IMG/VR virus record: IMGVR_UViG_3300037067_008064
Coordinates: 224,001-288,000 of that record
Source: a virus
Taxonomy: Duplodnaviria; Heunggongvirae; Uroviricota; Caudoviricetes
Strand: one strand, 5' to 3'
Length of the DNA stretch: 64,000 nucleotides
The position numbers were made by a program, and so were the translations under genes. Shown here piece by piece: positions 1 through 64,000 of the stretch. The notes under the pieces are model-generated. The model had not been told where the DNA came from and did no database searches. It saw nothing but the letters and a program-made list of their open reading frames with translations. The first letter of the stretch is position 1. Each line of letters starts with the position of its first letter.

Positions 1-3000
1 CATATTACCATGTACATCTAAAGTAGCTCTTATTACTCTAGCATCTGTATAATTAGGTAAATAGTCTCCTATACCTACACTACCATTTATTATAAATTTA
101 TTATTATCAAATTCACCGTATAATAATGGTTTATCTGTACTTGAATTAGCAACAATAAACCTATCACTTTCTTTATAAAACGCAACATCTGCATTACCAA
201 CGTTATGACCAACTGCAACATTTCTTTGCCCGACTGTATTAAAGTTTAATCCATTATTTCCAATAACAATATTACTACTTAAAACTTCTGCTGGCTGTCT
301 AGATAATCCATTATTATTTAATACATTATATCCAATTACAATATTATTATCTACTTGATTTGCATTCTGTAATGAATAAGTTCCTATTGCAATATTATTA
401 GATGAGTCACCAGCATTTTCCATACTATATGAACCAATAATAATATTTCCATCATTAATGATTCCTTTACCAGCATATCTTCCTATTGCTATATTATACC
501 AACCAATAGAAGTATCTCCTAATGCACCCGCTCCTATTGCTATATTATACCACCCAACAGAAATATCACTTAATGCACCAACTCCTAAAGCAATATTAGC
601 TGAAACAAAAGCATCTACACCTAATGTAAAATTATTATTACCAATACCAATATTAAGATGCTCATCTAAAAGATAAAGTGTTTTATTTTCTAACCATTTA
701 AGATTAGCATCACCACCAAAAACACCAGCATTATTCCATTGTATTGATCTTGATGGAGCTGCGGGTGAACCACCAACTACACTCACATCAATAACTAATA
801 AACCGCTATCCCAACTAAATTGAGCTCCAAGACAAACATCTTTTATAAATGTTGTGCTTACATCAAATATAGGACCATTCCAATATAATGTTGTACCTAA
901 AGATGCACTTCTTATAAATTTTCCTAATGAACCATCTACATAAGTATAAGATGTTTTAGTATTTAAAGAAGCATTAATATATGAATATACGCTTGAATAA
1001 TCAACATACCATTGTTTAGATGTTATATCAAATAATAAACCTGTTCCCAATGAAACACATTTAACATATTGCCCTAAAGATGTATCAACATATAATTGAC
1101 TTACACCAGATGAAGACCCGCCGCTTACATCCCATTGTTTTGTTGAATTATTAAAATTAAGACCAGAACCCATAGATGCAGAACGAACAAAATTCTTTGC
1201 AGCAATTTCTAGTGTATAATTATATAAATTAGTTGAAACATTTGATGCATAGGAATACCAATTAGTTGATACATTTAATATCATTGTATAAAGTGATGCA
1301 TCAGCATGTTGTAAATTAATTATGTATTGATATAAATCCGCAGTACTAGAATCTATTAGATTAATAGAAACATCTAATTGTAAATAATCTCCGGTATCAT
1401 TTATAATAATACCATTTCCTTCAACTAATTGTTTAAATTTTAATGTTGTTACATTATTATTAATGGCTGTACTTGAATAAATTCCATAACCTTGTGAACC
1501 TAAATTTTCACCAGTTACATTACCAGTTCCATAATTATTGAAAGTATTTAGTATGGATAAATATTGAGTATATATATCTGTATATTGATTAGATATATCA
1601 TTAATGATACCTGTTTGAGCATTTAAAATTTCTACTGATTTGTGTAATTCCCAGAATATATTTGAAAAATCATCCAACTGTGCTGAAGTAGCCATGTCAA
1701 CAATAACAGCAGCTGTATCATCAATCATATTATCTGATTTAATATTTATTCTTAAGTTATATGAATTTCCAAATCCATAAGAAGTACTTTGAATTTTTTC
1801 TAAAGAAGGAATAGTAATAATTTCCCCTGTTGAAACAGGAGCATCTAAAAATAATATACCTAGTAAATTTACTGCTAATGGAGTTGTAGTTGTATCTAAG
1901 TTTCCTGTTTTATTATAAATATCATAGTAAACAAGTACTGCATTAAAATTAAAATTATCATTTAGTGAATATGTTATAGCCATATCATCATATGATAATT
2001 CTGTTATACTTCCATAAAGATTATTATAAGCATTAGTTAAATCATTAATGTTATTAACAACTGATAAACAATCTATTTTTGAACGTAAAAATTCTACAGT
2101 GGGTGTGCCATCATATTTTAATTTAGTATTATAATCTCCAACAATATAATTAGATGAATCTATTATATAAGCATTATTTCCGGGATTAATAATTCCTTCA
2201 TCAGTAAACCACCAACCAGGTTGTAATGCACTTGAATCATCATAATAATATAAATCATAACTTCCACCATATACACTAATGGAAGTACTTGAATCTAAAA
2301 TATCATAATATGCATTTAAACTTAATCCATCGGGTTGTGGTTTAACATAAGATTCTCTTCCTAATATACTTGCAGCACCATTAGAAATAATTTTTGAAAA
2401 ATAATAATTATCATCTGATACGTGTTCCCAAAATACATTGGTTTGACCGTGTGAAGTTGGAACTTGTAAATAAGTTTCATTAAAAGTTCCAAAGGTATCT
2501 GTTCTTAAATTTCCGGTGGTTGATAAACCAACGTATTTAACAACCTTTTGATAACCATTAACTTCGGGTTCTTCTATCCAATAATTAGTAGAATTATCAA
2601 ACGTCCATCTTATTGCACCACTTTCTTTTAACCATTTCCAAAATACTCTTTCTGAAACAGTTTTTAATAATGCAGGATTATAACTTGTTTGGTTTAATAA
2701 ATTAGCTTCAAAGTTAAGAGCATAATTTTGAAAACTTTCGGCAATTAATACTCTTCCGTCTTTAATATTGGGGGCATTTTGCTCATATTTAAAAGCACCT
2801 AATATATCTATAATATTAAATCTGTTTGTGTTTACTGATACATCATTTGGATCTAAATAAACAGATGGGATATCTAATAAAGCAAAATGTCTTATTGCAA
2901 CATCATTTTTTCTTTCTGAAATATTTATTCCAATGTCTTCTACTGCACTAGAAAAAGTATAAAATGTTCCTCCATTTACTCTTAATCTTTTTACAAACGG

Positions 3001-3021
3001 TGTTATTCTATTATTACTCAT
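1..3021 (-). CDS. Large tail fibre/structural protein, runs off the left edge (>1007 aa); YadA-head-like NIAIG repeats near the window edge
   Basis: Absent from the ORF track, consistent with no stop in the window. ATG at 3021 gives MSNNRITPFVKRLRVNGGTFYTFSSAVEDIG; the same frame ends ...RATLDVHGNM at base 1. Repeats NIALGVGALSDISVGWY / NIAIGAGALGDTSIGWY / NIAIGRYAGKG. Only parts were translated by hand. Confidence 0.8.
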   Translation of the reverse strand, partial: MSNNRITPFVKRLRVNGGTFYTFSSAVEDIGINISERKNDVAIRHFALLDIPSVYLDPNDVSVNTNRFNIIDILGAFKYEQNAPNIKDGRVLIAESFQNYALNFEANLLNQTSYNPALLKTVSERVFWKWLKESGAIRWTFDNSTNYWIEEPEVNGYQKVVKYVGLSTTGNLRTDTFGTFNETYLQVPTSHGQTNVFWEHVSDDNYYFSKIISNGAASILGRESYVKPQPDGLSLNAYYDILDSSTSISVYGGSYDLYYYDDSSALQPGWWFTDEGIINPGNNAYIIDSSNYIVGDYNTKLKYDGTPTVEFLRSKIDCLSVVNNINDLTNAYNNLYGSITELSYDDMAITYSLNDNFNFNAVLVYYDIYNKTGNLDTTTTPLAVNLLGILFLDAPVSTGEIITIPSLEKIQSTSYGFGNSYNLRINIKSDNMIDDTAAVIVDMATSAQLDDFSNIFWELHKSVEILNAQTGIINDISNQYTDIYTQYLSILNTFNNYGTGNVTGENLGSQGYGIYSSTAINNNVTTLKFKQLVEGNGIIINDTGDYLQLDVSINLIDSSTADLYQYIINLQHADASLYTMILNVSTNWYSYASNVSTNLYNYTLEIAAKNFVRSASMGSGLNFNNSTKQWDVSGGSSSGVSQLYVDTSLGQYVKCVSLGTGLLFDITSKQWYVDYSSVYSYINASLNTKTSYTYVDGSLGKFIRSASLGTTLYWNGPIFDVSTTFIKDVCLGAQFSWDSGLLVIDVSVVGGSPAAPSRSIQWNNAGVFGGDANLKWLENKTLYLLDEHLNIGIGNNNFTLGVDAFVSANIALGVGALSDISVGWYNIAIGAGALGDTSIGWYNIAIGRYAGKGIINDGNIIIGSYSMENAGDSSNNIAIGTYSLQNANQVDNNIVIGYNVLNNNGLSRQPAEVLSSNIVIGNNGLNFNTVGQRNVAVGHNVGNADVAFYKESDRFIVANSSTDKPLLYGEFDNNKFIINGSVGIGDYLPNYTDARVIRATLDVHGNM

Positions 3022-3037
3022 TATTGTTTATATTTTT

Positions 3038-3727
3038 TTAAAAATTATTAATTATTCCAGTCCAAATTTTATAATCATAAACTTTCCAAACAGAGTTTGA
3101 TGCAGATGCATCTGCATATGTACAAATGAAACTCACCGATATTGTTGAAGAATCGGTTACTGTTTGAATACTAAATGTATTATCACATGGGTCTAGTCTT
3201 ATATAAAATGGATCTCCTAAAGTCCCATATGATGTATCAAAAATAAATGATACAATTTCTGCTAAAGTATTTGTATTTAATGCAATGGATGCATCGTTTC
3301 TTATTTTATAATATGAAGTTGAAACATCAATATATTTCCAATTAGTTGGTTCCCATGGATTACTAGCATCTCTTGGTTTAAAAGGAGCTCCATTATATGC
3401 ATTAACATATGCTAAATCAGATGTTATAACCGTATTTATTTGTGTTGTTCCAAGAATTATTAAATCTCCTTGAACAGTTAAATTTCCTGAATTTCCGCCT
3501 GCTTTTGATATTGTAGCTTGTCCTGTAATTAAATTACCAAGTGTTCCTGAACTTGCTTTAACAGAGCCTGTAGTATTTACTGGTACTTTAATATATCCTT
3601 GGTTTCCAAATGAAGGGTCATAAAAAGTATGAATATAATCTTTAATTGCAGAATAATTATAATTAAGCATATTTGGGTATTCTCCAAAGAACGTATCCAA
3701 ATAGAATGGTTTTAAATCTAGACTCAT
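3038..3727 (-). CDS. Virion structural protein, D-x-S rich
   Basis: ORF track 3038..3772; likely start at 3727 (MSLDLKP), just downstream of a GAATATATAA promoter motif; beta-rich, upstream of the fibre gene. Confidence 0.6.
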   Translation of the reverse strand: MSLDLKPFYLDTFFGEYPNMLNYNYSAIKDYIHTFYDPSFGNQGYIKVPVNTTGSVKASSGTLGNLITGQATISKAGGNSGNLTVQGDLIILGTTQINTVITSDLAYVNAYNGAPFKPRDASNPWEPTNWKYIDVSTSYYKIRNDASIALNTNTLAEIVSFIFDTSYGTLGDPFYIRLDPCDNTFSIQTVTDSSTISVSFICTYADASASNSVWKVYDYKIWTGIINNF

Positions 3728-3833
3728 AATAATCTTTTTTATTATATATTCAAACAAAAAATTTATCTGCAATTTACACCAACTATTAATAATTAAAATT
3801 TTTATAAGAATATATAAATATATAATATAAAAA

Positions 3834-5036
3834 TTGAAAACTTTAAAACAACATATTAGAAAACTTTCTCAAGAACAATTTGATGAATTAAACTATTTAA
3901 CTCATGAATCAAATAAACTTTACAATTGTGCTCTTTGGATAGTTAAAGAATATTTTAAAGAAACTAATAAATATATTGGATATAATAAATTGTATCATGA
4001 AATTAAAAATAATATTCATTATCAAAATTCTAATTCTATATGTGCACAGCAAATAATTCGTTTAGTAGATAAAGATTTTAGATCTTTTTTTGCTCTTTTA
4101 AAAAGAAAAAATAAAGGAAATTATATAACAACAATTAATACTCCAAAATTTAAAAAGAAAAATTCACAATTTATATTATCTTTTACAGGACAATCAATCA
4201 GTTTTAAAAACAATATATTAAGAATAACTAAAAAAATCAAAATTCCATTTTCTTATAATTTAAATGGAACAATTAAACAAGTTATTATAAAACCAACTAA
4301 AAATAATTATTATGTAATATGCATACAATATGAAGAAAATAAAAAAGAAAATTTAAATCTATCTAAAGATAATATTTTAGGAATAGATTTAGGATTAAAT
4401 AATTTAGTTTCTTGTTTATCTAATATTGGGACCTCATTTATAGTGAGTGGCAAACCATTAAAATCATATAACCAATATTGGAATAAAAGAAAATCACTTA
4501 TTCAATCAGAACTTCAATTAAAGAATAAAAAGAAACATTCTAATTTATTATCACAACTTTCTATAAATAGAAATAATTATATTGACAATTATTTAAATCA
4601 AACTATTGCTTTAATTATAAAACAGTGTAAAGAAAATAATATAGGAAAAGTAATTTGTGGATATAATGAAACATGGAAGAAAGAGATTAATTTAGGAAAA
4701 GTTAATAATCAAAGTTTTACTAATATTCCACATCAGTTGTTTAAACAAAAACTAGAAAATAAGTGTAAAGAATGGAATATAGATTTTATTTTAACTAATG
4801 AAAGTTACACTAGTAAATGCTCATTTTTAGATAATGAAAAAATAAATAAACATGAAATTTATTTAGGACAAAGAATTAAACGAGGTTTATTTAAAACTTC
4901 AAAAAATATTTTATGTAATGCTGATATTCAAGCAGCAGGAAACATAATAAGAAAAGTAGTTCCAAATGCAAAATTTGTTGATGGAATAGAGGGTGTTACA
5001 ATTCATCCTAAAGTGTTAAATTTATTTAACCTTTAA
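3834..5036 (+). CDS. tnpB: IS200/IS605-family TnpB RNA-guided endonuclease (orphan, IS1341-like)
   Basis: N-terminal HTH (SNKLYNCAL), RuvC-I GIDLGLNN, ESYTSKCS, R(I)KRGLFKT, RuvC-III NADIQAAGNI; no tnpA adjacent. Confidence 0.92.
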   Translation: MKTLKQHIRKLSQEQFDELNYLTHESNKLYNCALWIVKEYFKETNKYIGYNKLYHEIKNNIHYQNSNSICAQQIIRLVDKDFRSFFALLKRKNKGNYITTINTPKFKKKNSQFILSFTGQSISFKNNILRITKKIKIPFSYNLNGTIKQVIIKPTKNNYYVICIQYEENKKENLNLSKDNILGIDLGLNNLVSCLSNIGTSFIVSGKPLKSYNQYWNKRKSLIQSELQLKNKKKHSNLLSQLSINRNNYIDNYLNQTIALIIKQCKENNIGKVICGYNETWKKEINLGKVNNQSFTNIPHQLFKQKLENKCKEWNIDFILTNESYTSKCSFLDNEKINKHEIYLGQRIKRGLFKTSKNILCNADIQAAGNIIRKVVPNAKFVDGIEGVTIHPKVLNLFNL

Positions 5037-5090
5037 AAATCAATTGTATCTTCATTTTTACAACAACTGACCAAGTTTATTTTTTGGGAT
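4960..5090 (+). ncRNA. Probable TnpB omega/reRNA region overlapping the tnpB 3' end; boundaries uncertain
   Basis: TnpB guide RNAs derive from the element right end; GATGGAATAGAGGGTG...CATCC segment at the 3' end; structure not resolved. Confidence 0.4.
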
Positions 5091-5135
5091 TAGATATATA
5101 ATTTATAATTTATAAACCCTCTAAATAAAATAATT

Positions 5136-6341
5136 ATGTCAATTATTGATTTGAACCAATTCCATTGGGAAACTTATACAAATGGATATGTTGGTGGAAA
5201 CAAACTAATTAAAAACTCCAAGATTAAAAAAACAAATTTAAAAGATAAAATTTATTCGCATGAAATTTATGCGGACGAATTGTATAAAAAATTCTGCATA
5301 AATGATAATTTTGTTAAAAAAGATGTAGATGTCGGTGATTGTATTCAAGTAACTAACATAGTATTAATGGATAATAAAATATCACTAGAATTAATGGGTG
5401 GATTATTTGTAGATTTTGATTCAACACGTGAAAAGAAATTTATACAACTATTTGGATATGAAACAATAAAAGAATTTGAAGAAGTTTTAAAATCACCAAC
5501 TAGCAGAGAAAATTTTATCAATCAAAAATTTAATGTAATTGTTATTGAATCAACTCCAGTTGTTAGAGTATCTTTATGGCAAGGTTATATAGAATCATTG
5601 AAAAAAGAATTTTTAGATCAAATTAAAAATCCAACTAATGTATACACTGCTAAAATAACCGAAGCTAATAAGGGTGGTTATTTTGCTAATATAAATGGTG
5701 TTGATGCATTTATGCCCGGAGGACAGGCTGCTCCAAATAAGTTACTTGATTTTACTTCTTTAATTGGAAAAGAAGTTAAAGTAATGATTGAAGATTATTT
5801 GCCTGAAAAAAATTCTTTTATTATATCTCACAAAAAATACTTAGAATATATTATTCCAATTAAACTTAAAGAATTAGATACTTCTATAAAATATAAAGGT
5901 ACAATAACAGGTACTTCTAATTATGGTATTTTTATTGAATTCGGAGAAATATTTACTGGATTACTACATACATCTAAAATGTGTCCGACAACTCTTAAAT
6001 TATTTAATGACAGATATTTTAGAGCAGGTATGGAAATAGAATTTTATATAGATGAAATTCAAAAAGATCTTAGAATTATTTTAACTGAACAATCTCCTGA
6101 ATTAAAATTACAAAAGAATTTAGAATTTATACAAAAAAATAAAGATAAAAAAATTGAAGGTAAAATTATTTCAATATTTAATTCAGGCATTCTTATTGTG
6201 TGCGATGAAAACATTGTCGGAATTCTCCCAGGAAAATATTTTAAAAATTATAATATGAAAAAATATAATATAGGAGATACAATTTTAATTATGTTTGAAG
6301 ATTATAAAGATAATCGTTTTAGTTTTAAACCAGGATTTTAA
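5136..6341 (+). CDS. Ribosomal protein S1-like multi-S1-domain RNA-binding protein
   Basis: Tandem S1 repeats: AKITEANKGGYFANINGVDAFMPGGQ, GTITGTSNYGIFIEFGEIFTGLLHTS, GKIISIFNSGILI. Confidence 0.85.
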   Translation: MSIIDLNQFHWETYTNGYVGGNKLIKNSKIKKTNLKDKIYSHEIYADELYKKFCINDNFVKKDVDVGDCIQVTNIVLMDNKISLELMGGLFVDFDSTREKKFIQLFGYETIKEFEEVLKSPTSRENFINQKFNVIVIESTPVVRVSLWQGYIESLKKEFLDQIKNPTNVYTAKITEANKGGYFANINGVDAFMPGGQAAPNKLLDFTSLIGKEVKVMIEDYLPEKNSFIISHKKYLEYIIPIKLKELDTSIKYKGTITGTSNYGIFIEFGEIFTGLLHTSKMCPTTLKLFNDRYFRAGMEIEFYIDEIQKDLRIILTEQSPELKLQKNLEFIQKNKDKKIEGKIISIFNSGILIVCDENIVGILPGKYFKNYNMKKYNIGDTILIMFEDYKDNRFSFKPGF

Positions 6342-6969
6342 TTTTCTTGCTGACCCAATATTTTTTGCATTTAATACTAATTTTCTTTTTAGTTTCTTCG
6401 GTTTGAATTTTACCTAACATTGGAGGAATTCGTCCAGCACAAGATTTACTTAATTTAATTTTAGTTTCTTCTGAAAATTTTCTTCCAATACAAGACTTAC
6501 TTATTTTTATTTTAGTTTTTTCAGAAAGAATTTTTCCTATTTGCCATTTACTCATTTTAAATTTAGTTTCTTGTGTTCTTTTTTTACCTATTAATTTTTT
6601 CCTTCTTTTTTCAATCGTTTCTTTTGATTGTTTTGACCCTTTAAGTGTTTGTTTAATTTTTTCTTTAGTTTCTTTAGAATGACACCCATTAAAACCTAAT
6701 CCACCCATAGGACTTATATTATAACCGTTTGGAACTAATGTATTATATTCTTTTATATATTTTTCTTGATTAAGAAATGCTTCATTTCTTTCATTAAAAT
6801 ATTCTAATATTTCTTTTTTAAAATTCTGTTTACCATATTTTTTAAAAGCATTAATAATATTTCCACTTCCCAAATATCCATCATCTAAATTATCTGTTGA
6901 ATGGTCACCAACATAATGCTTTCCATTAATTAAATTAGTTGTTAAATAAACATAGTGAAATTGTTTCAT
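6325..6969 (-). CDS. GIY-YIG homing endonuclease with NUMOD3 repeats
   Basis: YVYLTTNLINGKHYVG, YLGSG, PNGYNISP, repeated SEETKxK. Confidence 0.9.
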   Translation of the reverse strand: MKQFHYVYLTTNLINGKHYVGDHSTDNLDDGYLGSGNIINAFKKYGKQNFKKEILEYFNERNEAFLNQEKYIKEYNTLVPNGYNISPMGGLGFNGCHSKETKEKIKQTLKGSKQSKETIEKRRKKLIGKKRTQETKFKMSKWQIGKILSEKTKIKISKSCIGRKFSEETKIKLSKSCAGRIPPMLGKIQTEETKKKISIKCKKYWVSKKIKILV

Positions 6970-6992
6970 GATTCCTATCTCTTATTTTATTA

Positions 6993-7080
6993 AATATATA
7001 ATTTATAAGGTGGACAGCATTTCCTATCCAATGTTGTTTTATTTTAGTAGAATAAAACTAACACCTTATATTTATATATT
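6993..7080. promoter_or_regulatory. Branched inverted-repeat element upstream of the GIY-YIG gene
   Basis: Arms AATATATAA-tt-TATAAGGTG (6993-7012) and CACCTTATA-t-TTATATATT (7062-7080) enclose two possible inner hairpins. Confidence 0.6.
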
Positions 7081-7117
7081 CATTTTTAATTTTTAAATAT
7101 ATAAATAAAATATAGAA

Positions 7118-8500
7118 ATGAAACAAAAACACTATAATATTCTAGAAGTTTTTTTTGGAACAAGTTTAGGATTCGTATTTGAATTTTATTCATCTAAAGA
7201 AACTAAATTCATTATTGAAGATTTAGCAACACTAACTTCTAAAAATGTTATTGTTACTAATGATTATAATTATTCACCATCATATACAACATCTATATTA
7301 TTAAAAGAATTTGAAGGTGATAAACCAAGATATAAATTCTTACTTCATAAAGATAATTATAATTATACTACATCAATATTATATCCTTTATTAGAATGGA
7401 TAACTAAAAATGCAATTACAGATAGAAATACAAAAATGCAAGTTATTTTATCATTTGATAATTCAAAATTAGAAACTCTCAATACGATTTCTAATATGGA
7501 TATTAATAAAATGGTATTAAAATTAGATGAAAACTATATACAAATGAGATTTCCTGAATTTAAAGATTCACCTTATTGTATGTCAATTAAAAAATTAATT
7601 CCAAATTCTACCAAACTTGATTTTAATTCATTAATTGAAAATTTAAATACTTCTTTTATTGTTCCTATTAATAAATTTTATGGAATAGATTTTAGTGATT
7701 ATACATTTGGAGATTTAAAATTTAATTATATTGGTGGAAAAGATTGGTGTGCTAAACCAAATGAAATAAGAGAAGTACTAGAATATTTAATTATAACTAC
7801 TTATGGTGTATTAAATGAACCTGGTTATGGACTATATGAACAAAGTGAATTAAAAAGATTATCTGATGTTTATCAAAAATGGTTTAAATATTATGCAGAC
7901 CCAGTATCTTTTATTAAAGAAAATCAAAAAATTAAATTGACAGTAGATTTAAAAAATGATATTCAAAATATAAAAACCTATTGGCAAAATATAAGAGGCC
8001 CATTATTTGAAATTTTAATGGAGAATGATTTACAAAAGGCAGAATTTAACTATGATTCAGAAATAGGTAAATACCAAATTAAGAATGCAAAATTATTCAG
8101 AACGCACCTTAATAATCTAGAACTATATAATTGTGACCTTCATGGTATATTTGAAAATTGTTATATTAAACAATCTAAAATTAATAAATCAACCTTAATT
8201 AATTCAAAATTATCAACTCAAAATGAAGTAACAGAATCTTATTTACAAAATACAAGTGTTAAAAATCCAAATACTTTAGATAAATGTTTTATTTTTAATG
8301 GGCAAGAAATTATTAGTGGAACATTAAAAGAATGTTTTGTAATGTTTGCAACCTTTACTAAGGATGCAAAAATAGATGAATCGTGTATTATTATAAATAG
8401 AATGGATATAGCGTCTAAAATAAATATGAATATGAATACAGGATTATCAACACACGAAATAAGAGATTATAGGTGGTTAAAAAAATTAATGAAAAAATAA
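7118..8500 (+). CDS. Degenerate amidoligase-like protein with C-terminal beta-helix-like region
   Basis: LGFVFEFY and KFYGIDF...LKFNYIGGKD resemble amidoligase GxEFE and EFR motifs with the acidic/Arg residues altered; repetitive C-terminus. Confidence 0.45.
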   Translation: MKQKHYNILEVFFGTSLGFVFEFYSSKETKFIIEDLATLTSKNVIVTNDYNYSPSYTTSILLKEFEGDKPRYKFLLHKDNYNYTTSILYPLLEWITKNAITDRNTKMQVILSFDNSKLETLNTISNMDINKMVLKLDENYIQMRFPEFKDSPYCMSIKKLIPNSTKLDFNSLIENLNTSFIVPINKFYGIDFSDYTFGDLKFNYIGGKDWCAKPNEIREVLEYLIITTYGVLNEPGYGLYEQSELKRLSDVYQKWFKYYADPVSFIKENQKIKLTVDLKNDIQNIKTYWQNIRGPLFEILMENDLQKAEFNYDSEIGKYQIKNAKLFRTHLNNLELYNCDLHGIFENCYIKQSKINKSTLINSKLSTQNEVTESYLQNTSVKNPNTLDKCFIFNGQEIISGTLKECFVMFATFTKDAKIDESCIIINRMDIASKINMNMNTGLSTHEIRDYRWLKKLMKK

Positions 8501-8501
8501 A

Positions 8502-9236
8502 ATGACAAGAGCAGAATTAATAGATTTAATTATTGCTGAAATTACAGCATCATGTGCATTACCATTTTCTCCTCCAAGAGAAGAAATAGATCGTATTATA
8601 ACCGTTGAATTAAAATGGTTGTATAGAGAATATAGAGATTTACTAGAAGAAAAAATTTATTATTTAGATAAAAAATGGTTTGCAACTACCGAATGGAAAA
8701 ATACCAGAACATTTCAAATGCCTGATTGTGTAGAAGGAATTAAAATAATTTTTGAAATGACTGAAGGTCAAAGAGTATTTGGTATTAATGACCCTGATAT
8801 GAAAATGGATAGATTAATGGCAGCTGATTTATATTTAACACCTTTATCAACAGACCAAATTACTTATAGAACTATACAATGGAGTTTCTGGGATTTAGCT
8901 AAAGGCTATAATTTAAAGGATATACAACATAAATTTAATATTAATACAAAAAGATTATTAATAGAAGGTAGAACACCATCACAATCTTTATTTTTAATAG
9001 CAACAACTAAGATTGAAGAAGAAAAAGCATTTGATGATACATTAGTTATTAGATGGATGACAGCAAAAGCTTTATTATCTTTATCTAGAATACTTGGTAC
9101 TTTTAATTATTCTTTAATTGGTGGTGTTACAATATCATTTGACCAATGGAAATCATATGCAGAAGCAGAATTAACAGAATTAAAAGCTAAAATAGCAAGT
9201 GACAATCCTCCTGATTGGTTTTTATTCTTTGCATAG
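8502..9236 (+). CDS. Neck/head-completion protein (T4 gp13-like)
   Basis: C-terminal LIGGVTISFDQWKSYAEAELTELK...PPDWF resembles the gp13 LPGGV...PP.F pattern. Confidence 0.65.
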   Translation: MTRAELIDLIIAEITASCALPFSPPREEIDRIITVELKWLYREYRDLLEEKIYYLDKKWFATTEWKNTRTFQMPDCVEGIKIIFEMTEGQRVFGINDPDMKMDRLMAADLYLTPLSTDQITYRTIQWSFWDLAKGYNLKDIQHKFNINTKRLLIEGRTPSQSLFLIATTKIEEEKAFDDTLVIRWMTAKALLSLSRILGTFNYSLIGGVTISFDQWKSYAEAELTELKAKIASDNPPDWFLFFA

Positions 9237-9263
9237 TACGATGAATATATAAAATAAAAAGAT

Positions 9264-10166
9264 ATGTCTAAACAATTTAATTACGTATATAAAACAACTA
9301 ATTTAGTTAATGGTAAAGAATATATTGGTGAGCATTCAACTGATAATTTAAATGATAGTTATATTGGTTCAGGATTATTACTTAAAACTGCTATTAAAAA
9401 ATATGGTAAACAAAATTTTAAGAAAGAAATTTTAGAACATTTTGTTTCAAAAGAAGAAGCTTTTAATATACAAAAAAATTATATAGATAAATTTAATACT
9501 TTACAACCTTATGGTTATAATATAAGTCCCACTGGTGGTATGCATGTAATGGGGTGTATACATCACTCAGAAGAAACAAGAAAGAAAATGTCTGCCTCTA
9601 TTAAAGGAAAAACATTGGGAAGAAAACAACCACAAGAAGAAATTGAAAGAAGAAGACAAAGTAATATTGGTAAAAAAAGAACTGAAGAATCCAAATTAAA
9701 TATATCTAATTCATTAAAAGGAATTAAATTTACAGAAAAAAGAAAACAAAATATTTCTAATGTTCATAAAGGAAAAACTTTTTTTGCTAAAAACTTTGGC
9801 CCACCGCGTTTTGGAAAAGATAATCCAGCATATGTAGAAGTAAATTCTAATATTATCAATCAAATTATAGATGTTCATATTAATAAACATTTATCTGCTA
9901 AAGCAATTAAAAAAGAACTAAATTTATTAATAAGCTGGAATAAAGTTTTAAAAATATTAAGAGAAAATAATTCTTATAATCCTAATTATCAATATGTTGA
10001 TTCGCAAATTATAAATAATATAATAGATTTAAGAATTAATAAACAATTATCAGCTAAAGATATTAGATTAAAATTAAATTTATCTATTAATGAAAACAAA
10101 ATATTAAATATTATTAAAGAAAATAATGCTTACAAAAAAATAAATAGATATAATAAAATAAAGTAA
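9264..10166 (+). CDS. GIY-YIG homing endonuclease, NUMOD3 plus duplicated C-terminal HTH-like module
   Basis: YVYKTTNLVNGKEYIG, YIGSG, GYNISP; IIDxxINKxLSAK occurs twice. Confidence 0.88.
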   Translation: MSKQFNYVYKTTNLVNGKEYIGEHSTDNLNDSYIGSGLLLKTAIKKYGKQNFKKEILEHFVSKEEAFNIQKNYIDKFNTLQPYGYNISPTGGMHVMGCIHHSEETRKKMSASIKGKTLGRKQPQEEIERRRQSNIGKKRTEESKLNISNSLKGIKFTEKRKQNISNVHKGKTFFAKNFGPPRFGKDNPAYVEVNSNIINQIIDVHINKHLSAKAIKKELNLLISWNKVLKILRENNSYNPNYQYVDSQIINNIIDLRINKQLSAKDIRLKLNLSINENKILNIIKENNAYKKINRYNKIK

Positions 10167-10169
10167 AAT

Positions 10170-10436
10170 ATGAATACATTATATATGAAAGAGAGTATAC
10201 AATCAGACCCAACCTTTATACAAAAAGTTTTGGATTTTATTAATTACCCATGGCAAGAAGATCTTGAAATCGAGTTTGTTCATTTTGTTTCTGAATATGA
10301 AAATTTAATTAGAACTGCCGATACATCAACTACTAAAAACTATTTAAAACGATTGTATCAACAACTAGAAGATGCAGATAGTTTTCAATTATTGGGTGAT
10401 AAATTTATAGATGATTTAAATGAATTGATAAAATAA
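10170..10436 (+). CDS. Hypothetical protein
   Basis: ORF track; tight operon packing. Confidence 0.6.
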   Translation: MNTLYMKESIQSDPTFIQKVLDFINYPWQEDLEIEFVHFVSEYENLIRTADTSTTKNYLKRLYQQLEDADSFQLLGDKFIDDLNELIK

Positions 10437-10438
10437 AG

Positions 10439-11155
10439 ATGAAAGAACAAATTTCTTATATAGGATATAAAAAAGATTTTTATACAGGAAAAATTACTCA
10501 ATATATTTCTGAATTTTTTCAGAGAAAAGGAAATGATTATCGTGGTGTTGTATACAAATATGGTTATATAAATAAATATCCAAATAAAACCAAAGGATGG
10601 TTTAAACTTAGAACATTATATGGTCAATGGTTAACTGGTTATGAAGATATTATTTGGGAAGAAGGAATAACTAACCTAGACATTAAATCTAAAATAAATG
10701 AAAGTAAAATTAAATTAGTTAAAGAATCTTTAAATGAAGAATTACTCGGAGTTGTAGATCATACTGATACAGAAATTTATAAAAATCCACCATCAATAAA
10801 ACATTTTGAGCACTTTGTTAGAGCCATTAGTGATGATAAAGGAAATTTATTTGTAGCTCATAAAGAATGGGATGTAATACACCCAAATATTTATTATTGG
10901 TTGATAGATAATAAGTTTATGAAAAACTATAGAAGTAGAATTCATGGTGCTGATTGTTGGGATGTAGCATGGGAATATGATAAAATTATATTATGGCAAA
11001 GGATTGGTAAAACAAATAATTTTACATTAGGAGAATCATATAACTTCGATGAAATGGATGATAGTGATTTTAATAAATTAGAATTATTAGCTGATAAAGT
11101 TAGAAAGAAAAATCCTAAATTTAATTTTATTTTAAAATATGATAAAATGTTTTAA
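10439..11155 (+). CDS. Two-module putative head-internal protein; C-terminal half paralogous to 11161..11613
   Basis: Internal linker INESKIKLVKESLNEELLG; shares RAISDDKGN, WQRxGxTN, LGESY, KNPxFNF with the next gene. Confidence 0.7.
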   Translation: MKEQISYIGYKKDFYTGKITQYISEFFQRKGNDYRGVVYKYGYINKYPNKTKGWFKLRTLYGQWLTGYEDIIWEEGITNLDIKSKINESKIKLVKESLNEELLGVVDHTDTEIYKNPPSIKHFEHFVRAISDDKGNLFVAHKEWDVIHPNIYYWLIDNKFMKNYRSRIHGADCWDVAWEYDKIILWQRIGKTNNFTLGESYNFDEMDDSDFNKLELLADKVRKKNPKFNFILKYDKMF

Positions 11156-11160
11156 TCATT

Positions 11161-11613
11161 ATGAGAGCAAAGTTTATTAATGAAGAATTGCTTGGCACAT
11201 TAAAACCAATGTATATGTCGTACAATGAAAATATTAATGTTGAAATATATTTAAATCCACGATCAATTAAAAATATGGAATCTTATACAAGAGCTATTAG
11301 TGATGATAAAGGAAATGTATTTGTTGCTGATACTACATATGCTATTCATATTGATATATATAATTTTTTAATAGATCAAGGTATTTTTTCTGGAAAAAGA
11401 GCTGATGATGAAAGTGTTATGGGATATATGAATTCACATAAATATGTTTGTTGGCAAAGAGAAGGTAATACTAATATTTTTTTATTAGGAGAATCCTATG
11501 GTCAAATAGGTTATCTTAGTAATAGAACAATGGAAGGTATTAGAAAATTAACAGATAAAGTTCAACAAAAAAATCCACAATTTAATTTTAAAATAATAGG
11601 AATACATCAATAA
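11161..11613 (+). CDS. Putative head-internal protein, paralogue of the previous gene's C-terminal module
   Basis: Leader MRAKFINEELLG; shared motifs as above. Confidence 0.7.
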   Translation: MRAKFINEELLGTLKPMYMSYNENINVEIYLNPRSIKNMESYTRAISDDKGNVFVADTTYAIHIDIYNFLIDQGIFSGKRADDESVMGYMNSHKYVCWQREGNTNIFLLGESYGQIGYLSNRTMEGIRKLTDKVQQKNPQFNFKIIGIHQ

Positions 11614-11650
11614 TAAAAAAAATTAATATATAATAAAAATAATAATTAAC

Positions 11651-12154
11651 ATGAGAGCTAGAAAATTAAACGAAGAAATTAATACCAAAGTAAAAAATAT
11701 TGTTAAAGCATCTATAGGTAGAAAAATTATTACAGATGTTAGCAAGATACATGATATGTTATCTGAGCCAGATACAGAATGGATTGATGATTATGTTTTT
11801 CAAGATAACACAGGAAAGGATTGGTCTATTTTTGAATTGGCTGGTCATACTGTTAGAGTTGGAAATGAATCGTCATTTATTGTTGGTGATTGGGTTGAGG
11901 AAGAAGATAATCCATATTCTGATGGAAGTGATGGCTGGGATGAAGATAAATTAGAAGAAGAATTTGGTTTAATGTCTTGGATTAAAGAGGTTGAAAAACT
12001 AAGTTATGAATTACAAAATGCAAGAAGAGGAGCATATGCTTTAAATGGAGATACTTATGGTGATTTAGTTATGTATGTTAAAGATTTATCTGATTCAATT
12101 TCAGATATAGCTGGAAATATGGAAGATGAATCAGGTAATAAAAGAACACATTAA
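11651..12154 (+). CDS. Acidic putative head-internal protein
   Basis: Leader MRARKLNEE. Confidence 0.6.
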   Translation: MRARKLNEEINTKVKNIVKASIGRKIITDVSKIHDMLSEPDTEWIDDYVFQDNTGKDWSIFELAGHTVRVGNESSFIVGDWVEEEDNPYSDGSDGWDEDKLEEEFGLMSWIKEVEKLSYELQNARRGAYALNGDTYGDLVMYVKDLSDSISDIAGNMEDESGNKRTH

Positions 12155-12169
12155 TGAAAATAAAATGTT

Positions 12170-12884
12170 ATGTCTTCAGGTATTATATATAAAATAACTA
12201 ATTTAAAAAATAATAAAATTTATATTGGGAAAACTATTAATTTGGAAGAAAGAATTAAAAAATATAAAAGAGTAGTATTAAATAAAAAAAATTAGTAATC
12301 AATTGATTATTAAAGCTATGAAAAAATATGGGTTTGATAATTTTAAATTTGAAGTTGTTGATAACATTAATTCAAAAAATTTAAACGAAAAAGAAAAATA
12401 TTTTATTCATTTTTATGATAGTAATAATATTTTAGTTGGGTATAATATGACACTGGGAGGTGATGGTGGTGATACAATGAGTAGTCATATTAACAAAAAA
12501 GAAATTTATGAAAAAAGAAAAGAAAATTATAGTGGAAGTAAAGTTATACAATATAGGCATGATTTAGATAAATTTATTATAGAAATGAATTATTTAAATT
12601 CAATTGGGTGGTCTGCTAATGATTTATCTAAAAAATTTAATTGTTCTGCAAAAGCAGTTAAAAATAGAATTATAAATTATAAAAATATTTCAAGTTCAAA
12701 CCATCATTCTAGAAAAAACACTTATCAATATAGACACGATTTAGATGAAAAATTTGATGAAATTTTAAAATTAAAAAATACAGGAATTAAAATAGAAAAA
12801 TTATGTAAAATTTATAATTGTTCTAAATCAACTTTTTATAGAAGATTTAATGAAAATAAAATAATTAATAGCAATGCCAACTAA
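12170..12884 (+). pseudogene. GIY-YIG homing endonuclease with a frameshift in an A8 run
   Basis: ATG 12170 gives MSSGIIYKITNLKNNKIYIGKT, stop at 12293-12295; removing one A at 12284-12291 joins it to ORF 12303..12884 (KAMKKYG, GYNMTLGGDGG). Confidence 0.8.
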
Positions 12885-13230
12885 ATCTGAACAACAAAGA
12901 AAATATATTTTTTCTTTACGAGATAAATATAAAAATAAAACCGATACACCAAAAAAATATAAATATATTTGGGATGAAGGTTATGAAAATAAAGGAAAGC
13001 TTCCAAAGAAAACAAAGAAAAAATTAGTCAAAGAATCTTTAGACGAAGATTGGTATCCTATGGAACAAAATGATTTTGATGTATGGTTTGAAGAAAATAA
13101 AGATTCAGATTCATTACATGAAGATTATGAAGATTATGTTTTTGAATTAGAACAAATGGGGTTAGAAGAAGAAACATTAGAATTTGAAGAATGGGCGCGA
13201 GAAGAAGTATACAATCATTTATTTAAATAA
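12874..13230 (+). CDS. Basic N-terminus/acidic C-terminus protein with KLVKESLDE motif
   Basis: ORF track; motif shared with other putative head-internal proteins. Confidence 0.65.
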   Translation: MPTKSEQQRKYIFSLRDKYKNKTDTPKKYKYIWDEGYENKGKLPKKTKKKLVKESLDEDWYPMEQNDFDVWFEENKDSDSLHEDYEDYVFELEQMGLEEETLEFEEWAREEVYNHLFK

Positions 13231-13263
13231 AAAAAAAGACCGGAAATTTCCGGTCTTTTTTTT
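13229..13263. terminator. Bidirectional intrinsic terminator
   Basis: A-run, GACCGGAAATTTCCGGTC palindrome, T-run, between convergent genes. Confidence 0.9.
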
Positions 13264-13268
13264 ATTTA

Positions 13269-14099
13269 TTAATTTTCATCCCAATTAAGAATTTTTCTAG
13301 TTTTATATTCTGCAGTATAAGTTGGTGGTTGTAATTGTGCTGTAAATCTAACAACACTATTCCAATAATCATTATGTTCTTGATCTGATGTTGGCATTGG
13401 TTTAAAAATCATTTTCCACCCACCTCTTGGTGTAGTTACTGCTAATGGAAAATTACAATCTTGTGATATTTCTACGGTAGTTGTTGGTGTATCGCCCATA
13501 TACCATTTCCACGATCCTTGACATGGCATACCGGGAAATACATAGTCCCCCATTAAAATGAATGTTTCGTGTAATTTTTGAAGATATTCACTTATAGCTG
13601 CTGAATAATCAACATAATCTGGATTTGGGATTTGTTTAGTTGTTGGGTCTCCAACAAGTAACCATTCTTCTACACCAACTAAATTCCACCAAAATTCACT
13701 ATATGGTGCATGTTGAAATTCAATATAACTACTCCCTACTCTAACCTTTCTTATTCTATAAAGAATAGTAGGATCATTTTCTGTAGTTGGTTTATTTACC
13801 GGAAATTTTTTCCAATTACTTATTGTTAAATATTGAGGTACCGCTGGTCCAACATAAGGAAGAGTATCAACGAAGATTTGATTTTTATCTTCACCCCATT
13901 TAGGAGTCATTAATTCTGTAAATGCTGCATTGTTTATTAAAACTACACCATTTTTTACAAACCCTAATTTTTTTGTGGACCCCATTGGTTTATTACCTGT
14001 TAATGGTGTGTTTTTGCCATAATCCACATCATATGTTTCTGTACGACTTAACCCTGCAAATTTTGCAAAGCCAATCCATTTTACTGTTTTAAGTGCCAT
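13269..14099 (-). CDS. Hypothetical protein with its own late-type promoter
   Basis: 276-aa ORF; promoter motif at 14115-14129 on the minus strand. Confidence 0.7.
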   Translation of the reverse strand: MALKTVKWIGFAKFAGLSRTETYDVDYGKNTPLTGNKPMGSTKKLGFVKNGVVLINNAAFTELMTPKWGEDKNQIFVDTLPYVGPAVPQYLTISNWKKFPVNKPTTENDPTILYRIRKVRVGSSYIEFQHAPYSEFWWNLVGVEEWLLVGDPTTKQIPNPDYVDYSAAISEYLQKLHETFILMGDYVFPGMPCQGSWKWYMGDTPTTTVEISQDCNFPLAVTTPRGGWKMIFKPMPTSDQEHNDYWNSVVRFTAQLQPPTYTAEYKTRKILNWDEN

Positions 14100-14214
14100 A
14101 TTTTTATTTTATTATTTTATTTATATATTATATATTAGAATTTTAAAAAGATTTAATTTTTGTAATCGCATGAATGTGTAGAATTTTTAAAAAATATCAA
14201 TTATTCTTTTTAAT

Positions 14215-14232
14215 GAATATATAAAATAAAAA
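14215..14232 (+). promoter_or_regulatory. Phage promoter motif GAATATATAAAATAAAAA (representative of class 1)
   Basis: Similar motif shortly upstream of many starts: 3808, 7095, 9243, 26601, 43356, 44423, 62727 (+); 3751, 14129, 55850, 61057 (-); resembles the T4 late promoter TATAAATA. Confidence 0.7.
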
Positions 14233-14238
14233 TCATCG

Positions 14239-14601
14239 ATGATTAAAGATATTTATATTAGAAATAGAGAAGACCCAAATTATATTTTTGGTATTCTTGA
14301 ACATTCTGATATTATAGAAACAATAATTTCTAAAATAAAGGTATTATTTGGAACCCGCCCCGGGCAAATATTTGGAGATTTAGCATGTGGATTAGGTATT
14401 GAGGATTATGTTTTTGAAACAAGAATTAATTCTATTAAATTAGAAGAAAAGATAACCAATCAAATTAATTCATATATTTCAGAATCTCAAGAATATGCTA
14501 TTACCCCAAAAGTTTCTTTTGGAAAAGCAGACGGTTATGATTATTGTATTATAGATATTTATATAAATGGTAACAAAGTACATGGAGTTTTAGTAAAATA
14601 A
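14239..14601 (+). CDS. Baseplate wedge protein, gp25-like
   Basis: LFGTRPGQIFGDLACGLGIEDYVF; size and position before the gp6-like gene. Confidence 0.75.
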   Translation: MIKDIYIRNREDPNYIFGILEHSDIIETIISKIKVLFGTRPGQIFGDLACGLGIEDYVFETRINSIKLEEKITNQINSYISESQEYAITPKVSFGKADGYDYCIIDIYINGNKVHGVLVK

Positions 14602-14609
14602 AAATTAAA

Positions 14610-16544
14610 ATGGAATTATTTAATACGGCACGTATTCGTTTTTTTGAATTATATAATGATGCAATTAGTTTTGTGTCACAAACATATACTAATTTAGGAA
14701 AACAATTTACAATGGCATCTCCTATGGGCCAATTATTACAAGTTATTCTTGGATTAGGAAGAATGATTATGTATTATATTGAAGATTCTATTACAGAACT
14801 CAATATTAATAAAGCATCTAGACCAGCAAGCATAAGAGGATTATCGGGATTAACAGGACATAATCCTTCAAGAGCAATGTCCGCGCGCGGTACACTTAAA
14901 ATAAGTTATAAACCAGGTTCATCATTAGATAGCACCATTGGTAACACTGTAATTATTCCTAAATATACTAGATTAATAAGTACACTTAATGGGTTAACTT
15001 ATACTATAATTTTACCGGGTGAAGAAGCAAGAATACAATTGAACAGCCCCACTAATTTTTTAAATGTTAATGTTGTACAAGGAGTATTAGAATATCAACA
15101 AGCAACTGGAACCGGTGATGCACTTCAATCTTTTAATTTTCAATCAAAAAAAGGAGCAAGTATAGATAACTTTTTTGTGAATATCTATGTTGATGGTAAA
15201 TTATGGTCAACATATGATTCAATAATGGATATGGTATTTAATGAACCTGGATGTATTATTAAAACAGGACAAACGGGTGGTGTTGATGTATTTTTTGGTA
15301 ATGGATATAATGGAAAAATACCTGTAAATGGTTCTATCATTATGTTAGAATATTTAATAACAGATGGAGATACTGGAAATATTAATACTAATGATGCAAA
15401 TATTATAAATAATTGGAAATTTATTACTAGTGGTTACACATTAAATGGAGAGCAAGTTGACTTAAATAAAATATTAAATGTTACAATACAAAGAGATATT
15501 TTATTTGGAACTGCAGATGAACCACTTTATTTAACAAGATTATTAACACCAAATGCTTCAAGGAGTTTTGTATTAGCAAATACAAATAATTATATTTATT
15601 TTTTAAGAAAACTTAATATATTTTCTATTATAGATGCTATACCTGGGTTTGATACTTTTAATGATAAATATTATTTAAATAAATATGTTATTGAAAAAAC
15701 TAAATTGGAACAATTAAATGAACAACTTTTAAAAACAAGAACGCAAACAGGAAATAATACAGAACAAATTGGTTTATTAGTAATAGCAATCAATGAACAA
15801 TCAATAGTTGTAAAAGGAATTGAAGCTATATTACAAGAACAAAAGAAAGATGATAATACGGTTTATTTATTTTTGGTTCCTGATATAAGTAAGCGTGTTA
15901 CTTCAGATGAAAATTATTATACTTGTAATATTAATACATTTAAATTATCTGATAATGAAAAACAAGCTATATTAGATTTAATTGAAGAAAGTGGTCAACG
16001 TGTTCTAACTGTTGACAATGCAATATTAGATATTTATTACCCAAGGTTTTCTATTAATATGTCATTAGTTGTTTATGAAGGATTTAACATAGATAATATC
16101 AAAGAAGATATTATTTCAAAAACCTCAGATTATTTTATTAAAAATACAAGAAGAGATAGAATTCCTAAATCTGATTTAATTAAAATTGTTGAAAATATAG
16201 AAGGAGTTGATTCTGTTAATATTTGGTTTGATGCTTCAAATTTAAATAAAAATATATATGGAGATTATAAATCTTATAACTTAATGGGTGTTGATAGAAA
16301 ATATGGATTAGATAAATATGGTGATATAATATTAGAAAGAATTGTATTAGATGCATTTAATAATGAAGTTGTTATAAGAGATATTTATCCTTTAATAAGA
16401 GGAGGGTTTGTTAATAAAAACGGTAAAAGATATAATGATTCAGTTTCTTCAACAGAAGTTGGTTCTATTAATATAGAAGTAAGAGCTACATCTAAAGTTG
16501 ATATTAATTCACTTAATAATATTGCAATTGTAAAATCAATATAA
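14610..16544 (+). CDS. Baseplate wedge protein, gp6/J-like
   Basis: ASRPASIRGLSGLTGHNP, VFFGNGYNGKIP, IEGVDSV; synteny. Confidence 0.75.
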   Translation: MELFNTARIRFFELYNDAISFVSQTYTNLGKQFTMASPMGQLLQVILGLGRMIMYYIEDSITELNINKASRPASIRGLSGLTGHNPSRAMSARGTLKISYKPGSSLDSTIGNTVIIPKYTRLISTLNGLTYTIILPGEEARIQLNSPTNFLNVNVVQGVLEYQQATGTGDALQSFNFQSKKGASIDNFFVNIYVDGKLWSTYDSIMDMVFNEPGCIIKTGQTGGVDVFFGNGYNGKIPVNGSIIMLEYLITDGDTGNINTNDANIINNWKFITSGYTLNGEQVDLNKILNVTIQRDILFGTADEPLYLTRLLTPNASRSFVLANTNNYIYFLRKLNIFSIIDAIPGFDTFNDKYYLNKYVIEKTKLEQLNEQLLKTRTQTGNNTEQIGLLVIAINEQSIVVKGIEAILQEQKKDDNTVYLFLVPDISKRVTSDENYYTCNINTFKLSDNEKQAILDLIEESGQRVLTVDNAILDIYYPRFSINMSLVVYEGFNIDNIKEDIISKTSDYFIKNTRRDRIPKSDLIKIVENIEGVDSVNIWFDASNLNKNIYGDYKSYNLMGVDRKYGLDKYGDIILERIVLDAFNNEVVIRDIYPLIRGGFVNKNGKRYNDSVSSTEVGSINIEVRATSKVDINSLNNIAIVKSI

Positions 16545-16547
16545 CAT

Positions 16548-16817
16548 ATGCCATTAAATAATTCAAAAAGATATACTATTAGAGCTTCTTATAATTATAG
16601 AGGGAAACATATTAATGATAATTTTTTAAACTTGGGTTATAATTATAAAGGAAACATTCTTAAAAAAATGACATCACCAGAATTATGGTCTAATCCTTTG
16701 CAAATTCCAATGTATAAACAATTAGAATCAATGATAACTTATCTTTTAGAATATGTAAAAGAAATAAAAAAGAGCTATTCAATTGCTCATGATAAAAATA
16801 CTACTCGTATAAATTAA
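16548..16817 (+). CDS. Small baseplate-region protein
   Basis: ORF track; operon context. Confidence 0.55.
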
Positions 16818-16821
16818 TAAT

Positions 16822-17466
16822 ATGAAACAGTTTCACTACACATATAAAACAACTAACTTAATTAATAATAAACAATATGTTGGGGATCATTCAACTAATA
16901 ATTTAGATGATGGATATTTAGGAAGTGGTTGTTTATTAATTAAAGCTATTAAAAAATATGGTAAACAAAATTTTAAGAAAGAAATACTAGAACAATTTAA
17001 TACAAGAATTGAAGCTTCAAAAACCCAGATTAAATATATAAATGAACTCAATACAATTTATCCTAATGGTTATAATTTAAGTCCTACTGGTGGAACTGAT
17101 ACGCTTCCTTTTGGAGAACAATCAGAAGAAACAAAAAGAAAGATAAGTAAAAAAAACAAAGGTAAATTAAAAACAGAAGAAACTAAAAGAAAAATAAGTG
17201 AATCTAAAAAAGGAAGTAATCCTTGGAATAAAGGAATAACTTTATCAGAAGAACATAAAAGAAAATTAAGTGAATCGCATAAAGGAAAATTGTGTTCTAG
17301 TGAAACAAAAGAAAAAATGAGTATTTATAGAAAAGGAAGACCTCTTTCTGATGAACACAAAATTAATATAAGTAAGGCTCGAAAAGGAGAAAATAATCCA
17401 ATGTATGGAAAAATACCCTGGAACAAAGGATTAAAATATAGTAAAATATTTAAATATAATAAATGA
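16822..17466 (+). CDS. GIY-YIG homing endonuclease with NUMOD3 repeats
   Basis: [40 protein letters not shown]; close paralogue of 6325..6969. Confidence 0.9.
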
Positions 17467-20400
17467 ACTTTCAAAACTGGAAAATATTTGATAAACAAGG
17501 AAATAATTTAAACTGGTATTCAATTGAATTTCTGCCATTAAAATTTAATAGTTTAATAGGCACAAATGCAGATGGTTATTTAATAACAGATACCAGTACA
17601 CATATAGTAGATTCTATTATAACTAATAAAGGGTGGGGGTATGATAATAATACAACTGTCTTTTATTCTAATTTAACAACATCACCAGATTTTATTTCTT
17701 TATCATCTAGTGAAGTAAGTATTTTTTATGAACCCGTTCAAATATTTAACCCCGATGCTTCAACATCACAAGGAATTAGTTATTTAAATACTAATATATC
17801 AGGAGATTTTCTATATCCATCAACTAAATATAGTGGAACAATATTTATGAAACCTATTTCACAGGGATTAGTTGAAACTGAAACGTTATATATAATTGAA
17901 GAATCACTTGGTCAACTTATTAGACCTTATGATGCTAGCAATTATACTATTGTTTTAAGAATGGATGGTGATGATAATGAAATAGCTTTTTTTGAAGTAG
18001 ATGAATATGAAGATGAAATAAGCTGGTCAGATTCTATTGTAATAGATGATTTAAATACTTTAGTTAGTAATGACCCTCTTATTATAAACATTGGATTTAG
18101 AGCTGATAATGAAGGTGTATTTGAAAGAAGATTAAAAATGTATCATAAGGTAGGTGATATAGAATATTTGTTTGCTGAAATTATAATTAATGCAGAATCA
18201 ATCGGACAAGATGAAAGATTTAGAACATTATTAACTAATTTTGGTTTGCCTGACCCTATTAATTTTCCTAGTTTATTCAAAGAAGCTAATATTAAAGAAG
18301 GTTTACCTGATTGGAAATTGATAAATAATAAATCCAAGTTAATGATATTAGAACATGCTAACATTATACCTTTTATTGGAACATATAAAGGTTTAATAAA
18401 CGCAATCAAATGGCTTGGATATGAAGATATTTATGTAAAAGAATGGTATAATAATTTAAAAACTGGTAAAAAAGATGCTTTATATATTTCATATGATGCC
18501 AAAGATAGATCAAAAACTCTATTAATGATACCATTAGAAAATAGAAAATATTTAAAGAAAACAAATGCACTATCATTATGTTATTGTATAACAAAAGAAA
18601 CAGGTGAACTCGATGATTGGGGAACTCCTCTTACAGAAAATTGTTATACATATTCAATTAATGAAATACTTATAAAGTTAATGGCTTTAAAAGATTGGTT
18701 AGAACGTTATATCATTGGAGTTAACTGTAGAATTGTAGATATTTCAGGCGAAGGAGTTTATTTTGAACGTTTTAGAAATTTAATTTATGCAACTAATAAT
18801 ATTGGTAATTTAGTTAATTATGAAATTCCATTAAGTGCAAACACAATATATGATAAAACTGAATTACTTAATGGTGAAGCAAGCATTTATTCAACAATAA
18901 AAGAATTAACTAACATTACAGCAAATGATTTGTTTTATCATCGTGCTATTGATTTTATTGATTATGTATGGGACCCAAGTAATGGTGTAAGAACTGCGGA
19001 TCCTTCATTTTTAGAAGACCCAAGTGTAATACGTGTTGGTGGAACCGCTCGTTTTCCTATTCCATTTTTACAAGAAATACAATGGAAACATTCTTTAAAT
19101 AAACCAAATGCCGTTATTCCAATAGAATTAGTTTCAAATCAATTACTTGTTTATGATAATGATTTAAGATTTAATAATATATTAGATGTAAGTTCATTAT
19201 TTTATGATACATCAACTAACCTTATTATTCTTTTAGAAAATGCAACATTAAGAGACCCAAACAATGATGTGTGGATTGATTCAATAGATTTTTCTATTTA
19301 CATTGACCCTTCATATAACGGAGCTTATTGGCTAGAAAGTTCATTGGGTGTTAAAAAAGAATTTAGTGGATATGTAATGTTGAGACGTGATACCAATTTT
19401 AAATTAGAATATGCTTATGATGATAATTATAAAGTTCCATTATTAAGTATACAAAATTTTAAATATACTGATGTAAGCGGGAACACAATAGTTGTAAGTA
19501 AAAGATATTTTTTAGATATTATTGATGGTAAAATAGTAATGAATGCTAATAATGGACAAACATATAAACTAAATTTTAATTATGATACAAGTTTAAGTGA
19601 ACAAATGATTTCGCTTGATGTTGAATATTTATCTCCAAGAGAATTATTATATTTGTATGATCCATCAGTTTATTATTTTGGTGGTGCAAATGACCCAAGC
19701 GTTTTAATAGTAGATAATAGTATATATAAATCTACAGTATATGATATTGGAAATTATAATGTTGAACTATATGCTTTTGACGGTTATAATAATATTTATT
19801 ATTCAAAAGATAGAGACTTATTTAATGTTTGGATTAAATATCCAACTATTTATGCCTATATAGATGTGTCATGTAATAACACATGTTCAAGTACTTATAT
19901 GCTAATGAATGATGTAAGCATATTAATTAGTCAAAACAAATACCCATTGTTCGATAGAATAATTCCATTACAAGGTTTAACCATAGAAATAAATGAATTT
20001 GGAAATCCTTTTGTTGTTGTGCCTAGTTTATCGTATTTTGTTGATTTGCCAGAATTATATACATATAACAGATTTTGGAATTTAACCGAGCGTTGCACTA
20101 GTATTAATTCTACATATGTTACAATTGATAAAGACTTTGAAGATTTTATAGTTGGAGATGAAGTTAATTTAGTTAAATTTAATAGAGAACATTATTATTT
20201 TGTATTACAAGCTAGTACTTATATTACTGATGTAAGTAATAATAAACTAACATTGGATAACATATTATCTGATTTTATATTAACAGATAATAAATTTGAA
20301 ATATATCTTCAGAATATTACTGAACGTGGTGTTGAAAATATTATAAATCATAATACAACAATTGAAGTTGATATAAGTAGTTATACATTTAGAGAAACAC

Positions 20401-21146
20401 AAATGATAGCTTTATTAGTTAGAGATTTATGTACCAATTATACATGGGGTTCATCATATAGAATTCTTGATATTTCAGCAAATGGATATACATATACATT
20501 AGATGGGCCTATTCCACAAATATTTATTGATGCATCATATAGATATGATATTAAAGCAAAACATGCATTCACAACATTTACTGATTTTCAATTTGATATT
20601 AATGTTTCGACATATGAATTTAATAATAATTTCTATATTAAATTAAATGATACTTGTTCACAAGAACTTTATTTTGATAATACATTTGTAACAGCTAATA
20701 TAGATTTTGACCACGATAAAGTAATACAACAATGGTATGATGTATCAGATAATTTAATTAATGTAAATTTTTATAAATTTAAAACACCAATTAATGTTGA
20801 TATAAGTACATTAGTTATTTTAAAATCTGAATTTGACCCAAGTTCTTATTTAATAAATCAAAAGAATATATGGACTATAAGATATCATGATACGCAGAAA
20901 AAACTTATGAGAGTATTTAATTATGCTGTACCATATATTTATGATGAACAAAATGTATATGATATATATGTTGATTCATATGATAGAAGAGGAAATTTAA
21001 TATCACAAAAACAAGAAGGATTAATTATTGTTAATGATGCGGATGTAAGTACGGGTTCATATAATGAAACTGGTATCTTTATTATAGACCCAAGTTTATT
21101 AGTTTTAACAAAAATTAATTTAAAAAATAACTTAGTATTAGATTAA
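17463..21146 (+). CDS. Large baseplate wedge protein, gp7-like, D-x-S rich
   Basis: [17 protein letters not shown] motif; 1227 aa following the gp6-like gene. Confidence 0.6.
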
Positions 21147-21175
21147 GTCATATAAGTATAAAATAAATAATTAAT

Positions 21176-21400
21176 ATGAAAGCAAAATCAATAAATGAAA
21201 GCACTAATAATATTCGAGATATACTACCAACAATGGTTCGTGTTTCTAATAATTCACAATTAACTAATATGGCTGCAAATTATATTCAAAATAATTTAAC
21301 ATCTGTTGAATTTGAAAATTTTAGACAATGGTTAAAAATAGTTGAACGCCACACAATTGAAGCTGAACAAAAAAATAGTAGACTTTATAGACAATATTAA
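21176..21400 (+). CDS. Small protein with MKAKSINES leader
   Basis: ORF track; leader motif. Confidence 0.6.
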   Translation: MKAKSINESTNNIRDILPTMVRVSNNSQLTNMAANYIQNNLTSVEFENFRQWLKIVERHTIEAEQKNSRLYRQY

Positions 21401-21474
21401 TATAATTTAAAACTATTATTATATAAAGTAATAAAAAACAAATATAAATAATTCACATTTTACAAAAATAATTT

Positions 21475-22434
21475 ATGCAAAGGGTTAACTACAAAACCTA
21501 CGAAGAAATATCCGGAATAAACTTTGTTGATACATTTGGTGAAATACCAAAGTCAATTATGAAATTCAAAAAATCAGATGAACTTATGAAACTAATTGAG
21601 TTCGATGATTTTGAATTTGGAAAAGTTACAAATGAAAAAACCAACAAACCATTATTTGGTTTTGAAGATGAGGTTTCACAAGAATTTAATAAAGCAAAAC
21701 CAAAGGGCGGAGGTTATGCAAAGAATCTTAGATATTCAATTTATAATCCAAACCAAGCTAAATTTATTATAGAGTATTACACAAGAGAAGGTGACTTAAT
21801 ATTAGACCCTTTCATGGGTCGTGCAACTAGACCAATGGTATCTATGTTTTTAAATAGAAGTTATATTGGTTTTGATACATGCGAACAAACTGTAAATAGT
21901 AATACAGAATTATTAAGAAGTAAATTTCCAAATAAACCACCAAATATAGATTGGAAATTATATCATGGTGATGGTATATATTTAAAAGAATTATTTGAAC
22001 TTCATCCCAATTCATTTTTTCATGGTGTTCCAATGTTTGACGCTGTATTTACATGTCCACCTTATTACGATATTGAAACATATTCAGGTGAAGAAGGTGA
22101 TTTAAGTTATTTAAGTCATGAAGAATTTAATAATAGAATTGATATTCTTTTTGGTAATCTTTATAAATTAATTAAACCAAGTTCATATGCAACTAAAGAA
22201 TTTCATCCTGTTATATTTACAGTTGGTTCATTTAGAAAAAGTAATGAAGGTCTTTTAGATATGGATTATGTGTTTCAACAATTAGCATATAAACATGGAT
22301 TTGTATTACATGATAAACTCTTTACAGAAAATATAACGCCGGGTGCTGGGTTTACATTTAGAAGAAATTATATTCATAAATTTGTTTGTAAAAATTATGA
22401 AACAACATTAGTATTTTTAAAATATAAAACATAG
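21475..22434 (+). CDS. Amino-type (N4-C/N6-A) DNA methyltransferase-like protein
   Basis: Motif I ILDPFMGRAT, motif IV FTCPPYY. Confidence 0.8.
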   Translation: MQRVNYKTYEEISGINFVDTFGEIPKSIMKFKKSDELMKLIEFDDFEFGKVTNEKTNKPLFGFEDEVSQEFNKAKPKGGGYAKNLRYSIYNPNQAKFIIEYYTREGDLILDPFMGRATRPMVSMFLNRSYIGFDTCEQTVNSNTELLRSKFPNKPPNIDWKLYHGDGIYLKELFELHPNSFFHGVPMFDAVFTCPPYYDIETYSGEEGDLSYLSHEEFNNRIDILFGNLYKLIKPSSYATKEFHPVIFTVGSFRKSNEGLLDMDYVFQQLAYKHGFVLHDKLFTENITPGAGFTFRRNYIHKFVCKNYETTLVFLKYKT

Positions 22435-22448
22435 AAAGGAAAGTAAAT

Positions 22449-22580
22449 ATGATTAAATGGTGGTGGCTAATAGTAGAATTTGTAGTACTCTTTTTTGGAT
22501 TCGTCTTTATTTTTGTTTCCCCGAAAGAATTTTTTAGTAAAGATTTTTGGGTATCAAGAAAAAATAGAAAACATGAGTAA
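22449..22580 (+). CDS. Small membrane protein (43 aa), not in ORF track
   Basis: MIKWWWLIVEFVVLFFGFVFIFVSPKEFF...; overlaps the next ATG at 22573. Confidence 0.55.
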   Translation: MIKWWWLIVEFVVLFFGFVFIFVSPKEFFSKDFWVSRKNRKHE

Positions 22581-23814
22581 GACAATAATAGATGACGATG
22601 TTTTTTATGAATTACAGAGAATGTGTATTAAAAGAAACATTAGTGTAGATAAAGTAATTACAGATTTAATAAAAACTTTTATAATGAAAAACTTAAATTA
22701 TGATCCTAATTTTGTAGAAGGACTTAATATATTAAAAAAATATGAACCTAATCCAAGAATTAATAATATGGGTGATGGTGAATTTTATGTTGGTGATATG
22801 AATATTTGGGAATACACCATCACTAAAAAAGATTTAAATGAATTAGAAAAACTCGGTTTTAGATGGTATGATGAAGCCGAATGTTTATTGTTTGAAACAC
22901 ATAAATAAATATAATATGAAAACAATTATAAATAAATTAAAAATAGGTGATAAATATATAATCCCATGCGGAACAAAATTGTGGTTTATTGATTTACAAC
23001 AATCATTGATAACAACAAAAAAATATGTAATTGAAGTTACACATACAGTGTCAATAAATGATACATCATTTTTTGGTGATTTATATGAAATAACATTTGA
23101 AGGAATGGAGATTCCAGGATTACGAAAAATACTTCATGGTGAAACAGAAAGTGATTTATCAATTGTAGAACCACTTGGTGATATATTAAAACCAAACCTA
23201 TTAACATATAATTACGATAAATTAAAAACATATGATGCAAACAATTAAAATATCGTTGCTTAAAAAAGAATCTGAAATTAATGAGGAAACAAGTAAAGCT
23301 GAGTACATAAAACTTCTTACATCAACAATAGATTGTACTAAGATTAAATCAGCTCAATTGCAAGAAATCCCAGTATTATGTCAAGAAATCTTCGATGAAA
23401 TGCAAACATATGAATTACAATATGTGCCAACACATGTAGGTGTATGGATAGAATATACTAATGGAAACAAAATAGAAAATGCAATAGAATTAAGTGTATT
23501 AAATTCTATTGAAAAATATGGAGATCAAATTAAAAAACCATTTGCTGAATTTTTTAATTGGACAATTGAAAACCCAAAAAATAATTAAATATATGACAAT
23601 TTATATTAGTGGAAATTTAAAATTTAATTTTACAGAAGAAGATATACTTGAAGAAAATTGGTACCCAGCTTCTAATGAAGAAAGACTTGAATTTATAAAA
23701 GGAAAAATTAATCAATATATTATAGAAAATATAGATGATATATTAGATGATAAAAATCAAAGTGAAATAGTTTATAGTTGGTCTGGAACTTGTGGAATAA
23801 GTGTGAAAGCTTAA
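22573..23814 (+). other. Cluster of four short hypothetical genes (22573-22908, ~22916-23248, 23232-23588, ~23593-23814)
   Basis: ORF track; starts adjusted to avoid long overlaps; no recognisable motifs. Confidence 0.55.
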
Positions 23815-23834
23815 TATGGAATATTTTAAATAAA

Positions 23835-23876
23835 ACATTAGCGTACCGCCGTGTGAATTTAATTTTAAATATATAA
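23835..23876 (+). promoter_or_regulatory. Box plus promoter ACATTAGCRTACCG-N18-AAATATATAA, copy 1
   Basis: Second copy with identical spacing at 55841-55882 (-), also before an endonuclease gene. Confidence 0.65.
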
Positions 23877-23883
23877 TATAAAA

Positions 23884-24615
23884 ATGCAAAATTATTATAC
23901 TTATAAATTATATTTGCCAGAAACTAAAGAATATTATTTTGGGTCAAGAGTTTCTTTAATAATCCCATTCGAAGATAATAAATATTTAGGTTCAATGTGT
24001 ATATGGAAACCAGATAAATCAAAATTACAAAAAGAAATTTTAGGAATCTGGAATTCAAAAGAAGAAGCAATATTAGAAGAAGCAAAATTAATTAAAGAAC
24101 ATATTAAAGACCCTTTAAATAAAAATTATCATATACCAAATTTAACTTTTAATTTATACACAAGGACTTCAAAAAAATATTGTGTTGAAACTTATGGAGA
24201 AGAAAAAGGATTAGAAAGATATAATAATATATGTAAAAAAAGAACTAAAACTAGAATTAAAAAAGATAATTATAAATGTTCTAATGAAACTAAAATTAAA
24301 ATTAGTAATTCTTTAAAAGGTAATAAACCACATAATACAGGTAAACAATTATCTGAAGAATGGAAAAATTCTATAAGTAAAACATGGCATTCAGATAAAA
24401 GAATGAAAGTAATGAGTTCAAAAGAATATAAAAATAAAATGAGTAAATCATTGTCTGGTGAAAAAAATCCCATGTATAAAAAATCTATATATGATGTTTG
24501 GTTAAAAAAATACGGTAAAGAAGAAGCTAATAAAAGATATACAATTTGGATAAATAATAAAAAAGGGCAAATTCCTTGGAATAAAAATATTAATAAAACT
24601 AAAATTAATGAATAA
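23884..24615 (+). CDS. Seg-like GIY-YIG homing endonuclease
   Basis: YYTYK...YYFGSR, YLGS, NPMYKK, YGEEK/YGKEE modules, PWNK. Confidence 0.75.
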   Translation: MQNYYTYKLYLPETKEYYFGSRVSLIIPFEDNKYLGSMCIWKPDKSKLQKEILGIWNSKEEAILEEAKLIKEHIKDPLNKNYHIPNLTFNLYTRTSKKYCVETYGEEKGLERYNNICKKRTKTRIKKDNYKCSNETKIKISNSLKGNKPHNTGKQLSEEWKNSISKTWHSDKRMKVMSSKEYKNKMSKSLSGEKNPMYKKSIYDVWLKKYGKEEANKRYTIWINNKKGQIPWNKNINKTKINE

Positions 24616-25816
24616 TATTAAATGGGGTTCAATAATACCATTAATTGGTGGATTTCATATTGCTTCAAATAATGTAATTCAAACCGAAGCCGAAATTATT
24701 TTTTCTTATAAACCATTTGAATTTAATGATTCTTTATTATTAAGATATTTAAAACAAAAACCCATTAAAACTCCATACTATTTTATTGAAGATATAAATA
24801 AAAATATAATAAATAAATATTCTAATAAAATAAATATTATATGCGGTGTTCCACCTTGTAGTGGAATTTCGAATGCTGCTAATAGAAAGACTGGAACTCG
24901 TGGAACTGCTGCACCTAATGATTGGATGTACAAATCTGCCAATTTTATATTAGAACATATAATGCCAGATGTATATGTTTTTGAGAATGCCCCGGGTTTA
25001 TATACTAATGCTGGTGAATTAGTTAGAGAAAATTTAATTAATATATCAGCCAAATTTAATTATGGAATAACATTTTACAGAACCAACACAATATTACATG
25101 GAGTGCCACAACACCGCCCACGCACATATGTAATAATGATTAAGAATAAACAAGCACCAATTTTAAATTATTATAATATTAAAGCACCAACATTAACAGA
25201 ATATTTAAAGCAAATACCAAAAACAGCATCTTTACAAAATGAATATTTTAGTGATGAACCTTTTATAGATAAATATGAAATTACACAATTCTTTAAAAAT
25301 GAGTTAGGTGATGACTGGAGAAAGATAATTTTAGATTATAAAGAACATATATGTGTTTATAATTTTATTTCTGAGATGGGTCTTATTAATAAATTTAAGA
25401 ATTATTTAAATGATAACAATGGTAGTGAAGAAGTAAAAAAAGATATTGAACATGTTATTAAAAAAACTTCTGATAATAAAAATTTTAGATTATCAAAGAA
25501 AAACTTTTGCATTGATAAAGATATTGTGTATGCAATAATTGGAGAATCAATGGTTAGAAATATTCATCAACAAGAAAATAGATTATTAAATATTAGAGAA
25601 AACATGTGGCTTATGGGATTACCTCATGACTTTGAACTTTATAATAAAAAGGAATTTGCAAAAATCCCGCAGAATGTACCGGTAGCTACATCACAAGATA
25701 TTATAAAAGAATGTATAGAAATAATTAATGGAAATAGAGAATTTTCAAAAGATAATGTATTAATGCAAAATAATATTAAACATAATGAAGAAGAATTAAA
25801 TATTAAATTATTTTAA
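24608..25816 (+). CDS. C5-cytosine methyltransferase-like protein with atypical motif I
   Basis: PPCSG (IV), FENAPG (VI), GVPQHRPRTY (VIII), RENMWLMGLP (IX); motif I reads IIPLIGG rather than FxGxGG. Confidence 0.8.
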   Translation: MNNIKWGSIIPLIGGFHIASNNVIQTEAEIIFSYKPFEFNDSLLLRYLKQKPIKTPYYFIEDINKNIINKYSNKINIICGVPPCSGISNAANRKTGTRGTAAPNDWMYKSANFILEHIMPDVYVFENAPGLYTNAGELVRENLINISAKFNYGITFYRTNTILHGVPQHRPRTYVIMIKNKQAPILNYYNIKAPTLTEYLKQIPKTASLQNEYFSDEPFIDKYEITQFFKNELGDDWRKIILDYKEHICVYNFISEMGLINKFKNYLNDNNGSEEVKKDIEHVIKKTSDNKNFRLSKKNFCIDKDIVYAIIGESMVRNIHQQENRLLNIRENMWLMGLPHDFELYNKKEFAKIPQNVPVATSQDIIKECIEIINGNREFSKDNVLMQNNIKHNEEELNIKLF

Positions 25817-25844
25817 AACCAAGAAAATCAACTAACATATAATT
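25816..25844 (+). promoter_or_regulatory. Class 2 promoter-like motif AAACY-N15-CRTATAA
   Basis: Same spacing at 25816, 29081 and 61520. Confidence 0.55.
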
Positions 25845-25859
25845 AAAAAATAAAATATT

Positions 25860-26565
25860 ATGGAAATAAAACATTTAGAAACAAAAGACATAGAATTTTT
25901 ATCTGATATTACAATTGATGAAGAAATAGTTTATTATTCATCCCCATTACAAACATATTTAGATGCAACCCACACTCAATATTCTTTTTGGCAGCATAAA
26001 GAACCGGGTAATAGACAATTTCTTTTTACATTAGATAAGAATATGTTTAATAAAATTTTTAAAATAAATGAAAAATAAAATAGCATGGAAGAACTAAAAT
26101 TAAAAGATTGTTTTTGTATAAAAGATTATATTCGTGAACACTTTGGAAAATTATTTGAAAAAAATCAAAGTTATAAATATGAAGTAATTAATGAAGATTC
26201 TCATTATTATTATATAGTATATGATAATAATTCTGAACTTTCTAAGTGTGTTTACAATAAAAATAAATTTAATGAATATTTTAAAATAATTGCATAATAT
26301 GAAACACCAAAAATTATACCTCGCAATGTATGTTAACGTGGGGAATTTACCAGTTAAAGAAATTAATGAAAGAATGAAAGCTATGGCTGAACATTTTAAA
26401 TCACCGACAGATGAATATATTATGTTCATTATACCAGTAAGAGACCAAGCTTCTAAAATAGAGTGTCTTAACCCAGCTAAAGTTTCTAACGATGAATATA
26501 AATTAATAGAAACTAAGATGGAAGAATTTAATAAAAAATTAAATGACTTTTTAAATACAAAATAA
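25860..26565 (+). other. Three short hypothetical genes (25860-26078, 26085-26297, ~26299-26565)
   Basis: ORF track. Confidence 0.55.
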
Positions 26566-26621
26566 TGTTGTCACTTTGGTAAACATGTCATAATTTTTAT
26601 GAATATATAAATAAAACAATT

Positions 26622-27326
26622 ATGATATCAGGAGTTATTTATTGTGCTACATCTCCTTCTAATAAAAAATATTATGGATATAGTTTAAATTTTAAAGGTC
26701 GAAAAGCTGGTCATATTAAAGATGCTAAAAATGGAAAATCTAATTATTTTTATAAAGCAATTAGAAAATATGGTGCTGAAAATTTTGATTGGAAAATTAT
26801 TGAAGAGTATAATAAAGAAAATAAATTAGAACTTAAAAAAATTTTATGTGAACGAGAAATTTATTGGATAGGAATTGATAAAACATATATATCAAAATTT
26901 GGTTATAATATGACTAAGGGTGGTGATGGAAGAGTTGGTATTCCACATACAAAAGAAACAAAAGAAAAAATAAGTAAATCTACTAAAGGAAGAATTCATT
27001 CACAAGAAACTAAATTAAAAATGAGTGAATCAGCTAAAGGAAAAATAATATCTGATGAACAACGTAAAAGTATTAGTAAAACTTTAACAGGATTAAAACA
27101 ATCACAAGAAACTATTGAAAAAAGAAGAATAAAATTAAAAGGAATTTATCATTATTGGAATGTCGGAAAATCACCACCAAATAAAGGTGTTCCTATGTCA
27201 GATGAAACTAAAAGAAAAATTTCAGAAAAATGCAAAGGTTTTAAACATCCTAAAGATGAAAATTATAGAAAAAAAATAAGTGAAGGACTAAAAAAATATC
27301 ATCAAAATAAAAATAAAAATGAATAA
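26622..27326 (+). CDS. GIY-YIG homing endonuclease with NUMOD3 repeats
   Basis: GVIYC...KYYG, AIRKYG, GYNMTKGGDG, HTKETKEKIS. Confidence 0.88.
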   Translation: MISGVIYCATSPSNKKYYGYSLNFKGRKAGHIKDAKNGKSNYFYKAIRKYGAENFDWKIIEEYNKENKLELKKILCEREIYWIGIDKTYISKFGYNMTKGGDGRVGIPHTKETKEKISKSTKGRIHSQETKLKMSESAKGKIISDEQRKSISKTLTGLKQSQETIEKRRIKLKGIYHYWNVGKSPPNKGVPMSDETKRKISEKCKGFKHPKDENYRKKISEGLKKYHQNKNKNE

Positions 27327-27912
27327 AGTAATAATTATATGTGGGTCTGATCAATTAGGGAAAGGGACATTAATAAAAGGTATTTGTGAATATTATAAAT
27401 ATCACAATGTAACAATAAGACATTGTGATAAACCACCAAAAAATCTTTCAAATAAAGAAACTATTGATTTTCAATGGAATTGTTTTAATGAAGAAGCTAA
27501 ATTAATATCTTATATATTTTCAAATGATACCTTAAAATCTTATCATGATAATATTATCATTTTTGATAGATTTTATTTGGGGGAATTTGTTTACTCTACA
27601 ATGTTTCGTGGTGGCAATAAAGATTTTTTAGCAAATCAAGTAAAATTATTTGAGGATTATAAATTTAAAAAAATAGATATTCATTTAATTTTATTAACTG
27701 GCAATCCAGCGTTTTGTTTAAAACAAGAAGATGGTAATTCATTTTCTCAAAATATGGAAAATAAAATAAAAGAAATAGAACTTTTTGATGAAGTTTTTAA
27801 TGTTACAACTATTAAAAACAAATTAAAATTATGGGTACACCCAATAGATAATCTTGAATTTATTGATAAAGAAATACTTTTAAATACAGTAATTAAATTT
27901 ATAGAACAATGA
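27319..27912 (+). CDS. dNMP (thymidylate-type) kinase
   Basis: P-loop GSDQLGKGT; IIFDRFYLGEFVYS. Confidence 0.75.
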   Translation: MNKVIIICGSDQLGKGTLIKGICEYYKYHNVTIRHCDKPPKNLSNKETIDFQWNCFNEEAKLISYIFSNDTLKSYHDNIIIFDRFYLGEFVYSTMFRGGNKDFLANQVKLFEDYKFKKIDIHLILLTGNPAFCLKQEDGNSFSQNMENKIKEIELFDEVFNVTTIKNKLKLWVHPIDNLEFIDKEILLNTVIKFIEQ

Positions 27913-28214
27913 AACAAAAAGAAAAACGTATTAAAATTGAATTTAATAATGGAGAAATCTATTATTTAGATGCAACAATTGTAGCCAAAGAAAGAGTAGA
28001 TTATTATACCGAAGTATATGGTTATAAAAAAGATTCTCCTGAATGGACAGAAGAATATGAATATTTATTAAACAATGATAATGAACTCTTAGATTGGATA
28101 GAAAACAATATGGATTGGAGTGATATTAAAAATCAAGTTTATAAATTAGGAGATCAAATTCCTTATAATTATGATGATGAATTTTGCAATGCTGAATTAG
28201 ATATAATAGAATGA
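27909..28214 (+). CDS. Hypothetical acidic protein
   Basis: ORF track; ATGA overlaps on both sides. Confidence 0.6.
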   Translation: MKQKEKRIKIEFNNGEIYYLDATIVAKERVDYYTEVYGYKKDSPEWTEEYEYLLNNDNELLDWIENNMDWSDIKNQVYKLGDQIPYNYDDEFCNAELDIIE

Positions 28215-29095
28215 GAATTTATAGAGATAAATACATAGCACATGCATTTAATAAAGTATTATTTGATTTATATTATAAACCAGATTATACAGTTGAACCA
28301 AGAGGAATGAAGGTAAAAGAAATACTTAATTGTTCTTTGGTTGTTGAAGACCCTATGGTTAATATGTATACAAATACTTATAGATCAGCACCTTTAAAAT
28401 ATATTGCTGCCGAAATTTTATGGTATTTAAGTGGTTCAAATTACCCGGATTTTATAGAAAAATACGCATCAATGTGGTCATCATTAACTAATTTAGACGG
28501 TACAGTTAATTCAGCTTATGGAAATTTAATATTTTACAATAAAAATATACACGGTGTCTCTCAATATCAATGGGTTATTGAATCTTTAAAAAGAGATAAA
28601 GATTCAAGACAAGCGTTTATGCATTTTAATCTTCCTTCACATCAATATTTTGATAATAAAGATCAAGTATGCACATTACAAGCAGTGTTTCATATAAGAA
28701 ATAATAAATTAAATATGACACTCACCATGAGGTCAAATGATGTAATTCGTGGATTTCACACAGATTTTGTTTTTTTTAGCATATTACAATATCATGTTTA
28801 TCTTCATATGAAACAATATTATCCAGAATTAGAAATGGGCTCTTATACTCATATATCTCATTCAATGCATTTATATGAAAAACATTTTGATTTAGTAAAA
28901 AATATGCTAAATGCAGATTTTGACCCAGATAAATTACCATTAATAGATCAATTCTTAATACAAGAAAATGGTAATTATTTAGAAAAATATAATAATGTAT
29001 TTGCTCCTATAGCCGGTCAAGGTGAATGCATTTATCCTAATACGGATAGTACTTTTTTAAACTATCTTATAGAACATATAAAACCAAAAGAATAA
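28211..29095 (+). CDS. Thymidylate synthase-superfamily enzyme, dCMP hydroxymethylase-like
   Basis: SAYG, DSRQA, catalytic DQVCT, MRSNDVIRGFHTD with Asp at the dUMP/dCMP specificity position, SMHLY. Confidence 0.85.
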   Translation: MRIYRDKYIAHAFNKVLFDLYYKPDYTVEPRGMKVKEILNCSLVVEDPMVNMYTNTYRSAPLKYIAAEILWYLSGSNYPDFIEKYASMWSSLTNLDGTVNSAYGNLIFYNKNIHGVSQYQWVIESLKRDKDSRQAFMHFNLPSHQYFDNKDQVCTLQAVFHIRNNKLNMTLTMRSNDVIRGFHTDFVFFSILQYHVYLHMKQYYPELEMGSYTHISHSMHLYEKHFDLVKNMLNADFDPDKLPLIDQFLIQENGNYLEKYNNVFAPIAGQGECIYPNTDSTFLNYLIEHIKPKE

Positions 29096-29126
29096 ATTAA
29101 CATATAATTAAAAAAAATAAAATATC

Positions 29127-29801
29127 ATGAAAGAAAATTTAACAGAAATAATTATTGATTTAGATCGTAGTGGTTCTATGGAAGAAGTTAAAAGTGATAC
29201 AATTGGTTCTTATAATCAATTTGTTGATACTCAAAAGCAATTACCGGGAGAAGCAAAATTATCTTTAGTACAATTTGATGATCAATATGAAATTGTATAT
29301 GAAGGTTTAAATATTCAAGATGTTCCTAAGTTAACAGAAAAAACTTTTATTCCAAGAGGTATGACTGCATTAACAGATTCTATTGGTAAAACTATTAAAA
29401 CTGTGGGTGAAAGATTAGCTAATACACCAGAAGAAGAAAGACCGGAAAAAGTTATATTTGTTGTGTTAACGGATGGGCATGAAAATAATTCAAAAGAATA
29501 TACAACTCAACAAGTTGCTGAATTGATTAAACATCAGCAAGAAAAATATTCTTGGGAATTTGTATTCTTAGGGGCAGATCAAAATGCTTGGGATGCTGCA
29601 CACGCATATAGTATTAATACAGCATATTCCTTTGGTAAAGCTCAAATGGGAAACACCATTAGTAAAATGAACTTATATACTGCAAATTATCGTTCAAAAG
29701 GTTCAGTTAATATGGATGAATCTTTTAATAAAAGTGATGAAGAAGTTGCAGAAGATTTAAAAAATATAACAAACGACCCTAATAACACTAATCAATCTTA
29801 A
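29127..29801 (+). CDS. von Willebrand factor A domain protein
   Basis: MIDAS LDRSGSM, PRGMTAL, LTDGHEN, FVFLGA. Confidence 0.9.
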   Translation: MKENLTEIIIDLDRSGSMEEVKSDTIGSYNQFVDTQKQLPGEAKLSLVQFDDQYEIVYEGLNIQDVPKLTEKTFIPRGMTALTDSIGKTIKTVGERLANTPEEERPEKVIFVVLTDGHENNSKEYTTQQVAELIKHQQEKYSWEFVFLGADQNAWDAAHAYSINTAYSFGKAQMGNTISKMNLYTANYRSKGSVNMDESFNKSDEEVAEDLKNITNDPNNTNQS

Positions 29802-29805
29802 ACAT

Positions 29806-30688
29806 ATGGGAATTAATTTATTAGATTGGACACATAAGAATGTTCAAATATTAGATATAAGAAAAATAAATAAGTTATATGTATTAAAAATTAAAGATGT
29901 TGATGAATCTTTATTTGTACATGATGAAATATTTGAACAAAGAATTAAATCTTTTTTTCTTAAAGATACAATGTCTCAAATACCAAGAGAAGATATATTA
30001 AAACAAAATTGGAATTTTTATATCACAAAAGGATATTATATAAAGGTTGATCAGTATGGGCATCCTACTAAGTATGACCAAGATTATAATAAATCTTATA
30101 TATCTTACTTAGATATTGCGGGGCCTTTAAGTACATTTTCATCTGTTTATCAAAAAGAAAAACCAATATCAACACAATTAAATAGTTAAACATGGAACAA
30201 AATTTAAACACTTTAATGAGTAACCAAATGAGAGTTACTAAAAAAATGATATTAGATTCACCAACATTTAAATGCGAATGTGGTGGAATGATATTTCAAG
30301 AAGGAATATTTTTTAAAAAAATATCTCCATTAATTTCACCAACAGCTAAAGAAGAAATAGTTCCCATCAATTTAGTATTTTGTACTAAATGTGGTTTGGT
30401 ACCAAGGGAATTAGATAAAGAAAATGAATTACCAGAAGAATTAAAAACAAAAAAACCAATAATACAATAAATAAAATGATTGAAAAACAGTATTACACCG
30501 TAACAATGAAGTTCCCTTTTGAAGTTGAAGATAAAAAAGGAAACAGTAAAACTAAATACAGAAAAGAAAAATATTTAGTTGAAGCAGTTAATCCAACAGA
30601 CGTTGATGCAAAAATTGCAAAATATGTTGGAGCAGAGGATTATGAAATTGTAACAATAACTCAAGCCAACATTATTGATATAATTTAA
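29806..30688 (+). other. Three short genes (29806-30189; 30192-30470 Zn-ribbon; 30476-30688)
   Basis: ORF track; CECGG...CTKCG in the middle gene. Confidence 0.6.
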
Positions 30689-30761
30689 TAAGTAAATAAA
30701 ACATCCATATTTTTTTATTGATAAATATAATATAGAATATATTTAAAATAAGAAAATATGG

Positions 30762-31286
30762 ATGAAAAATTTACATAAATATGATATTAAAAAATTTAAC
30801 TTTGTTGAAATTTTTAATAATGCAAATGGAAAAAGCAGTGGTTCTGGATTTATTGGAGTAATTGGTTCTTTATTTTGTATGTTAGTTATTATAACATTAT
30901 TAGTTATAATTATAATAACACTTTATAGTAATTCTCCACATGTACCAATAGTTATTCAAATTCTGCAATCAATCTTATTATATACATTTGCTTTAGCAGG
31001 TTTATATGCAGGTTTATTAGGATTAAGAAAATGGAGAAGTACTGTAACAAAAGATAAAGCTACAATAGGAGACGATGATAATGACTACGATGATAGATAC
31101 GGTGGAGGCTATGGAGGCTATGGAGGATACGGTGGAGGCTATGGAGGCTATGGAGGATACGGTGGAGGCTATGGAGGATACGATGGTGGATATGGTAATT
31201 ACGGAGGCGGGCAAGGTAGACCTTATAATGAACAACAAGGACATAATGAACATGGAAGAGAGTCTTCTGATAATTTAGAAATATAA
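30762..31286 (+). CDS. Two-TM membrane protein with GGY-repeat tail (holin-like topology)
   Basis: Two hydrophobic segments, then acidic DDDNDYDD and (GGY)n. Confidence 0.65.
   Translation: MKNLHKYDIKKFNFVEIFNNANGKSSGSGFIGVIGSLFCMLVIITLLVIIIITLYSNSPHVPIVIQILQSILLYTFALAGLYAGLLGLRKWRSTVTKDKATIGDDDNDYDDRYGGGYGGYGGYGGGYGGYGGYGGGYGGYDGGYGNYGGGQGRPYNEQQGHNEHGRESSDNLEI
31098..31178 (+). repeat. 30-bp coding tandem repeat (TACGGTGGAGGCTATGGAGGCTATGGAGGA) x2.7
   Basis: Visible directly. Confidence 0.9.
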
Positions 31287-31291
31287 ATAGT

Positions 31292-31621
31292 ATGCCTTTT
31301 AATTATGATTTTTCAAAACTTGAAAGTATTAAAGAAATTAAAGTATCGCCAAGTGGTTGGGTTAATCCTATTATTATAGAATATGGAATTGGTATTTGGT
31401 CTGATTTACAGTCTTTTTATTGGAGGGTAAAAGGAACAACCCATACGTTTACAATACCCGTGGTAAGAATGAATTATATAAGTAAGGGAAATTATGAATT
31501 ACATTTTCAAGAAGTTTTGGAAGCATTCAGAGAAGATTACATTGGATGGTCTGAAGAAAACTTCTACTGTGAATGGATGCAACAATATAGAGATAATTAC
31601 TCCAAATATATCATCCAATAA
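31292..31621 (+). CDS. Hypothetical protein
   Basis: ORF track. Confidence 0.6.
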   Translation: MPFNYDFSKLESIKEIKVSPSGWVNPIIIEYGIGIWSDLQSFYWRVKGTTHTFTIPVVRMNYISKGNYELHFQEVLEAFREDYIGWSEENFYCEWMQQYRDNYSKYIIQ

Positions 31622-31670
31622 AATTCCTTTAATCAAAAAAGAAATTGAAACAATAAATATTAAAACAAAT

Positions 31671-32330
31671 ATGAATAATGAAACAAAATATTTTCAATGG
31701 TTAACTGGAGACAGAAAAGGTGATATTGTTTTCTTTGATAAAATAATTGAAGAAGATAATAATACTTATATGACATTTAAAGATGGTTCTAGATGCAATG
31801 TTGAATTTATTGTTCCTTTAAATGAAAAGGAAGTTACAGGAAAAGCAATGGCGGAAATTGAACACCCAACAAATTGTTGGACTTTTGAAGAAAAAGAAGT
31901 GGGTGGCCAAGAAGAAAAATGGGCTGAAAATCAAATGGGAGAAACCGTATGTGTTCAACCTTATCGTCCAGGGAAAAAAACAATGGTTCCAATTCCGCCA
32001 AGACCAACAATGAAAAGTTTTAAAACAATTAATGTCCAACCAGTTCAAATACAACAAAGTCAACCAATAGAACAAATACAACCAAGTCAACCTAAAGATG
32101 AGGTTTGGACTCTACTTGATAAAGCTAAAAAAACAGATACTGAAGTTAAATTTATTATTTCTTTACCATTACCAAGTAAAGCTTTTTATAATGTTATAGA
32201 AGAATCTTTTGAAAATGGTGGTAAAAAACTAGCAGAATATATAATAGAAAATATGGATATTAAAATTTTAAAAACATTTATAAAAAGTGAAATTTTAAAT
32301 ATGTATAGTAATAAGGAATCAGCCAATTAA
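31671..32330 (+). CDS. Hypothetical protein
   Basis: ORF track 31494..32330; likely start MNNETKYF at 31671. Confidence 0.6.
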   Translation: MNNETKYFQWLTGDRKGDIVFFDKIIEEDNNTYMTFKDGSRCNVEFIVPLNEKEVTGKAMAEIEHPTNCWTFEEKEVGGQEEKWAENQMGETVCVQPYRPGKKTMVPIPPRPTMKSFKTINVQPVQIQQSQPIEQIQPSQPKDEVWTLLDKAKKTDTEVKFIISLPLPSKAFYNVIEESFENGGKKLAEYIIENMDIKILKTFIKSEILNMYSNKESAN

Positions 32331-32333
32331 AAA

Positions 32334-32645
32334 ATGAAAATAGATTTTTATACTGGTAAAGCGTGGAAACATCATATAGCATCTGATTTTCAAAATGGCA
32401 TGCCTACTTCAGGTGGCGCTGGTAAAGGTGGTACTATTTTTTTAGATTATTACAAAATGCTAGATTATCTTAAAAAAGATGGTAGAGATTGGTATATTGC
32501 TGAATTAGATTTAAAAGATAATCTAGTAAAATACGAATATGGAAATGATTATATGGTAACTACTTTAGTAAATATAATTTCTAAAAAAGGATTTAAACCA
32601 ATTAATTTAAATAAAAAAATCATAAAAGAAAATTTAAATGGATAA
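32334..32645 (+). CDS. Hypothetical protein
   Basis: ORF track. Confidence 0.55.
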   Translation: MKIDFYTGKAWKHHIASDFQNGMPTSGGAGKGGTIFLDYYKMLDYLKKDGRDWYIAELDLKDNLVKYEYGNDYMVTTLVNIISKKGFKPINLNKKIIKENLNG

Positions 32646-33162
32646 CAAAAAAATAGTATTTGATGGAGAATTTGAAAGTGTAATTGAAATAGATAATCAC
32701 TTTTATATCTTGAATAAAAAAGATATGATATGTGTATTACCATATTCTGTAGACAGTCGTGGACTCTTAGATAAAATTGGTGTTGTAAAAAATTATGATG
32801 AAATAGAAGAAAAAAATGTTCTTTCATTAATTAATAATTATCTTAGAGATGATGATGCTACTAATTTAGTTGCAGCAAATAGAATGTTTTTTGAAATAAC
32901 AAAAACAAATATACCTGATGGAAACAAATGGATGTATCTTGGTAATTTAAATAATCAAATGACTTATGATTCACCAATGAAATTATATGCTGTTGATATT
33001 ACTAATCTTCAAATACAAACTGATGAAGAGGTAGAACAAAAAGAAACTATTAAAAAATTCGTAATGATGGATTCGTCAAAGGTATTGCAAACAGATGATA
33101 TTTTATTCCTCGCGGGGTATTTACGCTTATTCCAGTTTTTTTATGTAAGTTCAATACAATAA
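32638..33162 (+). CDS. Degenerate NUDIX-fold protein
   Basis: DDATNLVAANRMFFEIT resembles a decayed Nudix box; ICVLPY, YLG, LYAVD. Confidence 0.45.
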   Translation: MDNKKIVFDGEFESVIEIDNHFYILNKKDMICVLPYSVDSRGLLDKIGVVKNYDEIEEKNVLSLINNYLRDDDATNLVAANRMFFEITKTNIPDGNKWMYLGNLNNQMTYDSPMKLYAVDITNLQIQTDEEVEQKETIKKFVMMDSSKVLQTDDILFLAGYLRLFQFFYVSSIQ

Positions 33163-33166
33163 AATT

Positions 33167-33433
33167 ATGGCAGTTTATAGAACACCACCAACCTGTCCTT
33201 TTTGTGGAGAAATTATCGCAACTGCTCAATATAAAGACCAATCAAAAACTCCTCTCATGTTACGAACTATTGGAGATACTTTTATAGGATGGAAATATAA
33301 AGAACATAGTTGTGATGCTATGAAAACATTTCAAAAGAAAATAAGTGAAGATGTTAAAAATAATCCAAAATTACAAGAAACACTAGATAAAATTAATAAA
33401 ACTAATAAATCATTTCTTAATAGAAAGAAATAA
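33167..33433 (+). CDS. Small Zn-finger protein
   Basis: CPFCG ... HSC. Confidence 0.55.
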   Translation: MAVYRTPPTCPFCGEIIATAQYKDQSKTPLMLRTIGDTFIGWKYKEHSCDAMKTFQKKISEDVKNNPKLQETLDKINKTNKSFLNRKK

Positions 33434-33439
33434 AAAACT

Positions 33440-34267
33440 ATGAAAAGAAAATTAGAAGCTGTTATAGTTTGTATTAATTATAGTGACTTTTTAAGTCATA
33501 CACTTCCAACTAATAAATCTTTATTTGATAAAACTGTTATTGTAACAGATACGCAAGATAAAGAAACCAAAAAGGTTTGTGAGAAGTGGGGTGTAATGTG
33601 TATACAAACAGATGCATTCTATGAAAATGATTTACATATTCCAAATAAATCTAAAGGAATTAATGAAGGTTTAAAATATTTAGATAAAGATGGTTGGGTT
33701 GTGCAACTTGATGCTGATATTTGGTTACCACCATTTTTTAGAAGATTTATTGAGAATATGGAATTAGATGAAACATGTATCTATGGAATGGATAGGATGA
33801 TGATTAATTCTTATAAAAAATGGTATAAGTTTCAACATGTTGATAAAAAAATAATACATGAAGGCTGGACTTTTTTAAGAACAGATAATCTACCAGTTGG
33901 AGTTAGAGTTGTTCATCATAAAGATGGGTGGATTCCTATTGGTTTTTTTCAAATGTGGAACCCAAAAGGAAGTGGAATAAATGATTATGCTTCTGAAAAT
34001 AAAAAAGGATATGATAGAACGGATGTTTTACAAGCTAAAAGATGGTCAAAAATAAAGAGAAGATTTATTCCTGATATTATTTGCGTACATTTAGCAAGCG
34101 AAAAACAAATTCAAGGAAGAAATTGGTCTGGAAGAAAGAGTATAATATTTGGTCAAATGAATCCAATTCATAAATTCTTTATGATTATTTGGTATTACAT
34201 ATTAAAAATATTTTATATTATTTACAGATTTTTTGAAAAACAAATTAAATACTTTATAGATGAATGA
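33440..34267 (+). CDS. GT-A fold (GT2-like) glycosyltransferase
   Basis: AVIVCINYSDFL, NKSKGINEGL, DxD motif LDADI, IGFFQMW. Confidence 0.8.
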   Translation: MKRKLEAVIVCINYSDFLSHTLPTNKSLFDKTVIVTDTQDKETKKVCEKWGVMCIQTDAFYENDLHIPNKSKGINEGLKYLDKDGWVVQLDADIWLPPFFRRFIENMELDETCIYGMDRMMINSYKKWYKFQHVDKKIIHEGWTFLRTDNLPVGVRVVHHKDGWIPIGFFQMWNPKGSGINDYASENKKGYDRTDVLQAKRWSKIKRRFIPDIICVHLASEKQIQGRNWSGRKSIIFGQMNPIHKFFMIIWYYILKIFYIIYRFFEKQIKYFIDE

Positions 34268-36745
34268 ACAAACAAATTTAGATAACATAATTCAGAAAAC
34301 TCCAATAGAAAACAAAGGCGGACCTATATATCCTGAAAATAATTTTACACAACTTCCAACTCAATCTTCACAAGAACATTGGAAGAAAGTACAAGAATTT
34401 ATGGAAAGAGAAAATAAGAAACTTTTAACTAAAGATTCTTCTACAACATTTGATAACGCTGGTTCTAATCCAGTCTCTGGTGCATCAGGTGCGTCTCCGT
34501 CAAAGGGTTCACCGGCCTTTAATAAATCCTTTACTTTAAATCAAATTAAAGCTAAACGCAAGAAACGCCGTACATCTAGTAAATCAAGAAAAATTAATAG
34601 AAAACATTAAAAATTAAAATTTAAAAAATGCAAAGATGTGAACGCAGAAAAATGGAGCAAAAAATGGGTTTATCTAAATTTAAGAAATCATTATCTTTAA
34701 ATAAACAAATGGAAATTACACGCCAAAATATTATAGCAGGTAGAAAAGAACACGAAGAATTTATAAAGTCACAAACAGAAACTGCTGCTAATTTAACCGC
34801 TGAAAAACAACAACAAAAAGTATATGACCTTGCTTTAAGAATATCTTCTGAAACAAACATGCCTTTTATAGATGCAATTGAAGAAGCAAAAAAACAATTA
34901 AAAAAATAAACACAATGAAAACAGAAAATTTAGAAAATGATCTCAAATGGTTTGAAGATAAAAGAAATCTTCAATTAGAAAAGTTTAATGAATTAATTTT
35001 AACCGATGCAACCACTGAACGAATACAACGCTGCTATGAACTCTTAATTAAATTACAAAATCTATATAAAACAATGGAAGATGCAATAATTATTCATAGA
35101 ATTTTTGAAGCTCAACAAGAAAATGAAATAGAAGATGATGAAGAAGATATAAATGAATATCCAGATTTAATATCATTTATCATAAAATATAAAATCCCAC
35201 TTCAATAAATTATAAACATGGTAAACTTTAAATTATCTAAACCTAATTTTGTAAAGTGGTTTATAATAATTCCGATATTTTTATTGGGATTTCATTTTGG
35301 AATTGTATTAATAAATATAATTTTAAATTTTGCATTTACTATACCTTTCTTTATTAGATTTACTGGAATTATTACAGGGCTTTGGATATGGATAAGCATT
35401 TACTTATATGTAAAATATTTTAATAATAAATTATGAAAAAAGATAAACTTAAAAGAGAATTATCAGATTTTGCTGATTATTGTAATACAAATGGTGGAAG
35501 CACTTGGTGTTCAATACCGAAATTTGCAATTGATAATTATTTAAATCAGGTTGATTTTAAACCTGATGAAGCAGATGAAATGTTGTTTAAACCTCTGTTT
35601 TGGAATAAAGAAAGAACTCAATGGACCCAACCACCTGTAAAAATAAAACATGGGGATCTTGTAGAAATAGAATATCCAACCGGAATTACAGTACTTGGAA
35701 GATATATAGGAAAAGGAATGGGGGGCAGCTAAATTCCCAGGACATGATACACCTTATATTAATTATGTAGTTGGTAGAGGATTAGATAGAAATCCTGAGT
35801 TATTATCAGATGAAGAATTATTTGAATTAATAGAAGATTAACATGAAACAAGTAGTTTTAGTTGTAACCATAAATGATACCGATAAAATCAGTAATGTTA
35901 TGGTAAAAGATAAATATGATAATTATTTAAATTGTTATAGCTTTAAAGAAGTTACATTACCATTAGAAGATGAAATTATAGCAACTGCTCAATATGCAGT
36001 TACAGTTATGCATGAAACAAATCCAGCTTATGTTTCATATTATATTGCTGGAGAAAAACACATTATAGATAAATTAAATTAAAACAAAATGGACAGAGAA
36101 GAACTAAATTTAATGAAATAAGAAAATTATGGAACAGTTAATAGAAAGAGAACCAGGTAGGTTACTTAAGATAACCTTTGAATATGAAAATGAAACACGT
36201 ACATTATCAGGTAGACAAGCAGAATATTGGCTTCGTGATGTAGATGGAATGTGCTCATTCATGGCAAACCATAATGCAAATCCATTTGATGTACACACAT
36301 ATGAATGGGATGCAGTTTCTGTAATTCAACTCGGTGAAAAAGGAAATTAAATTAGGACACATTGGAATGGAATAAAACTATGAGCTACATCGTAAAAGAA
36401 ATAAAAACTGCGAAACCCAAAGTTTCGCCCACCCCTCAATCTCACTTAAAAGTGTTTACACCAGACTTACCTTCAGGATTTAAGATTGACTTTGTGCCTA
36501 CACCTCTTCAGAAAAAAGGATATGCAGTTTTGCTCATACATCCTGATGATTTAGAACATATAAAGAAATTAAAATTTAGTATACCTGAAGAATCTTCAAT
36601 AGATGGAACATCAGGAACTTCTGGAACTAGTGGAACCAATGGAACATCAGGAATAAATAGATTAACTAATGGATATTCACATGAATTTCTTGCAGATGTT
36701 ATTAATTTATATCAAAAACTAAATGCAGAATCTAAATACAAATAA
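34260..36745 (+). other. Run of short hypothetical genes (34260-34610, 34628-34909, 34915-35208, 35218-35436 membrane, 35843-36082, 36129-36350, ~36380-36745 with GTS repeat)
   Basis: ORF track; GTSGTSGTSGTNGTSG in the last gene. Confidence 0.55.
35433..35841 (+). pseudogene. Hypothetical gene with an apparent frameshift in a G6 run
   Basis: Stops at 35732 after G6 (35720-35725); removing one G reads MGAAKFPGHDTPYINYVVGRG...LIED to TAA 35841, just before the next ATG at 35843. Confidence 0.6.
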
Positions 36746-37135
36746 ATGATTACGAAGAAAATATATGTTGGAATTTATGATTGGACAATCTATTATACAG
36801 AAATTGAAAAAGGAGATAAAAGTAAATTAACAATTAAACGTTTACAAAAAATATATCCTAAAGAAATTAAAAAGAAAGATAAAGAATTATTTTATGAAAT
36901 AAAATCCAATATTAAACATGAAAGAAAAGATGGAGGTTTATGTTCATGTTTTGAATATTCTAGAAAAACAAGTGTATTAATTTACAGAACAACAAAAAAG
37001 AAAGAAAGACTTAGAGTTATTGCACATGAATTAAGACATGCAACAGATCAAATACTTGATGTAAAAAACATTTGTGATATAGAAGCAAGTGCTTATCTTC
37101 AAGGATATATATTTATGAAATTATTTAATATTTAA
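36746..37135 (+). CDS. Zincin-like metallopeptidase (HExxH)
   Basis: VIAHELRHA ... EASAY. Confidence 0.65.
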   Translation: MITKKIYVGIYDWTIYYTEIEKGDKSKLTIKRLQKIYPKEIKKKDKELFYEIKSNIKHERKDGGLCSCFEYSRKTSVLIYRTTKKKERLRVIAHELRHATDQILDVKNICDIEASAYLQGYIFMKLFNI

Positions 37136-37144
37136 AACCCATAC

Positions 37145-37585
37145 ATGAAAGTATACATAACAATTGAAGGAAACACTCGACTTAAAAGATCTTTTTTAAA
37201 TCTTAAAGTATTTTCTATTATCAATATTAACGATATACTTCATGAATCAGGTTATAACTTATATTCTAGTATAGATGATTATGCAGCGTTTATTATTAAT
37301 TCTAAGATACAATCAATGTTTAAGACGTTTGCTAAATCAAAAAGAATTCGTGGAATTATTTATACAAATCCTAATTTAACAGAAGAATCAATTCTTTCTT
37401 TATTTCAATTCTTTGATGATGTAGAAGAAATAAATGAAGTTGTTTTACTTGATGATTATAACGTTCCAAAGCTGAAACACCTTTACCACCTATTTAACGA
37501 AATCATCTTCTTTCCTTCAATCAAGAAAATACGTCTAATCGAATGTGTAAAAATATCAGAACTTTTGAGGGAACACGTTTCATAA
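37145..37585 (+). CDS. Hypothetical protein
   Basis: ORF track. Confidence 0.6.
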   Translation: MKVYITIEGNTRLKRSFLNLKVFSIININDILHESGYNLYSSIDDYAAFIINSKIQSMFKTFAKSKRIRGIIYTNPNLTEESILSLFQFFDDVEEINEVVLLDDYNVPKLKHLYHLFNEIIFFPSIKKIRLIECVKISELLREHVS

Positions 37586-37603
37586 TTTAGAAATATATAA
37601 ATT

Positions 37604-38170
37604 ATGGAAGAAAAGTTTATTTTTGTACGAGGGATAAAAAACATAATCAATCAGAGATGGTATTTGGATGTGATTGCGACTGAGGAGCTCTCTGACTTGC
37701 CTTTGCCTTACGGGAATTTCTCTTTCAATCGAGACGTTCAAAAATACGGTGATGATAACTTCGAAACTCATATACTGCAATGGTACTCATCTTCAGAAGA
37801 TGCCCGAGTTGGACTGTCACATCACATCATATCCATGAATACTAAGCTGCCTAACGGATACAATGACTATGAGTACTGGAGACCTAATGCACTTCCTGAT
37901 GAAACTAAAAGAAAGATATCAGAATCAGAAAAAGGTAAAGTACTTACAGAAGATACAAAGACAAGAATATCACATAGCCTTAAAGCAGCATATGATTCTG
38001 GTAAACGTGTTAAAAAAGACTTTCATGGAGCAGGACATCCTTGTTATGGTAAACATCGTAGTGAAGAAGCTAAACAAAAAATAAGTAATGCTGAAAAAGG
38101 ACGTATATTCTCTGAAGAACATAAAGCAAAATTAAGAAAACCAAAAAGAAAAAGAACCATAAAATTATAA
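37604..38170 (+). CDS. Degenerate GIY-YIG/NUMOD3 protein
   Basis: KYGDDNF, PNGYN and NUMOD3 repeats retained; GIY/YIG motifs replaced (FVRG...WYLD). Confidence 0.65.
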   Translation: MEEKFIFVRGIKNIINQRWYLDVIATEELSDLPLPYGNFSFNRDVQKYGDDNFETHILQWYSSSEDARVGLSHHIISMNTKLPNGYNDYEYWRPNALPDETKRKISESEKGKVLTEDTKTRISHSLKAAYDSGKRVKKDFHGAGHPCYGKHRSEEAKQKISNAEKGRIFSEEHKAKLRKPKRKRTIKL

Positions 38171-38171
38171 T

Positions 38172-38447
38172 ATGAAACTGGAAGATTTTAATAATATTGT
38201 ATTACGTGATTATCCTAATGGAAGATTCGTGCATCCTATAAATGAAAAAACTTCAAACATAAGATCTTATATTAAAGCTTATCTTATACAGAAGAAAGAT
38301 GTTTATTTATATATAGCACACGAGTACTTAAGAGAATTAAATAAAATTCTTAATAGTGATTATTCATTAAATGATATAGATGAATTAAAAGATTATACTA
38401 TTCTTATAAATAAAATAGAATCAATAAATAAACATAATAAAAAATGA
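38172..38447 (+). CDS. Hypothetical protein
   Basis: ORF track. Confidence 0.55.
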   Translation: MKLEDFNNIVLRDYPNGRFVHPINEKTSNIRSYIKAYLIQKKDVYLYIAHEYLRELNKILNSDYSLNDIDELKDYTILINKIESINKHNKK

Positions 38448-38983
38448 TTAAAGTTTTTCAAACAATAGTAGATAAAGATAAAGGTAATTGTGAACAAGCT
38501 GTAATTGCATCACTCCTTAATCTTTCTTTAGAGGACGTACCCAATTTTATTGAGTATAGAAAGAGTGGACAATATGATAAAACTGTTATGGGATGGCTTC
38601 ATAAAAAAGGATATTGTGCATGCACTATTGGTAAAGACAGACATGGTGTAAAAAAATTAAAAGAGATTGCTAAATTTGATGGGGGATTTGATGGATTTTT
38701 TTATGCAGTTGTTCCAAGTCAAACATATAAAGATATAACACACGCAGTAGTTGCAGATATAAATTTAAAAATTGTTCATGACCCCAACCCTAATTTACGA
38801 GCATTAAAATTAAAATCTAAAGATATTATTTGTATTATAGTCACAAAGGATATGGTAATTGGTAAAACAGGAAAGTTGTTTACCAAAGCAGATTGGGATG
38901 CAACAAGTGAAGAAGAACGTGATGCTAATACTTATAAACCTATATTTGATATCAATCATAATATAATAGGAACTGAATTATGA
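38444..38983 (+). CDS. Papain-like (C39-type) peptidase-fold protein
   Basis: GNCEQAVIASLL ... THAVV ... HDPNP (Cys-His-Asp). Confidence 0.55.
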   Translation: MIKVFQTIVDKDKGNCEQAVIASLLNLSLEDVPNFIEYRKSGQYDKTVMGWLHKKGYCACTIGKDRHGVKKLKEIAKFDGGFDGFFYAVVPSQTYKDITHAVVADINLKIVHDPNPNLRALKLKSKDIICIIVTKDMVIGKTGKLFTKADWDATSEEERDANTYKPIFDINHNIIGTEL

Positions 38984-39163
38984 CAACTAAAAAACAACAA
39001 AACTGCAACACAGTTATTTTTGCAATAGTAGTAATTACAATTATAATATTACTTGCTTTAACAGGACATTAATATGGGAAGAAATCCATCATATAAGCCA
39101 GGTTGTTTTATTGAAGCAAGTATTATAATTACAACAATAATTTTGTTAATTTTTATATTATAA
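38980..39163 (+). other. Two tiny single-TM proteins (38980-39072, 39074-39163), not in ORF track
   Basis: MTTKKQQNCNTVIFAIVVITIIILLALTGH; MGRNPSYKPGCFIEASIIITTIILLIFIL. Confidence 0.5.
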
Positions 39164-39179
39164 TTATAGAACTAAATTT

Positions 39180-39584
39180 ATGAATAAAATTTATTTCGCA
39201 CACCCTATTAATACGTATAATACAGAATTAGAAAAACACTGTATTAATTTAATAGAAAAGAAATTTCCTGACTGTATTATAATTAATCCAAATAGTGAAG
39301 ATAGAATAAAATTATTTGTTGAGTATAAACAAAATAATCCAGATACTTATATGGATTTCTTTACAACAATAGTAAAAGAATGTACTCACTTAGTCTTATT
39401 ACCATTTAGAGATGGAATGATAGGTGCAGGTATTTGGTTAGAAGCTCATGCATTACAAGATATAAATAATATTTTTGAGATCAATCCGTTTAAAACTAAT
39501 ATAAGATTTATTGAATTAGCTGAAATTGATTTCATGAAATTATCTATAGAGGAAACACGAAGAAGAATTCAAAGAGAATATTAA
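39180..39584 (+). CDS. Nucleoside 2-deoxyribosyltransferase / nucleotide N-glycosidase-like protein
   Basis: IYFAHP, INP, GAGIWLE. Confidence 0.55.
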   Translation: MNKIYFAHPINTYNTELEKHCINLIEKKFPDCIIINPNSEDRIKLFVEYKQNNPDTYMDFFTTIVKECTHLVLLPFRDGMIGAGIWLEAHALQDINNIFEINPFKTNIRFIELAEIDFMKLSIEETRRRIQREY

Positions 39585-39585
39585 T

Positions 39586-39753
39586 ATGAAAATATTAACT
39601 AAAGGTACACCACCACAAGATAAACCTCAGAAAAGAAATTGCAACATCTGTGATTCACTACTTGAATATACTAAAGAAGATATAAGGCATGAAGAATGGA
39701 ATGGCAGTACGTATATAATATGCCCAGTGTGTCAGCATCGTTTGGCAGTATAA
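39586..39753 (+). CDS. Small Zn-ribbon protein (55 aa), not in ORF track
   Basis: CNIC ... CPVC. Confidence 0.6.
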   Translation: MKILTKGTPPQDKPQKRNCNICDSLLEYTKEDIRHEEWNGSTYIICPVCQHRLAV

Positions 39754-39822
39754 AATAATAAACTTTAATTTTCTTTAACAATTATTTTAATAATATTATA
39801 AGTATAATGATTATATTAAATT

Positions 39823-40335
39823 ATGAAAGCTTATACTAAAAATAGGTGTAATGAAGAAAATGATTATGAAAGATTAGCACATCAATTATCTGTATTAAAT
39901 CAGATAAAAGAATGGGTAATTTTATCTGGTGGTTGGGCATGGCATTTTATGTCTCCTCCACATAAAGAATATAAACATCTCCATGATCATAAAGACATTG
40001 ATATTTTTGTAGAGCCTAATAATATTAATAAAGTTATTTTAAAATTAAAAGAACTTGGCTTTAACAGAATAAAAACTAAATACGATAATAATACATTTAT
40101 TCGTTATGAGAATATTATAAATGACAGAAAAATTGTAATTGATATGTTCTTTAAGGAAGTGCCTAGTATTATTTGTAATGAGTGGAAGGTAGTTGAACCA
40201 AGTTATTTATTATCGTTATATGATTCTATTCATCAAACAAAACATTGTGTGGCTGTAATAGAATCTAATAAATTAATTAAAAAAGGAATTGACCCCTGTA
40301 ATAAAAAAGAATTAATCAATTTATCTATATTATAA
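39823..40335 (+). CDS. Pol-beta-superfamily nucleotidyltransferase (ANT(2'')/Lnu-like)
   Basis: LSGGWAW, HKDIDIFV, VIDMF. Confidence 0.7.
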   Translation: MKAYTKNRCNEENDYERLAHQLSVLNQIKEWVILSGGWAWHFMSPPHKEYKHLHDHKDIDIFVEPNNINKVILKLKELGFNRIKTKYDNNTFIRYENIINDRKIVIDMFFKEVPSIICNEWKVVEPSYLLSLYDSIHQTKHCVAVIESNKLIKKGIDPCNKKELINLSIL

Positions 40336-40345
40336 AATTAAAAGA

Positions 40346-40693
40346 ATGTGTTTTACTATTAATGACAGGTTATGTGCAAAACCTTTAATTGCACAGGAAG
40401 ATATTATTTGTTATAAAGACATACAAGATACTATGTCATCCGAATATAATAAATTTATCTATAAGTTTAACAAAGTATATAGAATTTGGTTTTGGAAATT
40501 AAAGATTATGCAAGACCAAAAGAAAGAGCATGACACTCGTGGTATTTACCGTGGTTTTCATTCTTGGAAAGTACGTGGTAATCAAAGATGGAATTTAATT
40601 AAAGTACAATGCATCATACCTAAAGGTGCACGATATTATTTTAGTGAAACCCAATATGTAAGTAACAGAATTATAATCAAAGAAAAAGTTTAA
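40346..40693 (+). CDS. MCF-family paralogue 1 (candidate mini-ART fold)
   Basis: EDIICYK, GFHSW, CIIPKGARY, QYVS. Confidence 0.75.
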   Translation: MCFTINDRLCAKPLIAQEDIICYKDIQDTMSSEYNKFIYKFNKVYRIWFWKLKIMQDQKKEHDTRGIYRGFHSWKVRGNQRWNLIKVQCIIPKGARYYFSETQYVSNRIIIKEKV

Positions 40694-40697
40694 AGCT

Positions 40698-41063
40698 ATG
40701 TGTTTTGTAGTTGAATACACCCACCCCGAATCTTTTATAGCTAAAGAAGATATTACATGCTATAAAGTAGTAAATTATCGTGAAGAAAAAATAGTATCTG
40801 AATATAAGAAATTTGTCTATGATATAGATAAACTCTATAAATTAGATGAGCCATTAAAAGAAATTAATGGTCAAATAGAAAAAGGATTTCATTCTTATAC
40901 TAAATTAAGAATAGCAGTTGGTGATAAAACCGACTATCAAATAGTTATTAAGTGTATCATACCTAAAGGGTCTGTATATTTTATCAGTGATTACTATGAA
41001 GAGTATGTTGCTGATGCTATTATCATTAAAGAAATTTTAGTAAACAAAACTGAAGAAGAATAA
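40698..41063 (+). CDS. MCF-family paralogue 2
   Basis: EDITCYK, GFHSYTKL, CIIPKGSVY, EEYV. Confidence 0.8.
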   Translation: MCFVVEYTHPESFIAKEDITCYKVVNYREEKIVSEYKKFVYDIDKLYKLDEPLKEINGQIEKGFHSYTKLRIAVGDKTDYQIVIKCIIPKGSVYFISDYYEEYVADAIIIKEILVNKTEEE

Positions 41064-41064
41064 T

Positions 41065-41457
41065 ATGTGTTTTATAGTAGATGAAAAAAATCCATATAAA
41101 TTAATAGCAGAAGAAGATAGAGTATGCTATAAAGTTTTAAGAAATGATATAGGCAAAATGGTGTCTCCCTTTAAGAACTTTGAATATCAACTTAATGAAT
41201 TAAATATATTAAGTGAACCATTAAGAATTACACACGCTGAATTTGATAATATAATTGCTGTTGGTTTTCATTCTTATACTAAACTAAGAGAAGCTGTATT
41301 AAATAGTCATCATGAAAGTCTTATAGTAAAATGCATAATACCTAAAGGCGCTGAATTTTTCATAGATAATTACTATGAAGAATATGTAAGCAACCAAATT
41401 ATAATTAAAGAAGTGCTTACTCAAGTAAATAGAACAAAATCACTTAAAGAATATTAA
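41065..41457 (+). CDS. MCF-family paralogue 3
   Basis: EDRVCYK, GFHSYTKL, CIIPKGAEF, EEYVS. Confidence 0.8.
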   Translation: MCFIVDEKNPYKLIAEEDRVCYKVLRNDIGKMVSPFKNFEYQLNELNILSEPLRITHAEFDNIIAVGFHSYTKLREAVLNSHHESLIVKCIIPKGAEFFIDNYYEEYVSNQIIIKEVLTQVNRTKSLKEY

Positions 41458-41466
41458 AATAATATT

Positions 41467-41838
41467 ATGTGTTTCATTATAGATAAAAAGAATCCTGAAT
41501 CTAAAATAGCAGATAAAGATATTACATGTTATAAGATTATGTGAAACCAAGAAGATATGATAGTATCGGTTGTACAGCTTTTCACATATAAATTTAATGA
41601 ATTATATAAGATTAAATTCTGGAAACCAAGAACATCTTTATATAGAAATAGTTGTTTAAGATCAATTAATCTTGGATTTCATTCTTATACAAAATTAAAT
41701 GAAGCAGAGAAACATACAGCTCCCAGCTTTGATATTGTTAAATGTATAATACCAAAGGGTGCACGATATTATGTGAATGATGATTATAATCAATATGTAA
41801 GTAACCAAATAATAATAAAAGAAATATGTGTTTTTTAG
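41467..41838 (+). pseudogene. MCF-family paralogue 4 with in-frame TGA at 41542-41544
   Basis: ATG 41467 gives MCFIIDKKNPESKIADKDITCYKIM*NQED, in frame with ORF 41557..41838. Confidence 0.8.
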
Positions 41839-42191
41839 TAGATACTAACAACCCAAATGTTCTTATAGCAGCAGAAGATATTAGTTGTTATAAAGTAGTA
41901 AGTCAAAATAAGAAAAAAGAATTAATATCAGAATACAGATATTTTTTATATCATATCGATACTTTATATAAATTAGATAAGCCTTTAAAAATACGTGTTT
42001 GTAGTATAGAAGAAGGGTATCATTCTTTTACTAAACTGCGTGCAGTAAAAGATAATAAACGTGATGATCAAATTATAATTAAATGTATAATACCACAAGG
42101 TTCAGAATATTTTTTAAGTAATGAATATGAAGAATATGTAAGTACTGCTTTAATAGTTAAAGAAATTTTAATAAACAAAAATAAAGAATAA
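41826..42191 (+). CDS. MCF-family paralogue 5
   Basis: EDISCYK, GYHSFTKL, CIIPQGSEY, EEYVS. Confidence 0.8.
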   Translation: MCFLVDTNNPNVLIAAEDISCYKVVSQNKKKELISEYRYFLYHIDTLYKLDKPLKIRVCSIEEGYHSFTKLRAVKDNKRDDQIIIKCIIPQGSEYFLSNEYEEYVSTALIVKEILINKNKE

Positions 42192-42192
42192 T

Positions 42193-42561
42193 ATGTGTTT
42201 TGTAATAGATGATGATCGCCCAGATGAAATTATAGCAATAGAAGATATTGTATGTTATAAGTTTATGGATTACTATGATAATGTTTTAAGGTCTCCATAT
42301 AGAGATTATAAATATGAATTTAATCAAGAATATATTTTAAATGATTATTTACGAAATGAATACGAAAGAATAAATGAAGGCTATCACTCATATACTAAAT
42401 TAAGAGTGTGCAAAGATGAAGCTAATATAAAACATACTATTGTTAGATGTATTATACCAAAAGGCTCTCGTTATTACATTAATAATTTTGATAATCAATA
42501 TGTAAGTGATCATATTATAATAAAAGAAATTATAAGAAATAAAGATATTCAATATCAATAA
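42193..42561 (+). CDS. MCF-family paralogue 6
   Basis: EDIVCYK, GYHSYTKL, CIIPKGSRY, NQYVS. Confidence 0.8.
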   Translation: MCFVIDDDRPDEIIAIEDIVCYKFMDYYDNVLRSPYRDYKYEFNQEYILNDYLRNEYERINEGYHSYTKLRVCKDEANIKHTIVRCIIPKGSRYYINNFDNQYVSDHIIIKEIIRNKDIQYQ

Positions 42562-42571
42562 AATAAAAGAT

Positions 42572-42943
42572 ATGTGTTTTGCATTAGATGAAAATCACCA
42601 TAACGTTCTTATAGCTAATAAAGATATAGTATGCTATAAATTTTTAGATGTAGATGGAGATAGAATAGTATCTCCATATAGAAAATTTATATATAATTTT
42701 AATGAAACCTATTCTACTTATCATTCATTAAAAGTAATAAATGATAATGTACACGAAGGCTATCATTCATATACCAAATTAAAAATAGTTGTTAGGCAAG
42801 CTTGCAATAGAAACATAATCGTTAGATGTATTATACCCAAAGGGTCTGAATATTATATTAATGACTATGACGAAGAATATGTGAGCAATAATATTATCAT
42901 AAAAGAAATTGTTAATCCCGATGAAATAATATGTCTGTACTAG
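42572..42943 (+). CDS. MCF-family paralogue 7
   Basis: KDIVCYK, GYHSYTKL, CIIPKGSEY, EEYVS. Confidence 0.8.
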   Translation: MCFALDENHHNVLIANKDIVCYKFLDVDGDRIVSPYRKFIYNFNETYSTYHSLKVINDNVHEGYHSYTKLKIVVRQACNRNIIVRCIIPKGSEYYINDYDEEYVSNNIIIKEIVNPDEIICLY

Positions 42944-43296
42944 AAAAAGATAAACCAATATTGCTTGGTGAAATACCGTTTCATGATGTATGGGTAAAAG
43001 TATATCATGGCCCAAATGAAGATGAACACTCTCTTCCGGGTAGTATGATGTGTGCTTGGAGTGTAAGAAACCCTGATGCATTTTATAAAGGGTATTGTTG
43101 GATGGATAACTCAACAGGACAAATAACTTATCCTGAAGGAGCAATAATACCTGTAGCAACTAAAGAAGATAGAGAAATGCTGCCTAAAGTATTAGTTACT
43201 TATTGCACTGAAATTACAGAAGATTTTATTAATCATGTGAGTGTGTATTTAGAAAAAGAGTATTTAAGAAGGAATCACCGAGTAAATATAGAATAA
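42931..43296 (+). CDS. Hypothetical protein
   Basis: ORF track. Confidence 0.55.
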   Translation: MSVLEKDKPILLGEIPFHDVWVKVYHGPNEDEHSLPGSMMCAWSVRNPDAFYKGYCWMDNSTGQITYPEGAIIPVATKEDREMLPKVLVTYCTEITEDFINHVSVYLEKEYLRRNHRVNIE

Positions 43297-43300
43297 AAGA

Positions 43301-43344
43301 TTCGTGAATTAAAAATAAATTCCCCGCGACAAAACTCCCGCGGG
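43301..43344 (+). repeat. Hairpin element copy 1: TTCGTGAAT-N16-GCGACAAAACTCCCGC
   Basis: Matches 43860-43902 with identical spacing. Confidence 0.7.
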
Positions 43345-43386
43345 ACTGGAATGAAGAATATATAAATAAAAATAACAATATGAAAG

Positions 43387-43827
43387 ATGATCCGTCTAGA
43401 GAAGTTTGCATTAAAAACTACCAAATGGATTGGCTCAATAGAGTCATTAATCATCCATACTGTTTTATTTATAATATCTTTACTCCTATATCTATTTGGA
43501 GCTGACTTTACAAGAGTACTTTTAGTATTAACTACTATAGTTTCTCTTGAAGCTATCTATCTAAGTATCTTTATTCAAATGTCTGTCAATCACCAATCCA
43601 AAGCACTTGAAAATGTAACTGAAGATGTAGGTGAAATATCTAATAATGTTGAAGGTATTGTTGAAGACGTAGGTGAACTACAAAAAGATGTAGATGAATT
43701 ACAAGAATCTATTAATGACGATGAAGAAGACAGTGAAGATAAATCTATTAAGAAGATAGAAGATGTAGTTGAATCTTTATTAAAAGAAATAAAAAACTTT
43801 GAAACAAAGCTCAAAGCCAAAAAGTAA
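43387..43827 (+). CDS. DUF1003-like membrane protein with acidic coiled coil
   Basis: WIGSIESLIIHT...LTTIVSLEAIYLSIFIQMSVN; EDVGE heptad repeats. Confidence 0.7.
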   Translation: MIRLEKFALKTTKWIGSIESLIIHTVLFIISLLLYLFGADFTRVLLVLTTIVSLEAIYLSIFIQMSVNHQSKALENVTEDVGEISNNVEGIVEDVGELQKDVDELQESINDDEEDSEDKSIKKIEDVVESLLKEIKNFETKLKAKK

Positions 43828-43859
43828 ATCAACCGGTTTACTTTAAATCAGTATTTAAT

Positions 43860-43902
43860 TTCGTGAATAATTTAAGAATGCTCTGCGACGAAAGTCCCGC
43901 AG
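43860..43902 (+). repeat. Hairpin element copy 2: TTCGTGAAT-N16-GCGACGAAAGTCCCGC
   Basis: CTGC-GAC-GAAA-GTC-cc-GCAG stem with a GNRA loop. Confidence 0.7.
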
Positions 43903-44354
43903 TAGACGAACTCACTTGTGTATATTTTTTGGAATGTAAATTACTTAAACTGTATTTTCTGAGAAGAGACAACAAAAATAAAATCCTACATTAAAACTAA
44001 TACAGGTAATTTACTTTAAAGATAATTATAAGATTTAAGTAACTTAGATCTTTAGCTTATAAATAATGTAAGTGAATTAGTTCTTAGGTAGATAGATGAT
44101 TTAAGATTATAGTAACTCCTCTATAGATATTAGCCAACTTTAATGATATCGTATTGTCAGTCAATTTAGTATTCAATAATTTTAGATAATCAGTAATTAA
44201 GAATTCAGTATATCAGATTTTATATATTCATTTTTCTCTGTGATAACTTAAAATATTAATTAACCAATTAATATCTAATATAATAAACCTATTTTTGTAC
44301 AATAAACTGATTAGGTTTATTGGCCTCTTTTTAGTTTATTGTCTTTATAATTAA

Positions 44355-44389
44355 GACATTAATCAAGACATCATGTCCTAATTAATGTC
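44355..44389. promoter_or_regulatory. 35-bp inverted repeat containing four GACAT boxes, upstream of a class 1 promoter
   Basis: GACATTAAT-caa-GACAT-c-ATGTC-cta-ATTAATGTC. Confidence 0.6.
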
Positions 44390-44447
44390 CTAATTATCTA
44401 GACACCTATATCTAAGTTCGAAGATATATAAATAAAATAAAGTTTGT

Positions 44448-46769
44448 ATGGATACTTTAAGTTACGACAACTATATTCAAAGTGTTAATTCAGTTAAATC
44501 ATTTAGAGCATCAATGTCTCAATTGTATTGGGAACAAACCGATGGTCAAAGCAATGTAACTGATTTTTCTAATTGGTCTGGATTTGATGCAACCGCCGCT
44601 GAAAAGCTTTGGAATAATAATGATAAGACATTCCTTACTAATAAATATAATGAAGCTATTAACTCAAGAGCAGACGGTGTTGTTACTGCTCCTTTACCTT
44701 TTGGCAATACACAAAATATTAATATAACTTCTTCACAGCCTAGTTCACCTGCATCTCAAGAACCAGATCCTTTAAGAGAACCTTCATCTCCATTTGATAT
44801 TAGATTGTCCAGATTAATGATTGATATTCCTGATGGGGGTGCTTTAATAAATGCTAATGTATCTGTTCAAATGCCGTATTATGGAACTACAACTGCAACC
44901 AGTGGTTATTTAATTTCTGATGAAGCATTACAACAATTAAATACGAATGAACAGGCTAAGTCTACATTAAATAAAGAAGGTAAGACAGTTCAAAATGCAA
45001 GAGATGAAGTAAGAGCTGAACGTAATAATTTAATAAATGATCCTGCTGATATTTATAAAGGCACGCCTGCATTGATGAACACATATGCACTAACTAAATT
45101 ATATGGTTCAAATGGCGGGCAGTATCTAATCAATCAGAAAGGTAAAAGAAAGTGGTATGAAATTGGAGATGCTGATAAATTATCTTATGCAATGAATCCT
45201 ACTACCTCATCCATTATCTTATGGGGTAATGAAGACCCTTATGGCAGACTTCCATTTCATTTCAGTGACTTTGCATTCTGTAAACACTGGACTAAGATAG
45301 CTAATAATAGATTATTAGTATTAAGAAGATATCCTGCACCTATATTAGATAATTTAAATTTTATCGGTATGGACGGTGATGACCCTAATTCAACAACTGC
45401 AACTCTATCATTACCGCCTATGGCAACTGCTATTGGTTATTTTGGAGATGGTACTGATAATGATTTTACAAAGATATTAAAGTTTACTACAGGTATGAAT
45501 TGGGATGAAGCAAAAGCTGATATATGGAAAGTTACATCAACTGCCACTCCTGATAATGAAGCCGGTCCTGCTGGCTTACCTATGTTAAAGATGTTTGGTG
45601 GTATAGGTGGTATTGCAAAAACATTAAGTGTTGGTGCAGGTACTAATAATAACAATGCTGTTTTAAATAAAGGCAATATACCACCTGACCCTTATACTGA
45701 TGGTCCTTATGAAAACAGAATCTTAGGTCCTGTCAATAGAATAAATACAGTTAAAAAGCGTGCACCTGGATTAAAATTTGAAATGGGCGGTTTAGATATT
45801 AAATTTACTTACGAAGCTAGACCTATGGGCGGTATTAATACAAAGGCCGTTATACTAGATATACTATCTAATTTTTTAGTGATGGGGTCTGCAAGAGCGA
45901 CGTTCTTTGGTGGGCAACACAGGTTTATGAGTAAGCCAATTAAATACCCATTTGCAGGTGGAGCAGAAGGAATGAAAGCGTGGTATAGTGGTAACCCATT
46001 AAAGTGGGGTCAAAGTGCTGTAAGCCAGTTTTCTAATCAAGGCTCTACTGTTTTAAGCGGTATTATGGATATGTTTAAGAATATACTCGGCCAAATAACA
46101 GGTGGTGGTGGATTTGAAGGTATAATGAAAACCGTGTTTGATAAAAATTCGGTGAGCGGACGTATGATACAGAACTATGCTGCTGAAAAATCATCAGGTG
46201 AAATACCATATCTCCAAGGGTTTAAAGCATTATTAACTGGGGAACCAGTGGGCGAATGGCATTTAACTGTTGGAAATCCATTCAATCCTATGGCAATGAT
46301 TGGTAACCTTATATGTACGGGTGTTGAAGTAGAGTGGGGCAATGAACTTGGACCGGATGACTTCCCTTTGGAAATAACCTTTACTGTTAAGTTAGAGCAC
46401 GGTATGCCAAGAGATGCAGATGCTATATCATCTATGTTTAATAGAGGTATGGGTAGAATATATGATTTGCCAGATGACTTCAAAGGTTCAGCTGACTATC
46501 AAACGACTGTGGATAAATACACACAACAAAAGAATGTCACAGGTAATAATCCAACACCTTATGCTGTTATGGGTTATGCTGAATATGGTGGCTTTGGAAA
46601 ACAACAACTCTCTTCAGTTGTTAATAGTGCTGTTGGACCAAGTGTATGGTCTCCAGTAAAAGTATACTCAATATCTCCTACTGTTGGTTTGGAAATTAGT
46701 AAAGATAACAATGCATATAGAAGTTCATTCAGGAAACTAGATTGGATAAAGAAGAGAGCATTATCATAA
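44448..46769 (+). CDS. Tail/baseplate protein (tube-initiator-like C-terminal domain)
   Basis: 773 aa; first gene of the hub operon; GEWHLTVGNP...DDFPLEITFTVKL. Confidence 0.5.
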   Translation: MDTLSYDNYIQSVNSVKSFRASMSQLYWEQTDGQSNVTDFSNWSGFDATAAEKLWNNNDKTFLTNKYNEAINSRADGVVTAPLPFGNTQNINITSSQPSSPASQEPDPLREPSSPFDIRLSRLMIDIPDGGALINANVSVQMPYYGTTTATSGYLISDEALQQLNTNEQAKSTLNKEGKTVQNARDEVRAERNNLINDPADIYKGTPALMNTYALTKLYGSNGGQYLINQKGKRKWYEIGDADKLSYAMNPTTSSIILWGNEDPYGRLPFHFSDFAFCKHWTKIANNRLLVLRRYPAPILDNLNFIGMDGDDPNSTTATLSLPPMATAIGYFGDGTDNDFTKILKFTTGMNWDEAKADIWKVTSTATPDNEAGPAGLPMLKMFGGIGGIAKTLSVGAGTNNNNAVLNKGNIPPDPYTDGPYENRILGPVNRINTVKKRAPGLKFEMGGLDIKFTYEARPMGGINTKAVILDILSNFLVMGSARATFFGGQHRFMSKPIKYPFAGGAEGMKAWYSGNPLKWGQSAVSQFSNQGSTVLSGIMDMFKNILGQITGGGGFEGIMKTVFDKNSVSGRMIQNYAAEKSSGEIPYLQGFKALLTGEPVGEWHLTVGNPFNPMAMIGNLICTGVEVEWGNELGPDDFPLEITFTVKLEHGMPRDADAISSMFNRGMGRIYDLPDDFKGSADYQTTVDKYTQQKNVTGNNPTPYAVMGYAEYGGFGKQQLSSVVNSAVGPSVWSPVKVYSISPTVGLEISKDNNAYRSSFRKLDWIKKRALS

Positions 46770-46785
46770 AAATAATTATAGACAT

Positions 46786-47391
46786 ATGTTTGATAAAACA
46801 TTAGACTTAAAACCTGAAATAACAGATAATAATGGAATTCAAATTAAAGATTTAACTGAATCTATATTTAATGATCAAATTAAATTTGGTGCAAGTTATT
46901 CTTTATTTAAAGTACCAAAGCCATATATTATGAGACCTGATTTAATTTCGAATGCAGTCTATAATACAACTGACAATACAGAAATTATATTGAAGTATAA
47001 TGGTATATCAAATCCATTTACAATAGATGAGAATGATATTATATTGGCTCCTAATATTGATGATGTAAGATTGCATACACAAAAAAATAATGCATCTAGT
47101 GTTGTTGCTAATATAATTCGTAATACATATAAATATATAGACCCTAATAAAATACCTAAAAGAAATTTGGCCGCTATTAATTTTGAGAAACAACAGAAAG
47201 TTATGGGTGCAACTGAACAATCATTACCACCTAATATTGCTGGGCCTGATGAAAGCCAAATAACTATTGCAAATGGCAGAGTTTATTTTGGTAGGAACAT
47301 AGCTCCAACTGCTGAATGTCTACAAAATGGTATGACAACAGGAGAATATTTAGCTGCAATAACTAATAAAAAGACTTTACAAAATGCCTAA
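46786..47391 (+). CDS. Baseplate wedge protein, gp53/LysM-like
   Basis: MRPDLISNAVY...ILKYNGISNPF. Confidence 0.75.
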   Translation: MFDKTLDLKPEITDNNGIQIKDLTESIFNDQIKFGASYSLFKVPKPYIMRPDLISNAVYNTTDNTEIILKYNGISNPFTIDENDIILAPNIDDVRLHTQKNNASSVVANIIRNTYKYIDPNKIPKRNLAAINFEKQQKVMGATEQSLPPNIAGPDESQITIANGRVYFGRNIAPTAECLQNGMTTGEYLAAITNKKTLQNA

Positions 47392-49015
47392 TGGTGATTA
47401 TAAATTTTATCCACCCCAGTATTCTTCTTTAGTTAAAGAAGATGTAAACTTAGATGCGAATGTAAAGTATAGAATATTAAAAACATTAGAACCACATATT
47501 GTATTAGATGAATTGTCTATGCCGGTATCTAAGACAGGTGATCAAGACCAACAGAAGATTCAATCACGTTCTGGTTTAGAATACCCATTGGTTAGAATAA
47601 ATGATTATGTATTAAATGAAAATGAAATAGAGTATTTGAATATAGATTGTGGCGGATTTTTACCGAAGTTAAATTTAGTATGTACGTTCTCTAATCAAGA
47701 ATTCATTGCAACTAATATGCCAAAGGATGGAGATATTATATCAGTATCGATTAGAAATAAATCAGACTTACTTAAAGAAATTAGAAATGATTATGTAATT
47801 ACATCAGCAAGTTCACGTGATAATATAGATACTAAAGGACCAAATAGAATTACATTTAATGGAGAATTATTTGTGCCTGGATTAAAATCAAAGAAATATA
47901 ATTATTCATTTGTAGGTACTACAATGGAAGTAATTCAAGAAACTGCTAATATATTAGGGTTAGGATTCTGTACCAATGAAGATAATACAATTGACAAACA
48001 AATATGGATGTGTGCAAATGATATGCTATATAATTTTATACAGGATATTACTGATAGGTCTTGGAGTAATGAAGAATCTTTTTATGAATCATGGATAGAT
48101 ATTTATTATTGTTTAAACTTTATTAATCTAAATAAACAATTAATATCGGCTGAAGATTCTATAGATATGGGGGTTGTATTAAATAATTTAAATATGGAAC
48201 AAACGTGGGGTGATGAAGCAGTTAAACAAAGCAATGTAAATCCATTACCTAAGATGTTGAGTAATATAGAAAACATTAAAACTTCTAGTGCTTATATCAG
48301 TAAATGGGCTCCTATTAATAAGTCAACTGCTATCACGTTTGAGTATGGTACTAAATTTGTATGCCAATTTTTTGAACACAATCAAAAGATATACAACAAT
48401 CCTGATTTACAGAATTACTGGGAAATAGATATTGATCCTATTTATGATAAAGAAAAAGTTAATTCACATATATTATTAAGAGGAAGACCTGTACAGGATG
48501 TAAGTACAAGTGGGGATGACCCTAAAAGAGCTCATTATGATTTTACAGATATATATCAATCCAGTAGTTGGTTGGGAGTACAATATACATTAAGTAATCC
48601 AGATGATGATTTGCATAATTGGGATGGCAATCAACATCCTAATTTTATTAGAGCAAAGGTACATAATTTGATGAACCTTAAAGAACTTGATAAACTTAAT
48701 TTAGAAGTAACAGTAATTGGAACCAATACAAATTTTATTCGCGGTGATAAAGTTCCAGTAGGATTAATAAGAAAAGATATTGCAGAAAATAAAAGAATAT
48801 GGAGAGATCAAAACGAGAATTTAGAAATCATGTATGATTTGTTTTATAGTGGTTGGTATATAGTAAAAGATTTTTCTATCATGTGGAGTAATCCTGTTAA
48901 TAAAACTCCGTTATCTGGGTTTAGACATAAATTTACTTTAACGAGAAGAGAATGGCCACCACCATTTCCTGTATCACAAAATAAAAATAACCCAAATATA
49001 GATGGCCATATATAA
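47384..49015 (+). CDS. Baseplate hub protein (gp27-like)
   Basis: Position between gp53-like and gp5-like genes; C-terminal FYSGWYIV...LTRREW. Confidence 0.55.
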   Translation: MPNGDYKFYPPQYSSLVKEDVNLDANVKYRILKTLEPHIVLDELSMPVSKTGDQDQQKIQSRSGLEYPLVRINDYVLNENEIEYLNIDCGGFLPKLNLVCTFSNQEFIATNMPKDGDIISVSIRNKSDLLKEIRNDYVITSASSRDNIDTKGPNRITFNGELFVPGLKSKKYNYSFVGTTMEVIQETANILGLGFCTNEDNTIDKQIWMCANDMLYNFIQDITDRSWSNEESFYESWIDIYYCLNFINLNKQLISAEDSIDMGVVLNNLNMEQTWGDEAVKQSNVNPLPKMLSNIENIKTSSAYISKWAPINKSTAITFEYGTKFVCQFFEHNQKIYNNPDLQNYWEIDIDPIYDKEKVNSHILLRGRPVQDVSTSGDDPKRAHYDFTDIYQSSSWLGVQYTLSNPDDDLHNWDGNQHPNFIRAKVHNLMNLKELDKLNLEVTVIGTNTNFIRGDKVPVGLIRKDIAENKRIWRDQNENLEIMYDLFYSGWYIVKDFSIMWSNPVNKTPLSGFRHKFTLTRREWPPPFPVSQNKNNPNIDGHI

Positions 49016-50774
49016 AGACTTTAGAAATGTAAACAGAACAGAAAATCTACAGGATATAAATTTATCTCGTGGTACATTTTCTAATTACTATGATATGCCT
49101 ACGTATTTGTCTTTTAAATTACAATTTAGTAGTCCTGAACATAGTAATACTGCCCAAGCACATATCAATTATGATATGATACCACAACCTTTATTTAGTA
49201 AATACAGACCAACTGATACTAGAAATCAAGATAGTTATTCTACTCTTGCATATTTAGAATCTATTAATGAATTTGGAAGAGCAAAAATGCTTGAACAATT
49301 TATAGACCAATTTAATAGTTTACAAAATGATTTTAGTTGGTACTTTCAAAAAGTAGAAGGTGTTGCAGATTTATTGAAAATAGATCCTACTAAAGGTGTA
49401 AGAGTGCCCGATGATAGAAGATTAACTATTACTTGTTTGGAAGGATTGGATTTAAGAATGAGTTTATTATTATCTTTATATAGAAAGATTGCATGGGATG
49501 ATAAGTATCAAAGATGGATATTACCAGATATTATGCGTATGTTCCAATTAAAAATATACATTGCAGAATTTAGAACCTTTCATCATGCAATTAAAAAAAT
49601 AGATGACCCTTTAGCGGCCGCTCTTACTTCTGGAAAGATAGGTGAATCAGATTATGTCATGACTATATTAGATAGTATTATTCCTGTGTGGGTAATAACT
49701 TGTTATGGATGTCAATTTGATTTAGGAGAAATAGAATATGACCATATATCCGGTCTTACTGTTGCTGATGTACCACCAATGGGTGCAGTTAAATTTAAGA
49801 TTAAAATTAAGAGCATGAATGAAGCTCAGATATATCCTATGTTTAACCATTTAGTTATTAATGATACGGCAATTAATGGTGTAGATCGCGGTGATGAAAC
49901 TGTAGATGTATTAGCTGAAAGTTATAATCAAATGTATTCACATGATGGTACAGTAAAAATAGCTCAAAACTATCCTAAAGCAAGTAGTGATAGGCTTCAT
50001 GAATCAGGTAGAAGTTTTAATCAATCTGTAGATATTACTGATATACAAGGTAATAAATATTTTAAACCATTAGATGAAAATAATATTCCAACTGCAAAAC
50101 CAGATACATGGGTTAATAGATTTGCAAACAATACTCTTGATTTTGCTGTATCATCTGCGAAATCATATGTGAAACAACAAATTGATAAATTAAGAATGTT
50201 TCCTATACCTGAAATAGGTGGATTATCATTTAATGAAGCAGTTGCTGGTGTACAATCTGCAGATATTTTAACTATGTATTCTTTAATAAAAAGAAGTATG
50301 AATGTTGCAGCAAATGAATTTAGTGCACCATCTTCTAGATTAGGTAATGAAATATCAGATCAAACTTTTAATTTATATTTAAAAAGTTTAAGTACATCTG
50401 AAGTTACTAATAATGAAAATATTTCAATATTAAAAGCAACTGCGGAAGTATTATTAAATAACCCAGATATTTATAGTTCCTTTAATCAAATGGTTGAAAA
50501 TAAATTTTCTGGAATTACTCTTACATCTATTGATGATTTATTTAATGGTACTACAATAACTACAAATTCTTTAAAGGAGTATGTTGAACAAGTTACTGGA
50601 GGAGATTTATCATCGGCAACTATTGATCCAGGTGAAACACCAAAACAATGGGCTGCAAAAACTATAGAATTAGTAAGTAATATACCAAATAATAATATTA
50701 TCACAGGCGGTGAAATGATTGCTGAGGGAACGCCAACAAGTGTTGCTACTAATAGTAAAATTATAAAATCATAA
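49002..50774 (+). CDS. Tail/baseplate structural protein
   Basis: 590 aa in the hub operon. Confidence 0.45.
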   Translation: MAIYKDFRNVNRTENLQDINLSRGTFSNYYDMPTYLSFKLQFSSPEHSNTAQAHINYDMIPQPLFSKYRPTDTRNQDSYSTLAYLESINEFGRAKMLEQFIDQFNSLQNDFSWYFQKVEGVADLLKIDPTKGVRVPDDRRLTITCLEGLDLRMSLLLSLYRKIAWDDKYQRWILPDIMRMFQLKIYIAEFRTFHHAIKKIDDPLAAALTSGKIGESDYVMTILDSIIPVWVITCYGCQFDLGEIEYDHISGLTVADVPPMGAVKFKIKIKSMNEAQIYPMFNHLVINDTAINGVDRGDETVDVLAESYNQMYSHDGTVKIAQNYPKASSDRLHESGRSFNQSVDITDIQGNKYFKPLDENNIPTAKPDTWVNRFANNTLDFAVSSAKSYVKQQIDKLRMFPIPEIGGLSFNEAVAGVQSADILTMYSLIKRSMNVAANEFSAPSSRLGNEISDQTFNLYLKSLSTSEVTNNENISILKATAEVLLNNPDIYSSFNQMVENKFSGITLTSIDDLFNGTTITTNSLKEYVEQVTGGDLSSATIDPGETPKQWAAKTIELVSNIPNNNIITGGEMIAEGTPTSVATNSKIIKS

Positions 50775-50778
50775 TATT

Positions 50779-51267
50779 ATGAATAGTTTTTATCCAAGAT
50801 TAAATGAATTTTTAAATGAAGATATAGAACCAAATGATATTTTTGTAAGGTTCGGAGGTTTATCAAAAGTAAAATATAAAAAGAAAAAATTTTCAGAAAT
50901 GAATCAATTTCACATTCCACCTGTTTCACATGGTGTTTTTGCTTTTCCAATAAAAGCAATTGAAACATTTTTATTTGCTTGGAAGAAAAATTGGCAATTA
51001 CAAGAAAAGAAATTTAAATATAGAGGAAATATTTGGCATCATTTAGAACATCAATGTAAACAATCTGAAATAATAGATAAAAAAGGTACTTGGGTTTTAA
51101 CATCTTTTAAAACATGGGAAAAAGCATTTTCAAAAGAGAGTTTAAATTTAAGACATGGTAATAAAGAATATGGTGGAACTAAAAATATAAATGAACCTTA
51201 TGCTGCTGGAGTAAGTGGTATTTTTTCTAAAGATCATTTAGAAATATTTATTTCAGATAAAATATAA
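50779..51267 (+). CDS. Hypothetical protein with RLNEFLNE leader
   Basis: ORF track. Confidence 0.6.
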   Translation: MNSFYPRLNEFLNEDIEPNDIFVRFGGLSKVKYKKKKFSEMNQFHIPPVSHGVFAFPIKAIETFLFAWKKNWQLQEKKFKYRGNIWHHLEHQCKQSEIIDKKGTWVLTSFKTWEKAFSKESLNLRHGNKEYGGTKNINEPYAAGVSGIFSKDHLEIFISDKI

Positions 51268-51288
51268 TAAAAATTAAACTTAAACTAT

Positions 51289-52053
51289 ATGTCAACAAAT
51301 GTACATCATGATTTAAAAGATAATTATTTTATTGGAGTTGTTAAAGACAATAATGATCCTTTATTTGCAGGACGTTGTCGTATTCATGTGTTTGGCATTA
51401 CAGATAATATTCCTGTAGAACATTTATATTGGGCATCGCCTTTAAACTCAACAATATTTGCTGGTGATGGTGGTGGATCTATGTCTGTTCCAAAAATGGG
51501 ACAGGTAGTTCGTGTTCAATTTAACAATGGTGAATTAACCGCTCCAGAATATTTTTCAATTCAAAATATAGATACAGCATTAATTAAAAAAATACAAGAT
51601 GATTATCAAGGTACCCATGTTTTATTGTGGGACCCAGATGAAGAGCTTTATGTAATATTTCAAAAGAACAGTGGATTCCAAATATACTATAAAGAATCTT
51701 TTATGCAAATATCTCCTGATAATATGATTACAATTCAACATAGTAATCTTGATTCAGTTGTAGAACTTAAGGGAGATACGATTACTGTGGCCAGTAAAAA
51801 TAAAATTGTTATATCAGCAGCAAGTCAAGTTAATATTACTGCTGATGAAACAATTGCAAGTGGTAATCAAGTAACTAAAGTAGGGCCAGGCCCTTACTAT
51901 CATGCTATGTTGGCTGAAGTAGTATTTCCATTATTAACAACATTGGCAACGGCTATTGATGCGAAGATGCCAATTACGCCCGGTGTAAATGTTGGATTAG
52001 TTGAATCTGCAAAAGCTGCCGGTACATCAACCAACGTATTAATATCTCAATAA
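51289..52053 (+). CDS. Baseplate central spike, gp5/VgrG OB-fold
   Basis: GVVKDNNDPLFAGRCRIHVFG, WA, VPKMGQVVRVQF. Confidence 0.85.
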   Translation: MSTNVHHDLKDNYFIGVVKDNNDPLFAGRCRIHVFGITDNIPVEHLYWASPLNSTIFAGDGGGSMSVPKMGQVVRVQFNNGELTAPEYFSIQNIDTALIKKIQDDYQGTHVLLWDPDEELYVIFQKNSGFQIYYKESFMQISPDNMITIQHSNLDSVVELKGDTITVASKNKIVISAASQVNITADETIASGNQVTKVGPGPYYHAMLAEVVFPLLTTLATAIDAKMPITPGVNVGLVESAKAAGTSTNVLISQ

Positions 52054-52064
52054 TATAAAATTAT

Positions 52065-54989
52065 ATGCCAAGAGATTTACTTAAAATAAAGGATTTATAT
52101 TTAGAAAAATATAAGTTACAATTAAAAGCTGAAATAGAAAAGGATAAAGAGTTTTTAAAGATACCTAAATCTTTAGGATTAAGTAAAGAAGCATTGAATC
52201 AAATATTAGATGAAAACATAGATAAAATAACTAATGCTTTTAAAGAAGAATATAAAGATGCAAAAGATATTTATTATGAATTTAAAACTTCAAAACCATT
52301 AAGAACATTATATAAAAATTCTACAAATAATATAAAGCAGCAAGTACAATTGACAGCTAAAGATACTAAAGTATTAACCTTATATTTATTAAATGAAGCT
52401 AAAACTATTATTAATGATGTAACACACCCATCGCAATTTAGAGTAAAACATTTACAAAATTTAATTGATAATGCAAAATTAAGTATAGATAATCAAACAT
52501 TAATTAACTTATTAGAAGGAATTGTAATTGGATTATTGACTTACTATTCTGCAAATTTATTGTATCAAAAAAATAAAAAGAAATATCAAAAGGCTTCTGA
52601 AGATACATTAAAGAAAAATACTGGTGATTTAAAATGTGTAAATATAGTTGGACCAACTAATGGTGATGTAAGTACTTTTGGTATTGATAGTAGTTTTCCA
52701 CCTGATAATTACAGTTGTCCAATAAATATTGATAATATTAATGTACCGCACGAACCTTTTGATAGTAAACAAAATAATTTTACATGTGAAGTACCTGTTG
52801 ATGGTATTATAGAATTAGATGATAAACCAGTTCAAGATGATATTTCTGTTAAAGCAATTATTGAGAGTGATTTTAAAAACATTAATGTTTCTGTAGGTGA
52901 TAATATAAATGAAAATACGGTTATCGGAAACACTGCGGTGAGTTCAGTTATATCTCCAATCATAGGTAATATAATTTCAATAGCTAATAATTCCATTGTA
53001 ATAGATAATATCTCTGACCCTTTAATATTTCCTGAAGTTTTAAAAGCACAAGAATTAATAGATTTATATAAAGAATCTGTGGCAATTAAAGATATGATTA
53101 ATAAGTTTTTTATTAAATCAATTTTACCTGTTATGTTATCTAATGCAGTTGATATAGATAATTTAGTTACGCCTATTGAATTCTTTACTGTACAATATAA
53201 TGGTGTAAAGCTTTTATATAATAGTGTAATGGATGAATATCAAAATATAATTAATTTTTATGAAGATAATGTGAAGTCTATTACAGGACAAGATAACGTG
53301 AAACTTAAAACTGAGAATGATGGTTTATTAGATATTAAAACAGATATTGATGAACAAGAAAGAATTTTATATATCAATATTAATTTATTACATGATACTG
53401 CAATTGATAAAGCAAAAGTATCAATGGGTATAATTGGGGATTTTATGTTGAAAGATTACTATCATGACTTATATCTGTCATTACAAAGTATCGAATCACC
53501 TGTGTCCTTACAAACAGAATACATAAACAAGATTAATGATTTTGCACACGACCGCGATAACTTTCAGTTCAATGAAAAACCAATGATTATTAATGAAGCG
53601 GTTTATATAGAAGATTATTTTAAAAGATTATTTCTTAAACTGGATGAAATTAATAAACAAATTGCTGAAATAACTATTGATTTACAAAGTTATAATAGTC
53701 TTGCTCCTTATATTATAAAGACAATTGACAATGAACCATATAGATATTATAAGACAATTGATAATCCGGAAAATACTTGTGTATCAAATGACGATTCCGA
53801 TAATCCATATATGTCTCCTAAATCTAAAATTCAAATGGACAATATACAATATTGGTTAAAATATTGTGGATATGCAACTTTAGGAAGTGTTATTAATTAT
53901 CCTACAGGATGGTCAACAGGGTTTGTTGGACCTAGTGGCCCTATATTATTTCCAGTAGTTTATATTCCAATTAAATCAATTGTAACTAAATATGGGTTTA
54001 TAGTATTAGGTTTAACTATATGTGGTGTATATCCATTTCCTTGGATATTAATATCTAATTTTTCATCTAATTATATTATACCTATTGGCGACCCAACTAT
54101 AGCTATTAAAACACAAATTAAATCTTTTAAAAAAGAATTAACAGATAAAATAAAGAATTTTAAAAATACTTATATTAAAAATTTATTAAAAGAAAAACAA
54201 GATCAAATTAATTATAAGAATAGTGAAATCACAACATCACAAATTTTATTAAGACAATTAAAGACAAATAAACCAGATAAAAGTAAATTTAGAAAATTAG
54301 ATATGACTCAAAGCTATAGTACTGTAATTAAAAAAATAGATTACATGAAACAATATACAGAAGAATTAGCTAAATGGGAAGAATCTAAATTACAATTAGA
54401 ACTAGGAATTGAAACTTTAAAAATAGAGAGATTTGTATTAGAAGAAGAATATAAAATTATTTATGATATATCTACAATAGGTAAATCAAAAAATACTACT
54501 ATTACAAATCCAAAAATAGAAACAGTGAAACAAACACAAAAAACATTAGATCAAATAGAAGGAAAGATAAGTAATTTACTAAATAAAATTAATATGATAT
54601 TTGCTGCATTGCCTATATCTTTAAAGCCAATGAGTACTAATTTTGGACCGACAATTAAAAAACCAGTTCCAAAGACAGAAATAGAAACAGATTTAGATGA
54701 TAACACAAATGAAGAAGCATTAAAAGATGTCACGAAACAATTTAATATATCTAATGAAATACTAACTTCTGAAAATTTTAATGAAGATATAACAAAAACA
54801 CCTATTGGTAATTATGAAAGATACACAAATGAATTAAAATCAAAAATGAATCTTATTGTTAAAAAAGATTCATTTCCGAAATATGAAAATTTAAAAGTAA
54901 TCAACTTAGGATGGGTTAAATTTATTTATACAAGTTGGACTCCAACTGGTGCAAAAGTTTTTGGCATCCCTGGAAATAACCCGCTATAG
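52065..54989 (+). CDS. Large coiled-coil baseplate-region protein
   Basis: 974 aa following the spike gene. Confidence 0.55.
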   Translation: MPRDLLKIKDLYLEKYKLQLKAEIEKDKEFLKIPKSLGLSKEALNQILDENIDKITNAFKEEYKDAKDIYYEFKTSKPLRTLYKNSTNNIKQQVQLTAKDTKVLTLYLLNEAKTIINDVTHPSQFRVKHLQNLIDNAKLSIDNQTLINLLEGIVIGLLTYYSANLLYQKNKKKYQKASEDTLKKNTGDLKCVNIVGPTNGDVSTFGIDSSFPPDNYSCPINIDNINVPHEPFDSKQNNFTCEVPVDGIIELDDKPVQDDISVKAIIESDFKNINVSVGDNINENTVIGNTAVSSVISPIIGNIISIANNSIVIDNISDPLIFPEVLKAQELIDLYKESVAIKDMINKFFIKSILPVMLSNAVDIDNLVTPIEFFTVQYNGVKLLYNSVMDEYQNIINFYEDNVKSITGQDNVKLKTENDGLLDIKTDIDEQERILYININLLHDTAIDKAKVSMGIIGDFMLKDYYHDLYLSLQSIESPVSLQTEYINKINDFAHDRDNFQFNEKPMIINEAVYIEDYFKRLFLKLDEINKQIAEITIDLQSYNSLAPYIIKTIDNEPYRYYKTIDNPENTCVSNDDSDNPYMSPKSKIQMDNIQYWLKYCGYATLGSVINYPTGWSTGFVGPSGPILFPVVYIPIKSIVTKYGFIVLGLTICGVYPFPWILISNFSSNYIIPIGDPTIAIKTQIKSFKKELTDKIKNFKNTYIKNLLKEKQDQINYKNSEITTSQILLRQLKTNKPDKSKFRKLDMTQSYSTVIKKIDYMKQYTEELAKWEESKLQLELGIETLKIERFVLEEEYKIIYDISTIGKSKNTTITNPKIETVKQTQKTLDQIEGKISNLLNKINMIFAALPISLKPMSTNFGPTIKKPVPKTEIETDLDDNTNEEALKDVTKQFNISNEILTSENFNEDITKTPIGNYERYTNELKSKMNLIVKKDSFPKYENLKVINLGWVKFIYTSWTPTGAKVFGIPGNNPL

Positions 54990-55826
54990 TTTTTTATTTT
55001 TAAGAGTTTCAGAAATTTTTCTTTTATGTTCTTCAGAAATTTTTTTTCCTTTTAAAGCAATACTATGTTTTTGTTTAATTTCTAAAGCTTTTTCTTCACC
55101 GTATAATTCTATATAACTTTTTCCTTTAAATTTTTTACTTATTTTATTTTTAATTTCTAAAGCTTTTTCTTCACCGTATAATTCTATAATAGTTTTTCCT
55201 TTATATAAATTTCTTAAAAAATCTTTTTGTTTATTATTTAATTTTACACCTTTTCTTGCTCCAGTTTTTCCAAACATTGGATTATTTTTACCCAAATTAA
55301 TAATTCTTAATTTATTTTTATGTTCTTCTGAAAACTTTCTTCCTTTTGCTTTTTCACTCATTTTCCTTTTGGATTCTTCGGTATGTTTATATCCTTTTGC
55401 AAATTGTTTTCCTTTACTAGCGTTTCCAATTTTTTCTTTCCAATTTTTTATTTTTTTATTATATGTTTCTTCATCACATTTTAATTTCCATATTTCTGGT
55501 ATTCCAATTCCACATGTATTCCAACTATTTGGTTTATTTGGTAAATGTCTATTATATCCATTGGGTTCTAGTGTATTACATTCTATAATATATTCACACT
55601 CATTATTTAGCATTTCATCTTTATTGATACAAATTTTTAAAATTTCTTTTTTAAAATTATTTATACCAAATAACTTAATATCATTTTTAAGATATATGCT
55701 TGAACCCCAATAATTATCATCATGTATATTTTCTTTATAACAAAGTCTACTACCTACATAAGATTTATTATTGATTAAATTTACTATTTTATAAACATAA
55801 TAAAATTTTGGAATTCTTTTTAACAT
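54984..55826 (-). CDS. GIY-YIG homing endonuclease with NUMOD3 and duplicated YGEEK module
   Basis: YVYKIVNLINNKSYVGSR, YWGS, PNGYN; IELYGEEKALEIK twice (40-bp DNA repeat at 55074 and 55149). Confidence 0.9.
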   Translation of the reverse strand: MLKRIPKFYYVYKIVNLINNKSYVGSRLCYKENIHDDNYWGSSIYLKNDIKLFGINNFKKEILKICINKDEMLNNECEYIIECNTLEPNGYNRHLPNKPNSWNTCGIGIPEIWKLKCDEETYNKKIKNWKEKIGNASKGKQFAKGYKHTEESKRKMSEKAKGRKFSEEHKNKLRIINLGKNNPMFGKTGARKGVKLNNKQKDFLRNLYKGKTIIELYGEEKALEIKNKISKKFKGKSYIELYGEEKALEIKQKHSIALKGKKISEEHKRKISETLKNKKL

Positions 55827-55840
55827 AAATTAAATTTTAT

Positions 55841-55882
55841 TTATATATTTATATTAAAAAGAAATTTACGGTATGCTAATGT
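55841..55882 (-). promoter_or_regulatory. Box plus promoter ACATTAGCATACCG-N18-AAATATATAA, copy 2
   Basis: Matches 23835-23876. Confidence 0.65.
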
Positions 55883-55909
55883 AAATACTAATAAAAGTTA
55901 ATTACCTTC

Positions 55910-57988
55910 TTAATAATCAGTTCTCATAAATTCATCTAAGAAATATAAAGTATCGTTTATTCTAAAACACGCATTACTTTCTTCTTCACCTTCATTTTCT
56001 GGATTAACTTCATATTCTATTTCAGCTTCAACTGGTTCTGATAATTCACCATCATAATTAAATCTCCAACGAAGGCCATCACCACTATCATTTATTTCAA
56101 TTTCCATTCCCCCAAAATTACTAAGTGTTAAATAAGCATCTGCATGAAAAGGTTCTTCAACATTATGATAAGATTCATTTAATAATTTATTAATTTCTTT
56201 TTGATCTTTATCTCTTTTAGTTGGTAAACCATAAGTTCTTATATATTTAGATTTTTTTTCATCCCAACGAAAACTTAACTTCTTTTTTTCAAGAGATGAT
56301 TTTATTTTATTATATTGTGTTTTTGAAAGTTTAATTTGAATTGGGTCATCTTTAGAATCATCTTTAGATTCATTTAAATCTCCATATTTATCAAAGTTAT
56401 CATAATTATCACTAATATAAACCACTTCATCGCTTGTGAGTTTTATATTTTTATTATAAGCAAAATCAGCAACATAATTAGGTGAAACAATATCTGGGTC
56501 AACATCAGATGATTTAAGTAATCTTGCTACTTTTTTAACTTTATAAAAATCTATATTTTCATTTAAAGATTCATTTACTTTACTTATGTTTCCTAAACTA
56601 ACTTCATATGTTTTCTTTTCAGAATTTTTTACTACATATGCTTTATCTCCAATTATTTTTTTTACTTTGCCATACCAACCGCTATTAGCATATTCTACAA
56701 AAACATCATCTCCTTCTTCTACGTTTTCATTTAAAGATTCTGTTAATTTTTCATACCTTTGCCAACGTTCATATTCTTCTTTACTTATTTCATTATTATC
56801 TAAAAGATATTTCATGTAATTTTCTAAAGTCCAATCTTCATCTCCAACTTCATCATTCATAAATCTAGATTGCCAATATTTATGTAAATTTTCTCTATCA
56901 AATGGTTTGCGCGATTCATTTGTTTCTTCAACTACACTATATGAATATCCACCATAACCATTTGATGCAGCATTATTTTTTGCTTTTTCTAAATTATCAC
57001 ATAAGCTTTGTATATTTTTTGGATTCATGTTTATTTTTTTGTTTCCTTTTTCATTTTCCCAGGATTGTCCAACTTCTAATGTATACCTAAAATAATTAAT
57101 AAGTTCAGGCAAAGTTCCTTCTTCAAATCTATCTGGATAAGAGTTGCCAAAGGTACCAGACCTTCTTATTTTTATTTTATATTTTTTATCTTGTGATAAG
57201 GATTCGTCCATATCATAATCAGGTTCTGATTCTTCACTATAATCTCTATATTGATTGTATGTCATTCTTGGTTCTCCTGCATCATTAAATGGTCCATCAC
57301 CAGTAATAACATCTGTTGCTTCATTATCTAACCATTTATTAAATTCTTTATAATCTTCTGGGTATTCTTCTTTTATTTTAGCATGAGCATTATTTAAAGC
57401 TTGTTCTCTTGTATAACCATCTTCTAAAAACGATTGCCCCCAATCAGATAATTCATCTAACATTTTAGTATATAAATCTATTTTATCATTTGGAGCATAA
57501 GATTCACGTATAACACCAGTCATTGCAACTTTATCAAGTTTTCCATTTGAACGTTTTATTGTATAATATTCTTCACGTCTATTTATTCCTTGAACAATTC
57601 CAAAAGCTTTAACCATAAATCCATGATCATTTATATCATCATATCTTACTTTTTCTCCAATTTCAATATTATATTGTTCATCAACATTATCATTAGAATC
57701 ATCACCAATATTATGCCACTTCCAATCTTCAGGATTTCCTATTGCCCATTTATCATATAAATCTTCTAACTCTGGAATTGATAAAGATTCTAAATATTCT
57801 CGTGTATTTTCATCGTCCCCAGGAGAGTCTAAGGCATAAATAGTAACTAATATTTTATTGATTAAAGAATCTTTTTTAGATTGATATCTAAAATCTTCTT
57901 CTGCAATAGGATTTTCAATATCTCTTGGTTCAAAATCTTCATATAAAGATTCTTTAACTAATTTTTGTGTATCAACTTTTTTATTCAT
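55910..57988 (-). CDS. Multi-module acidic polyprotein with repeated ESLNE-type linkers (putative head-internal cargo)
   Basis: LVKESLYE, IRES, MDESL, TNES, LTESLNEN, VNESLNEN, LNES, LLNES separate short domains. Confidence 0.75.
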   Translation of the reverse strand: MNKKVDTQKLVKESLYEDFEPRDIENPIAEEDFRYQSKKDSLINKILVTIYALDSPGDDENTREYLESLSIPELEDLYDKWAIGNPEDWKWHNIGDDSNDNVDEQYNIEIGEKVRYDDINDHGFMVKAFGIVQGINRREEYYTIKRSNGKLDKVAMTGVIRESYAPNDKIDLYTKMLDELSDWGQSFLEDGYTREQALNNAHAKIKEEYPEDYKEFNKWLDNEATDVITGDGPFNDAGEPRMTYNQYRDYSEESEPDYDMDESLSQDKKYKIKIRRSGTFGNSYPDRFEEGTLPELINYFRYTLEVGQSWENEKGNKKINMNPKNIQSLCDNLEKAKNNAASNGYGGYSYSVVEETNESRKPFDRENLHKYWQSRFMNDEVGDEDWTLENYMKYLLDNNEISKEEYERWQRYEKLTESLNENVEEGDDVFVEYANSGWYGKVKKIIGDKAYVVKNSEKKTYEVSLGNISKVNESLNENIDFYKVKKVARLLKSSDVDPDIVSPNYVADFAYNKNIKLTSDEVVYISDNYDNFDKYGDLNESKDDSKDDPIQIKLSKTQYNKIKSSLEKKKLSFRWDEKKSKYIRTYGLPTKRDKDQKEINKLLNESYHNVEEPFHADAYLTLSNFGGMEIEINDSGDGLRWRFNYDGELSEPVEAEIEYEVNPENEGEEESNACFRINDTLYFLDEFMRTDY

Positions 57989-58005
57989 TTTGTTTTTTTT
58001 TATTT

Positions 58006-58650
58006 TTATTGTTGCCCTAATCCAAGTATAGGTTGTCCTGTTCTTCCAGGATTTTGAGGATTATTAGGATCTGATAATTTATCTATTTCTTCTTTTCTTT
58101 GAATATCTATATTGCTATGTTGTATTTCACTTTCTTCAACTTCTGGTGTATTATTGAAATTCATACGTTGTTCCCAATAATCTTTTCCGTAGTCTATTGT
58201 AAGTTCTTCATTTTTTTGTATACTTTTTTTTGCAATGAAATGCATTTGCCTTGTTGATTTATTATAAGCAAAATCTAAATTAGGTGTTTGTGAGTGTTTA
58301 TATAAAGTTCCATAACCTAAAACAACACCATACATTTTTTGTCCTTTATCAATTTCAAATACTTTATCTTTTAGTGTTTCAATTGAAATTGCACTATCAT
58401 TTAACATAATGATTGGGCAAATTTCTACAATGTCACCTTTATAAAAATTACCATTAGCTTTAACAGTATAATCTCCATTATCTGTCTTAGTCCAATGTAT
58501 TTGTGATGGTGAAAAATTATCTTTTTTTAAAGCCAAAGCATCAGATTTATCTGATAAATGAATTGGTTCTTTAGATATACTATCATTTTCTTCAAATGGA
58601 TTGTAAAAATCTTCTTCTAATTTTGGTATTTTTATTTTGTTTTTAATCAT
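58006..58650 (-). CDS. SET-domain protein
   Basis: KGDIVEICP, GYGTLYKHSQTPN, FIAKKSIQKNEELTIDYG..YW. Confidence 0.85.
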   Translation of the reverse strand: MIKNKIKIPKLEEDFYNPFEENDSISKEPIHLSDKSDALALKKDNFSPSQIHWTKTDNGDYTVKANGNFYKGDIVEICPIIMLNDSAISIETLKDKVFEIDKGQKMYGVVLGYGTLYKHSQTPNLDFAYNKSTRQMHFIAKKSIQKNEELTIDYGKDYWEQRMNFNNTPEVEESEIQHSNIDIQRKEEIDKLSDPNNPQNPGRTGQPILGLGQQ

Positions 58651-58846
58651 TTGCTTCTTTATTTATTTCATCAGCTCTTTCTTGTGCTCTATCAATATCA
58701 AGATAATATTCTACTAATTCAAAATCATCTTCATTAACATCATTTGCGTCTTCAATATAAGCAGACGTTCCATCAAAAACAACAGCATATCTTCCAGAAT
58801 TATCATAATATTCATTTAAACTTTCTCTAACAAACTGTCTTTTCAT
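58643..58846 (-). CDS. Small acidic protein with VRESLNE leader
   Basis: MKRQFVRESLNEY. Confidence 0.65.
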   Translation of the reverse strand: MKRQFVRESLNEYYDNSGRYAVVFDGTSAYIEDANDVNEDDFELVEYYLDIDRAQERADEINKEAND

Positions 58847-59868
58847 ATTTTTTTATTTATTTTATACTGTTTAAGTGATTCAAATTTTTGTGATTTAAAA
58901 TTGAGTATATAATTTTTATAATCATCTCCATATTTTTGTTTTAATAAATTATCGACTTCAACCCAAGTATCTTTTTTATCTTTATTTTTAATTTTATCTG
59001 GAAATACTGAAATTATATCTGGCATTGATTGTAATACTTCTATTTTTTCATCACCCGATAATGATAAAGAATTAATAATATCTTTTATTTTACCACCTAA
59101 ATCTGTAGAACCACTTGATAACATATATTGTATAATTTCTTGTGCTCTTGGCAAATCTTTGCTATAAATTTTATCCCCCCTTATTAATTCTTCATCTTCT
59201 AATTTTTGCATAAAATTTTTATTAAGATTAACAAATATTCTTTTCTTTTTTTCTAATGGAGATAAATTTTCAACCCCGGCTAATTTAGGAAGTTTATTTT
59301 GTATGGTATCAAAGAATTCATAAAATTCTTTTGGCTTCATTGTAGAATTAATAATTTTAGCAATTATTTTTTTATAAATAGGGTTATCAATATTTTCAGG
59401 GTTAATTAAAAAATCTATAATTTTATCTGAAAGTACATTGGCATCACCATATTTTTTAGCAATATCTCCAGTAATTAAAGTTTGTACTTCTCTAAAAATA
59501 GGAGTTTTTAAAATTGATTTAAGTTGGTCAGCTTCTAGATGCATTTCATAACCAGCAACATCTTCTAAAATATTATTAATAGATTTTTTTACACCAGTAA
59601 CCCATTTATTGAATTTTTCAGGATTTTTAGTTTCAGTTCCGTAATTATAAAAATTAGAATAATTAACTCTATTAATTAATTCTCTAATTCTTCTAATTTG
59701 TCTTAATAATCTTTGAATTACAAATGATTGTGTTTTAGTTTTTGAGTTTTCTAAATTATAAATTTGTTCCATAAAATCATCATAAGATGTCTTAATATTG
59801 AGATACAAATCTTGTTCAAGATTAAATTTCCTTTGGGCATTGCTCATTCCTTCTAATATATGGTTCAT
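58843..59868 (-). CDS. Helical hypothetical protein
   Basis: ORF track 58843..59961; likely start MNHILEG at 59868. Confidence 0.6.
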   Translation of the reverse strand: MNHILEGMSNAQRKFNLEQDLYLNIKTSYDDFMEQIYNLENSKTKTQSFVIQRLLRQIRRIRELINRVNYSNFYNYGTETKNPEKFNKWVTGVKKSINNILEDVAGYEMHLEADQLKSILKTPIFREVQTLITGDIAKKYGDANVLSDKIIDFLINPENIDNPIYKKIIAKIINSTMKPKEFYEFFDTIQNKLPKLAGVENLSPLEKKKRIFVNLNKNFMQKLEDEELIRGDKIYSKDLPRAQEIIQYMLSSGSTDLGGKIKDIINSLSLSGDEKIEVLQSMPDIISVFPDKIKNKDKKDTWVEVDNLLKQKYGDDYKNYILNFKSQKFESLKQYKINKKI

Positions 59869-59881
59869 ATTATTATCAATT

Positions 59882-61033
59882 TTATTCTTCATATCCGCCA
59901 GTTGTACGTTCTTCATCAGATATTTCACTAGATGATTCACTAGATTGTTCTTCAATATCATCCGATACTAAAGCTATAATTTTATCTATATCTTCTTTAG
60001 TTTTAACCTTTTTTTCTGATGTGCTGTTTGGATTTGTTTTAAGTGCAATTACAAATAATTCTTCTTTTCTTTTTAAAAATCTAAGTTTATCAGTTTTGGA
60101 ATCATTTAAATAATAATAAGTATCTAATTTAACATCTTTATCATCTAAATAATCAAGTAAATCATCAAGTTCGGGTGCATTAGTTTCTTTTCTTATTTTT
60201 TCAACTACCAAAAATACTGTTTGTATTTCTTTTGGTGTAGTATTTTTAACATTAATTTTTTCACCGCTAGCATTTTTTTGATAAGATTGTATTGATAAAT
60301 TATCTCCTTCTCTATTAAATACAATATAATTAGTATAACTTTCTTTGGTATAACTATATTCTTTTTGAAATTCAATAGGTGGGTTTTGTTTCTTAAAATA
60401 TTCTTCAACTACATCTATTGTATATGCTTTTTCTTCTAAACCTTCTTCTTCTTTTTTTCTTTGTTCTTCTGCTTTTTTAGCTTCAACTTCTAATTTTTCT
60501 ATTGCAGCAGAAATTTGTGCTTTTACTTCATCTGTCCATCCTAAAGCATCATCTTCTAATTTTTTCCAAAATTTTTGTTTACTTGCTGTAGATAAAACAA
60601 CCCATAATGTTTGTAGGGCTAACTGTCCTTTTTCTGTTATGATAGCACCTAATAATGATTTATCTGTTATAAAGTTATTTATTTTCTTTTCATATAATGC
60701 CATAAGTCTATCAATTGCATTATTTAAATCTCTAAGTTGTTTTACTTGAAATTCACGAAATTGATCTCTCATCATTTTTTTAAGTTCTTTTGCTCTAAAA
60801 GAATCTTTCATTTTATCAACTTCTTCTGTTTTAGCGTCCATTTTATTTTTATAATCGAGAGCCTTTTTGTAGAATGGGTTAATAACTTTATTGAAGATAT
60901 CTTTTTCCATTTGTTTTTGAGAGGCGTTGATTTTATTTTTTGCACTATTATATTTTAAGCTTCTTGTTAAAATATTACCAGTGTGTTTTTCTGCTTCAAT
61001 AAGTAAATTTTGGTTGGTTGTTATATTAATCAT
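59882..61033 (-). CDS. Coiled-coil hypothetical protein
   Basis: 383 aa; class 1 promoter at 61041-61057. Confidence 0.65.
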   Translation of the reverse strand: MINITTNQNLLIEAEKHTGNILTRSLKYNSAKNKINASQKQMEKDIFNKVINPFYKKALDYKNKMDAKTEEVDKMKDSFRAKELKKMMRDQFREFQVKQLRDLNNAIDRLMALYEKKINNFITDKSLLGAIITEKGQLALQTLWVVLSTASKQKFWKKLEDDALGWTDEVKAQISAAIEKLEVEAKKAEEQRKKEEEGLEEKAYTIDVVEEYFKKQNPPIEFQKEYSYTKESYTNYIVFNREGDNLSIQSYQKNASGEKINVKNTTPKEIQTVFLVVEKIRKETNAPELDDLLDYLDDKDVKLDTYYYLNDSKTDKLRFLKRKEELFVIALKTNPNSTSEKKVKTKEDIDKIIALVSDDIEEQSSESSSEISDEERTTGGYEE

Positions 61034-61109
61034 AACTACATTTTATTTTATATATTCAAAATTTTATTGTTCCCAATGAATATATATTAAAATAAAATCA
61101 TAAAGTCTT

Positions 61110-61511
61110 ATGTTACCATTTTATAATGAATCTGATTTAAAAACTAAGGTATTTGTATATCTTTTAAAATTATTAGGTCACGCTGATCAATTGAGAATTA
61201 ATCATTGGGAAACGACAATTTTTGCAGAACATAAAATGACAGATGAGTTAGTTGGTAATCTCCATGATTTAATTGATAAATTGGCCGAAGCAACGATGGG
61301 TATTTATGGAAGACCACAAATTAATATGATAACAAATCAAATTTGTGATATTAAATTATGCAATACCAAAACAATTTTAGATGATATAATTAATTTAACT
61401 AATGATATCAATAAAGAACTTCAAAAAACTGAAAATGAAGATTTAAAAAATATTGTTGCAGATATATTTGAAACCACAAATAAATCTAAATATTTAATAA
61501 CCTTAGAATAA
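61110..61511 (+). CDS. Ferritin/Dps-like four-helix protein (DUF5856-like)
   Basis: HWETTIFAEHK, DKLAE..MGIYGR, DLKNI...KYLITL. Confidence 0.65.
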   Translation: MLPFYNESDLKTKVFVYLLKLLGHADQLRINHWETTIFAEHKMTDELVGNLHDLIDKLAEATMGIYGRPQINMITNQICDIKLCNTKTILDDIINLTNDINKELQKTENEDLKNIVADIFETTNKSKYLITLE

Positions 61512-61571
61512 AATTTTTAAAACTTTCTTGATTAAATTTCGTATAAATTGTAAACAATTAAATTTACATTT

Positions 61572-62699
61572 ATGATATTAGACTATGATGAAAAACAATA
61601 TCACAGAGCATTGGTTTGTGATGTTGATGATACATTGTCTTTAACTACCACAAGAGATTGGGAAAACGCGGAACCATTATGGCCGGCCATTAATCGTATT
61701 AATGAACTATATGATGATGGTTGGTATATAATATTATTAACTGCGAGAGGACAATTATCATGTCAAAGAGATACAGCTAAGGCGGATGAAAAATACCGTG
61801 ATAAAATGGAACACTGGCTTAAAGAGCATGGTGTTAAATATCATATTCTTTCATTTAATAAATACTTAGCATCTTATTATATTGATGATAAAGGTTTAAA
61901 CCCAACTGAATTTATTGAACTCGATATTAAAACAATTAAAACTGGTTGGAGTGGTGCTAATGTTGAAAAACGCGGTGACAGAATTTATAAGACACACCCG
62001 GATTCACTTAATGCAGCAGCATGGTATAAAATGGCATCTCCATTAGTTAATTGCCCTATAGTTCACAATGTAATTGGTGAAACAATATGTTTGGAATTCC
62101 TTAATACTAATGGTAAAAATTTTAAAATTGATGATGTACATAAGGATATAGAAAAGTTTTCTTTATATAAAACATATGTACCATTTTCAACTTATATAAA
62201 TAGAATGAAACTACACTGTGAAGCTAATAATGATTTTTTTGAAGTGCTCCCTCTCTTATTAGAATATGAAGATGTATATAATGCTAATAATTCTTTTTGT
62301 CATGGGGATTTTTCAATAGAGAATATAATACAAACTAATGATGGTATGTTTCTTATTGACCCTATTTATAATCCAAATAATTGGTCATCATATTTATTAG
62401 ATGTTTCTAAGATGATGCATTCTTATCGTAAATATAAAAGGATGTTTGAATATTCTGTATTCATGAATTACTATTTAACAAAAGGAATCGCAGGATTAAA
62501 ATATAGATTTAATAATGTTCTTAATGAAAAGGAACTTTATGATTGGTCAAAGTCTATATTGCAATTATTAGAAGTAACACAATGGATTAGAGTTGTTCGT
62601 TATTGTCCAGATAAAGAATTAAAAAAACAATATATTGATTTAATTCACAGAATGTTAATACAATTACAAACTAATAAAGAACTTTCAAATGATGTATAA
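61572..62699 (+). CDS. HAD phosphatase fused to an APH/choline-kinase-like phosphotransferase
   Basis: DVDDT, TARG, YIDDK (HAD); GWSGA, CHGDFSIENI, LIDP (kinase). Confidence 0.8.
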   Translation: MILDYDEKQYHRALVCDVDDTLSLTTTRDWENAEPLWPAINRINELYDDGWYIILLTARGQLSCQRDTAKADEKYRDKMEHWLKEHGVKYHILSFNKYLASYYIDDKGLNPTEFIELDIKTIKTGWSGANVEKRGDRIYKTHPDSLNAAAWYKMASPLVNCPIVHNVIGETICLEFLNTNGKNFKIDDVHKDIEKFSLYKTYVPFSTYINRMKLHCEANNDFFEVLPLLLEYEDVYNANNSFCHGDFSIENIIQTNDGMFLIDPIYNPNNWSSYLLDVSKMMHSYRKYKRMFEYSVFMNYYLTKGIAGLKYRFNNVLNEKELYDWSKSILQLLEVTQWIRVVRYCPDKELKKQYIDLIHRMLIQLQTNKELSNDV

Positions 62700-62739
62700 A
62701 AATGTTAAAACTTTTATAAATTTAATGAATATATAATAT

Positions 62740-62913
62740 ATGGAAGATTGGTATACATCAAAACAAATTTTAGATTTATTTAAGATACATAGGCAAACTT
62801 TAAATAATTGGAGAAACAATGGAACAATTGTTTATAAAAAAATTAATGCTAGAAAATTTATGTATCAACTTCCAAAATCTAAAATAATTAATAATGTAAA
62901 TGAAATCAATTAA
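62740..62913 (+). CDS. MerR-type HTH protein (57 aa) resembling the IS607 TnpA N-terminus; not in ORF track
   Basis: MEDWYTSKQILDLFKIHRQTLNNWRNNGTI; own class 1 promoter at 62727. Confidence 0.65.
   Translation: MEDWYTSKQILDLFKIHRQTLNNWRNNGTIVYKKINARKFMYQLPKSKIINNVNEIN

Positions 62914-64000: not shown

What the first reader, a model, noticed from the sequence alone, without database searches (positions are those of the whole stretch)
40346..42943. Tandem array of seven diverged ~120-aa paralogues resembling minimal ADP-ribosyltransferases
Seen: seven head-to-tail genes start MCF and share IAx(E/K)DIxCYK, G(F/Y)HS(Y/F)TKL, CIIP(K/Q)G(S/A)x(Y/F) and (E/Q)YVS..III, with variable segments between. 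Known (from memory): R-S-E clade ARTs such as VIP2, C3 and T4 ModA/ModB/Alt have these elements in the same order, e.g. VIP2 ENITVYR, GYMSTS, VPKGS, EKE. Inference: this is a K-S-E mini-ART family amplified into a battery with different targets (host takeover or anti-defence). The putative catalytic position is E in copies 2, 3, 5 and 7 but Q in 1, 4 and 6, suggesting functional divergence. NDT-like and nucleotidyltransferase genes lie just upstream.
Basis: partly seen in the sequence, partly recalled or inferred. Interest (0 to 1): 0.85.

Follow-up and report, generated by a model that had tools for sequence, protein, structure and literature searches.

The report
Phage battery of mini ADP-ribosyltransferase folds
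A giant bacterial virus carries seven related genes in a row (one broken) whose small proteins are predicted to fold like the simplest ADP-ribose-transferring enzymes and likely tag host targets during infection, and the same fold is predicted in the classic, still unexplained phage T4 protein RIIB.

Summary
The array is real: seven tandem paralogues (39-56% identical) in a 316-kb jumbo-phage record. They belong to phrog_13450, an unnamed family of 9,835 clusters at 50% identity that forms arrays in many phages; this genome has 3 more copies and 4 distant ones around its NAD-salvage genes. A confident AlphaFold model (pLDDT 95) has the ADP-ribosyltransferase (ART) strand order; 49 of its 50 best solved matches are ART-fold proteins, though Z is middling (best 6.7). 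The closest are minimal ARTs (BC2332, Arr, TreX), not VIP2/C3 (VIP2 and C3 rows Z 2.3-3.1). The invariant residues are Lys and His, with a variable third position (Glu in 169 of 248), so the signature is K-H-x rather than K-S-E. The fold is shared with DUF7666, giant-virus repeat proteins and the T4 RIIB C-terminal domain, whose model gives the same ART matches. Activity is untested: enzyme acting on host macromolecules about 0.42, non-catalytic binder about 0.28. Verdict: new variant of a known fold, interest 0.68.

The parts
40346..40693 (+). Copy 1, phrog_13450, 115 aa, K-H-Q
40698..41063 (+). Copy 2, 121 aa, K-H-E
41065..41457 (+). Copy 3, 130 aa, K-H-E
41467..41838 (+). Copy 4, broken by in-frame TGA at 41542-41544 (codon 26); residual ORF 41557-41838 lacks the strand-1 Lys; K-H-Q if read through with X
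41826..42191 (+). Copy 5, 121 aa, K-H-E
42193..42561 (+). Copy 6, 122 aa, K-H-Q
42572..42943 (+). Copy 7, 123 aa, K-H-E; the modelled copy (pLDDT 95.3, predicted ART-like core)
39823..40335 (+). Upstream gene in the same run of genes, weak nucleotidyltransferase-like hits; no evidence of a functional link
39180..39584 (+).

Best explanation
Seven tandem paralogues (six intact) of a large phage family encode small proteins predicted to have a minimal ADP-ribosyltransferase fold, which likely bind NAD+ and likely transfer ADP-ribose to host macromolecules to aid takeover or counter defence. Shown: the array, the break in copy 4, the family's size, its recurrent arrays and its conservation pattern. 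Predicted: a six-strand ART core (strands 19-28, 64-67, 81-88, 93-97, 102-105, 107-113). Inferred: Lys23 (strand 1) takes the His/Arg position, His65 (strand 2) the Tyr/Ser/His position, and residue 102 (start of strand 5; E, Q, S or D) the third position. Inferred: the four variable loops choose the target, so that duplication and loop change give a set of enzymes for different targets or host strains, with gene birth and death (copy 4) as the array turns over. No acceptor is identified.
For: Model pLDDT 95.3, pTM 0.87, strand order as in the ART core (core as defined in PMC9503650 section 3.3.1). In a search of 48,161 solved chains, 49 of the 50 rows shown are proteins I recognise as ART-fold (some assignments recalled): BC2332 Z 6.7 (rmsd 3.2, 85 aligned), Arr 6.2 (5.0, 85), 9ld3 5.7 (3.8, 85), TreX 5.4 (4.0, 92); the second look agrees. 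Polar residues on the three active-site strands are near-invariant across 248 sequences: K23 246, H65 244, S105 237, Y/F94 248. Core segments are 61-71% identical among the seven copies, loops 14-27%. Orthologue pairs in related phages are under purifying selection but evolve faster than neighbours (median dN/dS 0.36 of 28 pairs against 0.10-0.14). Precedents: active ARTs without the canonical Glu (Arr H-Y-D, AcrIF11, Tpt1 H-H-h; PMC8120803 passages), T4 Alt acting against defence systems (PMC13716836 passages), jumbo phages with many ARTs (PMC9503650). The structurally related RIIB is an anti-defence protein. In this genome a paralogue lies 10 bp from the NAPRTase gene, within a NadE-PncA-PncB-NADAR cluster.
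Against: No Foldseek match to the PDB at E <= 0.001, and Z under 8 can reflect a common arrangement (tool note). No sequence or profile link to any characterised ART. The third position is not conserved (E 39% in A2), and the four distant paralogues lack the His. Catalytically dead ART folds are also among the matches (PARP13, SRO1/RCD1, CNFy; status recalled). Residue roles rest on secondary structure and conservation, not on coordinates. The link to NAD-salvage genes is not general: Fisher P 0.035 over 10 lineages, 0.20 without the two lineages in which I first saw it. No conserved neighbour gene. The invariant Cys2 (245 of 248) is not explained by ART chemistry. No dN/dS above 1.
Confidence: 0.42

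Rival explanations
1. Non-catalytic ART-fold binders. The K-H cleft would hold NAD+, ADP-ribose or a cyclic nucleotide signal (a sponge), or the proteins would act as decoys or inhibitors of host defence proteins; several copies would give dose or a range of ligands.
For: Third triad position variable; distant paralogues lack the His; small stand-alone genes in variable regions with no fixed partner; gene amplification raises the dose of a binding inhibitor in T4 (PMC9391042, abstract only); RIIB binds a host sensor directly (10.64898/2026.03.01.708804 passages).
Against: Copies are old and diverged (39-56% identical; not one clade), which does not suit simple dosage. Several active ARTs lack the Glu. 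The same fold heads ankyrin, DUF4116 and pentapeptide repeat proteins, an enzyme-plus-targeting layout (inference).
Confidence: 0.28
2. NAD+-using enzymes that act on small molecules or RNA ends, like Arr, Tpt1/KptA or CC0527, or NADases: they would inactivate signals or antiviral compounds, or clean RNA phosphates.
For: The best matches are Arr and 9ld3 (a Tpt1 by my recall), with Runella Tpt1, CC0527 and Tne2 lower. A His on strand 2 is the mark of the H-H-h clade, which acts on RNA ends and small molecules (PMC9503650 section 3.7.1). Paralogues lie beside tRNA clusters, PTH2, NADAR or a CCA-adding enzyme in this genome, XacN1 and Xoo-sp13.
Against: No Tpt1-like N-terminal domain. Up to ten diverging copies suit varied macromolecular targets better than one metabolite (inference). 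NADases are under-represented in viruses (PMC9503650 section 3.7.4).
Confidence: 0.17
3. The fold has been reused for other chemistry centred on the invariant N-terminal Cys2 with His65 (a nucleophile after Met removal, a self-modification site or a metal site).
For: Cys2 is kept in 245 of 248 sequences and in all 12 of the distant subfamily; Cys21 and Cys86 are also common.
Against: Internal repeats of a four-domain relative lack the Met-Cys start (P0017), and the RIIB domain lacks it. Cys2 may simply anchor the N-terminal arm in the core. Its position relative to the cleft was not seen.
Confidence: 0.08
4. One reading: members of the R-S-E clade (VIP2/C3/Alt/Mod-like) with a K-S-E triad.
For: The IPKGS motif before strand 4 recalls VIP2-type VPKG (recalled); VIP2, C3 and iota toxin appear in the structural lists; E precedes YVS in 4 of 7 copies.
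Against: No Arg; His65 is better conserved than Ser66; position 68 is variable, so no S-T-S; these toxins score Z 2.3-3.2, well under the minimal ARTs; no hit to VIP2- or Mod-type profiles.
Confidence: 0.05

Closest known systems
PHROG phrog_13450 (unknown function; includes XacN1 ORF434 and ORF437)
   Same: All seven copies and the three other close paralogues match it.
   Different: The family has no name, fold or function in PHROGs, Pfam or NCBIfam.
Minimal ARTs: BC2332 (2AUA), rifampin ART Arr, Tpt1/KptA C-domain, Rhs toxins TreX and TreTu, NADase Tne2
   Same: Predicted six-strand core of similar size; best structural matches, Z 4.6-6.7.
   Different: Lys instead of His on strand 1, His on strand 2, variable third residue, invariant N-terminal Cys; 8-11% identity; no immunity or antitoxin partner seen.
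T4 RIIB C-terminal domain (residues 205-312)
   Same: K...G-h-H signature in the same order. RIIB proteins are among the viral-model matches of copy 7 (TM 0.56-0.61, E 0.009-0.026). Its own model gives the same top ART matches, and 21 of the top 50 viral-model matches are shared.
   Different: No sequence or profile similarity; RIIB has an invariant Lys on strand 5 and a long N-terminal part, and works with RIIA.
DUF7666 (PF24703) and the domain in giant-virus ankyrin/DUF4116 and phage pentapeptide proteins
   Same: Structural matches of predicted models, TM about 0.5-0.65; weak Pfam hits in 7 of 106 members, best E 0.0046.
   Different: Those are mostly fused to repeats; this family stands alone and scores far under the DUF7666 cut-off. 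DUF7666 itself has no assigned function (0 papers).
Phage ARTs Alt, ModA, ModB (R-S-E) and AcrIF11
   Same: Proposed role: phage-encoded ADP-ribosylation for takeover or anti-defence.
   Different: Different triad, smaller size, tandem expansion to 7-10 copies; activity here is untested.

Membership tests
ART superfamily | Split beta-sheet core of six strands in the ART order | tested here: met
   On a predicted model: DSSP strands; 49 of 50 VIA rows ART-fold, best Z 6.7, rmsd 3.2, 85 aligned. Z is middling and Foldseek gave no PDB match at E <= 0.001.
ART superfamily | Conserved residues on strands 1, 2 and 5 converge on one NAD+ cleft | tested here: inconclusive
ART superfamily | NAD+ binding and cleavage or ADP-ribose transfer | not testable with these tools
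   Needs biochemistry.
R-S-E clade (VIP2/C3/Alt/Mod) | Arg on strand 1 | tested here: not met
   Lys in 246 of 248, Arg in none.
R-S-E clade (VIP2/C3/Alt/Mod) | S-T-S motif on strand 2 | tested here: inconclusive
   Motif is G-[FYLI]-H-[STA]-[YF]; His is the invariant residue and position 68 varies. The register is inferred without coordinates.
R-S-E clade (VIP2/C3/Alt/Mod) | Invariant catalytic Glu at the start of strand 5 | tested here: not met
   Glu in 169 of 248 and in 39% of alignment A2; S, D, Q, G, N elsewhere. Present in 4 of the 7 copies.
H-Y-[EDQ] clade (DT, PARP, Arr) | His on strand 1 and Tyr on strand 2 | tested here: not met
   Lys and His at those places; Tyr at position 65 in 2 of 248.
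H-H-h clade (Tpt1/KptA, CC0527) | His on strand 1 | tested here: not met
   Lys23.
H-H-h clade (Tpt1/KptA, CC0527) | His on strand 2 | tested here: met
   His65 in 244 of 248, on strand 64-67; equivalence of position is inferred.
phrog_13450 | Profile match over most of the protein | tested here: met
   E 9e-10 to 9e-14 for the seven copies.
DUF7666 (PF24703) | Score over the curated cut-off (27 bits) | tested here: not met
   No hit for the seven copies; best E 0.0046 among 106 members; none over cut-off in this genome. Likeness is at fold level only.

The most novel reading that the evidence does not exclude
phrog_13450, DUF7666, the N-terminal domain of giant-virus repeat proteins and the C-terminal domain of T4 RIIB form one unrecognised, virus-wide lysine-histidine clade of NAD+-using ARTs. 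Jumbo phages keep batteries of them against different host targets, and RIIB overcomes Rex exclusion (and trips gasdermin and Tmn defences) through this ART domain, which would give the classic rII locus a biochemical mechanism.
Probability: 0.3. Interest if true: 0.9.

Novelty: new variant of a known kind. Interest (0 to 1): 0.68.

Why it matters
If active, this is one of the largest unannotated enzyme families of phages (9,835 clusters at 50% identity) and a fourth active-site type of ART beside H-H-h, H-Y-E and R-S-E. It also makes an old question testable: how RIIB defeats RexAB is described as unclear (10.1101/2023.05.28.542683 passages), and the predicted fold names three residues to mutate in a laboratory system. 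If the proteins are inactive binders, they are still a new, repeatedly amplified class of candidate anti-defence proteins.

Tried and rejected
Alternative genetic code for copy 4: rejected, TGA ends 20 of 245 long ORFs and the one Trp tRNA found reads CCA. Assembly error at that stop: not supported. Recent amplification or a DNA repeat mechanism: copies are about 60-80% alike in DNA over shared segments and do not form one clade (FastTree, 248 sequences, 106 columns; their common ancestor holds 44 leaves, support 0.67; the first tree run did not finish). Promoter scan at chance level, 46 against 47 +/- 8. Sequence links to solved structures: none under E 0.1. Profile-profile link to RIIB: none. 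General linkage to NAD salvage: not upheld outside the discovery lineages. Conserved partner gene: none. Atlas lead to PF26820 Phage_T4_Y00F (scores 0.86-0.87, under the bar): no T4 1-16 kb ORF hit my profiles, dropped. PADLOC: 0 of 11 proteins. This genome gave no match to Macro or ribosomal S21 (record 78% complete), and the host stays unknown. No RNA holder listed. Prior description: none found in ten literature searches. The supplement of PMC7824862 could not be read, and that of PMC9503650 is cut and held none of the accessions asked for, not even the known XacN1 PARP prefix, so either may already list these proteins. Earlier scan notes: none.
Full report
Observation. The window is part of a 316,176-base virus record of 26% G+C with 31 tRNA genes, 78% complete by CheckV, held in groundwater and landfill runs; the host is unknown. 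Seven related frames run head to tail from 40346 to 42943, 39-56% identical, each matching phrog_13450 and no Pfam, NCBIfam or PADLOC family near cut-off. Copy 4 has an in-frame TGA at codon 26. Contigs of 4 of 4 runs laid cross it unchanged (3 studies, 2 runs possibly the source), and TGA is a normal stop in this genome, so six copies are intact.

Family. A profile of 16 sequences finds 9,835 cluster representatives at E <= 0.001 and 5,007 at E <= 1e-10. A scan of viral contigs gave 61 loci; a scan of prokaryote genomes gave 6, all in metagenome-assembled records. I searched 41 of the 61 records whole, leaving out most short contigs and evident duplicates: 20 of 41 hold two or more genes and 14 of 41 four or more, after merging split hits (some records are near-identical). 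The cultured Xanthomonas phage XacN1 has five in tandem (BBA65582-86), Xoo-sp13 three clear and two weak ones in tandem, and IAS virus has one. The array is thus a recurrent habit of the family, not unique to this genome. This genome holds three more close copies at G000 7873-10899 and four distant ones at 16140-18497. The distant ones share the N-terminal part (hhalign 82%, E 1e-5), have GKT for GFH, and in locus L039 one lies right behind a typical member. In a FastTree of 248 sequences the seven copies are not one clade: five group with three outside proteins, copies 1 and 4 fall elsewhere, with low support. The array is old and may be of mixed origin.

Fold. AlphaFold2 on 148 sequences gave pLDDT 95.3 and pTM 0.87, with strands at 19-28, 64-67, 81-88, 93-97, 102-105 and 107-113 and a helix after strand 2. 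Foldseek found no PDB match at E <= 0.001; Arr, Tse2 and C3 were among weak rows. VIA-align against 48,161 chains gave 93 matches at Z >= 2 and 4 at Z >= 5. Of the 50 rows shown, 49 are proteins I recognise as ART-fold (BC2332, 9ld3 and CNFy by recall); one, a cyanophage ejectosome chain, I cannot place. Best were BC2332 (Z 6.7, rmsd 3.2, 85 aligned), Arr (6.2), 9ld3 (5.7), TreX (5.4), diphtheria toxin (4.9), TreTu (4.7) and Tne2 (4.6). VIP2, C3, iota and C2-I score 2.3-3.2. No single Z is strong; the case rests on the uniform list and the strand order. I put the fold at about 0.9.

Active site. Across 248 sequences (biased towards near relatives): C2 245, K23 246, G63 236, H65 244, S66 214, P89 248, Y/F94 248, S105 237; position 102 is E 169, S 23, D 11, Q 8, and E in only 39% of the more diverse alignment A2. 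On strand 2 the order is hydrophobic, His, small, aromatic. An invariant His is more likely to face the cleft than the Ser, so I read the triad as K-H-x. It fits none of the three clades H-H-h, H-Y-[EDQ] and R-S-E (PMC9503650 section 3.7.1). Lack of an invariant Glu does not exclude activity: Arr, AcrIF11 and Tpt1 work without it (PMC8120803 passages). Among the seven copies the core segments are 61-71% identical and the four loops 14-27%. Orthologue pairs from related phages give a median dN/dS of 0.36 (28 pairs, many duplicates; 0.17-0.59 in the 14 rows with dS > 0.1; none above 1) against 0.14 for 214 other pairs and 0.10 for 104 pairs from the same loci: kept by selection, but changing faster than neighbours.

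Wider kin. Among predicted viral structures, copy 7 matches unnamed proteins at TM up to 0.82, then DUF7666 proteins, giant-virus ankyrin and DUF4116 proteins, a pentapeptide protein and RIIB proteins at TM about 0.5-0.65. T4 RIIB residues 205-312 show K, GLH and K in the same strand order. A model of that domain, built from 13 viral-contig sequences (pLDDT 84), returns the same solved matches: BC2332 6.6, Arr 6.1, TreX 5.5, TreTu 5.1, 9ld3 5.0, AcrIF11 4.0; 21 of its top 50 viral matches are shared with copy 7. There is no sequence-level link, so kinship rests on predicted folds and motif order. The Atlas model of a distant paralogue aligns with a DUF2441 cluster (TM 0.51) and with part of a Gad2-bearing protein (TM 0.55), both under the naming bar. 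RIIB counters RexAB by an unclear mechanism and triggers gasdermin defence; T6 RIIB was toxic to E. coli in one study (10.1101/2023.05.28.542683 passages), T2 RIIB was not in another, where residue 219 decides Tmn activation (10.64898/2026.03.01.708804 passages). Residue 219 lies four residues after the strand-1 Lys, in the segment that is most variable among the seven copies, so loop change may reflect escape from sensors as well as new targets.

Context. The three close paralogues flank NADAR, PTH2 and NAPRTase genes, with PncA and NadE next; the nearest is 10 bp from NAPRTase. NAPRTase-family genes occur in 16 of the 41 records. Closeness to a family gene gives Fisher P 0.035 over 10 lineages but 0.20 without the two discovery lineages, so this is a lead only. 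The array in the window has no such neighbours, and no neighbour is conserved across the family.

Mechanism and rivals. Most likely (0.42): NAD+-dependent mono-ADP-ribosylation of host macromolecules by small enzymes whose loops choose the target. Rivals: non-catalytic binder, sponge or decoy (0.28); Arr- or Tpt1-like chemistry on small molecules or RNA ends, or NADase (0.17); Cys2-centred chemistry (0.08); ordinary R-S-E membership (0.05). Oligomer state, NAD+ binding and expression are untested.

Novelty. Viral ARTs and jumbo phages with ten or more of them are known (PMC9503650 sections 3.3.1, 3.7.1 and part 1 of 3.7.4; PMC7824862 passages, where RIIB is treated as a transcription factor). 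Gene arrays in jumbo phages are known too (PMC13282480 passages). I found no paper that assigns an ART fold to phrog_13450, DUF7666 or RIIB in ten searches, judged from listings and the passages named; the library lacks most subscription papers, and two supplements that may list these proteins were unreadable or cut. PMC13716836 was seen as passages and PMC9391042 as abstract and outline. Verdict: new variant of a known kind, interest 0.68.

Noticed in passing
L064:2969-3292 (-), T4 RIIB residues 205-312; model from L066-L086: The C-terminal domain of RIIB is predicted to have the same minimal ART-like fold, with invariant K215, H257 and K295 in 13 of 13 aligned sequences.
   Followed up: partly
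L001:7873-14333 (G000, outside the window): NAD-salvage cluster (NadE, PncA-like, NAPRTase) with NADAR and PTH2, interleaved with three family paralogues, beside a cluster of 20 tRNA genes. A cytidylyltransferase-fold gene lies at G000 288528-288884.
   Followed up: partly
L001:16140-18497 (-): Four distant paralogues (MC...GYK...GKT) without the His; no PHROG or Pfam family; Atlas structural neighbours include DUF2441 and a Gad2-bearing protein, under the naming bar.
   Followed up: partly
L094:5952-8459 and L065:5582-7849: Tandem arrays of the family in cultured phages XacN1 (five genes) and Xoo-sp13, near a CCA-adding enzyme gene; a PARP gene lies about 4 kb beyond the Xoo-sp13 array, and part of that array is not annotated.
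   Followed up: partly
L002:6001-7207 and record 7: A second phage in the same runs appears to carry a related gene followed by another family gene; the loose end matches the start of the second L002 gene, which lies in a three-gene array.
   Followed up: no
L031, L038, L043, L014, L017: Family members of about 190-210 aa with an insertion of about 80-90 residues right after the strand-1 Lys, often in tandem.
   Followed up: no
window:5136-6338: Phage-encoded protein with S1 RNA-binding domains resembling ribosomal protein S1.
   Followed up: no
window:58009-58650 (-): SET-domain protein (PF00856, E 7e-11) in a phage.
   Followed up: no
window:3834-5033: TnpB-like (OrfB_IS605) gene.
   Followed up: no
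window:43301-43341 and 43860-43900: A 41-nt imperfect repeat on both sides of the 43387-43827 membrane-protein gene; the first copy overlaps a G+C-rich hairpin at 43322-43345.
   Followed up: no
window 6328, 9264, 16822, 54987, 62900 and L001: Many similar GIY-YIG/NUMOD3 homing-endonuclease-like ORFs spread through the genome.
   Followed up: no
L093:7661-8161 (-), T4 motB.2: Its sequence (IYRVE...FAF...QVMF) looks ART-like to me by recall; no tool tested this.
   Followed up: no
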